From Naegleria gruberi (lineage: Eukaryota), in the NCBI GenBank assembly GCA_000004985.1, contig GG738918.1: DNA of 64,000 bases; one strand, given 5' to 3'. A model generated the notes under the pieces. It saw only the letters and a list, made by a program, of their open reading frames with translations. It was not told the origin of the DNA and did not search any database. A program made the position numbers and the translations under genes. Positions within the stretch are counted from its first letter, which is position 1, and every line of letters begins with the position of its first letter. This document shows, one piece after another, positions 1 to 64,000 of this stretch.

Positions 1-943
1 ATTTAATTTTACAATTCCATTTAATTCTTTAATACCATTTCTATATAATGATGGTGTATATACTTTAATTGCATAAAATAATGCAATATCACCCATCTAT
101 TAAAATTAAATAAAATTTACAAATAAAATATATTAAAACAATAATATATTAATTAAAAACATACCAATGTTAAATAAGGAGGTGCAAATATTTCATTTGT
201 ATTAAATTGATTAAATAAATTAATAGAAGTATTCCAATAATCAAGTGATTTAACATTATATGGAATGTATGCATTTGGATTTTGCCAAATAAAGGAATTA
301 CTTGTTTTATTCATTAAATATAAATTATAACCTGGCCAATTATTAACTTGTTGACCATATAATAAATCTATTTTTGAACCAGTACCTCTTTCAATATAAG
401 TATTAATAGATGAATATGGAAATGCTAAATAATATCCAATTGAAGTAGGTTTATAATTTACATATTTGGAATATAAATATTCTTTCATAAATGTTAAATT
501 AGAAAATGGTAATAAATCATTATTATATTCATCTGCTAATGTTTTACCTATTTGTTGATATGGTATTAATTGATTATCAATAAATTGAATTACTTTATAT
601 TTTGCGTCTATTAATAAAAGGTTACAATAGTTTACAATAAAAATATTACAAAAAAATAATAAAACATACTTGATAGTAATTCTCTTGTTAAATAATTAAT
701 AGCATTTGATGAACCAATAAAAGAAGCTAACCAAACCATTGAACAACAAATTAATATTAATAGAACAATTAATATTATAATAACAAGTCTTAATGATAGA
801 AATTTAGATAGAAATGATTTTCTACCATTATTATTTGATAAAAGTGTTTCATTCTCTTCATCAATTTGATTAGTTATAGTTGCATCATTCTCATTTCCAT
901 TATTATTATTATTCGTATTGGATTCATATTTCTTTAGAGTCAT
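1..943 (-). CDS. multi-pass membrane protein, 5' portion of a gene that continues beyond the window start; three exons in the window (670..943, 165..607, 1..96) with introns 608..669 and 97..164
   Basis: Exon 670..943 begins at the ATG at 943 and encodes an Asn-rich N-terminus plus a hydrophobic TM helix (LVIIILIVLLILICCSMVWLASFIG). GTATGT..AG introns of 62 and 68 nt join the 103-aa and 111-aa ORFs and a further frame running to position 1. No family recognised. Confidence 0.5.
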
Positions 944-1669
944 TTTTTTTAATTATGAAAAAGATATTAAATGATTGCTTAAATTTCTAAATGTTCATTG
1001 AAATGTTGTAGTGGACACAATGAATGAACATCAATGTCTGTCATCTCTCTTGATTGTTTTACAATGTTGTTGTTGTAGTTTCTAACTATTACTATCAACA
1101 TCAATCAATTTATTCATTATTAATATCTCAAACTCTAAATGATAATGATATTTGAAATTTGTGTTCTAGAACTCTCCTTCTAAATATAGCAATAATAAGC
1201 TCTGCTTTATCTCTAATAATTCCCATTGCTATACAATAGCCAAACTAGCTCCATATCTGTATCCTTTGAAGAAATAATATCATTAATACTACTGTTAGAT
1301 TAATGGAAGAGAAATTGTAAATTTTCATTTATTATTTCTTACTGAAAACAGAGTGAATAGTTGCAGTGGTACTAGTAAGTTTGTGATGGTATTGTTGTGT
1401 TTGAAACTAAATCCATTCTCTGATTCCTTATTTCTCACAGAGAAGAGAGGAGAAATAATTGAAACACCTACACACATATCTTTTCTACACAATCATCAGG
1501 CCCTAGGAACCTATAAGGAGAAAGAAACAGTGTTAAAACTCATTATAATAGTTCTGGATATTAATAAATCTTGCTAAAGAATAATGCCGATTATTCTCTA
1601 AACTAATAAAATCATTTTGATTCAATATTCTGATAGTCAAGGAAATTACATCTAATAAATTTGGTTAAT

Positions 1670-2443
1670 TTACAAATAATTCTTTTCATTGATAATTTCT
1701 TCTATTAAGGCTAGTGTATTCTCTGTATTTAATTTTAATATTTGTAAATCTGATAAATTTAATTTTCTAATTTCATCTCTAGTGAGTGAAATTCTACTCA
1801 CCAACGTTGAATGTTGTAATTTTTCCAATTCTGATATTTTAGCCTTTAAAAGAACATTTTCTCTTTCCTTTTGTGATTCAAAATATGAAACTTCATCCAA
1901 ATCATGAATTAACAATTCAAGTGAATGTTTAATTTCTAATACTTTAGATCCTTTTAAATTACTTGTTATGTTATTAAGGTTAGTAGTATTATTAGTAGTA
2001 GGAGTATTGGCTGTTCTCTCTGGTATATGTAATGAATTTGTTGCTGCATTTTCCATATTGGCAAAACTTTTAGTTTTACGATCCCAAAATTTAATATTTA
2101 CATTTGATGATGTGGCTGAATTATTATTCGGAGAGGTTGATGATGAACCTAGGTGAGCACTATTACTTAATTGAGGTAATTTTGAATCAACATCTTGATT
2201 CAATATATTAGTTTTTGAGGTTTTTTCTCTTCTTTTTAAAGATGAAGATTTAATAGTATTATTATTTTCATCGTCATCATCAGAGTCATCACGTTGATTA
2301 AGGAAATCTTCAAATGTTCTTGGAATGTCCTCACCCACGAAACGTGTTGATTTACCCATACTTGATTTGCATTGTCTAATACTACTGTTGCTGGTACTCA
2401 CAGCTGATTTGGTTGGTGAGGAAGAAGAGGAGGGTATTAACAT
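1670..2443 (-). CDS. hypothetical protein with a Ser/Asn-rich N-terminus, an acidic patch and a C-terminal coiled coil
   Basis: 257-aa ORF. C-terminal heptad-like region (LEIKHSLELLIHDLDEV...LKAKISELEKLQ). No recognisable catalytic motif. Confidence 0.4.
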   Translation of the reverse strand: MLIPSSSSSPTKSAVSTSNSSIRQCKSSMGKSTRFVGEDIPRTFEDFLNQRDDSDDDDENNNTIKSSSLKRREKTSKTNILNQDVDSKLPQLSNSAHLGSSSTSPNNNSATSSNVNIKFWDRKTKSFANMENAATNSLHIPERTANTPTTNNTTNLNNITSNLKGSKVLEIKHSLELLIHDLDEVSYFESQKERENVLLKAKISELEKLQHSTLVSRISLTRDEIRKLNLSDLQILKLNTENTLALIEEIINEKNYL

Positions 2444-2912
2444 TTTTTTTTAAAAGGTGTATAACAATTGCTTGATAAGGGAGTGAATATATTAGGAATT
2501 TCTTGAAGAGTTTAGTCCAATAGCAAAATGATTATTTCTATACAATCATACAACTGAAGTAAGGAAGAACTGAGTTCATTAAAATAATCAAATAGTTGAT
2601 CTGAATATTTCAAAACAATATTGTGAACCATTCAGAAGAGGATGAAGGAATAATTTCCATTGAAAAGCATTCATTTCATAGAGAATTTACGTAAATAAAT
2701 ACAATGTTCATGAGTGAGTCTATTTATTTGAAATGTAATTACACCCTCACGATTGAGTCACATTTGGTTTTTTATGTTCTTCCAATAACTGAACCTGTTG
2801 TTTTTTTAGAGTGTTACCCTATCAGTGTGACATCTCCCAAGGTAATCCTCATTGTTATCTTCTTCCACTTGAAAAAACTCCAATAATATTCCGAAATTAC
2901 AATCAAAAAAAA

Positions 2913-3503
2913 ATGAAACAACAAATTAATAATGTCAATTTGTTATTGATGATCATTGGTTGTTTATTGATTATGATAATGATTGCTGAACATGTCTCTT
3001 CTCAAAGAGTTATTCTCTCCATGACTTCCATCTCTCAAACACCATATCTTTACACTGGTTATTTCACACCTGATGTCAGAAATCAACATTGGAATTGGGT
3101 TGGATCTAATCTTCAAGGAATTACCAATCCATTTTATGGTGAATTATCAATTCCAATTCAAGGATTTGATCCAATCATTTATAGAGGTCATCTTTCTGCT
3201 AATACTAATTTTGTTTCTAATACTTTTCCTTTTGCATTGATGAGTGTTGCAATTACACCAAATTCTTTTAATGGAACATTCTCTATTGAAGGATCAATTC
3301 AATGTGGTGATAATGTTACTGGAGGAGGTGCACTTAGTGGTTTAAGATTTAAAGGAATTACTATAGATGGAAAAAGTGAAAATCATTCTGGAAATTGTTT
3401 TAATTATCAATGTCATTGTGCACAATGTCGTGATTCTGTTACTGTTGCCATGTCTGTTTGTTATCAATCTATTACTCCAAAACCATCATTTTTAGGAAAA
3501 TAA
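2913..3503 (+). CDS. secreted or type II membrane Cys-containing protein
   Basis: ATG at 2913 in an A-run context (aaaaaaaaATG). N-terminal hydrophobic signal/anchor (LLLMIIGCLLIMIMIA), several Cys and N-glycosylation-like sites. The ORF track starts further upstream at 2811, which is probably 5' UTR. Confidence 0.4.
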   Translation: MKQQINNVNLLLMIIGCLLIMIMIAEHVSSQRVILSMTSISQTPYLYTGYFTPDVRNQHWNWVGSNLQGITNPFYGELSIPIQGFDPIIYRGHLSANTNFVSNTFPFALMSVAITPNSFNGTFSIEGSIQCGDNVTGGGALSGLRFKGITIDGKSENHSGNCFNYQCHCAQCRDSVTVAMSVCYQSITPKPSFLGK

Positions 3504-3513
3504 ATTGTTTATT

Positions 3514-6204
3514 TTATCTATCAAAGCTTTTAATTTCCATATTTACTTTTTTATCCAAATTGGTAATTGCTTCTGATATAATTGTTTTTACTAAAAATGG
3601 TTCAAAATATCTACGCATTGTGTTACTATTATTTTTGAATATTACTGAAAAATTATTAATGATATTCTTGGCTTGATCCATTAGATTATTTGTTTTCAAA
3701 TATTGTGCTAAATGTGTACCAATTAAACTTTCCTTTTTAGGTGGTTGTAATGCCGTAATAGATGAAAAAATCAAAGCTCTATCAATCATTTCATCATCGA
3801 GTGAAAACCCACATCGTGAAGAATATCCATTCTGATCTATATAAATATTACTCTTATTTTCTTTAACTTCTAATATACATCTAATAAAATTATCATATAA
3901 AATACTATTTAGTAAATTATTCTTAAATTGTTGAGATTTTAAAAGAGTAAATTCTTGAATGGATGATATTGAAATTTCATTCAATGATTTTGGAATAGTT
4001 ATAAAACCACTTTCTATTCCAATTGGATAATATTTAATTTTACATGAATCATCTTCCATATTTGGAAAATTGTTATCAGTTGTATCATTAAATAATTTTG
4101 AAATTTCCATAAAATTATTAAATAATAATGAATTATGAACAGTTCTTTGATTTTTGTAGGTGAAAAAACGCATTATTATTTCCTCTCCATTACAAAGTTT
4201 AATTTCCAAATTTATAAAATTCACATTTCTACTAATTTGGTGAATTCCTTGTTTAATTTCTTTCATTGTAAATGGCATGAATATTTGATTTTCAATATTC
4301 AAATAATTTTGTTTCATATCATAAAAATAATCCAAAAATAAACATTGATTTCTAATAATTTCAATTTCATTCATATTCATCATTTTCACAAATTTCATTA
4401 ACACTAATTTACAAATAAGGTAATGAGATTCTGATTTGAGTAACCAAAATAATTGATTTCCAAATACTTTAGATTTTATACATCTAGTGATAAGATATTC
4501 TGATAACAATCCATTTTCATTCTCATATTTAATACATTGAATGAGAAACGGTAAAATATAAGAAAATATTTCGTCCTTAGTTTCGTCTAAATATTTGAGT
4601 AGTGTTAATTTTGAAAATATGCCAATTTTAGAAGAGAATAACGTGAATAGTTCCATCACATTATTTGGTTTCTTCCATTTTTCCATGATTTGATTAGCTC
4701 TAAATAGTACCATTGGAGTTTCGAATGAAATTCCAAGCAGAAATGGAACAAAATGTGAAGAATCATTTACATTCCACTTGTTATTTTCTAAAATAGTCTC
4801 CAATTTCAAATCATTTTCATCTTCAATTAAATTTGGTTTTCTATCTAAATAATACTTTACAATACAATCATGAGTAGGAAATTCAATTTCAAGAGAAAGT
4901 TCTGAATTTTTTGTATTTTGTAAAAGTTTAACATTTCCTTGAATTAATTCCAAATTTGAATCAAACACTGAACATTCAAAATAGTTGGGTTTCATAATCT
5001 CAATTCTTTTAAGAATTCCAGTCTCTAAATCTTCTCTATAACAAACAAGTGAAAATTTGATAGAATAGTCACATGAAAATTGTGAAATTTGAGTTTCGAA
5101 TATAATTTCTTCATTCCATTCGAGTGGTATTTCTATATTTTGGAGAGGAATGATTTTAGTGTCGTGAATTTCATTTTTCTTTTCATTTGAAATTATTGAA
5201 CATTCAATTGAAAAGGAAGTGAAATTTCCATATTCGAATAACAAATCCCTAAATGAAAGTCCATGAACTTGTTTTATCACAACACTCATTCTCTTATTAA
5301 AATCAAATGATGATGATGATACAATATTATTATCTATCAATTTTTCATTATTCATTTCAAATTTCTTTTCAAAAATTGAATCAAGAAATGAAATATTACT
5401 TTCAGTCAATTCTCTTTCATTTTCTAAAAGACAATTACAATTCACATAACTAATTTGATTATTATTGACAAGTCCACATAAAATATTTCTATCATTTCTT
5501 GATAATGTCTTGTTATATTTCATGTTTAAATATTTCAATTTAGGAAATGAACTTATAATTGGAATTACATTTCCATTTAGGTAATTATTAGATAGATCTA
5601 ATTTTGTCAAGTTATTACAATTGAATTTTGTAAATAATTGAATAAAATCTTTAGAATAAACTGAACAATCTGGAATTTCCAAATTAGTTAAACTTTCACA
5701 ATCACAAATATTCTCAATTAATTTGAATGAATTGGAAGTTTGAGATCTTAATTTTAAACTTTTCAATTTGAATGGTTTAAATTCTGTGTTGGGGTTTCTA
5801 AATTTCCAAATAGTATCACCTGAAATGGAAAGTTTTACCAAATTAGTCAATTCACATTTTAACAATTCTGAAAAGTTTTCTGTATTTCCATTTATAATAT
5901 TCAATTCTTCCAAATTATTAGAAATTCTTGAAATTTCTTTGAAATTTACAGTACTGTCTATTAGAGAAAGTGATTTCACTGTCAATGGAATTACATTACT
6001 ATTTATAGTAACTCCAACTAATTTCAGTTTTCTCAAATTAGTATAATCCAAATGATATAATTCTATTGTTGAATTGTTTTTACAGCAAATTACTAATGAA
6101 TAAATTTGATGTTTGATAGATTGACCAATTACTTCAACTGCTGAATTAAATTTTACATCAATTGCCAAATTGACCAAATTAGGTAATGTCATTCTACTAT
6201 TCAT
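3514..6204 (-). CDS. leucine-rich-repeat region plus C2-like, helical and PI3K/PI4K-like catalytic-domain-like C-terminal module; apparent pseudokinase
   Basis: Many LxxLxLxxN repeats in the first ~330 aa. Later, FGNQLFWLLKSE resembles the PIK helical/kinase boundary (F.FW.LK.E). KIKYYPIGIESGFITIPKSLNEISISSIQ matches the PI3K pattern L.MLPYGCLS.GD.GLIE.V..S.TI..IQ. Where the DRH catalytic loop and DFG are expected, the sequence reads ENKSN and SSRCGF, and the GDDLRQD box is absent. Confidence 0.55.
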   Translation of the reverse strand: MNSRMTLPNLVNLAIDVKFNSAVEVIGQSIKHQIYSLVICCKNNSTIELYHLDYTNLRKLKLVGVTINSNVIPLTVKSLSLIDSTVNFKEISRISNNLEELNIINGNTENFSELLKCELTNLVKLSISGDTIWKFRNPNTEFKPFKLKSLKLRSQTSNSFKLIENICDCESLTNLEIPDCSVYSKDFIQLFTKFNCNNLTKLDLSNNYLNGNVIPIISSFPKLKYLNMKYNKTLSRNDRNILCGLVNNNQISYVNCNCLLENERELTESNISFLDSIFEKKFEMNNEKLIDNNIVSSSSFDFNKRMSVVIKQVHGLSFRDLLFEYGNFTSFSIECSIISNEKKNEIHDTKIIPLQNIEIPLEWNEEIIFETQISQFSCDYSIKFSLVCYREDLETGILKRIEIMKPNYFECSVFDSNLELIQGNVKLLQNTKNSELSLEIEFPTHDCIVKYYLDRKPNLIEDENDLKLETILENNKWNVNDSSHFVPFLLGISFETPMVLFRANQIMEKWKKPNNVMELFTLFSSKIGIFSKLTLLKYLDETKDEIFSYILPFLIQCIKYENENGLLSEYLITRCIKSKVFGNQLFWLLKSESHYLICKLVLMKFVKMMNMNEIEIIRNQCLFLDYFYDMKQNYLNIENQIFMPFTMKEIKQGIHQISRNVNFINLEIKLCNGEEIIMRFFTYKNQRTVHNSLLFNNFMEISKLFNDTTDNNFPNMEDDSCKIKYYPIGIESGFITIPKSLNEISISSIQEFTLLKSQQFKNNLLNSILYDNFIRCILEVKENKSNIYIDQNGYSSRCGFSLDDEMIDRALIFSSITALQPPKKESLIGTHLAQYLKTNNLMDQAKNIINNFSVIFKNNSNTMRRYFEPFLVKTIISEAITNLDKKVNMEIKSFDR

Positions 6205-6207
6205 CTA

Positions 6208-6681
6208 TTCACTATATATTTTATCATCAATACTAAACAGTGATGAAATATCCAAAGATTTCAACTTGTAAAAATATGTAATAATAATATTTAATCCATA
6301 ATAATCCAATCCACTATTTTCTTTCAATGTTAAACTTTTTAAATTTTCATAAAATTTAAAATTTTTCATAATTTCCAAATCAGCATTTGAAAATGAACCT
6401 GTTAAACTTGAAATCCTATAAAACAATCTATTATTTTGAATAGCAGTTATAAAATTATTGATTGGATCACAATGATGATCTTTACGTGATGAAAATCTTG
6501 AAAATAATTTGTGTTTCTTTTTAATTTCAATTTCAAGTTTGGAAAAAGTTGATGCGAATTTCCACTTCTTACAAGTGTGAGAAATTATTTGGAGAATGAA
6601 TTTGGAGTGGAGAAAGGAAAAGATTTCAACCAACATTTCTGTTGGCAGGTTATTAATAATGAGAGAAGATGTTAGTGACAT
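6208..6681 (-). CDS. F-box domain N-terminal segment; the ORF ends at an in-frame TAG at 6205..6207 and is directly followed by the LRR/PI3K-like ORF
   Basis: N-terminus LPTEMLVEIFSFLHSKFILQIISHTCKKW is a cyclin-like F-box. Leucine-rich repeats (LKSLTLKEN..LKSLDISSLF) begin before the stop. The same frame continues after the single TAG. Confidence 0.6.
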
Positions 6682-7098
6682 TTTCTTTAATATTAAAACG
6701 TGATTTCATATCAATTTCAATTCCAATCATTTACCTAATAAAAATGATCAAATGGGTTTATATTACTCAAGTTAAGGTAATGAATGGCTACGAAGCCATT
6801 TATTTTCTGCGGACATAGATAATGATTACTGAGTTGTTGTCATCATTGGTACCAAATACATTGATGAAGATTTGAATGAATTGAACCTCCGGAGATTGGT
6901 TAAAGCCCTAAAGGTTATTGAATGATAATTTGATTAAAGTTAAATTATGCAATCAAGACTTTTAGTACTTGAGAAATTGATACACTCCAAAAAACTCTTG
7001 GTAGTCACCTTCTTTATTATATATTAGCTATTGGAATTGATTCGCAGTAGAGCTTCTTTTTGAAGTAGATTTATATTTCAGAAATTATGGTTGTTGAT

Positions 7099-7218
7099 GG
7101 CTACGGCCATATCACGATGAATGCACCTCATCCCGTCCGATTTGAGAAGTTAAGTATCGTCGAGCCACATCAGTACTGAGGTTGGAGACAACTTGGGAAC
7201 CTGTGGTGCTGTAGTCTT
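7099..7218 (+). rRNA. 5S ribosomal RNA gene
   Basis: GGCTACGGCCATATCACGATGAATGCACCTCATCCCGTCCGATTTGAGAAGTTAAGTATCGTCGAGCCACATCAGTACTGAGGTTGGAGACAACTTGGGAACCTGTGGTGCTGTAGTCT matches the conserved 5S blocks (ACGGCCATA, CATCCCGTxCGAT, AAGTACT, GGGAAC..GGTGCTGTA), is about 119 nt long, and is followed by a T-run. Confidence 0.85.
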
Positions 7219-7221
7219 TTT
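7217..7221 (+). terminator. RNA polymerase III T-run terminator of the 5S gene
   Basis: TTTTT immediately after ...GCTGTAGTC. Confidence 0.6.
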
Positions 7222-7246
7222 GATTTCATCCCTTGTTAATCAAACC
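7218..7246. repeat. left arm of a ~30-bp inverted repeat flanking the di-ubiquitin-like gene
   Basis: tttgatttcatcccttgttaatcaaacc. Its reverse complement recurs at 8107..8137 (ggtttttgattaacaaggggatgaaatcaaa) with about 27 of 29 positions matching. Confidence 0.6.
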
Positions 7247-7481
7247 ATTAAAACAACTTTTTTCAAAATCAATGAAGTTGCATTCATGGAGTAACATAGT
7301 TGCTCAATTATTACAAAATATGAACCAAATTTGTGTCCAGAAACAAAAATCAGGCCATGCAAGAATTTCTTTGCCGTCAAGAACTACTCTCTAAAAATAC
7401 ATACATCTTAAAACAGGTTAAAAAGAAAAGAATGTTTTGAATATAAGAAAAACAACAAGAAAAAACAAAACAACAATTATA

Positions 7482-7940
7482 ATGCAATTATTTGTCAAGA
7501 CACTCACTGGAAGAACTATCACTTTGGAAGTTGAATCTAATGATTCAATTGAAAATGTGAAAAGAAAGGTACAAGATAAGGAAGGAATTTCACCAGATCA
7601 ACAAAGACTCATCTTTGCTGGTAAACAATTGGAAGATGGCAGAACTATTAATGATTACAACATTCAAAAAGATTCAACACTTCATTTGGTATTGAGATTA
7701 AGAGGAGGAATGCAACTCTTCGTAAAAACCTTAACTGGAAAGACCATTACTATCGAAATGGAATCAAACGACACTGTTGAGAATATGAAACAAAAGATAT
7801 TTGATAAGGAAGGTATTCCTTCAGATCAACAACGTTTGATTTATGCCGGTAAACAATTAGAAGATGGCAGAACTATTAATGATTACAATCTTCAAAAGGA
7901 TTCAACTGTGCATTTAGTATTGAGATTGAGAGGAGGTTAA
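7482..7940 (+). CDS. tandem di-ubiquitin-like protein: two divergent ubiquitin-fold repeats, each ending in RLRGG
   Basis: ATG at 7482 in an A-rich context. Repeat 1 is [76 protein letters not shown]. Repeat 2 is [76 protein letters not shown]. They differ from canonical ubiquitin at about 11 and 16 of 76 positions. K48, K63 and the GG tail are retained. The ORF track's upstream start at 7437 is probably leader. Confidence 0.85.
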
Positions 7941-8106
7941 ACAACATAGTATCGTAGATTCTCTCAATTATTGTAAATAAATTATACTTTGAATAGTGAA
8001 ATATTGATGTCGTATGGATAAATTGATCACGAGGTTTGCTTGTTAATGAAACTTATTTTAATTACAACTGCAGAAGGAATTTTGAAGCTAGAAATTGATT
8101 GATTTT

Positions 8107-8137
8107 GGTTTTTGATTAACAAGGGGATGAAATCAAA
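8107..8137. repeat. right arm of the inverted repeat (partner of 7218..7246)
   Basis: See left arm. The arms are about 860 bp apart and enclose the 7482..7940 CDS. Confidence 0.6.
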
Positions 8138-8469
8138 CGTACGCAAGATGAATTCGTATCATAATTGAAATCTGCATAAATCTACATCAAGAATGAAGGA
8201 CAAATCTCAGCCAAAACATCCGATCCATTCCAATTTATTAAGCAAAAACTCCATCAACAATTGTTGAGCTCAATCAACAAGTGTCAGTAGACAATAACCA
8301 TAAAGTGGATATTTACAAATGTACTTGATTTGGCGGTCTTATTTCATTGACGGACCATTTTAAAAACAGCGTCGAACCTTTATGCATAACGTTTCAACTC
8401 AGAATATTGGCTTCATCAATAAGAAGCGCAACAATAGCGTATAATAGTCGACAATAATTATCAAACAAA

Positions 8470-10869
8470 ATGAGTCAACAAGAAACATCATCTGATATGA
8501 TTGATAATAATAATCAAACGACTGGTGGTGGAGATGAAGCAATGATTGAATCTCCAGTACTCACCTCTGAAATTAATGTTCAACAACCAACACAACAAGA
8601 AGAATCACAACAACAACAACAACAAACAAGCCTTGTTGCCGAAGATGAAGCACAAAACAATACCTCATCTTCATCTTCATCGAATACAACAAATGAAGAG
8701 AATGTTCCTTCCTCTAATAACCATACAAATACTGATAACAATGTTCAAAATGTTCAATCAACAAGTGTAAATACAAAGAAGGAACAAGAAATTGATACTA
8801 CAAAACCAAAAGGAGAATATATCATCGGAGGAGCTGATGATGATGAAGAAGAAGTTTATGTTCCTAAATATCAGAGTGATTCTCCACCTTTACAACTTGA
8901 ATGGAAAGATCTTAGTTACAAAGTTAAACAACCAATTGATGCTCCTGCTCATTTGAGTGTTCCTCAAAAGATTGGATTTAAACTGAAGAATATGTTCAAA
9001 AAGAAGGAAAAGGTTATTTTGCACGAAATGTCTGGATTTGTAAGTCCTGGAAGTACTCTTGCTATTATGGTATGTTTTTAATAGTTGAACTTTGTAATTG
9101 AAATATTGTGACAATATGAATCATAATTTTCATATGATGAATATGATCATTGTGATATAATAGGGTCCTAGTGGTGCTGGTAAAACATCTCTCTGTAAGT
9201 ATTATCATGATTTCAATCCATTCTAAACATCATATGTATTTAAGTGAATATTCTTGCTCAACGTGTTAAGGAAACATCTGGTGATATCACTGTAAATGGT
9301 GTCAAGATTAGTAGTAGTTTCCGTTCTTTGTCTGCATTCGTTCAACAAGATGACGTTCTTATGGGTAATTTGAGTGTTAGAGAAACATTACGTTATGCAG
9401 CTCTTTTACGTTTACCAAAGACAATTTCATGGAAGGAAAAGATGGAACGTGTTGAATCAATTATGGATGAATTGGGTCTCTTAAAGAGTGCTAATACTAA
9501 AGTTGGTACACCTGGTTTAACTAAGGGTATTTCAGGAGGTGAAAGAAAACGTTTGAGTATTGCCATTGAATTATTGACACAACCAAGTATTTTATTCTTG
9601 GATGAACCTACAAGTGGTTTGGATGCTGCTACAGCTTACAGTGTCATGAAAACAATTATCAAAATTTCAAAGGGTGGTAGAGCTGTCATTTTAACTATCC
9701 ATCAACCTCGTTCCAATATTTATGAACTTTTTGATAAGTTACTTCTTTTAGCTCGTGGTAAGATTGCTTATTTCGGTCCAGCTAAAGATGCCACTACATA
9801 TTTCGGAAATGTTGGTTATCCATGTCCAAAACAATATAACCCAGCTGATCACTTTATTGATCTAATTACTGAATCTACTAGTGACACTGGTGAAGGTAAA
9901 AAATTGAAACAAGAAGATAATGAACGTATTGAAAAGATTCTTACAAATTATAATCACACTGAAGTTGCTCCATCAGTTGATCACTTGAAGACTGATATTA
10001 AGAAAGCCAAGTATAATGCCAATTGGTTTACTCAATTCTTCGTTGTGATGGCAAGAGCATTTGTTAATATTTTACGTGACAAGATTTTAACATTTTCAAG
10101 ATTATTCCAGAATTTAGCGATGGCTATTCTAGTCGGTTTGATCTTTTTACAAATTGGTTATGATCAGCAATCTGTTCAAGATAGAAATGGTGTTCTCTTC
10201 TTTTGTTTAGTTAACCAATCTATGAATTCCATTTTTGGTTCATTAACAGTTTTCCTTTTAGAAGAAAAGAAAGTATTTTTAAGAGAACGAGGTTCTAAAA
10301 TGTACAAAGTGAGTGCCTATTATCTTGGTAGAAGTATCAGTGAATTGCCAAATATTATCTTCTTCCCAATCCTATTTGGTACAATTGTTTATTGGATGTG
10401 TAATTTGAATCCAGGTGCAGATCGATTCTTTGTTTTCCTTTTAATTTTAGTTTCAATGGCTTTAGCTGCTCAAGCTCTTGGTATGGTGTTAGCTGTATGT
10501 GCACCTTCAATGGAATTTGCAACTGCTATTGCACCTGTATTGTTAACAGTTTTGATGTTGTTTGGTGGTTTGTACATGAATGTTGATAATATTCCACCAT
10601 ACTTTATTTGGATTTATTGGTTATCTATTTTCCACTTTGGTTATGAAGCATTGGTATTGAATGAATTTGGTGGTGCTACTTTTGAATGTCCACCATCTCC
10701 ATCTGCATGTACCTATAGAACTGGTGAAGATGTTATTAGTAGAAATGCTATGAATAAGCCATACTCAAACATTTGGTTCAATCTTGGTTTATTGTGGGCC
10801 TTCTTTTTAGTTTATCGTTTTATGGCCTACCTCATTCTCGTATTTGTTGTCAAACCAAAGAAAGGATAA
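8470..10869 (+). CDS. ABC transporter, G-family (White-type) half-transporter; exons 8470..9069, 9164..9194, 9245..10869
   Basis: Introns 9070..9163 (GTATGT..TAG) and 9195..9244 (GTAAGT..AAG). The 31-nt mini-exon rebuilds the Walker A box GPSGAGKTSLLNILAQR across the splice. ABC signature ISGGERKRLSIAIELLTQPSILFLDEPTSGLD. Six TM helices at the C-terminus (NBD-TMD order typical of ABCG). Confidence 0.85.
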
Positions 10870-11036
10870 ATCTTTCAACTCTATGTGTAAATAAAAAACC
10901 TTTTATCAAATTTTTCAATCTTATACTTTCCTTTTTAATTCTACCAATCTTAATATTAGATTCTAGTGGACTCTCACAACTCTTGCAACTGTTGAACTGG
11001 TGAACTTTTTGAATAATAATTATACAATAGAAAAAA

Positions 11037-12248
11037 ATGAGAAAACGATCGAGTAGTGGGGGCGGAAGTTCTTCTCCTCAAAGTTTTACTTTCTGTGGTG
11101 GTGGTGATATTGAGAGCAGTTGTAAAACACCATCAATTTTAAAACCACTTGAAATTAAAACAAAGATAAAATCATCATTATCATATAATTATTCACCATC
11201 ACCTACTAGTGATGAATTAAGTAAAGATATGATAAATATTAAACAATTTTCACCCGATGATATTATAATAATAGATAAAATTGCATCAGGTGGATTTGCA
11301 GAAGTTTTTAAAATTCAAATTCATTCAACTATTTATGCAGGAAAGAGAATGTTAAAAAGTAGATCACAAATACAAAGAAATGTTGATAAATTTGCTAATG
11401 AATTAGTCAAGATGAATAGGATTTTTCAATTAGGATGTTCAAGAGTATTAAAACTTGTTGGTTATTGTTTTGATAAGGAAAATCAAAATTATTGGATTGT
11501 AACTGAATTTATCAATGTTGGAGATTTATATTCAATTATTCATTGTAAAGAACAAACTTTAAAGAGTCATCATTATGGATTAGAACGTATTAGAAATGAA
11601 TATTCAAAATTAATTGAATTAATTCATAATGATATGAATGTTAAAATTAAATTAGCTCTAGATATTGCTAAATGTATTGATGAACTACATTCATTAACAC
11701 GTTATGCTCATCTAGATGTGAAATCATTGAATATTCTTGTAGATGAAAATTTACAAATAAGAGTTGGAGATTGGTGTGATGCTAAACTAGTAGATGAATC
11801 AAGAGAACATTATCTCACTCCATTTCAACCACATGGTACAATATATTGGATGGCTCCTGAAATTGTTAAACAAAATGTATTTTGTCAAAAATCAGATATT
11901 TATGCTTTATCAATAGTTTTTACTGAATTATTAATTTTAGGTAAACCTTATCCTGGATTAAATGTTTTAGATGTTAAGGAAAAATTAGAGAGACCTATCA
12001 TTTCTAATCCAGCCAATAATAATAATACTGATAATACTAATTCTGATAATCAAATCAATAATACTGATAATATACCATATCGTATGAATATTATTGAAAT
12101 ATTGGAACAAAAGGGTTGTGATATAACTAATCAATGTAGAAATTTCATATCACTCATTGAAGATATGTGGAAAGAGGATGTTTCAGAAAGACTCTCTTCT
12201 AAACAAGTTGTAGAAAGATTATCTAATTTATTAGAAAGTGATGAATGA
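11037..12248 (+). CDS. protein kinase (TKL-like)
   Basis: Gly-loop IASGGFAEVFK, VAIK-like AGKRM, catalytic loop HLDVKSLNILVD, DWCDAK (DFG position), and GTIYWMAPE activation-segment motif. Confidence 0.75.
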   Translation: MRKRSSSGGGSSSPQSFTFCGGGDIESSCKTPSILKPLEIKTKIKSSLSYNYSPSPTSDELSKDMINIKQFSPDDIIIIDKIASGGFAEVFKIQIHSTIYAGKRMLKSRSQIQRNVDKFANELVKMNRIFQLGCSRVLKLVGYCFDKENQNYWIVTEFINVGDLYSIIHCKEQTLKSHHYGLERIRNEYSKLIELIHNDMNVKIKLALDIAKCIDELHSLTRYAHLDVKSLNILVDENLQIRVGDWCDAKLVDESREHYLTPFQPHGTIYWMAPEIVKQNVFCQKSDIYALSIVFTELLILGKPYPGLNVLDVKEKLERPIISNPANNNNTDNTNSDNQINNTDNIPYRMNIIEILEQKGCDITNQCRNFISLIEDMWKEDVSERLSSKQVVERLSNLLESDE

Positions 12249-12256
12249 ATCAAATT

Positions 12257-13075
12257 TTACAAATCCTTAACAATTGAATAGTGATATTTAAATTTCATTT
12301 GATCTTTTCTAATTGAATTAACAGCACTGTTATATGAATCAATTTCAAATGGTTCTTCAACTCCAAATTTCACTAATTCTTCAAATATTTTATCAACTAT
12401 TGCCCATTCTATCAAACATTTAATACTATATTTCTCAATATGATCTTTTTGATTTCTATTAAAACAAACCAAGTTATAGGAAAATAGTGCATGTACAATA
12501 CGAATCTGTTGTTCCTCTGATATTATATTGGATTGTTTGTATTTGAAAAGGAGATCTGAACTTAATTTGAGTGTAGTTGGATCTCCTGTAATCATACTCT
12601 ATTGTTAGTCAGTTAAATATCCCAAATATGTAAATATACTACTTACAGAAATTAACAAGTCAAAATCTTTACATGTGAAAAAGTCATTTCTAATTTCACA
12701 TTTATCACAATAACCATTCAAGAGTGAAAGACATTTTGAGAAGAGTGTTGCCTTGTTTGTCTTCCAAATAATTTCCTTAATACGACCATGTAAAAAACCA
12801 ATTGTATCATTAATACTATTGTAAACTCCATCAATATAATACTCTATAAAGTGATCAAATAAAATATTAATTATTGTTTGAAGATAATGGAAATGAACGT
12901 ATGTTTCAGAATCAGTGGTATCACAAGCTTCATCAAGAGATTGTCCAATCGAGAGTAATGTATTTTCATTAAGGAATGGTTGGATATTGTTATGTTGAGA
13001 ATCATCAAAACAATTAAAAAAATGGGTAAGAAGGATTCGAAAGTGAAAGTAGGTTGATGTAGTAGAAAATGTCAA
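12257..13075 (-). CDS. hypothetical Cys-containing protein; two exons 12647..13075 and 12257..12598
   Basis: 48-nt GTAAGT..AATAG intron (12599..12646) joins the 156-aa and 112-aa ORFs in frame. No recognisable domain. Confidence 0.5.
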
Positions 13076-13107
13076 ACTAATCTTTAATTATTCGAATTGT
13101 GTACTAG

Positions 13108-13447
13108 GTAGTTGCCGTAGGAGATGGTGCTGTCGGCAAAACATGTTTATTGATGGTTTATGTAGGTGTTATTGTTTTGCTTTCTTCAATGATTTTATTC
13201 GATTCTTGTGGAAACTTGTCCGAATACGCCATTTCTATGATGTTGTATTTTAATGTTCGGAATATCACACTTCATCTGTATCATCATAATTTTCCTATTT
13301 TACCAATAATATTTCATCAAAATTTTGTTTCGAATAACATAGGTAAATAATGAATTTCCAGAAGAATACATTCCAACAGTTTTTGAAAATTACGATACAA
13401 ATGTCAAACACAAGGGAAATAACATAACATTATCTGTTTGGGATACT
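13108..13447 (+). pseudogene. Rho/Rac-family small GTPase gene fragment (G1 to G3 region only)
   Basis: Exon 13108..13161 encodes VVAVGDGAVGKTCLLMVY (P-loop GDGAVGKT). A GT..AG intron spans 13162..13342. Exon 13343..13447 encodes VNNEFPEEYIPTVFENYDTNVKHKGNNITLSVWDT (Rho switch I and the WDTAGQ start). There is no ATG: an in-frame TAG sits just upstream and the opposite-strand gene starts at 13075. After WDT a GTACGT donor follows but no downstream exon (AGQE..) exists; instead opposite-strand genes follow. Confidence 0.6.
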
Positions 13448-13525
13448 GTACGTAATATTGTAACAACAACATTATACGAAACATCACATTGATCTATATA
13501 TTCTAAACATTATGAATCGCACATC

Positions 13526-13756
13526 TTAACTACCTATTGTTCGATGGAATGATTGTGAAGAGATTGAGAAAAGACCAGCAAGCTTTGTAAAATTTTCTTC
13601 CTTGTTCTCCTCGACACTATAATTTCCCAACTGGCCAAATAACTTTGCTGAATTGGTGACAAACGCATTCACAATATCTCCATTACTTTCGTGCATTAGA
13701 AAGAAGGAGTCAGCCATGTTGTTGAGCAAGAGTGGATCTGTAATATTTTGAGACAT
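13526..13756 (-). CDS. small roadblock/LC7-fold protein, tentatively LAMTOR2 (p14)-like, possibly C-terminally truncated
   Basis: PLLLNNMADSFFLMHESNGDIVNAFVTNSAKLFGQL parallels LAMTOR2 TLLLNNEGSLLAYSG..D..V.AAIASNIWAAY. Only 76 aa versus about 125 expected. No convincing downstream exon found. Confidence 0.3.
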   Translation of the reverse strand: MSQNITDPLLLNNMADSFFLMHESNGDIVNAFVTNSAKLFGQLGNYSVEENKEENFTKLAGLFSISSQSFHRTIGS

Positions 13757-13814
13757 TTTTTTTTAATTTGGAAACTTCCAAAATAAGATGATTTAAAATC
13801 TTTGATTTATTGAG

Positions 13815-16246
13815 TTAGTTGTTGCGTTGCTTCTTTTCTAAAACAACCCAATCCCATTCATAATCCAAAGAATATTTTTCTCTAATAAATAAATTTAAGA
13901 AAAGGTTTCTAATATAGGTATAGTCTGGTTCTTGGCAAAATTTCAGAGCTCTAGTATAATTTAAATAAGTGGCAAATTCAACAGGGAAACCTCTACAAAG
14001 ATTTACAATCTTGATATTCTTTTTCTTTTGATAAATATTGTTATAGTGGTCTTCCTTTGTGTTACCTGTCAAACCTTGCCAAGGAAGAGTTCCTTTCAAG
14101 AAATACAATAAAACATAACCAAGAGACTCAAGATCATCTCTTCTCGATTGTTCGTATCCTTTGTGATTATTTAAACTTGCATAACGAGCAGTACCTGTCA
14201 AATGTTTGTCTTTTCTTAAAGTAATATGACCCTTGTCTGTCATGTACATTTTTGATAACCCAAAATCAATGAGATATACTATATTTTCACTACCTGGGGA
14301 AGGCAAAGAAGCATTGGTTTGATAAGGAGCATTAAGAAGGTTTAACAACCCTGTAGGGCTATTACCAGGAACCTTTCTTCCCATCAAAAAGTTATCTGGT
14401 TTAATGTCACGGTGCACGAAATTTCTTTTGTGTGTATATTCAATTCTCTGGATCATTTGATCAGCTAACATAAGAACTGTCTTTAAGCTGAATTTACGAC
14501 TACATTTTTTGAATAAGCTTTCCAAGCTTTGACCAAGTAGTTCAAGAACCATAATATTGTATACTCCCTCAGTTCCGAACCAAAACACACGAGGTATACC
14601 ATGACAAATACTCATTATCTGATTATTGGATGAATTGGTTGTGCTATTACTACTAGTAGTACTATTTGGTTGTGCATTCATAAGGTATGAAATTACTTTT
14701 GCTTCATAAATTAATTGTTGTTTTCCACTATTAGCTTGGCCATTTTGTGGAGTTGGTAGTGTTTCTAATTTGACTGCATAATATTCTTCTCGTTGTTCTA
14801 TATTTTGGCACAAGAATACTTCACCAAATGCACCATTACCAAGCTTGCTCATCAATCTATACTTACTACCAACAATCAAACCTACTGGATAATTACTGTT
14901 AGATGAAGAAGGTTGTTGTGTCGTTTGAGTTACTGGTTGTTGTGGTGGATTGTTAGTAGGTTGAACTTGTGTTACTGGTTGTTGTGGAGGAGGCATTTGG
15001 GTTTGATTATTTGGCATTGAAGAAGGATAAGCAGTATTCTGATAAGCATGTGCTTGATTTCCATTATATGCAGGTGAATAACTTCTAGTGTTAATGTTAT
15101 TTTGATATGATCTTTGTACTATTTGTTCATCTGCAACAACTATTGGACAATTAATTGTAGATCCTGGTTGTTGTGGAGGCAATAAAGAATTGCTATTTAC
15201 TCGAGATAGAGAAGTTCCTTTTCCACTGCTAGAAACATAATTTGGAATATTTGAGTAATAGTAATTATTTTGATTAACATTATTTGGATAATTATACATC
15301 AAATTTTGTTGGTGTTGAGAACTTCCTGTTGATGTTGGAATTTGATTACTTAAACTACTCGATGGTCTTTGATATTGATTTGATGAATTTACGGCTAATT
15401 GATTATTTGTTCCTGTATATAAAAGATCATAATAACTATTGGTATTATAACCTCTTTGAGTTTGTTTTGATGTTGGAGTGATGGCTTGTTGACTATCTGT
15501 TTGTCTAAATGTTGTTAATAAAGAATCAACATATGCTGAACCTGAGCCTTCTGGTGGTTGGTGTTGAGGTTGTTGAGTAATGTATGGAGTTGAATCTACA
15601 TGTTGTTGTTGTGGATTGGTTGGACTACGGCTCGTATTTGCATGATAATTTGTTGTATTATAATATGAAGGTGAAGTATAAGAAGGATTTCCTGGAGTAC
15701 CTGTAGTTGTAGTTCCAACCATTCTACGTTGATTATTAATTGAAGAAGAAGTTGGTGTAGTTGGCGTGTTGTAATTTACAGAGGGAAGATAGTTACTACC
15801 TTGTTGAAACATGATTGATGATAAACTATTATTATTGTGCATTACTGGCGAATAAGAAGACATTGAAGGCATGTTAAGAGAATTTGATGGGTTAATTGTA
15901 GAGTATGGAAGAGTATAATGTTGTTGTTTGTTTGATGTCGTCTGGTTATTATAATACTAAATAATATTCATATTATGAACAATTAATTTCTTTTTCAATA
16001 ACTAATAATACATACATTTGTGTTTGGATTTGAATAGGGATAATAGAGCAAATTAGAACGGTCTGTTGGTTGAGGTGTTATTTCTCTCAAATTATTACCA
16101 GCCTCTTCTATTTTGTTTAATACCTTTCCATCATTATGCATGAGGCCTGTAGGTGTTGAATCAATTCCTACTACTCTGGAAGGTGCTGTTTTGTTGGTGA
16201 GAGGTGTTTTATCATCCTTCGCAGGCGTTGAATAAAGATAACTCAT
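13815..16246 (-). CDS. casein kinase I family protein kinase with a ~400-aa N-terminal Q/N/P/S/T/Y-rich low-complexity extension; exons 16016..16246 and 13815..15956
   Basis: 59-nt GTATGT..TTTAG intron (15957..16015) joins the 83-aa ORF in frame to the 685-aa ORF. The kinase domain is close to CK1 delta/epsilon over YRLMSKLGNGAFGEV, HRDIKPDNFLMG, LIDFGLSK, GTARYASLNNHKGYEQSRRDDLESLGYVLLYF. Confidence 0.8.
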
Positions 16247-17054
16247 GATGATTAGTTGAGGTTGTTGTTATTTTGGTGGGGGTGAAGAAGGCTGAGTTGT
16301 CTTTAAATTTTGTATTTGTTTTCCAACAGTAGGAGAGAATAAGGAAGTAGTCTGGTCAGTGGTAATATTTCAAAGGTGCGTCTTGTTCTAATAATATTCC
16401 TTTTTGCCCTCTCTAATAATTATTATTAACTAGTGGTAGTAGTTGGAGAGGATTGAAGGTGGAGGATTGAAGAGAGGAAGCACAAACGATTCTTAAATGT
16501 GTGTGCTACTTCTTTGTTTTTTGTTGATGAAAAGCCAATCTTGGATGGTGATGAAGGTTGACGACTGCGCAGGCTGACTCTACACGGAAGACGCAAAAGA
16601 TTCGATGAGAGAATTTTGTGTTGTTCTAGTGGTGTGATGAGGTTATTATTATTATTCCTTTTCTCTGCAACGTGTTATGTGGTGAAAGGAGAGAGATGTT
16701 TTTTCTTTTGAGCAACCACACAATACAAAGAAGGAAGAACAAATTGCTTTTGATCTTTGAATGAAAAAATTAAATTGATATAATTTGGGTTGACTTTTTT
16801 TGTTGATCAGGATGAAATGGTGAACAATAACTCCTTTCGAGTTACGCAATGCAGTGACAAGTTGTTGGGCAGCCAATATTACGTGTTGATTCTTTGTCCA
16901 GGTTGAACTTGCACTTTCTGTGAAGGAGATGAATGAAGTCCCTGTTTTCTGAGAAAGAATCATTATTTAACTTGTTAAACTCCTAAAATGAGAATTCTTA
17001 GAATTGACTAGCTTCTAATCACCTTCGTTTTTGTACAGGTTTGAGGTAAAAGAT

Positions 17055-19949
17055 TTATTGCTTCTTTGCTCTTTGTTCGAATACTTTGCTGAGTTCATTT
17101 GTGCTTGAGACAGCTTTGACTGGTTTAAAGAGACCTGACTTCTTTTTCTTTTGTTGTTGAATAATTTGTTCTGATGAGGATAAAGCTTGTTTAAGCTTTT
17201 CAATTTCATCAACTAAAACTTGTTTCTTTTGCTTTTGTTTTTCCTTTTCTTCTTGGGTTGCACTCTTTTGAGCTCTCAAAGTATCCAATTCATTTTGAAG
17301 CTCAATAATTCTGTTATTTTGGAGTTCAATTTTCTTATTGGCTGATTGAAGTTTGGATCTTTCACTTTGAATTTGTTGTCTTGAGTGATTTGCTTCTGTT
17401 TGAAGTTTCTCCTTCTCATCTTGAATCTTTTCCAATCTGTTTCTCAATTCGAACAAATCATTTGCCCAGTTTCTTCCCAACTTTTGCTGCTGTTGGTTGG
17501 TTGGAGTGCTTGGTTTGGCGGAGCCTTTCTCCATCTCCATTTGCAATTCCGCTAATTCTTGCTTAAGATTTTCTTTTTGGAGTGTTAATTGCTTCAAGTC
17601 CTTCTCCTTTGATTTGATTTGCTCCTCGTATTCTTCTTTGATTTTTTCATAGGATTCGGTCTTGTCCTCCATTAATTCCTCTAATGCTTTCACATCTTTC
17701 TTTAATTGTTTGATTTCATCTTTGATTTTATCGGTATCTTCCTCAACATCTTGAAGTTCTCCTTCAAGCTCTTCAGTTTTATCCTTCTCAGCATCGAGAT
17801 CATCTTCGGCTCTATCAAGTTTCTTATTAAGATCTTTCTCAATAGTTGCAGAATTTTTCTTTTCTTCTTTAAGCTCTGCCTTTAATTTTTCTATTAACTT
17901 ATCCTTCTTACTTTCAACTGATGCAGCCGAGTCTTTCACCTTTTTCACTTTTGTAGTGTATTCGTCAATTATGAAATCTTCCAAATCTTCATCAATTTCT
18001 GTACTTCCCTTTTTGGTCAACTCTGCCTTCTTAACTTGAGTTTTCAACATGACAATTTCTTCCTCTAGACTAAGATTTTCTTTTTCCAACTTCTTTAATT
18101 TATCTTTCAATTCATCAACTGAGTCTTCAGCAGCATCTAATTGCCCAAGATACTCATTAAGTTCAGTTTCTATATCTACACATTCGTCTTCAAGATTGAA
18201 TACTTCTTTTTCAAGCTTCTTTACCTTCTGAGAAAGTTTCTTGTTTTCTTTTTCTAATCTTGAAATTTCTCTCTTATTAAATTCCTCTACACTTCCTAAT
18301 TCAGCTTCAACGCTTGCGGTTTTTCTTTTCTCATCTTCGTGTTTGCATTCTAAATCAAAAATTCTTTCATTGAGTTGAGTGTTCAACTTTCTGTACATCT
18401 TATTACTCTCTGTCAAACTTTCAATGGATGAAATGGTTTTGGCTCTAGCCTCACTGTCAGAGATATTTTGAGCCATTTCAATCAGCTGGATTGCATTATG
18501 TTTGGCATCTTCCTTTGCATTTTCTAATTCCTTCATCAAATCTAATCTCTTCTTTTCTTCATCAAGGATTTGATCTTTGAGTGCTTTGACTTCCAAAGAG
18601 AGTTCATCAACTTTAAACTTGCATTCATTTCTAATATCTTCTTTTTGTTTTTCTGACGATTCAATTTTTTCATTTACAATGTCAAGCTCATCTTCAAGTT
18701 TTTCATTTGTTTCTTTCAGCTTTTTGATAGAACTCTTAAGGGTAGTATTTTCATTTGTAAGTTCCTTGATGGTTTGTTTGTAAGAAGATGTTTCTTCCTT
18801 ATATTTACATTCCAATTCATCCAACTTGTGAGCCAATTCGGCTTTTGAAAGAGAGTTATCGCCATCTTTGCTTGATTTGAGTATTGCTATTTGTTCCTCA
18901 AGTTTTTTAATGATTTGCATTAATTCTGTTGGGCTTTTGTAAGTGTTTTGTTTTGCTACACACTTGATGTTCTTCATTTTCAATCCGAACTTCAGACTTG
19001 AAACAGATTCTTCTCCACACAAAGGAGTTGGTGAAAGATTACAAATAAGGGTAGCCTTAGAGTTTCCCCCAAGAGTTTCTTTCAAAATTTTTGTTAGCTT
19101 CGAATCTTCAAATGGTATATCAGACTTCTTATCGAGGATGGAATCAACACAAACTCCTAGATTTGATAAAGACAATACAAGATTCTTTTGTTCGTCCTCC
19201 ACTGTTCTCTTTTCACTTCCTGCCATATCAACGAATAACAATTGACCTACAGTCGAAGAACTATCCTTGCTAAGACTTTCAACTCTAATGATGAAGATAG
19301 AATGTGATTGAGCAGGATCTTGATTTGTTCTTGTTGACAGTGAGAGCCTATTATTGTTTCCTATTTTGATTATATCAAGCATTTCATCTTCGGTTGTGAC
19401 ATATTCTTCTGTTAATCTATCAACGTAAACTCCTCTCTTTGGGGAATCAATTATAGTTAAATCTCTCTTTTCCTTATCAAATAAATCATTGATTTTTTCA
19501 TTATAAATTTCGAGGAAGGAACAACCAATCTTATATTCAATATTCTCATCTCCACTTCTAATAATTTCAAACATTTCCTTTGCAGTTCTTGGAATTAATC
19601 CAAATAATTCTTCCTTGTCAAGTGATCCAGTCATTGTATATGTTTTTCCTGCTCCTGTCTGTCCGTATGCCATCATTGTTACATTAAAGCCTTTAATAAC
19701 ATCTTTTACAAGTGGTTTACACACGTCTTCATATAATTCCTCCTGTTTTGTATCGTTCTTAAACACTTTATCAACAATGAAGGAATTATTTCCAATGGCT
19801 TGATTATCAGTTGATACCTTAAAAGTATGGTCTCCTTCAAAATCGTATGTTAATTTGTATGAAGTTTTCTCTTGTTTTTCCTTAGTTGTTATTGGTCTAA
19901 AACGAGCAACAACTCTAACGTTTTGCACTTGCCTCAAATTCGCAGACAT
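17055..19949 (-). CDS. kinesin heavy-chain-like motor protein: N-terminal motor domain and ~650-aa coiled-coil tail
   Basis: ATG at 19949 (MSANLRQ). P-loop GQTGAGKTYTM, switch II FVDMAGSEK, then a long E/K/L-rich heptad tail. The ORF track's earlier start is a TTG. Confidence 0.85.
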   Translation of the reverse strand: MSANLRQVQNVRVVARFRPITTKEKQEKTSYKLTYDFEGDHTFKVSTDNQAIGNNSFIVDKVFKNDTKQEELYEDVCKPLVKDVIKGFNVTMMAYGQTGAGKTYTMTGSLDKEELFGLIPRTAKEMFEIIRSGDENIEYKIGCSFLEIYNEKINDLFDKEKRDLTIIDSPKRGVYVDRLTEEYVTTEDEMLDIIKIGNNNRLSLSTRTNQDPAQSHSIFIIRVESLSKDSSSTVGQLLFVDMAGSEKRTVEDEQKNLVLSLSNLGVCVDSILDKKSDIPFEDSKLTKILKETLGGNSKATLICNLSPTPLCGEESVSSLKFGLKMKNIKCVAKQNTYKSPTELMQIIKKLEEQIAILKSSKDGDNSLSKAELAHKLDELECKYKEETSSYKQTIKELTNENTTLKSSIKKLKETNEKLEDELDIVNEKIESSEKQKEDIRNECKFKVDELSLEVKALKDQILDEEKKRLDLMKELENAKEDAKHNAIQLIEMAQNISDSEARAKTISSIESLTESNKMYRKLNTQLNERIFDLECKHEDEKRKTASVEAELGSVEEFNKREISRLEKENKKLSQKVKKLEKEVFNLEDECVDIETELNEYLGQLDAAEDSVDELKDKLKKLEKENLSLEEEIVMLKTQVKKAELTKKGSTEIDEDLEDFIIDEYTTKVKKVKDSAASVESKKDKLIEKLKAELKEEKKNSATIEKDLNKKLDRAEDDLDAEKDKTEELEGELQDVEEDTDKIKDEIKQLKKDVKALEELMEDKTESYEKIKEEYEEQIKSKEKDLKQLTLQKENLKQELAELQMEMEKGSAKPSTPTNQQQQKLGRNWANDLFELRNRLEKIQDEKEKLQTEANHSRQQIQSERSKLQSANKKIELQNNRIIELQNELDTLRAQKSATQEEKEKQKQKKQVLVDEIEKLKQALSSSEQIIQQQKKKKSGLFKPVKAVSSTNELSKVFEQRAKKQ

Positions 19950-20299
19950 CCTTCCGATTAGCCTTTGATACAGTACTAAAATCCTCAATGCAACAAAATC
20001 CTCAGTAAATTTTTCGAATGATTTTTTTTAAAGGTGCTGCCCTCAATTGCCGCTGCTTTTGGATACCAACTTCCGATTCTGAAAAGTTGTATTCAAAGGT
20101 CCAAACTCTAGCATTAGTTTCTCAATCAGAATCATCAAGAATTGAAAAAGTTTGGATAATTCAATACGTTGAGAGGAGTGCTCTGAACATTAGTCACCTT
20201 AGTACGGAACTTGGAAATCAGTCTGTGATATTAAAGAAAACATGAAGAATGAACTTGGAAACAACTTGAAAAAATTAGCTACATCTACATCAATTATCT

Positions 20300-21730
20300 A
20301 TGAACCAACCTCTCCCATCATCTTTACTGGAGAATTTAAATAATCCTGATAACAAGGATGGTTTAAAAACTGTTCCCGATCATGAGAAGAGAGATTATTC
20401 ATCGGTTAAAATTCAAGACATGTTCTATAATAATTGTGTTCCTCTATTTAGGAGTCCTTATTTACATGAATTATATAGTGGACAGGCAGATGATGAATTT
20501 ATTGATTTGGATCAACAACAGGAAGCTGAGATTTCTCAACAACATCAACAAAATTATTTTCATCAATTAAATTCATTCAGAGATTATGAAATTGAATATG
20601 ATGTGATTGAACAGGCAAAGATTGCTGTTTGCATTCCTAACAGAGAGTGGAATGGTGGATTATTAATTCATTGTCATGGACATAGAGCTAAGGGAATTCC
20701 TCTTCAGGCAGATTTGAATCATGATAACATGCCAAACACTTTCAGAGAATTGATTAGCCAAGGCTGGATTGTTTCAATGACTTCATATAGAAGAGAAGGA
20801 ATAATATTGAAAGATGCAATTTTGGATGTTAATAATTTGAGAAATTATGTGGAGGAAAAACATGGACAAATTAAATGTTGTATTCTGGAAGGAAGATCAA
20901 TGGGAGGAGCAATCGTGACATTTATTAGTGAACTCCATCCACATTTATATGATGGAGCTGTTTGTATTGGTGCTGCACTGAGAGTAGACCAGAAAGAAGA
21001 ACCTCTTCCTCATCTTGTTTTACAAAACACTCCTAAATTTCCAATTATTGTAAGTGAAGTTGCAACTTTAAGGTTCTAATGTTTATAGTATTTGACAAAT
21101 ATTAGTGAATTAGGAGAACCTTCGAACTATATTGAAAGGGCAAAGAATAATTCCCTTAAAGAACAAGATATCATAACCCCTAGCTTATGGACAGTCTTTA
21201 GAGAGGGACATAATTTAGTTACAGAGCTCGAGAGAATGTCCGCATTCCAAGCCCTAATTTCTTGGATACGATTCAAAAGTAATATAACAATGAAAGTCAA
21301 TGAGGCTTGTACACTTCCAGTAGCTATTCCAAACTCTGAAGTAGAATTTACTGACTCGGACCCATCTTCAAAAGAAGGAGCTTGGGGTAAAGTCAACCAA
21401 TTATACATCTATGGATCATTTTGTATCAATTTCACAGAAAAAGACTTTGAGAAATTAGGAATTACACAAGGAAAATACTTTACTTTCAACATTTTGACAA
21501 AACAACAGGGTGTCAAGACAGTTAGTGCATCATTTGGATCTTTCCCATTTATTAAGCAAGCAACTGAAGTTGAATGGATTGCATTTGTTAATCCAGTTGA
21601 TAATTACATTGTATTGCATATTAATTCTTACAAATTTACAAACGAATCTAAAAAGATGGGAATTTCCCTTAATGATGCTATTTTTGTTGAAAAGGTCAAA
21701 CCGCTGCCTAAAAGGAAAAATAAGAATTAA
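20300..21730 (+). CDS. alpha/beta-hydrolase-fold protein; exons 20300..21049 and 21089..21730
   Basis: 39-nt GTAAGT..TATAG intron 21050..21088 joins the two ORFs in frame. Nucleophile-elbow motif GRSMGG. No closer family assignment. Confidence 0.55.
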
Positions 21731-21885
21731 TTTTTGTACTGTAAATTTATCCAAATTATTACATGTTCTAAAAATCACTATGAGCTTTTGATTTTCTAAT
21801 GGCGGAAATGATCGGGAATGATAGATGCTTAATTGACCACCAAAACCAATCAATATTGTGATTTTTTCTCAATCACAATAAAAAA

Positions 21886-23403
21886 ATGCCAAAAGAGAAG
21901 GGGAGAGGTAATGGTGTGGAGAGTAAAGTTGCATGTTTGGCCTGTCGTCGTGCTCATAAAAAATGTGATAGAAAATTACCTTCATGTGCTAGATGTTCTT
22001 CAAAGGGATGGTCATGTAATTATGATCAAATAGATCGGAGGTTTAAACCAGTTGAGGTAATGAATGAATTGAATAATGATGTTGGAAATTCAAATGTTGA
22101 GTTTAATCATCAGGATGGAATGAATATTGTTGACAATCAGGTGGTGGAGGTGAATGAAAATTGGATTCAACATTCAATGACGGAGGAAACTATTAGAATA
22201 TATAAGGAGGTTATCTATGTGGGAGTTCCTTGCTTCTCAAATGAAGATTATGCCAACATGTTGAGGATGTCTGTGAAGGAAATGAATGAAACTAGGAAGG
22301 ATATTCTTGCATTGCTATTGTCAATTCAGTGCTTGTGTGAGAATATGTGGGGATTTCTCCCAGCTGCTCAGAGAACTGCTGAAAAATCAAGGGATGTACT
22401 AAGGATTGTTTATGAGGATTTTGGAAATCCGTTTGTTGCTTCTTCATTCCTTAATTTGTCATCGTTTTATTCTGTCATTGGAAATGTAGAGATGGCAAAA
22501 GGATACTTGGCAATAATAGAACATTTTTGCTCAAAACTAGAACAGGATTCTACCAGACACGTATTAATAGAAAAGTATAATTGTAAGGTTGATCCAATTT
22601 CTTTCAAAGCTTTTTCAGCATTAGTTGAGATCAACTGTTCTGATTCATACCCTATACCAGATATTGTTTCCCTGAAAAAGTTATATGGTGCCATTTCAGA
22701 TGTTAGCCAGTTAGTTTACAATTTAGATTCTTCACTTGAAAAGAGGATTGAGGGTATGACGTTATTTGTTGCTATGGCAATTAATGAAACATCAGAAAGA
22801 CCTAAATCAGAACTTTCAACCCATATTCTCGATATATGTCTCAAAATATTTGTTAATGGATTGAATATTGTTAGGGCAATTATTAATGGATCCAAATATT
22901 CAGAACCTAGTTTATTGGACGAGAATACCAAAATAATGGAATATTATGCCTATGAAATTACAAAGTTATGTCAAGATCCAGCGTCAGTGGTAGTGCCACC
23001 ATATGTCACTTCTTTTATAGTCACAGCCACAAAGTTAAATTTTGAAATTTTCAAATCTATTGTTAAGGGTGATAGAAAAAATAATCAAAATACGATTATT
23101 ATGAGAGAAGATGGAAGTATTGAACCTTCTATGGAAACAGTTGACTATCATAGTGTTATGATGATTGAATTGAATACTTTGAAACAATTGAGTAAGAGAT
23201 ATCCGTATGTTCACAAAATATTTGAAGAGGTGAATGATTTTATCATGAATAATGGAAAAGAATCAATGATTAGAAATACTAACAACAACAACAACGACAT
23301 TCAACATTTTATTAATCTGCTATATGAAGAACCTTCAGATATTTACAGTGAAATGAAAAAATTTATAGATAATTTGAAAAAGACAACAACCACTAATCTA
23401 TAA
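21886..23403 (+). CDS. Zn(II)2Cys6 binuclear-cluster (fungal GAL4-type) DNA-binding protein
   Basis: N-terminal ACLACRRAHKKCDRKLPSCARCSSKGWSC fits CX2CX6CX5-9CX2CX6-8C followed by a basic linker. Confidence 0.7.
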   Translation: MPKEKGRGNGVESKVACLACRRAHKKCDRKLPSCARCSSKGWSCNYDQIDRRFKPVEVMNELNNDVGNSNVEFNHQDGMNIVDNQVVEVNENWIQHSMTEETIRIYKEVIYVGVPCFSNEDYANMLRMSVKEMNETRKDILALLLSIQCLCENMWGFLPAAQRTAEKSRDVLRIVYEDFGNPFVASSFLNLSSFYSVIGNVEMAKGYLAIIEHFCSKLEQDSTRHVLIEKYNCKVDPISFKAFSALVEINCSDSYPIPDIVSLKKLYGAISDVSQLVYNLDSSLEKRIEGMTLFVAMAINETSERPKSELSTHILDICLKIFVNGLNIVRAIINGSKYSEPSLLDENTKIMEYYAYEITKLCQDPASVVVPPYVTSFIVTATKLNFEIFKSIVKGDRKNNQNTIIMREDGSIEPSMETVDYHSVMMIELNTLKQLSKRYPYVHKIFEEVNDFIMNNGKESMIRNTNNNNNDIQHFINLLYEEPSDIYSEMKKFIDNLKKTTTTNL

Positions 23404-23516
23404 TAATCAAAAATTCCCATATTTTAACAACTCATTATGCCACGAAAAAGGAATTGAGTTTCATGTAAACATTCTTATGGGATAGAAAGATTACGACCCA
23501 AAAATTGCTGGCCACG

Positions 23517-25010
23517 TTATTGCAACAGATTTTGTCTCAATTCTTGGATAGAATCAATATAATACTGAGGATTAGTGACATTCACAATTAATACACCTGA
23601 ATTGTAAAATTCATCACCATCTCCTAACTTTACCATCAGTTCAGCTCTGTACTTATTCAATCCATTACCCTCCCAAATTACTGATCTTGTCCAAATATTT
23701 GAAATGTCCCCCAATGAAATACTGAACACATCAAGAAAAAGTCCTCCTCTTTCCATGATAATTATCCGCCTGTTGGTAAGAATGTAGTGAGCTACTGCTG
23801 GTAATTTAAAACTAAATGCTACAAGCATAAAAATCAACATTCCAATGGGACATAGTGTTATCAACGAAATTGTTTGAAAGACAATCCCTCCAACTAGACC
23901 AATAACTAAACCAGGAACAAATGTTATAAAAGGTATCACAAATAAAAAGATTAACCATTTTGAATATGAGGTCCCAGTAATTGTTGCTACAAAGTTATAA
24001 CTCAACAATTCATATGAAACAATCTCCTCATCGGACTGTAATACAGTTGCAAGTAATTCTCTTTCCTTTTCTCCAACCTTTCCATTAATTTCCACTTGTC
24101 CGTTCACATGTTTAAAGAGAGATTCCTGCTCTGGAGTGTATTCATGTTTTCCACCATTGGCTACATACAATTCCTGTAAAACTACTCTTTTTCTGAAAGA
24201 GTTTACAATTTCTTGATTTTGCCTTAATAGTTCAGCCTCTTCTTTAGAAAGTGCGAATCTCTTCTTCATTACAAACACAGCAATGACAAATCCAATTGCT
24301 AAGCATGGTAAAATGATAATAGAAGTAATAATTGATGCCATATTCGAGGTAAATACTGCATTATCATAATACATTGGAGAAACAAGCTTGAATTGATATT
24401 CCTGATTATCAATCATGAAAACTCTATCTCTACCAAGTGTCAAATTATTGAGAAATGGACTCTTCTCTGTTAAATAATACAATGTTCCACTAGTCCCATT
24501 ATTTGGAAATGATAATCTGAAACATTTCAATGTCATTTCCTCACTCTCTGAATAACAAAAATCATTACATGACACATTTCCATAATAGAAATTCCATGTT
24601 TCATGAGAGTATTTCGAAATTTGATGCCAATAAACACGATGAATTGTAACATTTAGCAATGGAACTGAATATCCATCTTCATATCGAACAATATTTGGCC
24701 GAATCATTACTGAACAGTTATTCATCATGCAATTTCTCATTCCCTTCACTTCATCCACTCCATAAGAATTCATCACATCCCATCGGAGTGTAACAACAAA
24801 TACCAAAGATGCAACACTCAAAATTATCAAAGTTAAAAACAAGTGAAATGATCGATCATATTTTTCTAATCTCTTAATATAGGGAGAGGGTGGAACTTGG
24901 CTTCTTGTAATTAAATTGAGAATTGGGAGTAATCCATTTGGATGTAATAATCGATGGACGATTGGAGAAGAATCTCCGTAGTAGAGATTTTCATACTGAT
25001 GTGTTTCCAT
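23517..25010 (-). CDS. hypothetical multi-pass membrane protein
   Basis: 497-aa ORF with at least five predicted TM helices (e.g. FHLFLTLIILSVASLVFVVTL, IITSIIILPCLAIGFVIAVFVM, WLIFLFVIPFITFVPGLVIGLVGGIVF). No recognisable family. Confidence 0.45.
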   Translation of the reverse strand: METHQYENLYYGDSSPIVHRLLHPNGLLPILNLITRSQVPPSPYIKRLEKYDRSFHLFLTLIILSVASLVFVVTLRWDVMNSYGVDEVKGMRNCMMNNCSVMIRPNIVRYEDGYSVPLLNVTIHRVYWHQISKYSHETWNFYYGNVSCNDFCYSESEEMTLKCFRLSFPNNGTSGTLYYLTEKSPFLNNLTLGRDRVFMIDNQEYQFKLVSPMYYDNAVFTSNMASIITSIIILPCLAIGFVIAVFVMKKRFALSKEEAELLRQNQEIVNSFRKRVVLQELYVANGGKHEYTPEQESLFKHVNGQVEINGKVGEKERELLATVLQSDEEIVSYELLSYNFVATITGTSYSKWLIFLFVIPFITFVPGLVIGLVGGIVFQTISLITLCPIGMLIFMLVAFSFKLPAVAHYILTNRRIIIMERGGLFLDVFSISLGDISNIWTRSVIWEGNGLNKYRAELMVKLGDGDEFYNSGVLIVNVTNPQYYIDSIQELRQNLLQ

Positions 25011-25397
25011 ATTTTTTTTTGAATTGATTTTGATAGTAATGTGGACAGCTGTGATGATTTATTGTAATAATTGGTTTCTAATTCACTTCCATTTTTTTTA
25101 ATTTAAAAAATAATTAAATAAAAAGAAATCCTAAAAAGGATCAATATCTGAAAATAAATAATCTAATCAATCCCAAGAATATCATTTAACAAGCTACTCT
25201 TTGAATTAAACTATTGAGTTCGTTACTATTTAATAATTTCCTTAATTGATTGATTAATACGCCAATATTAAGATTAAAATTGATTGGATGGTAATTGTAT
25301 TGTTTTTACGATCGTAAAAAACTCTAATTACTGTTCATCACATTTATTTAAATTTGAACACCCACTAAACACTACCAGGAATTGAAACTCTTAAAAA

Positions 25398-26798
25398 ATG
25401 TTTAAACCACTGAAATATGTTCATCCACTAGCAGGACTTTCGTTCAAACTCTTTCGTTCTTCTCCTTTGAAGAATAAAACCCATAATACTACTACTACTA
25501 CTAATTTGAAGAACAACCTTAATAATACTATTAAACAATTATCACAAGATCTTTATGATCTATTTGATCCTTCTAATATGAAATGTGTTAGAGATTTTGA
25601 AACTTGTGATGAGTTAGAATTTCTATTAAGTAATAAAAGTACAATCTATTTTAATAGTGAAGAATTGGATAATTATAAAACAAGTATAAAATCAGAACAA
25701 GAAAATATTCACAAACAAGAAATATTCAATTCAATTAATTTTACTAATAGGAATCCAAAATGTTTACATGAAGTTGATTATTGGTTTATTGATAATTTGT
25801 TATATTTTAATTATCGTGAATGGTCACATGAATATACTCTTTCTATTTTACCATTTAGTAGATTATTACCAGAAGTTATTGAAATTCTAAAAATAGATGG
25901 TAATATAAATGGAAATATTTTAGATTTTATTGTAAATAAATTACAATTACAAGAAGAAAAAATAATTTTAATTAGTCAAATTAAAGGATTATTACCAAAA
26001 TTATCAACTTTTGATATTGAAGTATTAATTGAATGGATTATTAGAAATTTATTTTTTAAAACAGATATTTCTAAAATTCCACAATTTTTAAAAGAAATTA
26101 AAATTAATAATCAAATAATTAAACAAGAAGATGAAATTAAAGATTATAATTTAATAATTAATGAAGAATTAAAAACATATATATTATCATGTGCAAGTGC
26201 TAGATTAATTGATCATAAATATAAAGAAGCTTATCATGAATGTCTATATTTAGAAAAAAACAATTATGATAAAAATATTATTAAAAGTATTCCTAAATTT
26301 TTAAAAGACAATTTAAAATATCATATTCCAAAAGCGGAAAATAATGATAAAATTATTACTATAAATGAAAGACCTTATAATTTTAGTCAAACTCATAAAA
26401 TGATTAATTTTACAATTAATTTTACAGATGATGAAATAACATTTTTAGATTTTGAACCCATTTATTACATGATGGCAAAAATAATTGATTATTACAATAA
26501 GAATATTAGATCTATTGAATGGCCAACTAATTTGGATAATTTAAATGATGATGAATCTAAAATTGATGCTATTTTTGATGATTTATTTTATTATAAAATT
26601 ACAGTTTCACAATTATTTAGATGGATTGAAAGTATTGAATTACAATTTAGTGAAGGAAAACAAATTTGGTTTCATTTTACAATTGTAATTAATAGTCAAT
26701 TGTTTCCTTTTATTGATATGAGTTATGGAACAATGCAAATGGTATTTTCTAGAGGACATGAAAATATGACTTGTTGTTTTACTGATGTTCAATTTTAA
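25398..26798 (+). CDS. hypothetical Ile/Asn/Lys-rich protein
   Basis: 466-aa ORF with ATG in an A-rich context. No motif recognised. Confidence 0.4.
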   Translation: MFKPLKYVHPLAGLSFKLFRSSPLKNKTHNTTTTTNLKNNLNNTIKQLSQDLYDLFDPSNMKCVRDFETCDELEFLLSNKSTIYFNSEELDNYKTSIKSEQENIHKQEIFNSINFTNRNPKCLHEVDYWFIDNLLYFNYREWSHEYTLSILPFSRLLPEVIEILKIDGNINGNILDFIVNKLQLQEEKIILISQIKGLLPKLSTFDIEVLIEWIIRNLFFKTDISKIPQFLKEIKINNQIIKQEDEIKDYNLIINEELKTYILSCASARLIDHKYKEAYHECLYLEKNNYDKNIIKSIPKFLKDNLKYHIPKAENNDKIITINERPYNFSQTHKMINFTINFTDDEITFLDFEPIYYMMAKIIDYYNKNIRSIEWPTNLDNLNDDESKIDAIFDDLFYYKITVSQLFRWIESIELQFSEGKQIWFHFTIVINSQLFPFIDMSYGTMQMVFSRGHENMTCCFTDVQF

Positions 26799-26876
26799 AT
26801 ATTTTCTAAACTCTTTAATAAAAGAAGAATTTATTGTAAAGTATTTAAATATTTGATGATCAAAATTTAAAAAAAA

Positions 26877-28238
26877 ATGGGTGAAGTGATTCATGTACAA
26901 GTTGGAGGGTGTGGCAATCATATTGGTTATCAATTTTATGAAAGAATTGCCAAACATGAACATTCAATTCTTCCCAATGGTGAAAAAAGCCTAACTCGTA
27001 ATCATGAAAATATTTACACTGATATTGATGAAGAAAATTACTATACAAATGTATTCTTTGAAGAGAGTAAGAGTGGTCGATGGTCTCCGAGGGCTGTTTT
27101 AGCAGATTTGGAGCCTTATTCCATAGATCAAATACAACAATTAGAATATGGAAGAATATTTAAGAGCGAATATAATGCAATTTATCAGTATGGTGCTGGA
27201 GGAAATTGGGCAAAAGGGCACTATACGATTGGAGCTGAATGTGTGGATAATGTTATGGAGGTAGTGAGGAAACAAGCTGAAAATTGTGGGAACTTACAAG
27301 GATTTCAATTGATGCATTCGTTGGGAGGAGGATCAGGATCAGGTTGGGGTACTCTGGTGATATCTAAACTGAGAGAGGAGTATCCTGATAAGATTGTTTC
27401 TAGTTGTTCTGTTTTTCCTTCTTTGAAAGCATCATCTACAAATCCTGTTGAGGCCTATAATTGTGTTTTGGCTTTTCACCAATTGATTGAGAATACAGAT
27501 TTCGTATCATGTTTTGATAATGAAGCTCTGATTGAAATACAATCAAAATTGAATCTAACCAATGAAGGTTTTAGTGCAATTAATAGAATAATTGCAAAGG
27601 TTATGTCTGATGTAACCTGTTCATTTCGGTTTCCTTCCCATTTAGGGTATAATTTAAGAAAGCTTGCCACCAATTTGATACCTTTTCCTAGACTCCACTT
27701 TGCAACAATTTCACACACTCCAATTAGTGCTGATAGTAATAATTCCTCAAAGAATATATCAGAACTATTCCAAAATTTGACATCTCCAAATAATGTCATG
27801 TGTGGCTGTGATCCTAGAAGTGGTCGGTATATGGCTGCCATTGCTTTATTCAGAGGCTCTATGACATTGAAAGAAGTGAATGATGTTGCTTCATCTGTTT
27901 CCAATAAGAATTCTTCTAATTGGGTTGATTGGATGCCACCCAATTTAAAATCAAATGTTTGTAAGAAGAAATCAGGTGATTTTGAGTCGGCTACTCTCAT
28001 TGCAAACTCCACATCTATTCGATTCTTGCTCACCAATATTGAAAATCGATTCGATAACTTATTCAAAAGGAAAGCGTATCTTCACAACTTGTGTTATGAA
28101 GGAATGGATGAAATGGAATTTTCAGAGGCACAACATAATCTTAATGATATCATAACTGAATACAAGTGTTACGGAGACGAAATTCTTGACGATTTCGATG
28201 ATAGTAACCTTGATCTTTCTTCTAAGGACTTGATATAA
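26877..28238 (+). CDS. divergent beta-tubulin-like protein (tubulin/FtsZ GTPase fold)
   Basis: Collinear with beta-tubulin end to end. MGEVIHVQVGGCGNHIG (T1 loop, canonical GQCGNQIG). GAGGNWAKGHYTIGAE. LGGGSGSGWGTLVISKLREEYPD (canonical GGGTGSG). NEALIEIQ, LRKLATNLIPFPRLHF, AYLHNLCYEGMDEMEFSEAQHNLNDIITEY. Roughly half of positions are conserved relative to canonical beta-tubulin. Confidence 0.8.
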   Translation: MGEVIHVQVGGCGNHIGYQFYERIAKHEHSILPNGEKSLTRNHENIYTDIDEENYYTNVFFEESKSGRWSPRAVLADLEPYSIDQIQQLEYGRIFKSEYNAIYQYGAGGNWAKGHYTIGAECVDNVMEVVRKQAENCGNLQGFQLMHSLGGGSGSGWGTLVISKLREEYPDKIVSSCSVFPSLKASSTNPVEAYNCVLAFHQLIENTDFVSCFDNEALIEIQSKLNLTNEGFSAINRIIAKVMSDVTCSFRFPSHLGYNLRKLATNLIPFPRLHFATISHTPISADSNNSSKNISELFQNLTSPNNVMCGCDPRSGRYMAAIALFRGSMTLKEVNDVASSVSNKNSSNWVDWMPPNLKSNVCKKKSGDFESATLIANSTSIRFLLTNIENRFDNLFKRKAYLHNLCYEGMDEMEFSEAQHNLNDIITEYKCYGDEILDDFDDSNLDLSSKDLI

Positions 28239-28471
28239 GAGATGGAATATTTTAAAATTTAGTATTTGGATTATTTACATTATTCAAAAAAATTACCATG
28301 AATTCCGATTATAAGGAGGAAAGTTTGAGGGACAATTAGTCTTCCTTAAACGAGCCATTAATATGTTGAAACAGCAGAAACCTTTCTAGCTCTAATAATT
28401 ATCCGTTACAATATTTGGACCCATTCCTTAGTGATTAAACATTTTACAGGAATAATAAATATTAATTTGGT

Positions 28472-29173
28472 TTATTCGAGTTTTTGATAGGTTGGAGTTT
28501 GTTGATAATAATTGACTGGATTTTCAGTTGTGGTAATTGGTCTATTTGCTGAAGCTGCTGCACAACAAACACATCCACAAACACCAAGACAAATAAGTAC
28601 TGGAATGAGGAATGAGGCAACCAAAATCAAAAGTCCAATAATTACTGAGGCAACAATAACTCCAATAATCCAATTAGGAAGTATTGATGTAACAGAAGCT
28701 GTCAAAACATAATCATTAGTATTTGTACTCTCTCCATAAACAGTAATATAAATAGGCAAAGTAGAATTATCAATTGTTTGAGAAGAATATTGAGATGCAA
28801 TTTTGTAATCGTAATGATAAGGTGTTGGCATTGATCCTTCTTTAGCATAAACAGTTACAGAGGATGATGAGGAAGGAAGTTTGAATGAAAGAATCAATGT
28901 ACTGTAAGGTGGCATTGTAATTGAATATAGATCAAATGATCCATATGAAACAGAGCCAGAAACTACCTGTCCTTCAGGAGAAAGTATTACTGTACCCGAT
29001 TGTTGAATACTTCTACTAGAATCGGAATGAATCAATCGATCAACTTGACTCAATAATTTAGTGACGATATTATTATTAGCCAACGTTCCTTGTATTGCAA
29101 TAAATAATACAGCAACCAATACAACCAAAACTTTCAAGCTTGAAAGAAAACCTTCGTTAATTCTTCTTTTCAT
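28472..29173 (-). CDS. type I membrane protein with signal peptide, extracellular domain, single TM and short Cys-rich cytoplasmic tail
   Basis: N-terminal hydrophobic signal (VLVVLVAVLFIAIQG), C-terminal TM (WIIGVIVASVIIGLLILVASFLIPVLICL) followed by GVCGCVCC. Confidence 0.45.
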   Translation of the reverse strand: MKRRINEGFLSSLKVLVVLVAVLFIAIQGTLANNNIVTKLLSQVDRLIHSDSSRSIQQSGTVILSPEGQVVSGSVSYGSFDLYSITMPPYSTLILSFKLPSSSSSVTVYAKEGSMPTPYHYDYKIASQYSSQTIDNSTLPIYITVYGESTNTNDYVLTASVTSILPNWIIGVIVASVIIGLLILVASFLIPVLICLGVCGCVCCAAASANRPITTTENPVNYYQQTPTYQKLE

Positions 29174-29831
29174 TTTTTTGTAAATTGAAATGATCTAAAA
29201 CTAATTTGGAACTTAAGCTCGAAGAAATCAACAAAAAATCTGAAACCAACATTGGGTCTTTACCCATCCAGGCATGAGTGTTTCATCATTCCAATTGAAT
29301 AGGGACATTAGGTATTTTTTCTAATTATTTTTGGCATTGCAATTTAGGTTTGACTTGTTCATGGGGACCACAAACAATTTTGTAACAAATTGGTCAAAAA
29401 AGGCGTAAAAAAAATCATGTTGTGTTTGCTCTTGAATACAATTAAGGATGGTTGATTGATCGGAAGGCTTTGGAGTGTCGAAGCCTTGAATTTAAAATAA
29501 TTCATGAAATGCGTAACATACATCATCTCTACCTCCTCTGCTATTGATCATCAGCCTTCAATCAAAATATATTATCGCTTCGTTTTGGCGCGATTTTGCT
29601 TGTTTTTTAAAATTTAATACGAAAAACAATTTGATGAAGAAAAACAAAATTGTTTTACACTGCAAAGCTTACTGTAAATCAATTTAATGTTTTTATCTGC
29701 AAACATGTTTATTTAATTCGTTATTGAATCTGTACTATCTGGTTGACTTGAAGAATATTTGAACAAACAAGAAGAACAGCAACGCGGGAGTTTAAAATTA
29801 GAAGAAAAAAAATATCATCACGTCCAACACC

Positions 29832-31031
29832 ATGATGAACAAGAGAAACGCTGGCGGAATTGAAAAGCAAGTGGTGTGGAGGAAGAGATTCAAGATCGAG
29901 AAGGAGCAGATTAATAATATTTGCAATTATCTGACCGATGGAAAATTCACTGATATTTCAAATTCTTCAAAACGTAGAACGCAGAAAAAGAAGAAGAGAA
30001 TTGATGAAGAGGAAATAGTTGAAACTAAAAATCCATCATCACCAGGTGGATTAGATGTCTATGAAAACACAAAATACTATGAATCGATAAGTAACTTTGC
30101 TTCACAATGGATAATTTCGCAAGAGGAATTAAATCACTTGGCTGAACAAGTCCAAGCTGAAGACAAGGAGCAACGACTAAAAGATCGCCTTTCTGAGGAG
30201 TATGAAATACAACAACGTCTAAAAGAAAAGGAAGTTAATCATCTTTCCTCTTTACTTCAGTCCTCTAGGAAAACATTATCATCTTTGGCGGAATTGTTAG
30301 AGCAAACAAAACCTACAATGATCAAACCAGAAGTTGATCCATTGCCTCTTCAACCAACAACAGCAACAGCTGTTTCTACACCACCTCCTCGTCAAACAAG
30401 TTCAACTGCTACCAATGCTAATGCTAATAATATTACAACAACAGCGATGGAACAAAGGGAGTTACCTAATAATTCAACAACAACAAATAGTAATATTCCT
30501 TCACCATTCGCTGCTAAACCTCCTCCAATGGCTAATAATCAATCAGCTATGAATACTAATCCTCCTATTATTGGCACTAGTAACATGACAACAAATCATC
30601 AACCACCACTTATTTCACCAGATTCTGCTTCAAATTCTACAACGAATAGTGTTCAACCAACTCAACCACCACCTTCACATCAACAAGGAAGTACAACCCC
30701 ATCCTCCTCTCTAAGTAATCAATCTAGTCTTCAAATCAAAGAAATACCCGACCATTCTCCACCACCTCCATACTATCCACCTTCATCTAGTTTACCATCT
30801 CACAGTCCTCACGTTAATGCATCAAATAGTATGATGATGAATAATTCACAACAAAGGCATTCATATCACAATCATTCTAGGTACCAACAACCTCCTCCAC
30901 CTCCACATCATCCACCTAATATGTGTGCACCTCCAATAGTACCTCCTTATATGCCACCACATCACTATCACAATCCATATCCTCAATATCCATACATTAA
31001 TCATAATGATAGACAAAGAAGAAAGAGGTGA
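29832..31031 (+). CDS. hypothetical protein with a coiled-coil segment and Pro/Gln/Ser/Thr-rich C-terminal half containing PPxY-like motifs
   Basis: 399-aa ORF. PPPPYYPP and PPYMPP near the C-terminus. No enzymatic motif. Confidence 0.4.
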   Translation: MMNKRNAGGIEKQVVWRKRFKIEKEQINNICNYLTDGKFTDISNSSKRRTQKKKKRIDEEEIVETKNPSSPGGLDVYENTKYYESISNFASQWIISQEELNHLAEQVQAEDKEQRLKDRLSEEYEIQQRLKEKEVNHLSSLLQSSRKTLSSLAELLEQTKPTMIKPEVDPLPLQPTTATAVSTPPPRQTSSTATNANANNITTTAMEQRELPNNSTTTNSNIPSPFAAKPPPMANNQSAMNTNPPIIGTSNMTTNHQPPLISPDSASNSTTNSVQPTQPPPSHQQGSTTPSSSLSNQSSLQIKEIPDHSPPPPYYPPSSSLPSHSPHVNASNSMMMNNSQQRHSYHNHSRYQQPPPPPHHPPNMCAPPIVPPYMPPHHYHNPYPQYPYINHNDRQRRKR

Positions 31032-31049
31032 GATTTGTAAATAAACCAT

Positions 31050-33503
31050 TTATTTAAAGAGTTTTAATACCGTTTTGAATGTTCTTGTTTGATTCTCATT
31101 AAATATTTTGAGGTTTTGTTTCTTTTTCAGCATGTCATTAATAACGTTTGAATCTTTGTAAACTTTGTGAGGTTTTACAACTTCAGTTTGAACTTTGATA
31201 TTTTTCAGTAGATGGTTAGGACGGTTAGGATTGAGGAAACTATAATTTGGAAGAATGTCCTTGGCAGGTAGTGAATTTAATTGATTTTGAGGGAATTTGG
31301 TAAGAGTCATTTTGGTGGTTTCTTGATGTTGGAGGAAGAAGGAATAATCATCCTTATTTGGAACTGCTTCCAATTTTTCTGAAATAGCAGAACGAATCCT
31401 TTTCAATGTATCTTCTTTTAACCAGTTTGAAAGAACATGAATAAAATCTTCACGATGATCAAATAAGTGTTGAACTGGAGAATTTTCAAATACTTGTCTA
31501 ACCTCAGGTATTGGAACAATATACTTGTGTCTATGTGAAATAGATGATGAAATCTAATATTGACAATCTACTTACTTTGCAGAAACACATGAAGATACAC
31601 AAAATTCTAGTGGATTCAAAATGAAATTATCAGAAGCTGGCACATTAATTGTCAAGAATGAATCTGGTTTACCTTCCACTTCCTTCTCACAATATAAAAC
31701 TAATTCATCAATTGATGGAATTGATTTAGGTTTGTAATATTGTGAATATCCCAAATTCTTTCCCTGAATATAACTCATAAACCAGGCACACATCACCAAA
31801 TAATCCTTCACAATTGGTTGATAGGATACTTCTGCAATCTTTTGTTGGAGTTTCCTTATTGAATTTGCATACTTTTCAATTTGTTCCTGATAGAAAAATG
31901 ATAAAAACTCATTAAATTGTTCTCTAGTCTCAAAAAGTCCAGTTTTAACTTTGGCTTCTCTGTGAAGTTCTCCATAATCAAAATTTAAGAAAATATTCTT
32001 GAATGCATTATTGAAAGCATCCTTCTTTGATTTACCTCTTGCTGTTGTAATGTAGGATTCTCCAATTTTGACCACGACTTGGAAATGTGGTTTTGGTTCT
32101 GCATCAATAATTTCATATTCCTCACATAGAAATTCTCTCTTTCCAAGATTTAATAAGGTAATAAGAAATACCATTGCTTCCTTTGTTGGAATATTATCAA
32201 TGTTAATCTTTGGAAATCCATTTTCCATTTCAGCTTTCTTCTTTGAATTGGATGTTTCAGTATCTTCATTTTCACCTTGCTTGAAATCCTTAATATAATC
32301 AGAATATAATGAAGATAGGAACTTGACATTGATTTTCATTTCACTTGGCTGTTTCAAATCATAATGTATTAAATACTCTCTATTTTCTGAATACTTTTGG
32401 TGAGCAATATATCTATCCATAAATAATTTAATATCAAATCTTCTCGGTTTAGAAATATAATCATTTCCACATAGAATAAATAAAAAGGTCATATCTGTAA
32501 TAATTCTCGATAAATCTTCATCTGATTTAGTTCTACATCGACGAGCAATTTGTTCCTTTAGTTTGGTAACATCATATAATTGATAAAAACCAGGCATATC
32601 TTTCACAAGAGTAATATGTCTATTGCGTGGTAAATTGAGAGCATATAAAACAAAATCTGAATCTCCAGAAACAATCAAATCTCTCTTCTCCTCCTTTTTG
32701 TGATTGTTTTTCTCTGATGAATAAATATGTTCAAGGATTTTAAACTCTCCCTCACCTTCTCTCCCAGCAGGTGAATGATAGAATGCAAGATTATTATTAA
32801 AAGTAGGATTTGTTAGCACCAATGCACCCAATTGCCAAATAACTAGTGAAACTTCTTGCATTAAATTTGTTCCTGGAACAAACCAAACAGAACTAATTGC
32901 CTTCTTTTCATTTCTTTCATTAATTACATTTTTCTGAATGAGTTTCAGGTAAATCTTTTGCACTTCAGTGAGAACAATCTCTTCATCCATATCTGATAAA
33001 TTAATAAATGAAACAAACGTATTTCCAGTATTTGTCATTGCACTATTCAAATATCTTCTAACTTTTTGTGTAATTAATTTACTTCTAGGTGCAGGACCAT
33101 CCACAGAAAAGAATAAACTTTCTCTAGCATCAAAATGATTCAAATATCTCATTACTCCCTCCAAAACAACAGAATGAAAAACCATTCTAGTATCTTGTGG
33201 AATTTCTTCATCTTCTCCTTCTATCTTTGTACCATTATCCTTTTCTGTTGTTGAATCTTGTTCCAAAATTGATTCCTTTCCTTGATTCATTACATTTTGA
33301 TGGTATTTCATCCTATTCATTATCTTTCTAGAACCATGTGTTGATTTATACAGCAGAGTATTAAAATCAAAATAAATATTATCATAAACATCCTCTGGTT
33401 TAATTGAATTATTCCTCCTCGTATTATTTAATTCATCTTTTGTGATGATGAAAGATTCTCCGAAGAGAATTGATAAAGTTTTGTAGAATGAATTAATTCC
33501 CAT
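31050..33503 (-). CDS. XRN-family 5'-3' exonuclease-like protein with a C-terminal dsRNA-binding motif; exons 31576..33503 and 31050..31530
   Basis: N-terminus MGINSFYKTL...YDNIYFDFNTLLYKSTH and FSVDGPAPRSKLITQKVRRY parallel XRN MGVP.FFRWL...FDNLYLDMNGIIH and AIDGVAPRAKMNQQRSRRF. A 45-nt GTAAGT..ATAG intron (31531..31575) is in frame. Near the C-terminus PKPHFQVVVKIGESYITTARGKSKKDAFNNAFKNIF has the dsRBD signature (..G.G.SKK.A...AA). Confidence 0.6.
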
Positions 33504-33715
33504 TGTTGTTTGTTTTTCAAAAATTTATTCTCAAAAGATTCAAATTGTTTCTACAGTAGAATCGGAAATTGATTGGATTTTAAAAACAATCAATTTCTTC
33601 AATGTGTTTGAATTAAAACAATTTTTTTTAAAATTTAAAATTTTACAAATTAATTTAATAAATACAGAGTGTGGTGTGATTGTTGTACAGCAAAGAAATA
33701 TAATGGTGTGTTAAA

Positions 33716-35071
33716 TTAATCGTTGAATTGAACAATAATATTAACACCACGATCGGCAATAACTTCAGTATCAGTAGCATAAAGTTCAGTTCCTGTATGG
33801 AATAATTCCTTGACCTTCTTCTTCAAGTTTGGTTCAGTCATTTGTCTGAGAGTTGCAGGTTTAGTCAAATACAAAGTTTGGTCACTAGTCAAATTACGTA
33901 ATGAAGCATTGTTGAATTGAATTGACTTGTCGGTTCTCAAAATATCTCTAAATTCATCCAAAGTAATATCTGATGAACAAGTAATTGTCTTTGAAACACC
34001 AGCAGGACCACATTGCAAACAATCTGGCTTTCTTTCATTCTTATAAGTGAATGTATAAATACCTTCACTTCCGTTAAACATCATGTAATCATCCAAGAAT
34101 GGAGTACAGAAAGTAGCCAATTTGAATGCTTCATTTGTACATGATGAAGCAATAATAGCATTGGTGGAGGCAATAGCAGGAATGATACCCTTGATGACAC
34201 CTTGTGTTAAACGGAATGTAACACCAGCAATACCAAAGTTCTTGGCACGTTCCAAAGACTTTTCATAGATCCATTGAACGTGTCTTGGATTATCACCATC
34301 AACTTGTTCATCATCAGGAATACCTTCCTTTCCTTTACAATTACGCCATTCTTCAATATAACAATATTGAATACAATGTTCAGGAAGACGTGGAGTTGTC
34401 TTTAAAGTACACATTGGATAATTTGTTTCATCAGTAGGGAATAAATCCAAAGTACATTCATAACAAGATGTAACACCTGGCAAGATAACTCTAGATTGTC
34501 CTTTAAAGCCTTCAGTACCACCATCAACCAAGGAAATCATGGAACTCATATCAACTTCAGTCTTTTCATCATCAACATATTGAATCAAAGAGAGGAGAGT
34601 ACTATTGATCCAACGACGAGCTGGAATAGAATCCAAACCAGCAATAATAATTCCAAATGATCTATAGAAATCAACAGACTTTTCTTGGATTGCACAAATG
34701 TGTGCTGTAACTTTAACACCTGGCACTCTTTCATTGACAAATCGAGCAGCAACTTCAGCCTTCATCTTACCAACATCACCATCACGGAACAAAAATTGTC
34801 TATTCAAATTACTTGTACTGATGGTATCCATATCAATGATATCAATATTACGGAAGCCACTCATTGCCAAATTCTTCACCAAATCGCAACCAAGACCACC
34901 AGCTCCAATAATTAAAACTTTGCAAGAATCTTGTAAAAATTGTTTAGTTTCATCACCAGCTTGGAAATCTGCTGGAGCAAATGGACCTGATCTCTTCAAA
35001 ATATAATCAAGATCTTTCCATCTTTCTGCTTCAATTTCAGGAGGGAATGATGTATCTACAACGCTGGCCAT
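33716..35071 (-). CDS. UBA3: NEDD8-activating enzyme E1 catalytic subunit (UBA3)
   Basis: ATG at 35071 (MASVVD). VLIIGAGGLGCDLVKNLAMSGF..IDMDTISTSNLNRQFLF (ThiF/MoeB nucleotide-binding), PMCTLKTTPRLPEHCIQY (catalytic Cys region), LIDGGTEGFKGQSRVILPG. Collinear with human UBA3 along the full length. Confidence 0.85.
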   Translation of the reverse strand: MASVVDTSFPPEIEAERWKDLDYILKRSGPFAPADFQAGDETKQFLQDSCKVLIIGAGGLGCDLVKNLAMSGFRNIDIIDMDTISTSNLNRQFLFRDGDVGKMKAEVAARFVNERVPGVKVTAHICAIQEKSVDFYRSFGIIIAGLDSIPARRWINSTLLSLIQYVDDEKTEVDMSSMISLVDGGTEGFKGQSRVILPGVTSCYECTLDLFPTDETNYPMCTLKTTPRLPEHCIQYCYIEEWRNCKGKEGIPDDEQVDGDNPRHVQWIYEKSLERAKNFGIAGVTFRLTQGVIKGIIPAIASTNAIIASSCTNEAFKLATFCTPFLDDYMMFNGSEGIYTFTYKNERKPDCLQCGPAGVSKTITCSSDITLDEFRDILRTDKSIQFNNASLRNLTSDQTLYLTKPATLRQMTEPNLKKKVKELFHTGTELYATDTEVIADRGVNIIVQFND

Positions 35072-35353
35072 TTTTTTTCTATGTATTGAATTGATCAAAC
35101 TTGCAGAGAACTTGAGTTTATTTTTAAATCCAAAGTTGCTGCTTTGAAAGGCTTGGGATGAACTCAACAACATTGAGAAATATTGTTGAACACAAGTGAA
35201 ACAATTTACAATGAATGATAGAGAGAGTTGGGGTTTTGAATTTGAATTTGTAATGGTGTGAATTTTTAAAAGAGATGATCAACTTTTGAAGTTATTGCCA
35301 ACAACATATTGTAGTTTTCCAGAAACCATGACATAAATTTTTTCACCTCAACA

Positions 35354-35377
35354 CCGATCATTTTTCCATCTCATCCA
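35354..35377. repeat. short direct repeat with ATCGAT/TGATCA palindromic cores, copy 1
   Basis: cgatcatttttccatctcatccat. A related copy at 36463..36486 (cgatcattttccatctcgatcaat). Further catccat / atcgatca / tgatcaatc motifs cluster at 35341..35460 and 36395..36495. Confidence 0.5.
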
Positions 35378-36462
35378 TGTTGATCGATTAAAATCCATCT
35401 ATTCAATCTGTTTTTTGATCAATCTATCAAACAATCGATCATGATTAATCAACAATTTCAATCATATTGAATAAAGACTTGATGTTATTTGAAAAGGCTC
35501 AATTTTCAACTAATTATCAAAAGATGTTGTTTGATTTCTTGTGATGTTTCAAAATAAAGAACTTTAAAACACAAAAAGTTGTTTTTCCAAGTTGCTTAAA
35601 ATCATGTTAGAAGCCAATCTCCTCCGATGTGGCATTTGAATATAAATTTCTTATAATCCTTTCTGAGCTCAATGACAGAGGGTTGCTCCCTTTTTCCAAG
35701 AATATGTCAAGTGCTCACTCTTGATTTTAATTTGGGATATGGATATTGCAATATTACATAAGAGTGTTGGTTCTTGGTTAATGATTGCTTACACAAGTTT
35801 GGACGTTGTTGCTCCTGAACATGTGGTTTTGTTCAAAGAACACCTTATCAAATTTGCTTTCATTCTCTCCCTTTGTCATTAATTAAGGCAGTGAATACTG
35901 GAAACCTTTTTTCAAGTGTTGTATTTATCATGTCAAGTTCTTGAGAAACTCGATTGATGTAGTAGAAGATCCACTAGTAATTCAGTAAGATACAAATCTA
36001 TCTAAGTTGTAACCCAGCATTTCTTCGAAAATGTCGAATTCATTGTAAAGAAATTAAAACATTCAAACTTAATGAATCGTTCACGATACCACCCCCACTT
36101 GATATGGAATTAAGTAATACCAATAAGGTGATTTTCAAGACACTCTATACTGACATCCAACCAAGGGTTGATTTAAAATGAAAAAAGGAGCAATTTGGAG
36201 AAGCCATTTCCAAGCTTAGTGATATAATTTAATTAAGGGAGAATGAAATCTGTGACTCTAAAAATAATTGAAAAACCAAAAAACAACTCTCAAAAAGGCA
36301 AGAAAAAAATCAAACCTGAACTGGAAGAACAAAAGAAATCATCAAAATCAAAGTCTCAAGCTCAGTTCAATGAGGATTTCGAGATATCTGATGAAAACAT
36401 TGATAGATCGATCGATTGATCGATCAATTAATTGATAAAATTCTATGTTTCATCCATTCAAT

Positions 36463-36486
36463 CGATCATTTTCCATCTCGATCAAT
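36463..36486. repeat. short direct repeat with ATCGAT/TGATCA palindromic cores, copy 2
   Basis: See copy 1. Lies in the leader of the 36550 gene within gatcgatcgattgatcgatcaattaattgat. Confidence 0.5.
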
Positions 36487-36549
36487 CATCGATGGGTAAA
36501 AAAAATCCATCTAAAAATTTATGTCATGGTTTCTCCAAGATCAAAAAAA

Positions 36550-38961
36550 ATGCCAAGATCATCCACTCCAACCAAAAGGAAAACCATTCAACAGCCATTA
36601 ATATTTCAACCCACTTTGAAGAAAACTAAATCATCCGAAACAACGTTGAATTCTCCTATTACTATTAGTGATGATGGTGAGAATGAGGATTTATTGTTAT
36701 CAGCTGATGGAGATCAAGCACATGATGATGATATTGAAATATCAACAGAGACTGTTTCGGATTCATCAAGCAAATATTCAATTATTAGAACACCTATTAA
36801 TGATTCATCGACAGTGGATGAATTGGGATTGGAAAGTGTTGAAGCTCATGAACTTCAACAATATTTCAATGCTGAGAAATATTTAGCTAAAGAAAAAGGT
36901 AAATGTAAAAAGATTTATTGCATAGATAGAGGATCTTCATTTACAAAGGGTAACAAGTTTGATATTTTAGAAAAGAGAGTCAAACCAACTATATTAAAAT
37001 TTGGACATAAGGAAAAGACACAATTTTTACCTTCTCAAACATTTTACAATTTACAAAAAGGTCAAGTGAAGATGGGTAAATTTGAGGTTAGTAATGAATG
37101 GGAAGAATTGGAAAATTTGAAAAAGATATTCATGGTGAGTGAGTTATTGGAAATTGGATTAAAATCTGAGAAGAAGAAACTTAGAGTATCTCACATTATT
37201 TATTTAATGATTAGAGATTTAATATCTCAATTATTAACAACTAAAAAACAAGATTCTAATTATTTGGAAGGTATTGGTGCATGGATATTTACATGTCCAT
37301 CAGGAACAAGTGTATTTACTAAATTAATATTTAGAAATTGTATATTTAAAGCATATAATAGTTTAAACATTAATGAAAATAATCCATTACAAATAGATGA
37401 CATATATGTTATTGAGGAATGTACATTATTGAAATATTTTGCCAACAATCAAGAAAAAACATCTACAATGTTTGTTGATTTGGGTCATTTAACACTTGAT
37501 GTCGTTGTGATGGATTTAATTGATGGTGAATATATTGTAACATTTAAAAATGGTGAATCTAGTGGAATGTCACTCATACATCAATTATTAAAAGATAATG
37601 GATTAGATTCAATTAAGGAAATGGAAAATTTATTTGATAATTATCATGATTCTAATGAATTACCACCATCTTTATTACCTCTTAAAAATCAAATTGATGA
37701 AACATTGAAAACTATTACAAAACCTCTATGTATGATGATATTACAAAAGCAAGTAGATTCTATTCACTTTTCAGGTGCTATTACACGAGTTGCTTATTTT
37801 CAAAGAAAATTACAAGAAAATATTAGTTATGTACGTTTACAAAATATTAAGAATGAGCTACTTCCATATTTAAAAGAAGAATTCAAGAATAGAGATATAC
37901 CTATTATTGAATTTTTATGTGAAACTACAGGTGAAAGTGCTTTACTATCAGGTGCAGAAGAAATGATTAATTGTTCTTTAATGAAAATTTCACAAAATGA
38001 ACTCGATTGTAATGTTCCAATTATATTTAAGGAGAAATCTATTAGTGAACAAGTACTTAGTGAACCCTCAATATCATCAATACCAGAAATGAATGAACAA
38101 ACACTACCAACTACTATTGATTGTTTATTATCATCTATTAGTTATAATGACAGTAATAATATTGAGCAGTATGTACCTGCCATGCTATTTGACCATTGCA
38201 ATAGTGGAAGGGTCGAAAAAAAAATGTTATTGGGAAATGTTTTACTAGACATGAATATTAAACAAGATACTGAAATATTTTTAATCAAGTTTAGTCCACT
38301 CATTGATACTAAATTAATATCAACTATTGATTATGAAAATTTTGAAAAAGTGGGAATTATTGAATTCATTAGATTTACCAATTTAATCATTTGTTTTGAT
38401 TGTAATCACATTAAAACTACTACCAATTTACACTTTTATATGAAGTTGGATTTGGAAGATGATTTCTTATTAGTTAGAATTTATTATACTAAAGGTAAAT
38501 CCTTTTTTAAAACTATTACACGAATTGAAAGAAAAGGAAGAAATGAAAGAATTTCCATTAATGATTCTGCTCAACTAATTTTTAAAACAAAAGAAGATGA
38601 AGTAAGAACATGGTATGGTGTATATTATGATACTTTGAGTATTGTATCCAGTTTTTCAAGTATTTCCATTAAATATGCAGAATTAGAAAACGAAATTGGA
38701 GTTGAAAAAGCAAAGGGATTACATGTTGGTAGCAAGCAGCTATCTATTCCAAGTATTGGATCAAAAGATAAGGAATTTGTAAGAAAACACCTTTCTAAAT
38801 GTTCTGTTTGTCAATGCGAAATTAAGAAGGTGCATGCTTGTATTTCTTATAACAAACTACCAATATTTAGAAAAGTATTTGATGATAATTCCATTAATCT
38901 TGGAAATTGTTGTAGTCCTTGTTATAGAATCTATAATGATTTAAAAAAGGAAGAAAAATAG
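36550..38961 (+). CDS. hypothetical large protein with a basic N-terminus and a C-terminal Cys-rich zinc-ribbon-like tail
   Basis: ATG at 36550 in aaaaaaaaATG context. The ORF track's upstream start at 36445 lies inside a repeat-rich leader. C-terminus CSVCQCEIKKVHAC...CCSPCYRIY. Confidence 0.45.
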   Translation: MPRSSTPTKRKTIQQPLIFQPTLKKTKSSETTLNSPITISDDGENEDLLLSADGDQAHDDDIEISTETVSDSSSKYSIIRTPINDSSTVDELGLESVEAHELQQYFNAEKYLAKEKGKCKKIYCIDRGSSFTKGNKFDILEKRVKPTILKFGHKEKTQFLPSQTFYNLQKGQVKMGKFEVSNEWEELENLKKIFMVSELLEIGLKSEKKKLRVSHIIYLMIRDLISQLLTTKKQDSNYLEGIGAWIFTCPSGTSVFTKLIFRNCIFKAYNSLNINENNPLQIDDIYVIEECTLLKYFANNQEKTSTMFVDLGHLTLDVVVMDLIDGEYIVTFKNGESSGMSLIHQLLKDNGLDSIKEMENLFDNYHDSNELPPSLLPLKNQIDETLKTITKPLCMMILQKQVDSIHFSGAITRVAYFQRKLQENISYVRLQNIKNELLPYLKEEFKNRDIPIIEFLCETTGESALLSGAEEMINCSLMKISQNELDCNVPIIFKEKSISEQVLSEPSISSIPEMNEQTLPTTIDCLLSSISYNDSNNIEQYVPAMLFDHCNSGRVEKKMLLGNVLLDMNIKQDTEIFLIKFSPLIDTKLISTIDYENFEKVGIIEFIRFTNLIICFDCNHIKTTTNLHFYMKLDLEDDFLLVRIYYTKGKSFFKTITRIERKGRNERISINDSAQLIFKTKEDEVRTWYGVYYDTLSIVSSFSSISIKYAELENEIGVEKAKGLHVGSKQLSIPSIGSKDKEFVRKHLSKCSVCQCEIKKVHACISYNKLPIFRKVFDDNSINLGNCCSPCYRIYNDLKKEEK

Positions 38962-39074
38962 TAAATGAATTTATTTCTTTTTCACTTTCTAATAACTTCA
39001 TAGTGTGGATGATTTCAGAATTAAAAATCAATATCAGACTTGGCATTAAGAATGGTTTTGACAAAAAACAATTC

Positions 39075-41525
39075 TCAATTTCCAGACAGGTTGTTAATGT
39101 GATTCTTATAGATAGAGATTAGTTCTAAAACTTGTCTAACTTCTTGGAAGTTGATAGTGTTGTGAGTAGTTGATGGATTTTCACGATTACTAAATGAGAG
39201 ATTTCTCCAATAATTTGCAACATTAACATCTGCACAATTTTGTTCCTTTCTAAACTTTTTCAAATTATAGAAGAGTCCAACAAGATTCCCTCTAAGGTAT
39301 TTCTTTGCAGTCTCATTGAATTGTTTGATATCTTGTTCAATAGATAAAAGTTGCTCATTGTAAAAAATGTTGATGGATTGGCAGAGTTCTATGTATATAT
39401 TTTTGAATTGTGAAAATGGTTTGGTGAAGAGGGGATTGAGATTGTTCACTAAATGATCTTCATTCACTTGATTAGAGAATTTACTTTGCATGATGGATGA
39501 AACTATTCTTGTATCATTATATTTTGATGAGGTCAACTCGTATGGAGGATTTTCTAGAACATACTTGTCCAGTTTTGAGACTAAATAATTGACATTACAC
39601 AATCTGAGAGAGGGAATATTTGAGTGAAGAGATGACTTCAATATAAAACATTTGTATGGTTGTTTGAAATTGACAAACTCTAGTCCTTCATATTCGAGGG
39701 GTGAGAACTTTTCAAAATCATTCACAAAATCCTGAAGGTCCAAAAATCCTATATCTGAATATGATTTAACAAAGTCGTTCCAATTATATTTTGTAGAAAA
39801 ATCAATCCAATTTTCATATTCCATCATAGATTCTAGATTTCTACTCCCACAATAAATAATTCTATTACTATTTTTCTGATAAATGAAGAAAAAGTTCAAC
39901 ATTTGATCTTCATGGGATGGATACTTCATTCCAATTCTTTCAAACAGATTTTCAAATTCCTGTTCAGTTTGACTCATATCAAAATTCTTGAGAATCCATT
40001 TGGAAATCCAATTGTCCTTTTCATCATCAAAGACAAACCTCCACTCACCAGAATAAAAGAAAAGCGAACACCTTATCCCAACTGGCCTTTCTAGAATTTG
40101 AATTGAGCTCATGTCAATATCTGAAAAATAGTCACTACCAACTTTTTCTAGTATGAAATTATAATCCATAGCATAGAATCTAGGAACACATACAGGAGTG
40201 TAAACTATCTTTCCATTATCATCAATATTATAAGATAGTACTGTTCCATTACATTCCAAGTAGGACCTACATTCTAAGAAAAGTTTACACAATTCTAAGG
40301 AAATATATTCCATATCACAATCTATCTTGAATAGTTGAGAACTATTAGGATTAAGATGCTCCTCTTTGGATCTAATAATTGGTGTCACATTCACTGAAAG
40401 TAATCTCATCAAGCTGTATGGACCGTATTTGTAGTGGTGTGAAAAGTCTAGTTCATAATTATGCTCTACAACCATTATTAATTCACTAAACAGTGGATTA
40501 TCCTTTTCAAAGCCTGAAGAATATGTATTCAGGAAGTTTTGAATACCCAATGAACTATTGCTTTCTGAGTTTTTACATTTGAAAAGGGCATCTTTGATAA
40601 TATTCTTCAGATCATCTTTTAATTGTTCCTTCCATGTCTTATAGAGTGCATCACTAATTTGTTTATACTCATTCCAAGAACTAAATGAATCAGTATGAAA
40701 TACAATGCTGTCATAGAGTTTGTTAGTTTCGGTATAATCATATATAATACCTGAATTAACAAATTGATAAGCATATTTCGAGTATCTAATACCATGAGCT
40801 AGGTTTTTCTTCACCTTCTTTAGAGTACTTTTCCTTTCACTTTCATCCTTGCAAAGTTTGTTCTCCAAAACATTCCAAAATCTAAATGCCTTATTAAAGC
40901 AATGATGAAGCTCGTGAAGGAATGAATTTTTAGTTCTAGAAATTCTCAAAAACCACAAACTCCAATGATGCCTCCATAATTTCATCTTTTCATCCTCAAA
41001 CAGAACAAATGATGAATTTGGTTGCAGAACAGATAGCATGAATATTGGCAATTGTAAATAAACATGGTCCACAAAGAATGAAGTTTCCATAATGTGCACT
41101 TCCATATCGTATTCCTTCTCTTCTAATTTACCCTCCTCATCATCACAATTACACTTAATAGAGCTTTTCAATAAATATTGTAAATTATTAGAATATCTCG
41201 TTTCATAATCAATACAATGAGAGTAAAAATCATCAACAATCATTATTAAATCAAAATCAGAATCGTTTACATTGGTTTTTGAAACTCTTGATCCGAACAC
41301 GTAAATTCCTCTAATCGAATCATCACGATATAAAACCTTGTCCTTCAACAAGCCTTCTTCAGAAATTGTAATAAAATTGCGAATATGATAAATTAATTCA
41401 TCACTTGAGAAGGGAAATTTAAATTGATTTTCATGGAAATGATGTGATTGCCAATATTGACTCGGTCCAGTACTCTCTTTATCATAACGGAAATTATTAA
41501 TGGTGCATTTTGGAAATTGTTGCAT
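39075..41525 (-). CDS. large protein with an N-terminal Pol-beta-superfamily nucleotidyltransferase-fold motif (PAP/Cid1/TUTase-like)
   Basis: IYVFGSRVSKTNVNDSDFDLIMIVDD fits hG[GS]x9-13[D]hDh. The remaining ~650 aa are helical with no recognised motif. Confidence 0.4.
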   Translation of the reverse strand: MQQFPKCTINNFRYDKESTGPSQYWQSHHFHENQFKFPFSSDELIYHIRNFITISEEGLLKDKVLYRDDSIRGIYVFGSRVSKTNVNDSDFDLIMIVDDFYSHCIDYETRYSNNLQYLLKSSIKCNCDDEEGKLEEKEYDMEVHIMETSFFVDHVYLQLPIFMLSVLQPNSSFVLFEDEKMKLWRHHWSLWFLRISRTKNSFLHELHHCFNKAFRFWNVLENKLCKDESERKSTLKKVKKNLAHGIRYSKYAYQFVNSGIIYDYTETNKLYDSIVFHTDSFSSWNEYKQISDALYKTWKEQLKDDLKNIIKDALFKCKNSESNSSLGIQNFLNTYSSGFEKDNPLFSELIMVVEHNYELDFSHHYKYGPYSLMRLLSVNVTPIIRSKEEHLNPNSSQLFKIDCDMEYISLELCKLFLECRSYLECNGTVLSYNIDDNGKIVYTPVCVPRFYAMDYNFILEKVGSDYFSDIDMSSIQILERPVGIRCSLFFYSGEWRFVFDDEKDNWISKWILKNFDMSQTEQEFENLFERIGMKYPSHEDQMLNFFFIYQKNSNRIIYCGSRNLESMMEYENWIDFSTKYNWNDFVKSYSDIGFLDLQDFVNDFEKFSPLEYEGLEFVNFKQPYKCFILKSSLHSNIPSLRLCNVNYLVSKLDKYVLENPPYELTSSKYNDTRIVSSIMQSKFSNQVNEDHLVNNLNPLFTKPFSQFKNIYIELCQSINIFYNEQLLSIEQDIKQFNETAKKYLRGNLVGLFYNLKKFRKEQNCADVNVANYWRNLSFSNRENPSTTHNTINFQEVRQVLELISIYKNHINNLSGN

Positions 41526-41829
41526 TTTTTTTTAATAATTAATTTCAATATTTTATTTAAGGAAAGATTACAACAAGTATTATACGATATTATTTAGAGA
41601 TGATAATTATTCTGTAAGGAATATTTAGGGGAGTGTTTTCAATAGTGAATTTTTCTTTTTAGAGGCGGAAATTAAAGACTTGAAAAATGGCGGGAAAACT
41701 ATTAAGGATTAGTTTTTGTGCAAATTATCCAAAAATAAGAAATGATTGACAAATTACTTCGATATTTATCATGTGATCTATATCTTAGCTAGCTGTATCT
41801 CTCACAGGATATCATCTCTCGACCCGTCA

Positions 41830-43440
41830 ATGTCCATTAGTATCATTAGAAAAAAAAACGAATCTTATATCATGAACGAAACCTTTCTCTACAACAATAC
41901 AGCCTTCTCTTCATGTCCCAGTTGGTTTCCTTATCACCTCGTCGACCCATCCACTCTATCTAATAACAATACACTCGATATGGAATGTCCTGATACAATT
42001 CTCGTTCCAATAACAAGTGGAATTTTATATGGATCTTATTTAATATTATTTTTAATTTGTTTAATTTTTCTAATTTGGAAGAGGAAGGCATCTACTATCA
42101 AGGCCAGATCGCCCGTCATTTTATCTTTTGGATTAGTTGCAAATTTTACCTTAGTTTCCCTAGCATTAATTCGGTGCATTGTTGGAAAAACTGATTTTCC
42201 ATGTTTTTTATTTTCGATATTTTACTTTATTTTAGGACCGTGTTTTGTGGTGCCGTCAATTATTAGAGGAATTGAACTGATTATTCAATATAAGGTCAAT
42301 TTATTGAGAGCTAAGAGTATTTCTAGATGTAATCTTTCGAATAATTATTCGACACAGGTGCAGGATGTTAAGAGTGATGTTGTGAGTGAGAAGACTGAAA
42401 CTCAATCAGAATGTGGAACTTCATATAAGGAAACTAGATCAGTACGAGTATTGACAACTTTGAATAGAATACTGCAGAGTGCTATATTTCATTTGTGTTT
42501 TACTTTATTCTTGTTGATATTTCATTTGGGCATTTGGTTATGTTCTGGGTTGATTGAAGATGGTTTCTATTCGAAACACAGATTTTTCATGACTAATGCC
42601 AGTATTTTGAGTGTTGGAGGATGTTATTCATCTACTGGAAGTTCGATTGCCATGGCTGTGTTTGTTGGATTATATTTTATCATTGACTTGATAATTAATA
42701 TTATATGTTTGACAATTGACAATGACACATTCAACATCAAGATTGGAAATCTAGGCATGACAGTAGTAAGAATACTATGTGGTATATTTTACCTTGTATT
42801 TTCACAAGTTCCAGTTTTAAGATCTACTGGCAGAATCATTCCTTCTATTTATGTATTTATCCTAAACTGTATTGTTGAACTAATTGTCACAATTCTCATT
42901 CCATCCATTAAAGATTGTATAGATAAGATGAAATACCAATCAAAATACAACCAATCAGAAATTGAATGTGTTTTAAATGACCAAAAACTTTTCAATATTT
43001 TAATTGATTTTTCAAGAAGAAGTTACAGCCCTGAAAGTGTTTTATTTTACAAAGATATTCAACATTACAAACAATTGGTGGCAAAGCTTGAAATGATGGA
43101 AAATGGAGCTTTTCAACATGTTGAGTCAATTAAGAATTTACGTGTGAAAATTACACGTTTCGTTCAGAATATTGTTCATGTTTATTTATGTGAAGGAAGT
43201 GTTAATGAATTGAATATTCCTAATTTGAAAATGAAGAAATTGGAATTGACCAACAAGATTGCTGCATGTATAGAATTTGAATCTAATAGATTTACCAGGG
43301 ATTTATTCGATTCAATCTTGGTAGAATCAATGCTCACTCTGATGGAAGTGTATCATCGATTGAAACAACAAAACCCCACCATACGACAATTCTCCCTACA
43401 TTGGAAAAATGATCAAGACAAGCTCAACAATTCACTGTAA
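41830..43440 (+). CDS. 7-transmembrane protein with C-terminal RGS domain (paralog A)
   Basis: First ATG of the ORF at 41830; alternative start MNETF near 41872. Extracellular Cys pair (CPSWFPY...MECPDTI), seven hydrophobic helices. C-terminal KLFNILIDFSRRSYSPESVLFYKDIQHYKQL fits the RGS core (F..FL..EFSEEN..FW.A...YK). Confidence 0.65.
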   Translation: MSISIIRKKNESYIMNETFLYNNTAFSSCPSWFPYHLVDPSTLSNNNTLDMECPDTILVPITSGILYGSYLILFLICLIFLIWKRKASTIKARSPVILSFGLVANFTLVSLALIRCIVGKTDFPCFLFSIFYFILGPCFVVPSIIRGIELIIQYKVNLLRAKSISRCNLSNNYSTQVQDVKSDVVSEKTETQSECGTSYKETRSVRVLTTLNRILQSAIFHLCFTLFLLIFHLGIWLCSGLIEDGFYSKHRFFMTNASILSVGGCYSSTGSSIAMAVFVGLYFIIDLIINIICLTIDNDTFNIKIGNLGMTVVRILCGIFYLVFSQVPVLRSTGRIIPSIYVFILNCIVELIVTILIPSIKDCIDKMKYQSKYNQSEIECVLNDQKLFNILIDFSRRSYSPESVLFYKDIQHYKQLVAKLEMMENGAFQHVESIKNLRVKITRFVQNIVHVYLCEGSVNELNIPNLKMKKLELTNKIAACIEFESNRFTRDLFDSILVESMLTLMEVYHRLKQQNPTIRQFSLHWKNDQDKLNNSL

Positions 43441-43590
43441 TTAAGCGTAACAGGATTCGAAGAGATTGGAAACAAAAAACCTTGTTAAAAAAAGTAAAAA
43501 AAACCCTTAAATACTAACCATTCTCTAAGGAGCAAATTGAAGTTGTAAAGGAAGAAGTTATATTTGACAACATTTTCCAATTTCTTGATC

Positions 43591-43686
43591 CGAATCTAAT
43601 TGAACCGTGCAAGAAATCTAGCCATGACCGACAGCGAATTTTATAAAAAGATACTGGTTGAGATTCAAGACGGTTCAATTAGATTC
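43591..43686. repeat. 16-17-nt perfect inverted repeat (cgaatctaattgaaccg / cggttcaattagattc) with ~63-nt spacer; potential RNA hairpin
   Basis: Arms at 43591..43607 and 43671..43686 in the convergent 3' region between the 7TM-RGS gene and VPS11. The spacer contains the ATG of a 50-aa ORF (43624..43776). Confidence 0.45.
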
Positions 43687-43826
43687 AAGTCGTGCGATAG
43701 AAAAAGAAATTTTGGAATAGTTAAAGTTGAGGAAGAAGATGATTGTTCTCCACAACACAAAAAGACTAAATTGTGAGGGATATCAAGTTGAATGAAGATA
43801 TCTCATCCAAATAATAATTTAATAAT

Positions 43827-46800
43827 TTATTCTAAAAGTCTTCTTCTTCTATCGATATCATCATCCTCATCATCACTTGTAAAATTGCTAACATCATCCT
43901 CATCTTCCTCTTCATCCTCATCAGCTATTGCTGGTATTGACACTTCCTCAATATCTGCCAATAATTTAGCTTTAGTGAAAACTGTACCAATACCACGTCC
44001 AAAATATTCACAAACCAGAGAATAACCATCCAACTTCTTGGTATTAAGTTGCTTAAAGAAGGATTCGTGTTGTTCACTCGACTCTTCGAATTTTCTCTTT
44101 CTTTGGAGAATATCTCTGTGCTTATCAGAACAAACTCTACATTCACCTTCATTACCAACAAGGAGACATCTTTGATGGTATGAGTGATTACACATGAAAT
44201 GTACAGCAGGCAAGTCCAATTGAGCATTACAGAAAGTACAAGTGGTAGCTTGGAAAGTTTTGGCACTGGTTTGTAAATCGTAAATTTCCTTTCTCATTTG
44301 AGCAGTTTCAGTTTGGAATTCCTTGATCTTTTCTACATCTTCTCTTATCATTTCTTGTTCTTTTTGAATTTTAGAAATCAGATAGTCCTTTACAGAATAG
44401 AGTTTGGTCTTTTCATTCTTACCAAGAATTTGAACAACCAGTAATGGAGGTAAAATTTCATCCTTTTCAATCTTTTCTAATACAATAGCTAATTCTTCTT
44501 CAACATTATCATCCAATGTGGCAAAATATGTGAGAACTTGAACCCACAAATTTGGATCCTTGTCACCATATTGATTAACAGAGGCGATTACATTCTTGTA
44601 ATCACGTTGCTCCATATAATATTGGATAATATAATAGTGAAGACCCAAAGTATCATAAATCTTGAGTACACCTTCTTTAAAGTTTTGTGATTGGACAAGA
44701 ACAAGAACGTGCTCCTTATCATAGTTAGATTGTGGATGGTCGAGTGTATAAAGCAATCTATCTTTAAAGCTCAAATTGGCAATATCTGTGCTTGGTGGCT
44801 GAATTTCATATCTATCAGAAATGCCTTGAGTTTGCTCAAGTTCTGGTCTTTTCTTAGAATCAGTATCCAAATATTTAAGATAAAGTTCAATGAGCGTATT
44901 GTACACAACCTTGGAATGTGATGTATCTGGTCGAAGAGTTCTCCAAATAACATTTTCCAAAAATATCATTAACCAGTATTGATCCTTACTTGGGAAGCAA
45001 TGAATATATGACTCTGGTTTTGGTTTAGCATGTTCAATGTGTTGATTATTATACATATCTTCATATCCGGTAGTTTTAACAATTTGAGATTCAAGATTAG
45101 CAGATGATTGTTTCAAACCTAGAAGTACATTCAGAATACCCCCTTCTTTCTTCTTTTCTGCTTGGTTGCTTGAATCATTGGAGTTTGGTATAATTCTAAG
45201 CTTGTAATTATCAATGATTCTCTTTTGAGTTAACTTGATATCACTATCCAAAACTCTATTTGTTTCAGCAGGGTGAATTGGGAAATATTCTGTACACAAT
45301 CTTATGAGAGCGTTAGTAGTCTCTTTTGGTAAATGTGAAATGAGTGTTTTACCATAGGTTTTCAGATAACTTTCAGCTTCAGGTAAGGCAAGAGATTCAA
45401 TATATTTGAGCGCTCTTCTAAAGTTCTCTTTAGAATCAACCTTCTCGCCATTATCCTTGTCCAAATTATCTGTATCAAAGTCCTCCAAGTGAATCTTAAT
45501 GTACCAATCGTGTTGTTTGTGTTTCATGGCCAAAATGAGGGCATGTTCCTTGTAGCCGGCTTTTCTACAAACTCTAATAGCTGTCTCTACATCGTACATA
45601 AGCTTATCTTGCATACTGATAAACTTGTCGAGTTTTTCCTTTCTTTCATCCTTCAATTTGGTGTAACAGTTTAACAAGAGGGTTGTGTGATCAGAGGTGG
45701 CAAGACGTTTTTCGTGAAGGGTTTCAAGATATTCTGTAAGGTTACGAATTCTGTTTGCATCCAAGAATTTTCTGATAACATAGGATGGTTCCAATCTACC
45801 AATAGTTCTACAAAATTGTTTCATAGCTCCATCATAATCTTTCTTTGAATACAAGTGATCACCATATTGTTTTGAAATTTCAAACAAGTAATTACTGTCA
45901 AGTTGTTCACTATCAACTAAACTGATGGCAATCGAATAAAAGTTCTTTTGTAAAAGCAATTCCAACTTGGATTGGGTATCTTTTTCTTCCAAAAGGAACA
46001 TTTGTTGTTCAGATTTGTTTTCATCAATATTCGACAATAAAAAGACATTACCCCATTCTTGAAGAATATGTGTAATGTGTAATTTGTCACTCGAATATCT
46101 AAAGGCAATATACTTGTTTTTCAAATCATAAATAGTAATAACTTGTTGAGATTTGCTACTGGTTGTGTTAATATCTGAACTAATAACAATTAAATAATTT
46201 CTGAACCAATGTGACAAGATCTTTTTACCTTCAAAAGCAAAACAAGATCCTTTTCCTTCAGGTTTAAAGAACCAAACAGCAGATTTAGAAGAAACCACAA
46301 AATCTCCATCATTACTCAAAGTACTACATCCAACTTCACATCCAATAGTGTCATCTAAAATTACTTTTGATTGTTCAAGTGCTCTTTGTGATGTACTGCT
46401 ATTAGTATTAATAGAATATTTAAAAACTTGAGTAAGTGAACAACAGAATAAAGTATAATCATTAGGTGAATTACCATATCTCTTAAATCCTAATCCTGTT
46501 ATTCTCTCATTTGGAGCACCATCCAATAAAAACACTTTGTGTGATGACTTTCCTCCTTGTTTTGTAAAATCACCTTCAAATATAATAATTTTACCATTTC
46601 CTAAACCAAGTGCAATACAATTAAAATCTTGATTTGCTTCAAAACAACACACCGGATAAGGTTCCATATCTTTGATCTGACTAAATATCTTGATATCTCT
46701 TACTAATTGATATTGACCAAAACTTGTGTGACCTTCCTTTGTGTGTTCTTTATACTTGTCAAGAGAATAAATTTTCAATACATCCTGATAGGCTTCTCCA

Positions 46801-47041
46801 CCATCATCACCAACAACAACTAAACAATTAGATTTAGCAATATGTTTGATGTGATTAACTCTTGCTTCAAAGGCTTTACATTGACGTGTATTTAAATTTT
46901 TATCCATAACATGAAAAGTACCACGATTATCTCCGAATATAATATTACTTCTTCCGCTAGTACAACAAGTTACATTGGTCTGAGAGAAAAATTTTGATGA
47001 TTTCTCATCACTCACTGTATGCTTGTCAAAGAAGTTGAATT
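43827..47041 (-). CDS. VPS11: Vps11 (HOPS/CORVET core subunit) with C-terminal RING-H2
   Basis: ATG at 47041 (MWKKFNFFDK, as in metazoan VPS11 WRRFVFFDKE). N-terminal beta-propeller, clathrin-heavy-chain-repeat region, C-terminal CTFCNAQLDLPAVHFMCNHSYHQRCL...CRVCS RING. Confidence 0.8.
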
Positions 47042-47205
47042 TCTTCCACATTTTTTTTTGATGAAAAGATTTTTTAGTTTTTAAAAATTGATGATCCCGA
47101 ATAGAATATGCAATTCTGTCGTTCATGAAACTGTGATGATTAGTAATGGATTAACAAAATGTTTAAAGTCAAGCTATTGAGAATGCAAAGATGACAGTGA
47201 AGGGT

Positions 47206-49741
47206 TTATTTTGCATCTATTTTTCGTTTGGATTTTCGAAGTAAATTGCTAACAATTTTACATGGAGTGATGAGCGATAATCTTTCACAAATGTCATACA
47301 TGGCTCTGTAATTGTTTTGAAACATGTAATCTTGAGCCAGTTCCAAATCTTTAGAAACTTTGATTTGTAAATCAGTTGCATCAGTTCTTGCACTTTCTAA
47401 ACTGTATATTCTTGTTGGTGTTTCTTTTCCCTTTAGTAAAATGTAATCAGCAAAATAGCAAACAAATTCATTCTTCACATGTTGATAGGTATTCTCACTG
47501 ATTAGAATATTGGAACCATAATATCTATTCAAAGATTGAAGCTTGGATCCAATATTAACATCATCTCCAATAGCTGTGAAATTCAATCGATTCTCACTTC
47601 CCATACTGCCATACATCATATTTCCACTGCTGACACTAACGTAAATTGAGAGATCAATATCAATTTGTCTTTCATTCCTCCACATTATATTTAATTCATC
47701 GATAATCTCCAAAGCTTCCATTGCAGCTTTGCAAGCTCTCACTTCATGCTCCTCAACTGGCATTGACGAATCATTCCAAACAGCTTGTAATCTATCTCCA
47801 TTTATCATATCAATTAATCCTCTATGATCTTCCATTGCCTTTGTTAAACTTCCAAAATAATCAGTCATCACAGATACAAATATTGATGTTTCAGTTAACT
47901 CTGCCAATTGAGTAAAATCCTTAATACTAGAAACAAGAATTGTCATATTTTGAAGTGTCAATCCAACATCTAAATAATGTTCGTCACTAATCACTTTTTT
48001 CATTATTGTAGGTGAAACAAATTTAGAAAATGCTGAAACTCCTCTCTTTAGAGAATTAATTCCATTCTCCATCTCTCCAATATCATAGAATATTTGACCA
48101 GCAGTTGTGATTTTGGTATTATCACTTTCGCTCGCAAGACTCTTATCACTCAATATCTTGGAGAGTTTCTTGTGAACATGATTTAAGGGTTGTGTGAAAA
48201 GTTGAACAATTACAAAAAGACACAACGTTCCAGCAACGAGAATAACAATGAATACCACTACAGATGTCATACCACTTGAGAGAATTTCTGCAAATATATC
48301 TGCATCTACTGATCCAATAACCAATGCCAAACTCAATCCATATGGATCAACTACTGGAGTTATCACAACATTCTTTCCACGATATTTCAAACTGATTGGT
48401 ACGTTAGAGGTAATGTTTTTCAGTAACTCCTTATCTTGTATATAATTAGCAATTTCAAAAATTTCACCATCTCCAGTATGGACAGTGAACTTGGTTGTGT
48501 TATATCTACTTGAGGCAATAACATTTCCATTCGTTTCCATGATGAAACTATAGCTAATGAAATTGTAAGATCTTGAAGTAGAATTCAGGAAGGAATTCAA
48601 TCCTTTCAGTGCAAACACCTCAGCAACAGCTCCAAATAAATGATCCTTATGTTTAAAATTCGTTATGCTTATATCAATAGAATCAATGCTCTTTCCTGTC
48701 TTACAAGCTTGTGTGATATTCTCTTTTACATAGATAGGATAAGCAATACTAATGGATGGCTCACCAATAGTTGAAATGTAAAGCTCAGTCCATCTCTGCC
48801 CAGTTGCTAATCCTTCCTTGAAAGGATAGTACCACGGTCTTAAATGTAAATCAAAGGCTACTCTCATTTAATATACTCAATTAGTATTGGGAATACTTAC
48901 TAAAAGGCTCAACAAACAAAAAGAGGTTGTCTTTGAGTGGATTCTCAAATGGATTTTCTGAAATATGGTAATAGTACATCGCAGTTCCTGTTCCATTTAT
49001 CAGTAGAACATATGGTGTAGAAATATCCAGTGTTCCAGCATAATTCCTCAAATAATTTCCGTATTGAATTGTTGTGAGTGGTGATTTGTGAATATAGACT
49101 GATCTGAGATATTTGAGAAAAATTGCCCACTCGGTAATATTTTTCAATGGAAATCCATTCTCTACTTCCATTTTTACCTGTTGGATTATCAGATTTGAAG
49201 TGTTGATGATTTTTCCAATTTCAAATGTTACATAACTTTGAGTTTGTTGAGCTTGAAATCTCGAAACTCGCAAAAGAACACTATTTCCAGACGTGTACAT
49301 TAGTATGAAAGAAGGAATCAATCCAATGAGTCCCTGAATAATGAAGAGAACCAACAGGACATGACTAATTCTCAATCCTCTCGAACAATTATACATTCTT
49401 GGTTTTTTGTTTTCTTGTGTTTCTGGCATGTGACGTAAATGTTCTTCCCCATGACGTGACTCCTCGAATGTGAAAACAGTATTTCTCCTTCCATAGATTG
49501 GATCTGGTTTGGTGGTTGGATGAATAATGGATGAGGTGGTACTGTTACCATGGGAAGGTCTTCTATGCAGAGGGGGTGGTGTGTTTCTTTCGACATGTAT
49601 TGTTCTCTCAAATGGATCTTCATCAACAATTTCGATGGGTGTAGATGTTTTCGACTCCTCAATTGTGATTTCCTCTTGAATTGATGATGAGGGAGGTACC
49701 TTCCTAGAAACCAAAAGATCCTCACTATTGTTTGGAATCAT
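47206..49741 (-). CDS. receptor-type class III adenylyl cyclase (ACG-like): extracellular sensor domain, one TM, cytoplasmic cyclase domain; exons 48901..49741 and 47206..48860, or a frameshift between them
   Basis: TM helix SVVVFIVILVAGTLCLFVIVQLF. Cyclase core ILVSSIKDFTQLAE...VNIGSKLQSL...YILLKGKETPTRIYSL. The two ORFs are in different frames. A 40-nt GTAAGT..GAGAG intron (48861..48900) would restore the frame (..FVEPF-I-AFDLHLRPW..). Confidence 0.6.
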
Positions 49742-49931
49742 TTTTTGTTAGTCGGTTAGTGGGATTAATAAACTTAATTGGATGCAAGCACCGGCTAGTT
49801 CAGTTTTGGTAAATTGCTAAAAAAGACTTAAATCCCTATCCAACTCTTAGAATGGCAAGTAGATGTTGTTTCAATATAAAAATTGATTGTTTTTAATGGT
49901 TGTTACTTGCTGATTGGAAAATCTTAATAAT

Positions 49932-51191
49932 TTAATAGAGTCCATGTGTAGTTAATAGATTTCTTAAACGAGAACACATTTTGAAAGCATTGGTGAGATG
50001 ATCCAAACCAGATGAGAAACTGGCAACAGTAATTTTTGAAATATACTCCTCACTAAAATATCCAATTTCATTATCTTCAGTGATAAAATGTCTATGTCGA
50101 GAGTCGCTACTTAAATTTGAGTTCTTTAGTTGTGTTACAGAGGATGTAGCAATAGAAGTATAACTCAAACCATAAACTCCTACATGAAGTTGAGCATTTG
50201 TAATTGAAAATTCAATTAATGTTTCCTTAGGTAAACGAGGATGGAATGATTGTTGAAGAAGTTCAATATTAGCTTTTTCGGATATTGAGCTTGATAGTCT
50301 ATATTCATCAGTCAAAAATCTCAATCCACCATATGTTGTCAATTGTTCTCTTCCTTGTTGCACCAATATCATTACACGTTCCAAAATTGTTAAAATAGTA
50401 GTGACATCTCGTTCAATTTTAGATGTTGTTTTCGATAAATATGTACTGTTCATAAGATCAACTTCATCATCTCCTTCCAACACAATATTTGAATTTTCAG
50501 AATATTTCTCAATGTCAATGTTTTTCATCTTATTTAAAGCATAATCAGCCATGTGGTGAGCCCTTTGAATTTGGCTTAAAGTATACGGATCATTTGGTCT
50601 GATTTCGGCTTCACATGATTGTTTCATTTTGTGAAGCTTAAAATTAATTTTACCTCCCAAGATACGATATCCGTCCACTAGTAAATATCCTTTTAAAATA
50701 GCGTGATTTTGGTCATTAATATGTAATTGTATACGTTCGGCATTGTTTTTTGCTCTAAAACTATTAGTAGCATTAAATTTAGTTGGGGTAGCGGGTATTC
50801 CTGGTGTTGAAGGTGTTTGAGGTTCGTCTTTTGGATTATCTTGTTGTTGATCCGATGATGAGGCTATTGTACTTGTTGGTTGTTGATTATTATTATTGGA
50901 ATTATTATTACTATTATTTTCCATAGATTGAAGGTGTTTAACTTCACCTCCTAAAAGACCAACAGCTTGTTGAATTTCATTGATAATTTTACTCCATTGT
51001 TGTGGAACAATATCGTAGAGAAGGTGTCGAAGCTCCTTCATCATTGTTTCTTGTTCTAAAGAAGCGATCTCCTCCTCTTTCATGTTCTTTACATCTTTCA
51101 ACATACTATTCGATGTTGTTGAAGATGTGTTGATATTACTCGTGTTGATACTAATATTGTTGCTTCCCGTCGATGGCGATGATGACCACAT
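49932..51191 (-). CDS. hypothetical protein, tentatively Rogdi-like leucine-zipper family
   Basis: LEQETMMKELRHLLYDIVPQQWSKIINEIQQAV resembles the Rogdi N-terminus ([24 protein letters not shown]). Weak C-terminal parallels. Low-complexity N-rich insert. Confidence 0.3.
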   Translation of the reverse strand: MWSSSPSTGSNNISINTSNINTSSTTSNSMLKDVKNMKEEEIASLEQETMMKELRHLLYDIVPQQWSKIINEIQQAVGLLGGEVKHLQSMENNSNNNSNNNNQQPTSTIASSSDQQQDNPKDEPQTPSTPGIPATPTKFNATNSFRAKNNAERIQLHINDQNHAILKGYLLVDGYRILGGKINFKLHKMKQSCEAEIRPNDPYTLSQIQRAHHMADYALNKMKNIDIEKYSENSNIVLEGDDEVDLMNSTYLSKTTSKIERDVTTILTILERVMILVQQGREQLTTYGGLRFLTDEYRLSSSISEKANIELLQQSFHPRLPKETLIEFSITNAQLHVGVYGLSYTSIATSSVTQLKNSNLSSDSRHRHFITEDNEIGYFSEEYISKITVASFSSGLDHLTNAFKMCSRLRNLLTTHGLY

Positions 51192-51297
51192 CTTGGGTAT
51201 TTTTATTTTAATTTAAAATTAAAATTTCCAAGTCCGAATTTGGTTCTGATGATAGACAACCAACACAACAGCAAGATTTTAAAATTCTATTAGATAT

Positions 51298-53980
51298 TTA
51301 TTGTTTGAAATACGAACCAACGTAACCTCTTCCCGATCTTGAGGCTGGCACTCCTCTCTCTGTTGATTTAGCTCTGTGGCCAGGTGCAGTAGCTTTAGAG
51401 GAAAGAATTGATTTGGATTCATTGTTGGCAACTTGACTATTTGCAACCATTGACTTTAACTGACTTCTTTCTTCAATTAATCGTTTAAGGCTTTCTTTAC
51501 ATTGGTTATATTCTTTTTGAAGGTTATTTACATATTCAACAGCTTGTTGCAAAAGGGTTTCTTTTTCTTCTAATCTAGTTGACATCTTTCTGTTAAATTC
51601 TACTGAAATGTTGAGTTGAATTCTAGTATCTAGGAGTTTAGTCTTAGCATCCATAGCAAGAGCAATATCATGCAATTGTTTCAATACTTCTTGACTTGAT
51701 TCCATATCTTCGCTCTTCAGTAGTTCCAAAACTCTGTCTAATCCCATATGAATTTCAGAAAGTTCATTTCTTGTGGATCCTAGCTCTCTTTGCATTTCTT
51801 TTACAACCTCGTTGTGCAATGCAATTCTAGAAGAGGCTTGTTTAATCTCTTTTTCAATACCTGTTTGTGGGTTTGGTTCGATGAGGTCCTTTCTTTCCTC
51901 TAACAATAATTCAATTTCTTTCTTCATCTCTTCAATTACTGCAATGTGTTCAGATCTTTCCTTATTGATGGCATCTTGGAGCTCTTTCTTATGAGCCATG
52001 TTTGAATCGTTCAAGTTTTGTTGTGTAGCTTCTAATTTCTTTTCAAGTGCATCAATTAATTCTTGCTTCTTTGCAACTAGTTGTCTCAAGTTGGAATCGA
52101 GTTCAAGCTCCTCAATTCTTTCCTTGAATAAAGAATTTTCTTCTTTCAACACCTCAACTTCCATTTCCAAGTTTGAAATCTTTTCTTTGAGTAACCTCTC
52201 AGATCCAGCCTTGCTTAACTTGGCAGATTCCTCTTCTTCGTACTTTTTCTTAAGCTTTGCAACAAGCTCGTCAGCTTGGTCTTGCAATTGGAGATTCATA
52301 TTCTTTAATTCGTCATTTTCATTTTGAAGTAATTTTACCTCTTCTTCGTCAACCCCTGATGATGGATCTTGCAATAATTTCGCATACTTTTCTGAAACCA
52401 ATTTGTGTGCTTCTTTTTCAGTATCAAAATCCCTTGCCAAGTCTTCCGTCTTTTCCAAGAGTTGGTTGTAATCGGTGGTGAGAGTATTGAGCTCGTATTG
52501 GTACATTTCACATTGGTTTTGAATATCAGTCTTTTCCTTTTCTAACTTTTCAATCATTTCGTTAACTGGAGAGGAGTCGGCTTGAGAGGATTTAAATTCC
52601 TCTATTTGCAGATTCAAGTCGAGAATTTTACTCTCTAACTCTTGAATTTGCTCCTCCTTCTCGTTGAGTTGTTCCTTATTTACCTTAAATTCTTCCTCTA
52701 AAAATTGAGTATTCTCAGATAATTTCTTTAATCTTGACACTTCATCTTGTAATATTCTTAACTTATCATCAGTATCGATAGAAACTCTTGGTGTTCTGAC
52801 AGACTTCTTCAGTTCGTCATTTTCTGCCAATAGTGATTCTATTTGTTGCTGTTGTGAGTTAAGCAATGTGAGATACTCTTCTTCGTTAGAGTTTTCCTTG
52901 AGGTGCTCTTGAATGATTGAAACAGTCTTGTTCACATTATCTGCATTAGTCAACAGTTGACTGAGATTTGTACTATTTTCAACAATTGGTTCTCTTTCTT
53001 TTTCGGCTTCCTTTGCATAGAAAGCTGATAATTCTGCTGTTAGGTTGTGATTTTCTTCCTCAATTTGTCTCTTTTCGACTTCTCTAGCATTCAACAAGTC
53101 TTGCTTTTCAAGTAATTGTCTCTTGATTTCTGCAAATGCTTGATTAGTTTCTTCCATTTCTAGAATGGTCTTGGAGTATAAATCTCTCAATTCCTTGTTT
53201 TCTCTCAAGAGTGCAGCTTCATCCCTTCCTTCATTCTTAGGTTTTGATTTTTCATTATCATATTGAGAAAGAAGATCATCATACTTGGATCTGAGTGATG
53301 TTAATTCGTCCATTAATTCTTGTCGTTTCAAAGTTGCAATCTCTGCCTCCTTTCTGTATTTCTCCTTCTTTTCTTGCAGTACCTTGAATTCATCTTCCAT
53401 ATCTTTTACATTGAGTTGGAGTTTTTCAATTTCTGCTTGTCTTTGTTCTCTTTCCTTTTCTTGAACTGATATAATATTCCTGATTAATGTAAATTAGAAG
53501 AGTGATGATATTTACATACCTTTGATTGACGAGTTCCTTCTCAGAAATGTCCAAAACCTTTGAAATTTCAACAACTTGACCTCTCAGGGTTTCATTCTCT
53601 TCTCCTACAAGGTTCATATGCTCCTCTATGGTTTTATTCCTATCAGAGAGAATTTTAATTTCCTTATTATATTCTAACTTAATTTGATTAATATCAGAGA
53701 GTTGAGATTCATTATTAGAGAGTCTTGATATTGATTCCTTTTGTTTTTGTATTTCCTCCTTCAACTTTTTAATATCATTTTCTCTTCTAGAATTGATGGT
53801 TCTTAAGGCTTCGGCCTTTAATGATGATCAGCATTAAATTGTATTTGCCTTAATACCTACCTCCTTCTCTGCAAAAAGTACCTCTTCTACTAAGACCGAT
53901 AGATCCTTCTTCCTGCTGATTAACTCTCCTTCCAACTCTTGGATTCGGTAGTTTGCCTCTTCTAAGGATTTAACTGGCAT
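51298..53980 (-). CDS. long coiled-coil protein (~865 aa); exons 53861..53980, 53520..53815, 51298..53479
   Basis: ATG at 53980 (MPVKSLEEANYRIQELEGEL). Intron 53816..53860 (45 nt; alternative donor gives 66 nt). 40-nt GTATGT..TCAG intron 53480..53519 joins the 112-aa and 700-aa ORFs. Heptad-rich E/K/L/Q sequence throughout. Confidence 0.55.
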
Positions 53981-54095
53981 ATTATTGTTGGCGCTTTTTT
54001 TAAAATGATAAAAATTTTATGCGTAACGGTCTGTAACAACAACATGTTCGGTTCAATGAATAAGTTAGTGATAGTTGATGGTGCATTGGCTTGTC

Positions 54096-55157
54096 CTATT
54101 GATTAGTAGTATCAAAGGAGCCAGGACTAGCTAGGCAAACCAAATGCATCGAGGAGTAATCAGAAAAGAGTAATCTTCCTCCCTTATTGTCTATATGAAT
54201 ACCAATTGGATTAATTATTGAGCCATGAGTAATTTTCTTGACGAGTTCTCCTGTTGGGGTGAACACTTGAATGGCATTGGCAAAATCAGATGCATATATA
54301 TAATCATTAGAGTAGTCGATTGACAAGCCATAAATATCCTTAAATGTTCCAAACGAATTCACTACTGTGTAAGAGTCACCATCTTGTCTCAACACAAATA
54401 TCTTTCTTTTATCACAATCTCCAATAATTAAATCTCCCAAGCTATTGAATGATATTGACCAAGGACCAAGTAAATCCGAGGCAAGGCTTATGCTTCTCAA
54501 AACTGAACCAGTATTCGAATCCAAAAATTGAATTTGTTTCTCAGTCTTCTCACAAACCAATATCAGATTCTGATTGTATGGTCTATATTTTATGGTTAAT
54601 CCCTGTGGATCAGTTACTTTTCTTGTCCATTCCTTTATATCTGGAACTGCAAATTTATCTTTCGAATCACACAACAATGTAGACAATTTACATTTTACAA
54701 CTCCAAATTTTGTGTTGGTAAAATACAAGTACAATTCTCTAGAATCAATAATCTCAATGGCCATATATCTTGGTCGAACAGAATCAGAATGCCAATCAAT
54801 TACTTTCTTTTGTTTTAAGGTATTATAATCAAATACAACAATTCTATTCTTCAATTGATCACAAACCAAAATACACTGATAATCAGTTGAAATTTTAACA
54901 TCCAATGGATAGGACATGTTGTCTCCATTCAATTTTCCAACATTTGCATCAAAACGTTGATAATCAAATCCAACATATTTTGCATATTTTCTCATCTTTG
55001 ATTGAAGAAATCTAAATAATGGTCGTGTGTGCTCTAAATCCTGCTCCGAATCGTCAATTTTTGAAACGTGATCAAGAAGATACATCCGATCAGAAGTAAC
55101 AAAATCGACAAGTTGCACCACAACACATCCAAGGTTAGTTATCAAGTTTGTCGACAT
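54096..55157 (-). CDS. NHL-repeat-like beta-propeller protein
   Basis: Repeated blocks such as IIGDCDKRKIFVL, IYASDFANAIQVF, GIHIDNKGGRLLFSDYSSMHLV are typical of NHL/six-bladed propeller repeats. Confidence 0.4.
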   Translation of the reverse strand: MSTNLITNLGCVVVQLVDFVTSDRMYLLDHVSKIDDSEQDLEHTRPLFRFLQSKMRKYAKYVGFDYQRFDANVGKLNGDNMSYPLDVKISTDYQCILVCDQLKNRIVVFDYNTLKQKKVIDWHSDSVRPRYMAIEIIDSRELYLYFTNTKFGVVKCKLSTLLCDSKDKFAVPDIKEWTRKVTDPQGLTIKYRPYNQNLILVCEKTEKQIQFLDSNTGSVLRSISLASDLLGPWSISFNSLGDLIIGDCDKRKIFVLRQDGDSYTVVNSFGTFKDIYGLSIDYSNDYIYASDFANAIQVFTPTGELVKKITHGSIINPIGIHIDNKGGRLLFSDYSSMHLVCLASPGSFDTTNQ

Positions 55158-55363
55158 TTTTTTTTCTATTTTTAAATTTCATTATTTCTTAATAAAAACT
55201 GGGAGAGAACAAGGAAATTGAGAGAAAAAGGTTGAATTGAAGAAAAGTTATTCGAAAAATATAAGGAAATTATAGGACAAATAGATGGAATGGTTCGCAA
55301 TTATTTTAACTAAATATCTCTCAATCAAGGCTTATCATTTTTGGTCAACTAATATTGAAAACA

Positions 55364-56959
55364 ATGTCTCTACGACTATTCGAAAGCAAAATGATCTACC
55401 ACTCTGTAGATCAATCATCAAATTCTTCATCAAATTCAACAACGATCAATAGCTACAGTGCATGTCCCGATTGGTTTCCTTATCATTTAGCACTGAATTT
55501 AAATTCAAGTAATTCTTTGAATATGGAATGTCCTGATACTATAGTTGTTCCTATATTTGCTGGAGTTGTTTTATTCTGTTTTATTATATTCACTGTAACT
55601 GGTTTAATTTGTTTATTTTGGAAGAGAAATTCTGCCTACATTAGAGCTAGGTCATTCTCTTCATTGCTAATGACCATTTTGTCAAACACGTTGATTTATG
55701 GCATGGTTTCAATGAGATGCTTGATTGGAAAGGATGATTTTCCTTGTTTTTTAATGTCATTGTCGACCTTCCTTATTGGACCTTTATTTTCCATTCCTTC
55801 AATTGTCAGAGGAATTCGATTAATTATATTATACAGGACTACATTGGAAAGAACAAAGACTTTCAATAACACGGACACCTCTTCCATGAATAAGGTTGAG
55901 AATTTTAATTGTGGAGAAACAACAGTTACTAATTGGTCAGACGAAGTGGAAAAGAGAGATTCCAAGCAACTGAAATATCTTAATCTTGCCAATCGATTAT
56001 TACAAAGCCATTTGTTTACAATAGTATTTACAACCTTGATGCTTTTTTTGCATATTCTTATTTGGATGACTATTGGACTGATTGAGGATCAATACTATTC
56101 CTCTAATAGATTCATCACCACAAATAGTAGTATGTTTAATTATAAGGGGTGTTACTCAAGTGGACCTTCTGGAATTATAATCACTTCCTTTGTTGCGTTT
56201 TATCTGGCAATTGATTTGATTGTAATTATTGTCTTATTCTTTACAACAGAAAAAGATACATTTAGAATCAAATCAGAGTTGATCATCCTGTCAGTTTCGA
56301 GATTGTTTCTTGTTGTGATTTATTTCATAGCTACCCAAGTTCAGTTTTTCAAATATCTGGCAAGAATTATTCCAAACAATCACATTTTTCTTTCGTATGC
56401 TTTCGTTGAGATTATTATTTCAATTCTGTGGCCTGTTTTCAGAGAATCAATGCAGAAACGAGGTGAGCATAAAGTGTTGGAAAGTGAAATTGAATCCGTG
56501 CTCAACAACAAGGAAACTTTGAAGGTTTTGTTGGATTTTGCAAGGAGAAGTTTTTGTCCTGAAGGAATTCTATTTTACAAAGATGTGCAACATTACAAAA
56601 AATTGGTAATCAAGTATCAAGATCATGAATTCAATACAGCATTTCATAACACAGAAACAATCAAGAAACATCGATCAAATGTGCAAAAGTTAGTTTCGAA
56701 TATTGTGAAAAGCTACTTGGCTGAAGGAAGTGTCAATGAATTGAATTTGCCAAATGTCAAAATATTGAGGAATGACATTAATGCTAAACTAGCAGAATTG
56801 GAACATAACCATTCACCTTATCCCGTCGATTTATTTGATTCTGCTCAAGTGGAAACATTACTTACAATTCTTGGATTATACGAAAGATTGAAATATTCCA
56901 ACAAGTCAATTCTAGACTATTCTACACATTGGAGATCAAAAACAACTCCTCACATCTGA
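55364..56959 (+). CDS. 7-transmembrane protein with C-terminal RGS domain (paralog B)
   Basis: ATG at 55364. Same architecture as 41830..43440: CPDWFPYHL...MECPDTIVVPI extracellular Cys pair, seven helices, and KETLKVLLDFARRSFCPEGILFYKDVQHYKKL RGS core. Conserved C-terminal blocks LAEGSVNELNLPNVK and VDLFDS also match the paralog. Confidence 0.65.
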   Translation: MSLRLFESKMIYHSVDQSSNSSSNSTTINSYSACPDWFPYHLALNLNSSNSLNMECPDTIVVPIFAGVVLFCFIIFTVTGLICLFWKRNSAYIRARSFSSLLMTILSNTLIYGMVSMRCLIGKDDFPCFLMSLSTFLIGPLFSIPSIVRGIRLIILYRTTLERTKTFNNTDTSSMNKVENFNCGETTVTNWSDEVEKRDSKQLKYLNLANRLLQSHLFTIVFTTLMLFLHILIWMTIGLIEDQYYSSNRFITTNSSMFNYKGCYSSGPSGIIITSFVAFYLAIDLIVIIVLFFTTEKDTFRIKSELIILSVSRLFLVVIYFIATQVQFFKYLARIIPNNHIFLSYAFVEIIISILWPVFRESMQKRGEHKVLESEIESVLNNKETLKVLLDFARRSFCPEGILFYKDVQHYKKLVIKYQDHEFNTAFHNTETIKKHRSNVQKLVSNIVKSYLAEGSVNELNLPNVKILRNDINAKLAELEHNHSPYPVDLFDSAQVETLLTILGLYERLKYSNKSILDYSTHWRSKTTPHI

Positions 56960-57117
56960 TCATGATTCAAATAATTGCATCATTCTCATATGCTTCCTTT
57001 TAACTTTCAACTTTGAATTTTAACAAGTTGTTCAAAGTTCATCCTTAAACTATTTTCAAATTTCTATTTCAGAATTGAAATAGTTTACTTCAATTTCCCT
57101 CCCACCTATCTAAAAAA

Positions 57118-57417
57118 ATGGTCAACTGCCCCAAGACGATCAATGCCTATTGTGTCAAGTGTAAAACACATAAAGAACACAAAGTTTCACAATACAAGGC
57201 AGGTAAAACAAGACGTACAGCTAAAGGTCAAAGATTTTATGTCATTAAACAGAAAGGATATGGTGGACAGACAATGCCAATCTTTCACAAGAAGGCAAAA
57301 ACCACCAAAAAGATTGTTTTGAAATTGTATTGTAAAGATTGTAAAAGATGTAATCAGAGATGTTTGAAAAGATGTAAACATTTTGAGATTGGTGGAAGAA
57401 AGAAGAGTGAAATGTAA
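57118..57417 (+). CDS. divergent ribosomal protein eL42 (RPL36A/L44e)-like
   Basis: [27 protein letters not shown]...[34 protein letters not shown] parallels eL42 [30 protein letters not shown]...[34 protein letters not shown]. Both zinc-ribbon Cys pairs are kept. Only about 55-60% of positions match. Confidence 0.75.
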
Positions 57418-57708
57418 AATGTGGAATTGGAGAAATATAATGGAGATTTTAGAGTGCTTTGGATATGAAATTGTGTTATTCGAAATAGTGGAAATTGCAT
57501 TCGAATGCAATTTAATATTTGGAGAAAATGATTCATCAGAATTAGGATCATTGAAATTAGTAAACACTAATTGAATCAATTTCAAAAACTTATAATTCCT
57601 CTTCTAAGCCTAATCCAAATTTGTTAATTCTACATTTTTAACACTTTAATACTTTAGAATATTTCCAACCGAATCATTCTAAACTCAGAAATTAAACTCA
57701 AAAAGAAA

Positions 57709-59338
57709 ATGAAGATCCCCATCGAATCAATTTGGAAACAATCTTTCAAACAGTCTCAAACTCAATTTCCCAAACTCAGTGGATTAGGTCCAGAGGTGGT
57801 AAATTTCATTCATTTTAAATTATTCGAAATAATGTTTTTTGTTATTTAAGGATGTTTGTGTTGTGGGAGGAGGTGTATTTGGCTTACAAACAGCATTGAA
57901 ATTAGTGGAGAAGGGTAAGAAGGTTGCAATTGTTGAAAGTGGACAAGTTGGTTCTGGAGTTTCGAATAACACAACAGCTAAGGTTTCTGCACTTCATTCC
58001 ATTATTTATTCGAAAATTGAAAAGAAATTTAATAGAAGTGTTTCCTCCCAATATGCCCAAATGAACATGGCAGGCGTGAGAGAAATGGGAAATACTATCA
58101 AGAAGTATGGTATCGAATGTGATTGGACTAAATCAGATTCGTATACTGTTGCCCTTTCAGATAGCGAATTGAGAATTGTTCAAGATGAAATTGACGCTGC
58201 CAATCATGCTGGTCTATACGGAGTAGATTACATCTATCCAGATCATTTAAAAGAAATACCATTTCCAAATAAGGGAGCCATTCGTCTAAAAGATCAATAT
58301 GTCTTCAACTCATTTGCCTATTGCCAAGGTTTAGCCAAAGCATTAGAAAAGAGTGGTGTCTTTATTTATGAGAATTCTCGTGTGCATGGTGTAGAATATG
58401 CCTCTCCGCACATTATTTCAACCAATGAAGGAAATGTAATGGCAGATAAAGTTGTCATTGCAACACATTTACCAATTTTAGATAGATCTGGACACTTCTC
58501 AGTGATTGAAGCACAATCTTCCTATTGTGTTGCATTCAAAATGAAAGAAGGAGTCAAAGCACCTATTGGAAACTATATAACTATTGGAAAGTGCGACGAA
58601 TTTGGAATCAAGTCAATCAGAAGTGCAGAAAATGGTAAAATCCTCATTATTGCTGGTAATAGCAACAAGTGTGGTGAATTCCATCCAACAGGAAACAGCC
58701 AAGATATTTACGATAATTTAATCGAATTTGGTTTTAATAATTTCAAAGTTGAAAAGGCAATTTGTGGTTGGTCAGCTCTTGATTACTTTACTGCAGATAC
58801 GATTCCATACTTTGGATTATTGCATCATGGTATTAATACTGTTTATACGGCAACTGGTTGTAGAAAGTGGGGTTTCTCCAATTTGAGTGCTGCCTCATTA
58901 ATCGTTTCAGATATGATATGCGAAACTCTTGATCCAGACACAACTGGCCTGTGGTCTCAAACATTCGATGCCAGAAGATGGGATCTCACCAAATCAACCC
59001 TCTCAATGGTCAAATTCCAATCCAATGTTGCCAAACATTTCGTCGCCACCAGAATTCGTGATGTTATTAAGGCAAGAACAATAGATGAATTGGGAATTGA
59101 AGATGGTGGAATTTGTAAACAAGGATTAGAAACAATAGCTGCATATAGAGATGGTAAGGGTGAATATCATCTCTTCCATCCAACATGTACTCATTTGGGA
59201 TGTCATTTGGATTATAATAATGCTGAAAAGACATTTGACTGTAGTTGTCATGGAAGTAGATTTAAGGCAACTGATGGAGAAGTAATTCATGGACCAGCTG
59301 TGAAGCCATTAACTCCATTACCTTTGAATAAATTGTAA
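57709..59338 (+). CDS. FAD-dependent oxidoreductase (DAO-like) fused to a C-terminal Rieske [2Fe-2S] domain; exons 57709..57798 and 57851..59338
   Basis: 52-nt GTAAAT..TTTAAG intron 57799..57850 supplies an ATG-initiated leader ([30 protein letters not shown]) to the body, which lacks an ATG. Dinucleotide fold [18 protein letters not shown]...VAIVE. C-terminal Rieske box CTHLGCHL...CSCHGSRF. Confidence 0.65.
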
Positions 59339-59764
59339 TTCATAGTATTAAATATAATATTTAATAGAGTTTACAATTTATTGCAATGACAATTTAGATG
59401 TTAAAAATTTGAATAGTTTTAGATATTGAACCTATCTCGGGATGATTATCAATTTAATTCTTCTTCAATAACTTTCTTCTCAATTACATTAGAAACTTAA
59501 CTTAACTAAACGAATTGACCAATATCCACATTCTTATCAAATAAATCAACAATTAATGCACTCATACGACTGTTAATGGTCGTAATTTGAAAATAACAAA
59601 ATCGGTGATGTGAATATGTCATCATCCAACATCACAAACGTCAAGAGCAATAAAAAAAAAGCTGTCACTCATCAATTTTAATTAAAAATTACACTGAAAA
59701 GATATTGTATTTAAAACACATAACACAGTGAGCATCTACACAATAGAAAACGAACCTTTTCAAA

Positions 59765-62700
59765 ATGGATCCAAAGAAGAAGGGTGAATTATTAGCCCCA
59801 ACTTTTGACAAACTTCAAAAGTTTTCTGAAATGATTACAGCTGCCCTATTCACAGCTCCAATTCATTGTCAGATATATAAACAAAAACTTAGACAAGCTG
59901 CTGAGGTGGAGAGAACAGTCGAGTCTGAGAATCAGGTACAATTGGTTTCTGCCTCCTCACCAACACCAACCACTAATCTTTTATCGACACCATCAGGTTT
60001 ATCAGGTGGAAGTGTGAGTTCTCCAGTGTTGGCTGGTACCTCTCCATTGATTGTTGGTGTTTCCACGTTGAATATTACTAGTGGTGATGATGGTGCTTCT
60101 TCTAATAATAATTCGGCAACATCACCTTCATCTTCATCTTCTACAACAACAACAAATAATTTGCAACCTTCTACAACAACAACATCAGCATCAGCATCAA
60201 CAACAACAGAAGTTGTAGCAAATAGTGATGAAAAGTTAGTTGAGAATAGTTTGAATGGTGGTACCACCACAGTAGAGGCCTCTGCAACAACAACTCCTTC
60301 TATTACTACTACAACAACAACAACAACAACAGCAGCAAATATTGTTGAAGAAGAAGAAGATAAATTTGAGGCTAGAAAAATTGAGGTCGAAGTTGATTGG
60401 GAGAGTTTTAACGAATTGTTTAATACATTGTTTAATGAGGGAGCTCCTGAGGTGATTGATACAATTTTGAATTCATTCCTTTCAAAGTCTTGTGCTGCCT
60501 CTCTGATTGGTACTTTAATATCACAATACTGTAAACCACCACAAAATCGTAAGTTATTTTCTAATAATTGGTTCATGTGATGTATATAATAATAATTATA
60601 TGTTTAATTAATTAACAATATTGTATATGAATACAAAACGACAAAACGACCACTATTGATCTCGTATATATTATTAAATTGTATTCATCCACATACTAAT
60701 TGTATCTCTCGTTAATCATGATAATACAACAATAATATCAAAATGACAATATTAAATTAATACTAATAATATTGTGAATAATAATAATAATAACAACAAA
60801 TAACAACAAATTATAATAGATAATGAAAAATCAAAACACGTATATATTAGAGATTTTCTTCAACAAAACTTGAAAAAGTACGTGATTAAATACAGTGATG
60901 ATCCACGTGATGTTGGATATTATAAAGATGGTGTTATTGTTGATGTGGTTGAAATTGAAGTTACTCAAGATGAAACTATTCAATGGATATTTAGAGATAT
61001 AACTAAAAACCTTGACAGATGTACAGATATTCAACAATTTATCATTGAAAAGTATTATATTCCAGAGTTTGAGAGAAGAATTTTGAATGAATTTTTGCAT
61101 CCACTCAAATTACAAGTGAATTGGGATCACATGAAATATGCTGCCTTTGATTATCCACGTGCAGTTGAGAGAATTTACAAGGAACAATCACAATGTGTTC
61201 TAGAACAAGTTTATTTAGCAATGAGTGATATTTGTGCATATGAGGAGGATGATCTAGTTGATGCTCTTTCACTTGGTTTAACAACAATTGCTATTACTCT
61301 TCAACCAAGTCCACACTCTGGCACAGGAGAAAGACCAAAGAAGGATTTTGACATTCATGAAGCAACTAGAACACTTACATTACGTTTGGTTTTAGAAGGA
61401 CATGATATGAATGGCATGTTCTTTAGAGATGAATTAAAGCCAATTATCAAATTGGCTGGTTTGTACAGTACAGATATTACACCACTTTTCAAATTTGAAA
61501 TTTTAGCTTCTGCAGCTCAATTGTATAAAGTACGCGAATATGCTGATTTGAGTGGTATGAAGAGATTACTTTCTAGACCAGATTTGAATTGGTGGACTCC
61601 AACTGAAGTTGAAAAATCAATCATTGATAAGGCACGTGTCTTTATCAATGAAAATATTCGTAGACGTGACTCAAAGAAGAGTGGTTCACAACATTCCAAC
61701 GATGAAAATATCATGAATAATTATGAAGATGATGGTATGGGAGAGGATGAAGGTTATGATGACGATGAAAATATGAATAATCCATATCATGAAGAAATTA
61801 TTAAGGGATGGCATGTTATCAAAGTTAACAAACATCAAATCAATCAAGATCGTTATTTAATTTTGACTGACAAGGCATATTGGACATTAAAATATGATGC
61901 CAAGACAGGTTTTGATCCAAAACACTTCAAGAGACACGATATTTGCAATTTCTATTTCACAGAACAAGGTGATATTGAAAATACAAAGAATGGTGCCATT
62001 CAAGCTCTTAAAGTTTACTTGCATGAAAAGAGAAAGAAGGGCATGATTTCTGCTGAAGAATCTGCTGCCATTGTAGGCAATGGAAGAAAGGGTTCTATCA
62101 GTGTTCGTGCCTCTATGAAGTTTACAACCTCTGCTGCAGGTCAACAATTTGCCTTCTTGCAAACATTGAGTTATCAATTATTGCAGGACAGTGGCATTCC
62201 TAGAACTCGTGTGAAAAAGAAGAAGGCCGAAAGAGCACGACCAGAAAGAAATAAGGATGTAACTGAATATGCTAGTTTATTCTTACCTCACAGTGAGGAA
62301 AAGGAGTTTGATGTTGAGGATATTAAGAGTATTCTGACGGAAATTTCTTGGTGTTTGTTTGCTGTTGCCAATGCAAACTCTAAGAGAATTCACCCTAACT
62401 ATAAGGTCATCGAGCCATTCTTCTCAATCAAAGATTTTACAGTTCCAAAATCAAAGTGGTTCTCTCCATTTGTTAACATGTTTAAGAGTCCTAAGAAAAC
62501 ATCAACAACAACTACCACCAAGGAGAAGAAGATTGCCCGTAAGGATCACGGAAAATCTGGACATACTGATCCAACAAAAGAAGATGAAGAAGAAGGACAA
62601 ACTTCAACAACTTCTGGAGAATTCGTCACAAAGAAACAACCACTTCCAGTTGACAAACAACAACATACCAAACCAATTCTTAAAATCAGACAAGAAGAAC

Positions 62701-62924
62701 AAAGAATTAGTTTCAATCCAAACTTTAGAGCACCAGCAACTACAGGTTACACACCGACTGGTGTCATTATCACTAAGGAGGATGAGGAAAAAGGTCAAAG
62801 CCGAAGAATTACCTTCAAGGCAACAGCTAGAGTATTCTACACTGGTAATGAAGAAGATCAAAATACTGGTTTCTATGCTGTAGAGGAAGATTTAATTGAC
62901 GAAGAAGTAGATGAGGTTCAATAA
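59765..62924 (+). CDS. hypothetical protein, tentative two-exon model 59765..60548 and 60853..62924; Ser/Thr-rich mucin-like N-terminal region, unassigned C-terminal region
   Basis: The 684-aa ORF has no ATG: its track start is TTG and the first Met is ~86 aa inside. A GTAAGT donor at 60549 and a TTAGAG acceptor at 60852 would join the upstream 271-aa ORF in frame (..KPPQN-H-FLQQNLKKYVIKY..). T/S runs (TTTTTTTTAA) in the first exon. Confidence 0.35.
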
Positions 62925-63330
62925 TCATTTTGTAATTATTAAATTTTAGGACAAATTCAAATCCAAATATATTGAATATAGCACTCATTGTACGTGCCAT
63001 TATTGTTGTCTACTGTAATAGATGACACACCTTGTGAGTGCACGTTGTAAAGTATGATCCCAACAGACAACCCTCCTCTACAAAAATTAAAAAGAATTCC
63101 AATCAAGTTATGATTCAAATAAAATACAAATTATTTAAAATTGTTGTGAAAATTTGTAAAAATTCAATTTATTACACGTTCAATGAAAATTGAAAACAAA
63201 CCATTGAAGCCAAACAAAACTTTTCATTGTAAAATTTTCAGTTCTCTTTGTCGCTTATTTAAATTAATTTAAGCGCTAGCTATTTTAATTCATTTCATCC
63301 AATTTTAGAATCATTTCCAAGACAAAAAAA

Positions 63331-64000
63331 ATGGTTGCACAAAACTTGATTCTCATTGTTGGTGATTATGGTGAGTGTTCATTCCTTGCTGATGATGATG
63401 ATTTATTAAATTTTAATATTATTTATTATTGAATAAATTTAATGGATGAATTGACAATTAATTCATTATCGGATTAATCAATTAATTTAATTAATGATGA
63501 TGATGATCGGATCAAATAGTTGAGGACTATGAAGCTATGGTTCCTTATCAAGCCTTGACCATGGTTGGTCACTCTGTTAGTGTCATTTCTCCAGGAAAGA
63601 AGAAGGGTGATAAGGTTGTCACTGCAATTCATGATTTCTTACCTGGTGAACAAACTTACACTGAATTGAAGGGACATAATTTTGCTATTACTGCTGATTT
63701 TGATGATGTTCTCTCAAATTTGGATAATTTTGGAGGGTTGATTCTTCCTGGAGGTAGATGTTCTGAATATTTGAGATTGCATGATAATGTTTTGACAATT
63801 GTCAAGCATTTCCTTGAAAAGAAAAAGCCAATTGCTGCCATTTGTCATGGACCTTTGATTTTGACACCATTCCCAGAACATTTGAAGGGAAAGAGAATTA
63901 GTGCCTATTTTGCTTGTAAACATGATATTCAAAATACTGGTGCTGAATATGTTCAATGTGGAGCTGAAGATGCCGTAGTTAGTGATAATATTGTCACTGG
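63331..64000 (+). CDS. DJ-1/PfpI-family (class I glutamine-amidotransferase-like) protein, 3' partial; exons 63331..63370 and 63520..64000 onward
   Basis: ATG in aaaaaaaATG context. 149-nt GTGAGT..AATAG intron. Nucleophile elbow KPIAAICHGP and preceding LILPGG block typical of DJ-1/PfpI. The CDS runs off the window end. Confidence 0.65.

Follow-up and report, generated by a model that had tools for sequence, protein, structure and literature searches.

A divergent second eL42 gene in Naegleria gruberi with replacements at ribosomal E-site residues

In eukaryotic ribosomes, the protein eL42 is the only one to form a wall of the E-site CCA pocket, the target of cycloheximide (CHX), lactimidomycin (LTM) and lissoclimides, and what the two conserved methyl-lysines of eL42 do is still poorly known. 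A 64,000-nucleotide stretch of contig GG738918.1 (assembly GCA_000004985.1) from N. gruberi (hereafter, the window) contains an open reading frame (ORF) for an eL42-like protein in which the lysine beside the CHX-site proline is replaced. The locus raises the question of whether this is a second, maintained eL42 gene or a duplicate in decay, and what its replacements could mean for the E site.

A second eL42 gene at a separate locus

The ORF runs from ATG to TAA over 99 codons with no interruption. Its product matched the Pfam family PF00935 (Ribosomal_L44) with 97.1 bits (cutoff 25) over profile positions 1-76 of 76, and a PDB sequence search matched 60 eL42/L44e sequences, the best of which was that of Arabidopsis (122 bits). 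With the AlphaFold2 model (mean pLDDT 80.7) as the Foldseek query, every PDB match listed was an eL42 chain from an 80S/60S structure (TM about 0.61-0.68, probability 1.00); as modelled, the protein keeps the eL42 fold. The zinc-cysteine columns C12, C15, C72 and C75 are 97-100% Cys in 119 homologs and all four residues are present, in agreement with the initial annotation, which had reported both Cys pairs as retained. Three further cysteines were gained (F4C, I78C and G82C; total of 8 vs 5 in the canonical protein), and the new C78 and C82 lie 3' of the second knuckle, followed by the conserved C86. The charge is little altered relative to the canonical protein (K+R 29 vs 30; pI 10.2 vs 10.45), and the A-rich start context is similar to that of the canonical gene. 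The ORF is a real protein-coding eL42 gene (hereafter, eL42L).

The identity of eL42L is 59% to human, 61% to yeast and 65% to Arabidopsis eL42, which upholds the first estimate that about 55-60% of positions are shared with the canonical sequence. Its nearest relatives are the canonical eL42 proteins of Naegleria (72% for both N. gruberi and N. fowleri) and Willaertia (70%), which have a mutual identity of 86-96%.

Table 1 Coordinates of eL42L, its parts and other genes of the window
Feature	Position	Strand	Basis
Divergent eL42 paralog (eL42L), complete single-exon CDS	57118..57417	+	ORF list, Pfam, PDB eL42 chains, AlphaFold/Foldseek
First zinc knuckle C12-x2-C15, retained	57151..57162	+	C12 invariant, C15 in 97% of 119 homologs
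Remodelled segment, codons 31-43; canonical = ASLWAQGKRRYDR	57208..57246	+	9/13 changed vs 18/84 elsewhere
M53-P54 (Met for methylated Lys; Pro retained)	57274..57279	+	Alignment: yeast K55/human K53, yeast P56
Second zinc knuckle C72-x2-C75, retained	57331..57342	+	Column statistics, 119 homologs
5S rRNA gene, full length	7099..7217	+	Rfam RF00001, 102 bits
Gene for uncharacterised protein XP_002670149.1	11037..12245	+	Exact protein match
Gene for beta-tubulin XP_002670151.1	26877..28238	+	Exact protein match
Gene for RGS-domain protein P0126 (522 aa)	41872..43437	+	Exact protein match
700-aa ORF	51298..53400	-	Orthologs at 48-49% (N. fowleri, N. lovaniensis)
Second RGS-domain gene	55355..56959	+	
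FAD/Rieske oxidoreductase gene	57709..59338	+	

The products of three other genes in the window are identical, residue for residue, to N. gruberi proteins (XP_002670149.1, the beta-tubulin XP_002670151.1 and the RGS-domain protein P0126), all of which come from one 222,118-bp contig. Because XP_002670149.1 is an uncharacterised protein, its exact match is not explained by conservation. The canonical N. gruberi eL42 (XP_002670372.1, NAEGRDRAFT_82817, 98 aa) is encoded on a different contig of 245,038 bp, and only one eL42 was found in the window by tblastn. The canonical gene is arranged tail-to-tail with a SET-domain gene both on an N. gruberi-like contig (L001) and in N. fowleri (L005); the eL42L locus is unlike this, with an RGS-domain gene on one side and an FAD/Rieske oxidoreductase gene on the other. 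Since the canonical gene occupies another scaffold, in a locus syntenic with that of N. fowleri, eL42L is a true paralog and a genuine second eL42 gene in N. gruberi. The initial annotation had called it a paralog while allowing that it might prove to be the sole eL42 gene in the genome; XP_002670372.1 settles this in favor of the paralog. At the canonical loci (L001 33-2614; L005 6001-8899; L006 6001-8143) the SET-domain gene beside eL42 encodes 742-831 aa, its product is SMYD-like in a PDB sequence search, and the two genes are not so arranged in Willaertia.

The exact eL42L sequence had no match in the protein collection (5.8 billion) or the contig collection, and no protein in the former is more than 72% identical to it; the gene is apparently unannotated. 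It is placed 159 bp downstream of one neighbour gene and 290 bp upstream of the other, and its GC content is that of its surroundings. The 700-aa ORF, for which orthologs were found in N. fowleri and N. lovaniensis, has no N. gruberi entry, and the adjacent RGS gene is absent from the protein collection. As these two neighbours are also without gene models, the annotation gap is regional and not specific to eL42L, and positions 51298-57417 of the window are apparently a run of N. gruberi genes without annotation. With eL42L, the N. gruberi annotation gains a gene that it lacked and that appears to be previously undescribed.

Several other features of the window were recorded. The two RGS-domain genes, 12 kb apart, encode paralogs (41872-43437 and 55454-56938, both on the + strand) that are 41% identical, cross the membrane several times and end in an RGS domain, and an annotation exists only for the one that encodes P0126. 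In the product of the gene just downstream of eL42L, an FAD-dependent oxidoreductase (DAO) is joined to a Rieske [2Fe-2S] domain at the C-terminus, and a single short intron apparently interrupts the gene close to the 5' end (~57800-57850). The 5S rRNA gene lies among protein-coding genes, and a search of the window for tRNA genes found none.

Replaced and retained residues around the E site

Changes in eL42L were counted against the Naegleria/Willaertia majority sequence over 97 positions, and columns were taken as conserved when 116 other eukaryotes showed conservation of at least 90%. By this count 27 of the 97 positions are changed in eL42L and none in canonical N. gruberi eL42. The changes avoid the conserved columns (5 of 55, vs 22 of 42 variable ones; p=3e-6), and one of the five, A93G, is a reversion to the eukaryotic consensus, which leaves Q36K, R40F, D42V and K53M as the real departures at conserved columns.

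The changes are clustered in residues 31-43 (Table 1; Fisher p=0.001, variability-weighted permutation p=4e-5), a segment that includes Q36K, K38Q, R40F, D42V and R43I and keeps G37, R39 and Y41. Across positions 35-45 (canonical AQGKRRYDRKQ), the residues at 36, 38, 40, 42 and 43 are replaced and those at 35, G37, R39, Y41, K44 and Q45 are kept, a pattern that looks face-specific, not random. In the alignment with the yeast protein, Q38, F40, Y41, V42, M53 and P54 of eL42L correspond to K40, R42, Y43, D44, K55 and P56, respectively. The K38Q position is encoded by CAA (57229-57231), M53 by ATG (57274-57276) and P54 by CCA (57277-57279), and the change from QTKPIF to QTMPIF noticed in the initial annotation is therefore correct. 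That annotation had also given the replaced lysine as monomethylated in yeast; it is K55 of Rpl42, which is monomethylated by Rkm4, while K40 is monomethylated by Rkm3 (PMC10265986). Accordingly, eL42L is without both positions that carry methyl-lysine in yeast; the initial annotation mentions neither the K40 position nor R40F and D42V. From the conserved E-site finger set (Q36, K38, R40, Y41, D42 and GGQTKP), it keeps Y41, GGQT and P54, and both residues flanking Y41 are lost through R40F and D42V. One idea is that D42V and K53M together could swap a salt bridge for a hydrophobic contact.

The functional setting of these residues is documented in other eukaryotes. Human eL42 K53 has been seen methylated and lines the CHX/LTM (CCA) cavity (PMC10156603), and Set13-dependent methylation of K55 in S. 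pombe is tied to stress survival and to protection against cycloheximide (PMC4023394). In yeast and Candida, P56 is 3.1 Å from CHX and P56Q confers natural resistance; Y43 stacks on a mimic of the CCA end, and ligand binding moves the backbone of K55-K60 (PMC9132455). Lissoclimides hydrogen-bond the backbone of P56 and F58 (PMC12012676). Nothing usable was found in the literature on structural contacts of yeast K40.

Of 119 close homologs, 118 have K and one has R at position 53, and all 119 have R at position 40. In the best 150 of 1.84 billion cluster representatives, 146 have K and four have R at position 53; R40 and Y41 are present in 150/150, Q36 in 149/150 and D42 in 146/150. Metagenomic eL42 sequences have K at position 53 in all 66 genuine alignments and R40 in 71 of 72 raw alignments, the single exception being an intron read-through. 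Some metagenomic matches seemed to have L, P or S at position 53 or V at position 42; these were likewise rejected as variants, as they came from tblastn read-through into introns. Neither K53M nor R40F was detected in the ~335 other eL42 sequences examined. Two unusual eL42 proteins were seen in marine transcriptome data: P0217 (AKGQRRYERKQ...QTRPIHHKK) has Q36K and K38Q as in eL42L, and P0115 reads QGERRYQRKQ.

Selection, codon usage and age

The coding sequences of eL42L and canonical N. gruberi eL42 differ at 90 nucleotides, distributed over codon positions 1/2/3 as 19/16/55. We simulated neutral evolution with AT-biased mutation to the same nucleotide divergence (5000 runs), which gave an expectation of 55.5 ± 3.2 amino-acid changes compared with the 27 observed, and 0 of 5000 simulations were as low. 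The ORF stayed intact in 0.44% of the simulations, and all four zinc cysteines were kept in 2.3%. Pairwise dN is ~0.17-0.21 and synonymous sites are saturated, although the codon-usage shift accounts for part of this high dS. The hallmarks of a pseudogene, i.e., stops or frameshifts and an even spread of substitutions, were not seen in eL42L. The intact ORF, the excess of third-position changes, the amino-acid changes at half the neutral number and the avoidance of conserved columns together indicate that eL42L has been under purifying selection for most of its history, one surface excepted. The same observations (intact ORF, 19/16/55, 27 vs 55.5 changes, p=3e-6) disfavor the decaying duplicate that the initial annotation had offered as one possibility; its other suggestion, a specialised ribosome, stands as a hypothesis.

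Codon usage was compared by direct counts in eL42L and canonical eL42. The canonical gene uses AAG 22/23, TTC 3/3, TAC 3/4, CAC 4/4 and CAA 8/8 (GC3 0.52), and eL42L uses AAG 8/22, TTT 3/3 and TAT 4/5 (GC3 0.33); the background from 20 ORFs in the window is AAG 303/812. The translational codon bias typical of ribosomal-protein genes was not found in eL42L, whose usage resembles the genome background, and it is therefore not a bulk ribosomal-protein gene. Its expression is probably low or conditional. The codons of the beta-tubulin gene in the window are background-like as well (GC3 0.27, AAG 11/23), unlike those of canonical eL42, and a codon-bias model trained on this tubulin was dropped because of its background usage.

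The signatures KAYC, HKEHKV, KQKGYGG and CKRxNQRxLKRCKHF are common to eL42L and canonical heterolobosean eL42, and eL42L has the short C-terminus of Heterolobosea, without the KGxxxxF tail. These common features indicate that eL42L arose within this lineage. Part of its divergence is lineage-wide in Heterolobosea and not particular to eL42L, a point absent from the initial annotation. The synonymous saturation between eL42L and canonical eL42, when dS is only 0.65 for the canonical pair of N. gruberi and N. fowleri, suggests that the duplication predates the split of these two species. The shared-state evidence conflicts, with A10, T17 and K46 common to eL42L and Naegleria and V13, K69 and I91 common to eL42L and Willaertia. 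In a neighbor-joining (NJ) tree eL42L pairs with the long-branch P0115, beside Naegleria and Willaertia, and this pairing is probably due to long-branch attraction.

Searches of 5.8 billion proteins, 1.84 billion cluster representatives and the metagenome contigs turned up no ortholog of eL42L. In 241 million metagenome records there were 0 matches to a degenerate DNA pattern for GGQTMP(I/V)F with the KKAKT region after it, and the related metagenome loci (75 eL42 loci) reach no more than 64% full-length identity and represent ordinary eL42 of other eukaryotes. In N. lovaniensis, the gene order at the loci around the ortholog of the 700-aa ORF is rearranged relative to N. gruberi. The N. lovaniensis locus of the FAD/Rieske homolog has a desaturase upstream, and no eL42-like sequence was found in that rearranged region. 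The RGS neighbour of eL42L shows 28% identity to N. lovaniensis, with no ortholog clear enough for synteny. Two N. lovaniensis contigs, L003 (PYSW02000046.1) and L004 (PYSW02000064.1), have the same 870-aa gene and neighbours, and L004 also has a 1412-aa non-LTR retrotransposon ORF (Exo_endo_phos, RVT_1, RNase_H).

Possible roles of eL42L and comparison with known systems

The explanation that we prefer, with confidence that is about evenly balanced, is that eL42L serves as an alternative eL42 subunit whose E-site wall is remodelled, cannot be methylated and bears less charge. An old duplicate of a Naegleria-type eL42 gene would have been kept for its zinc-ribbon fold and basic RNA-binding character, with one functional surface rewritten, namely residues 31-43 and 53, which border the 60S E-site pocket in solved ribosomes. 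That pocket accommodates the CCA end of the deacylated tRNA and is where cycloheximide and lactimidomycin bind. Produced in small amounts or only under some conditions, eL42L may substitute for canonical eL42 in a subset of 60S subunits, and the consequence could be altered binding or release of the deacyl-tRNA CCA end and/or altered affinity for E-site ligands, for which glutarimide antibiotics from soil Streptomyces are candidates. The almost entirely unchanged rRNA-binding core, together with the retained Tyr, GGQT and P54, fits continued residence in the E site. The loss of the otherwise invariant or near-invariant R40 and D42 could equally represent the loss of a ribosomal role. The lack of an ortholog in the collections searched also counts against this explanation, as cross-species conservation would be the strongest evidence of function, and so does codon usage unlike that of the canonical gene.

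The first alternative, which we consider unlikely, is that eL42L is a long-constrained duplicate now untranscribed or recently inactivated, whose intact ORF has not yet decayed. The background-like codon usage, the lack of a gene model for eL42L in the protein collection, the lack of an ortholog in the proteins, cluster representatives and metagenome contigs searched, and the replacement of the invariant R40 and the near-invariant D42, Q36 and K53 would all be expected of such a relic. However, an intact ORF is found in only 0.44% of the neutral simulations, and the 27 amino-acid changes, where ~55 are expected, avoid conserved columns (p=3e-6). The missing annotation is regional, shared with the genes at 51298-53400 and 55355-56959, and the A-rich start context is as in the canonical gene, which also argue against silence.

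A role outside the ribosome is slightly less likely again. Here eL42L would be a free, small, basic zinc-ribbon protein, acting either as a K-to-M pseudo-substrate that traps the SET-domain eL42 methyltransferase or as an RNA-binding factor. The first version has a parallel in histone H3, where K9M and K36M trap their SET methyltransferases (PMC5030085, PMC5335568), as K53M likewise puts methionine at the lysine targeted by a SET enzyme. The loss of the second methyl-lysine, the three new cysteines (C4, C78 and C82, giving 8 vs 5 in total) and the low expression suggested by codon usage are also consistent with a function of this kind. It is harder to reconcile with an rRNA-binding core that is nearly all unchanged, including a run of 12 residues, and with the retention of the CCA-mimic-stacking Tyr, GGQT and P54. 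Moreover, no Naegleria eL42 methyltransferase was identified, and the SMYD-like product of the SET gene by canonical eL42 does not point to the Rkm3/Rkm4 kind, as Rkm3 and Rkm4 belong to another SET subfamily.

The same low likelihood is given to a drug-resistance paralog, a sub-case of the preferred explanation in which ribosomes with eL42L would no longer respond to glutarimide E-site inhibitors. Such a function would suit N. gruberi as a soil bacterivore. M53 takes the place of a residue in the lining of the CHX/LTM cavity (PMC10156603) and adjoins the resistance-determining proline (PMC9132455, PMC12132315), and the methylation status of K55 modulates the cycloheximide sensitivity of S. 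pombe (PMC4023394). On the other hand, the defining change of Q56-type proteins (yeast P56 to Q) is absent from eL42L, which retains P54, and CHX is bound mainly by rRNA, without contact to the eL42 backbone (PMC9132455, PMC12012676). Less probable still is a more specific proposal in which eL42L would be an E-site variant deployed conditionally, under antibiotic, encystment or differentiation, that gives ribosomes a CCA/cycloheximide pocket without both methyl-lysines and so renders them glutarimide-refractory or alters tRNA release, or alternatively serves as a SET-enzyme trap. Either role would, to our knowledge, make eL42L the first ribosomal-protein paralog specialised by a rewritten tRNA-binding pocket together with its methylation sites.

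Foreign DNA or an assembly artefact, i.e., a contaminant or horizontally acquired eL42, is very improbable and was rejected: T7, N9, K16 and G93 match the general eukaryotic consensus and not Naegleria/Willaertia, but the gene lies 159 bp and 290 bp from its neighbour genes on a scaffold with three exact N. gruberi proteins, has the GC content of its surroundings, and carries the heterolobosean signatures and short C-terminus.

As a natural variant kept by selection, in which both lysines and two invariant neighbours were removed and the rest was kept, eL42L offers a ready set of substitutions in yeast numbering (K40Q, R42F, D44V and K55M). The pair may also represent ribosome heterogeneity that arises from sequence-divergent paralogs in a free-living protist.

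Two eL42 genes per genome are also present in yeast (RPL42A/B) and human (RPL36A/RPL36AL). Within each of those pairs the proteins show full or ~99% identity and expression is the main difference, whereas the Naegleria copies diverge by 28%, including at otherwise invariant functional residues. In Candida maltosa, the Q56-type L41 is one of two co-existing paralog types. The Q56-type L41/eL42 proteins of C. maltosa, C. albicans and Kluyveromyces lactis resemble eL42L as natural variants whose substitution falls within the CHX-pocket wall at the E site (PMC9132455, PMC12132315), but they carry P56Q in an otherwise near-canonical protein, while eL42L keeps the Pro and changes the adjoining methyl-lysine and nine of the residues 31-43. 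The histone H3 K9M, K27M and K36M variants are alike in having Met for a Lys targeted by a SET-domain methyltransferase (PMC5030085, PMC5335568); these are somatic or engineered histone mutations, and the resemblance serves as a lead only.

The closest comparison is with canonical Naegleria eL42 (XP_002670372.1; N. fowleri XP_044558760.1), which shares with eL42L the family, the fold, the length of 98-99 aa, the intronless gene, the zinc knuckles, the heterolobosean signatures, the short C-terminus and an identical 12-residue core. The two differ at 27 of 97 residues: the canonical protein keeps ASLWAQGKRRYDRKQ and QTKPIF, where eL42L has QTMPIF. The canonical gene combines strong translational codon bias with a conserved locus by a SET gene, whereas eL42L has background codon usage and occupies another locus.
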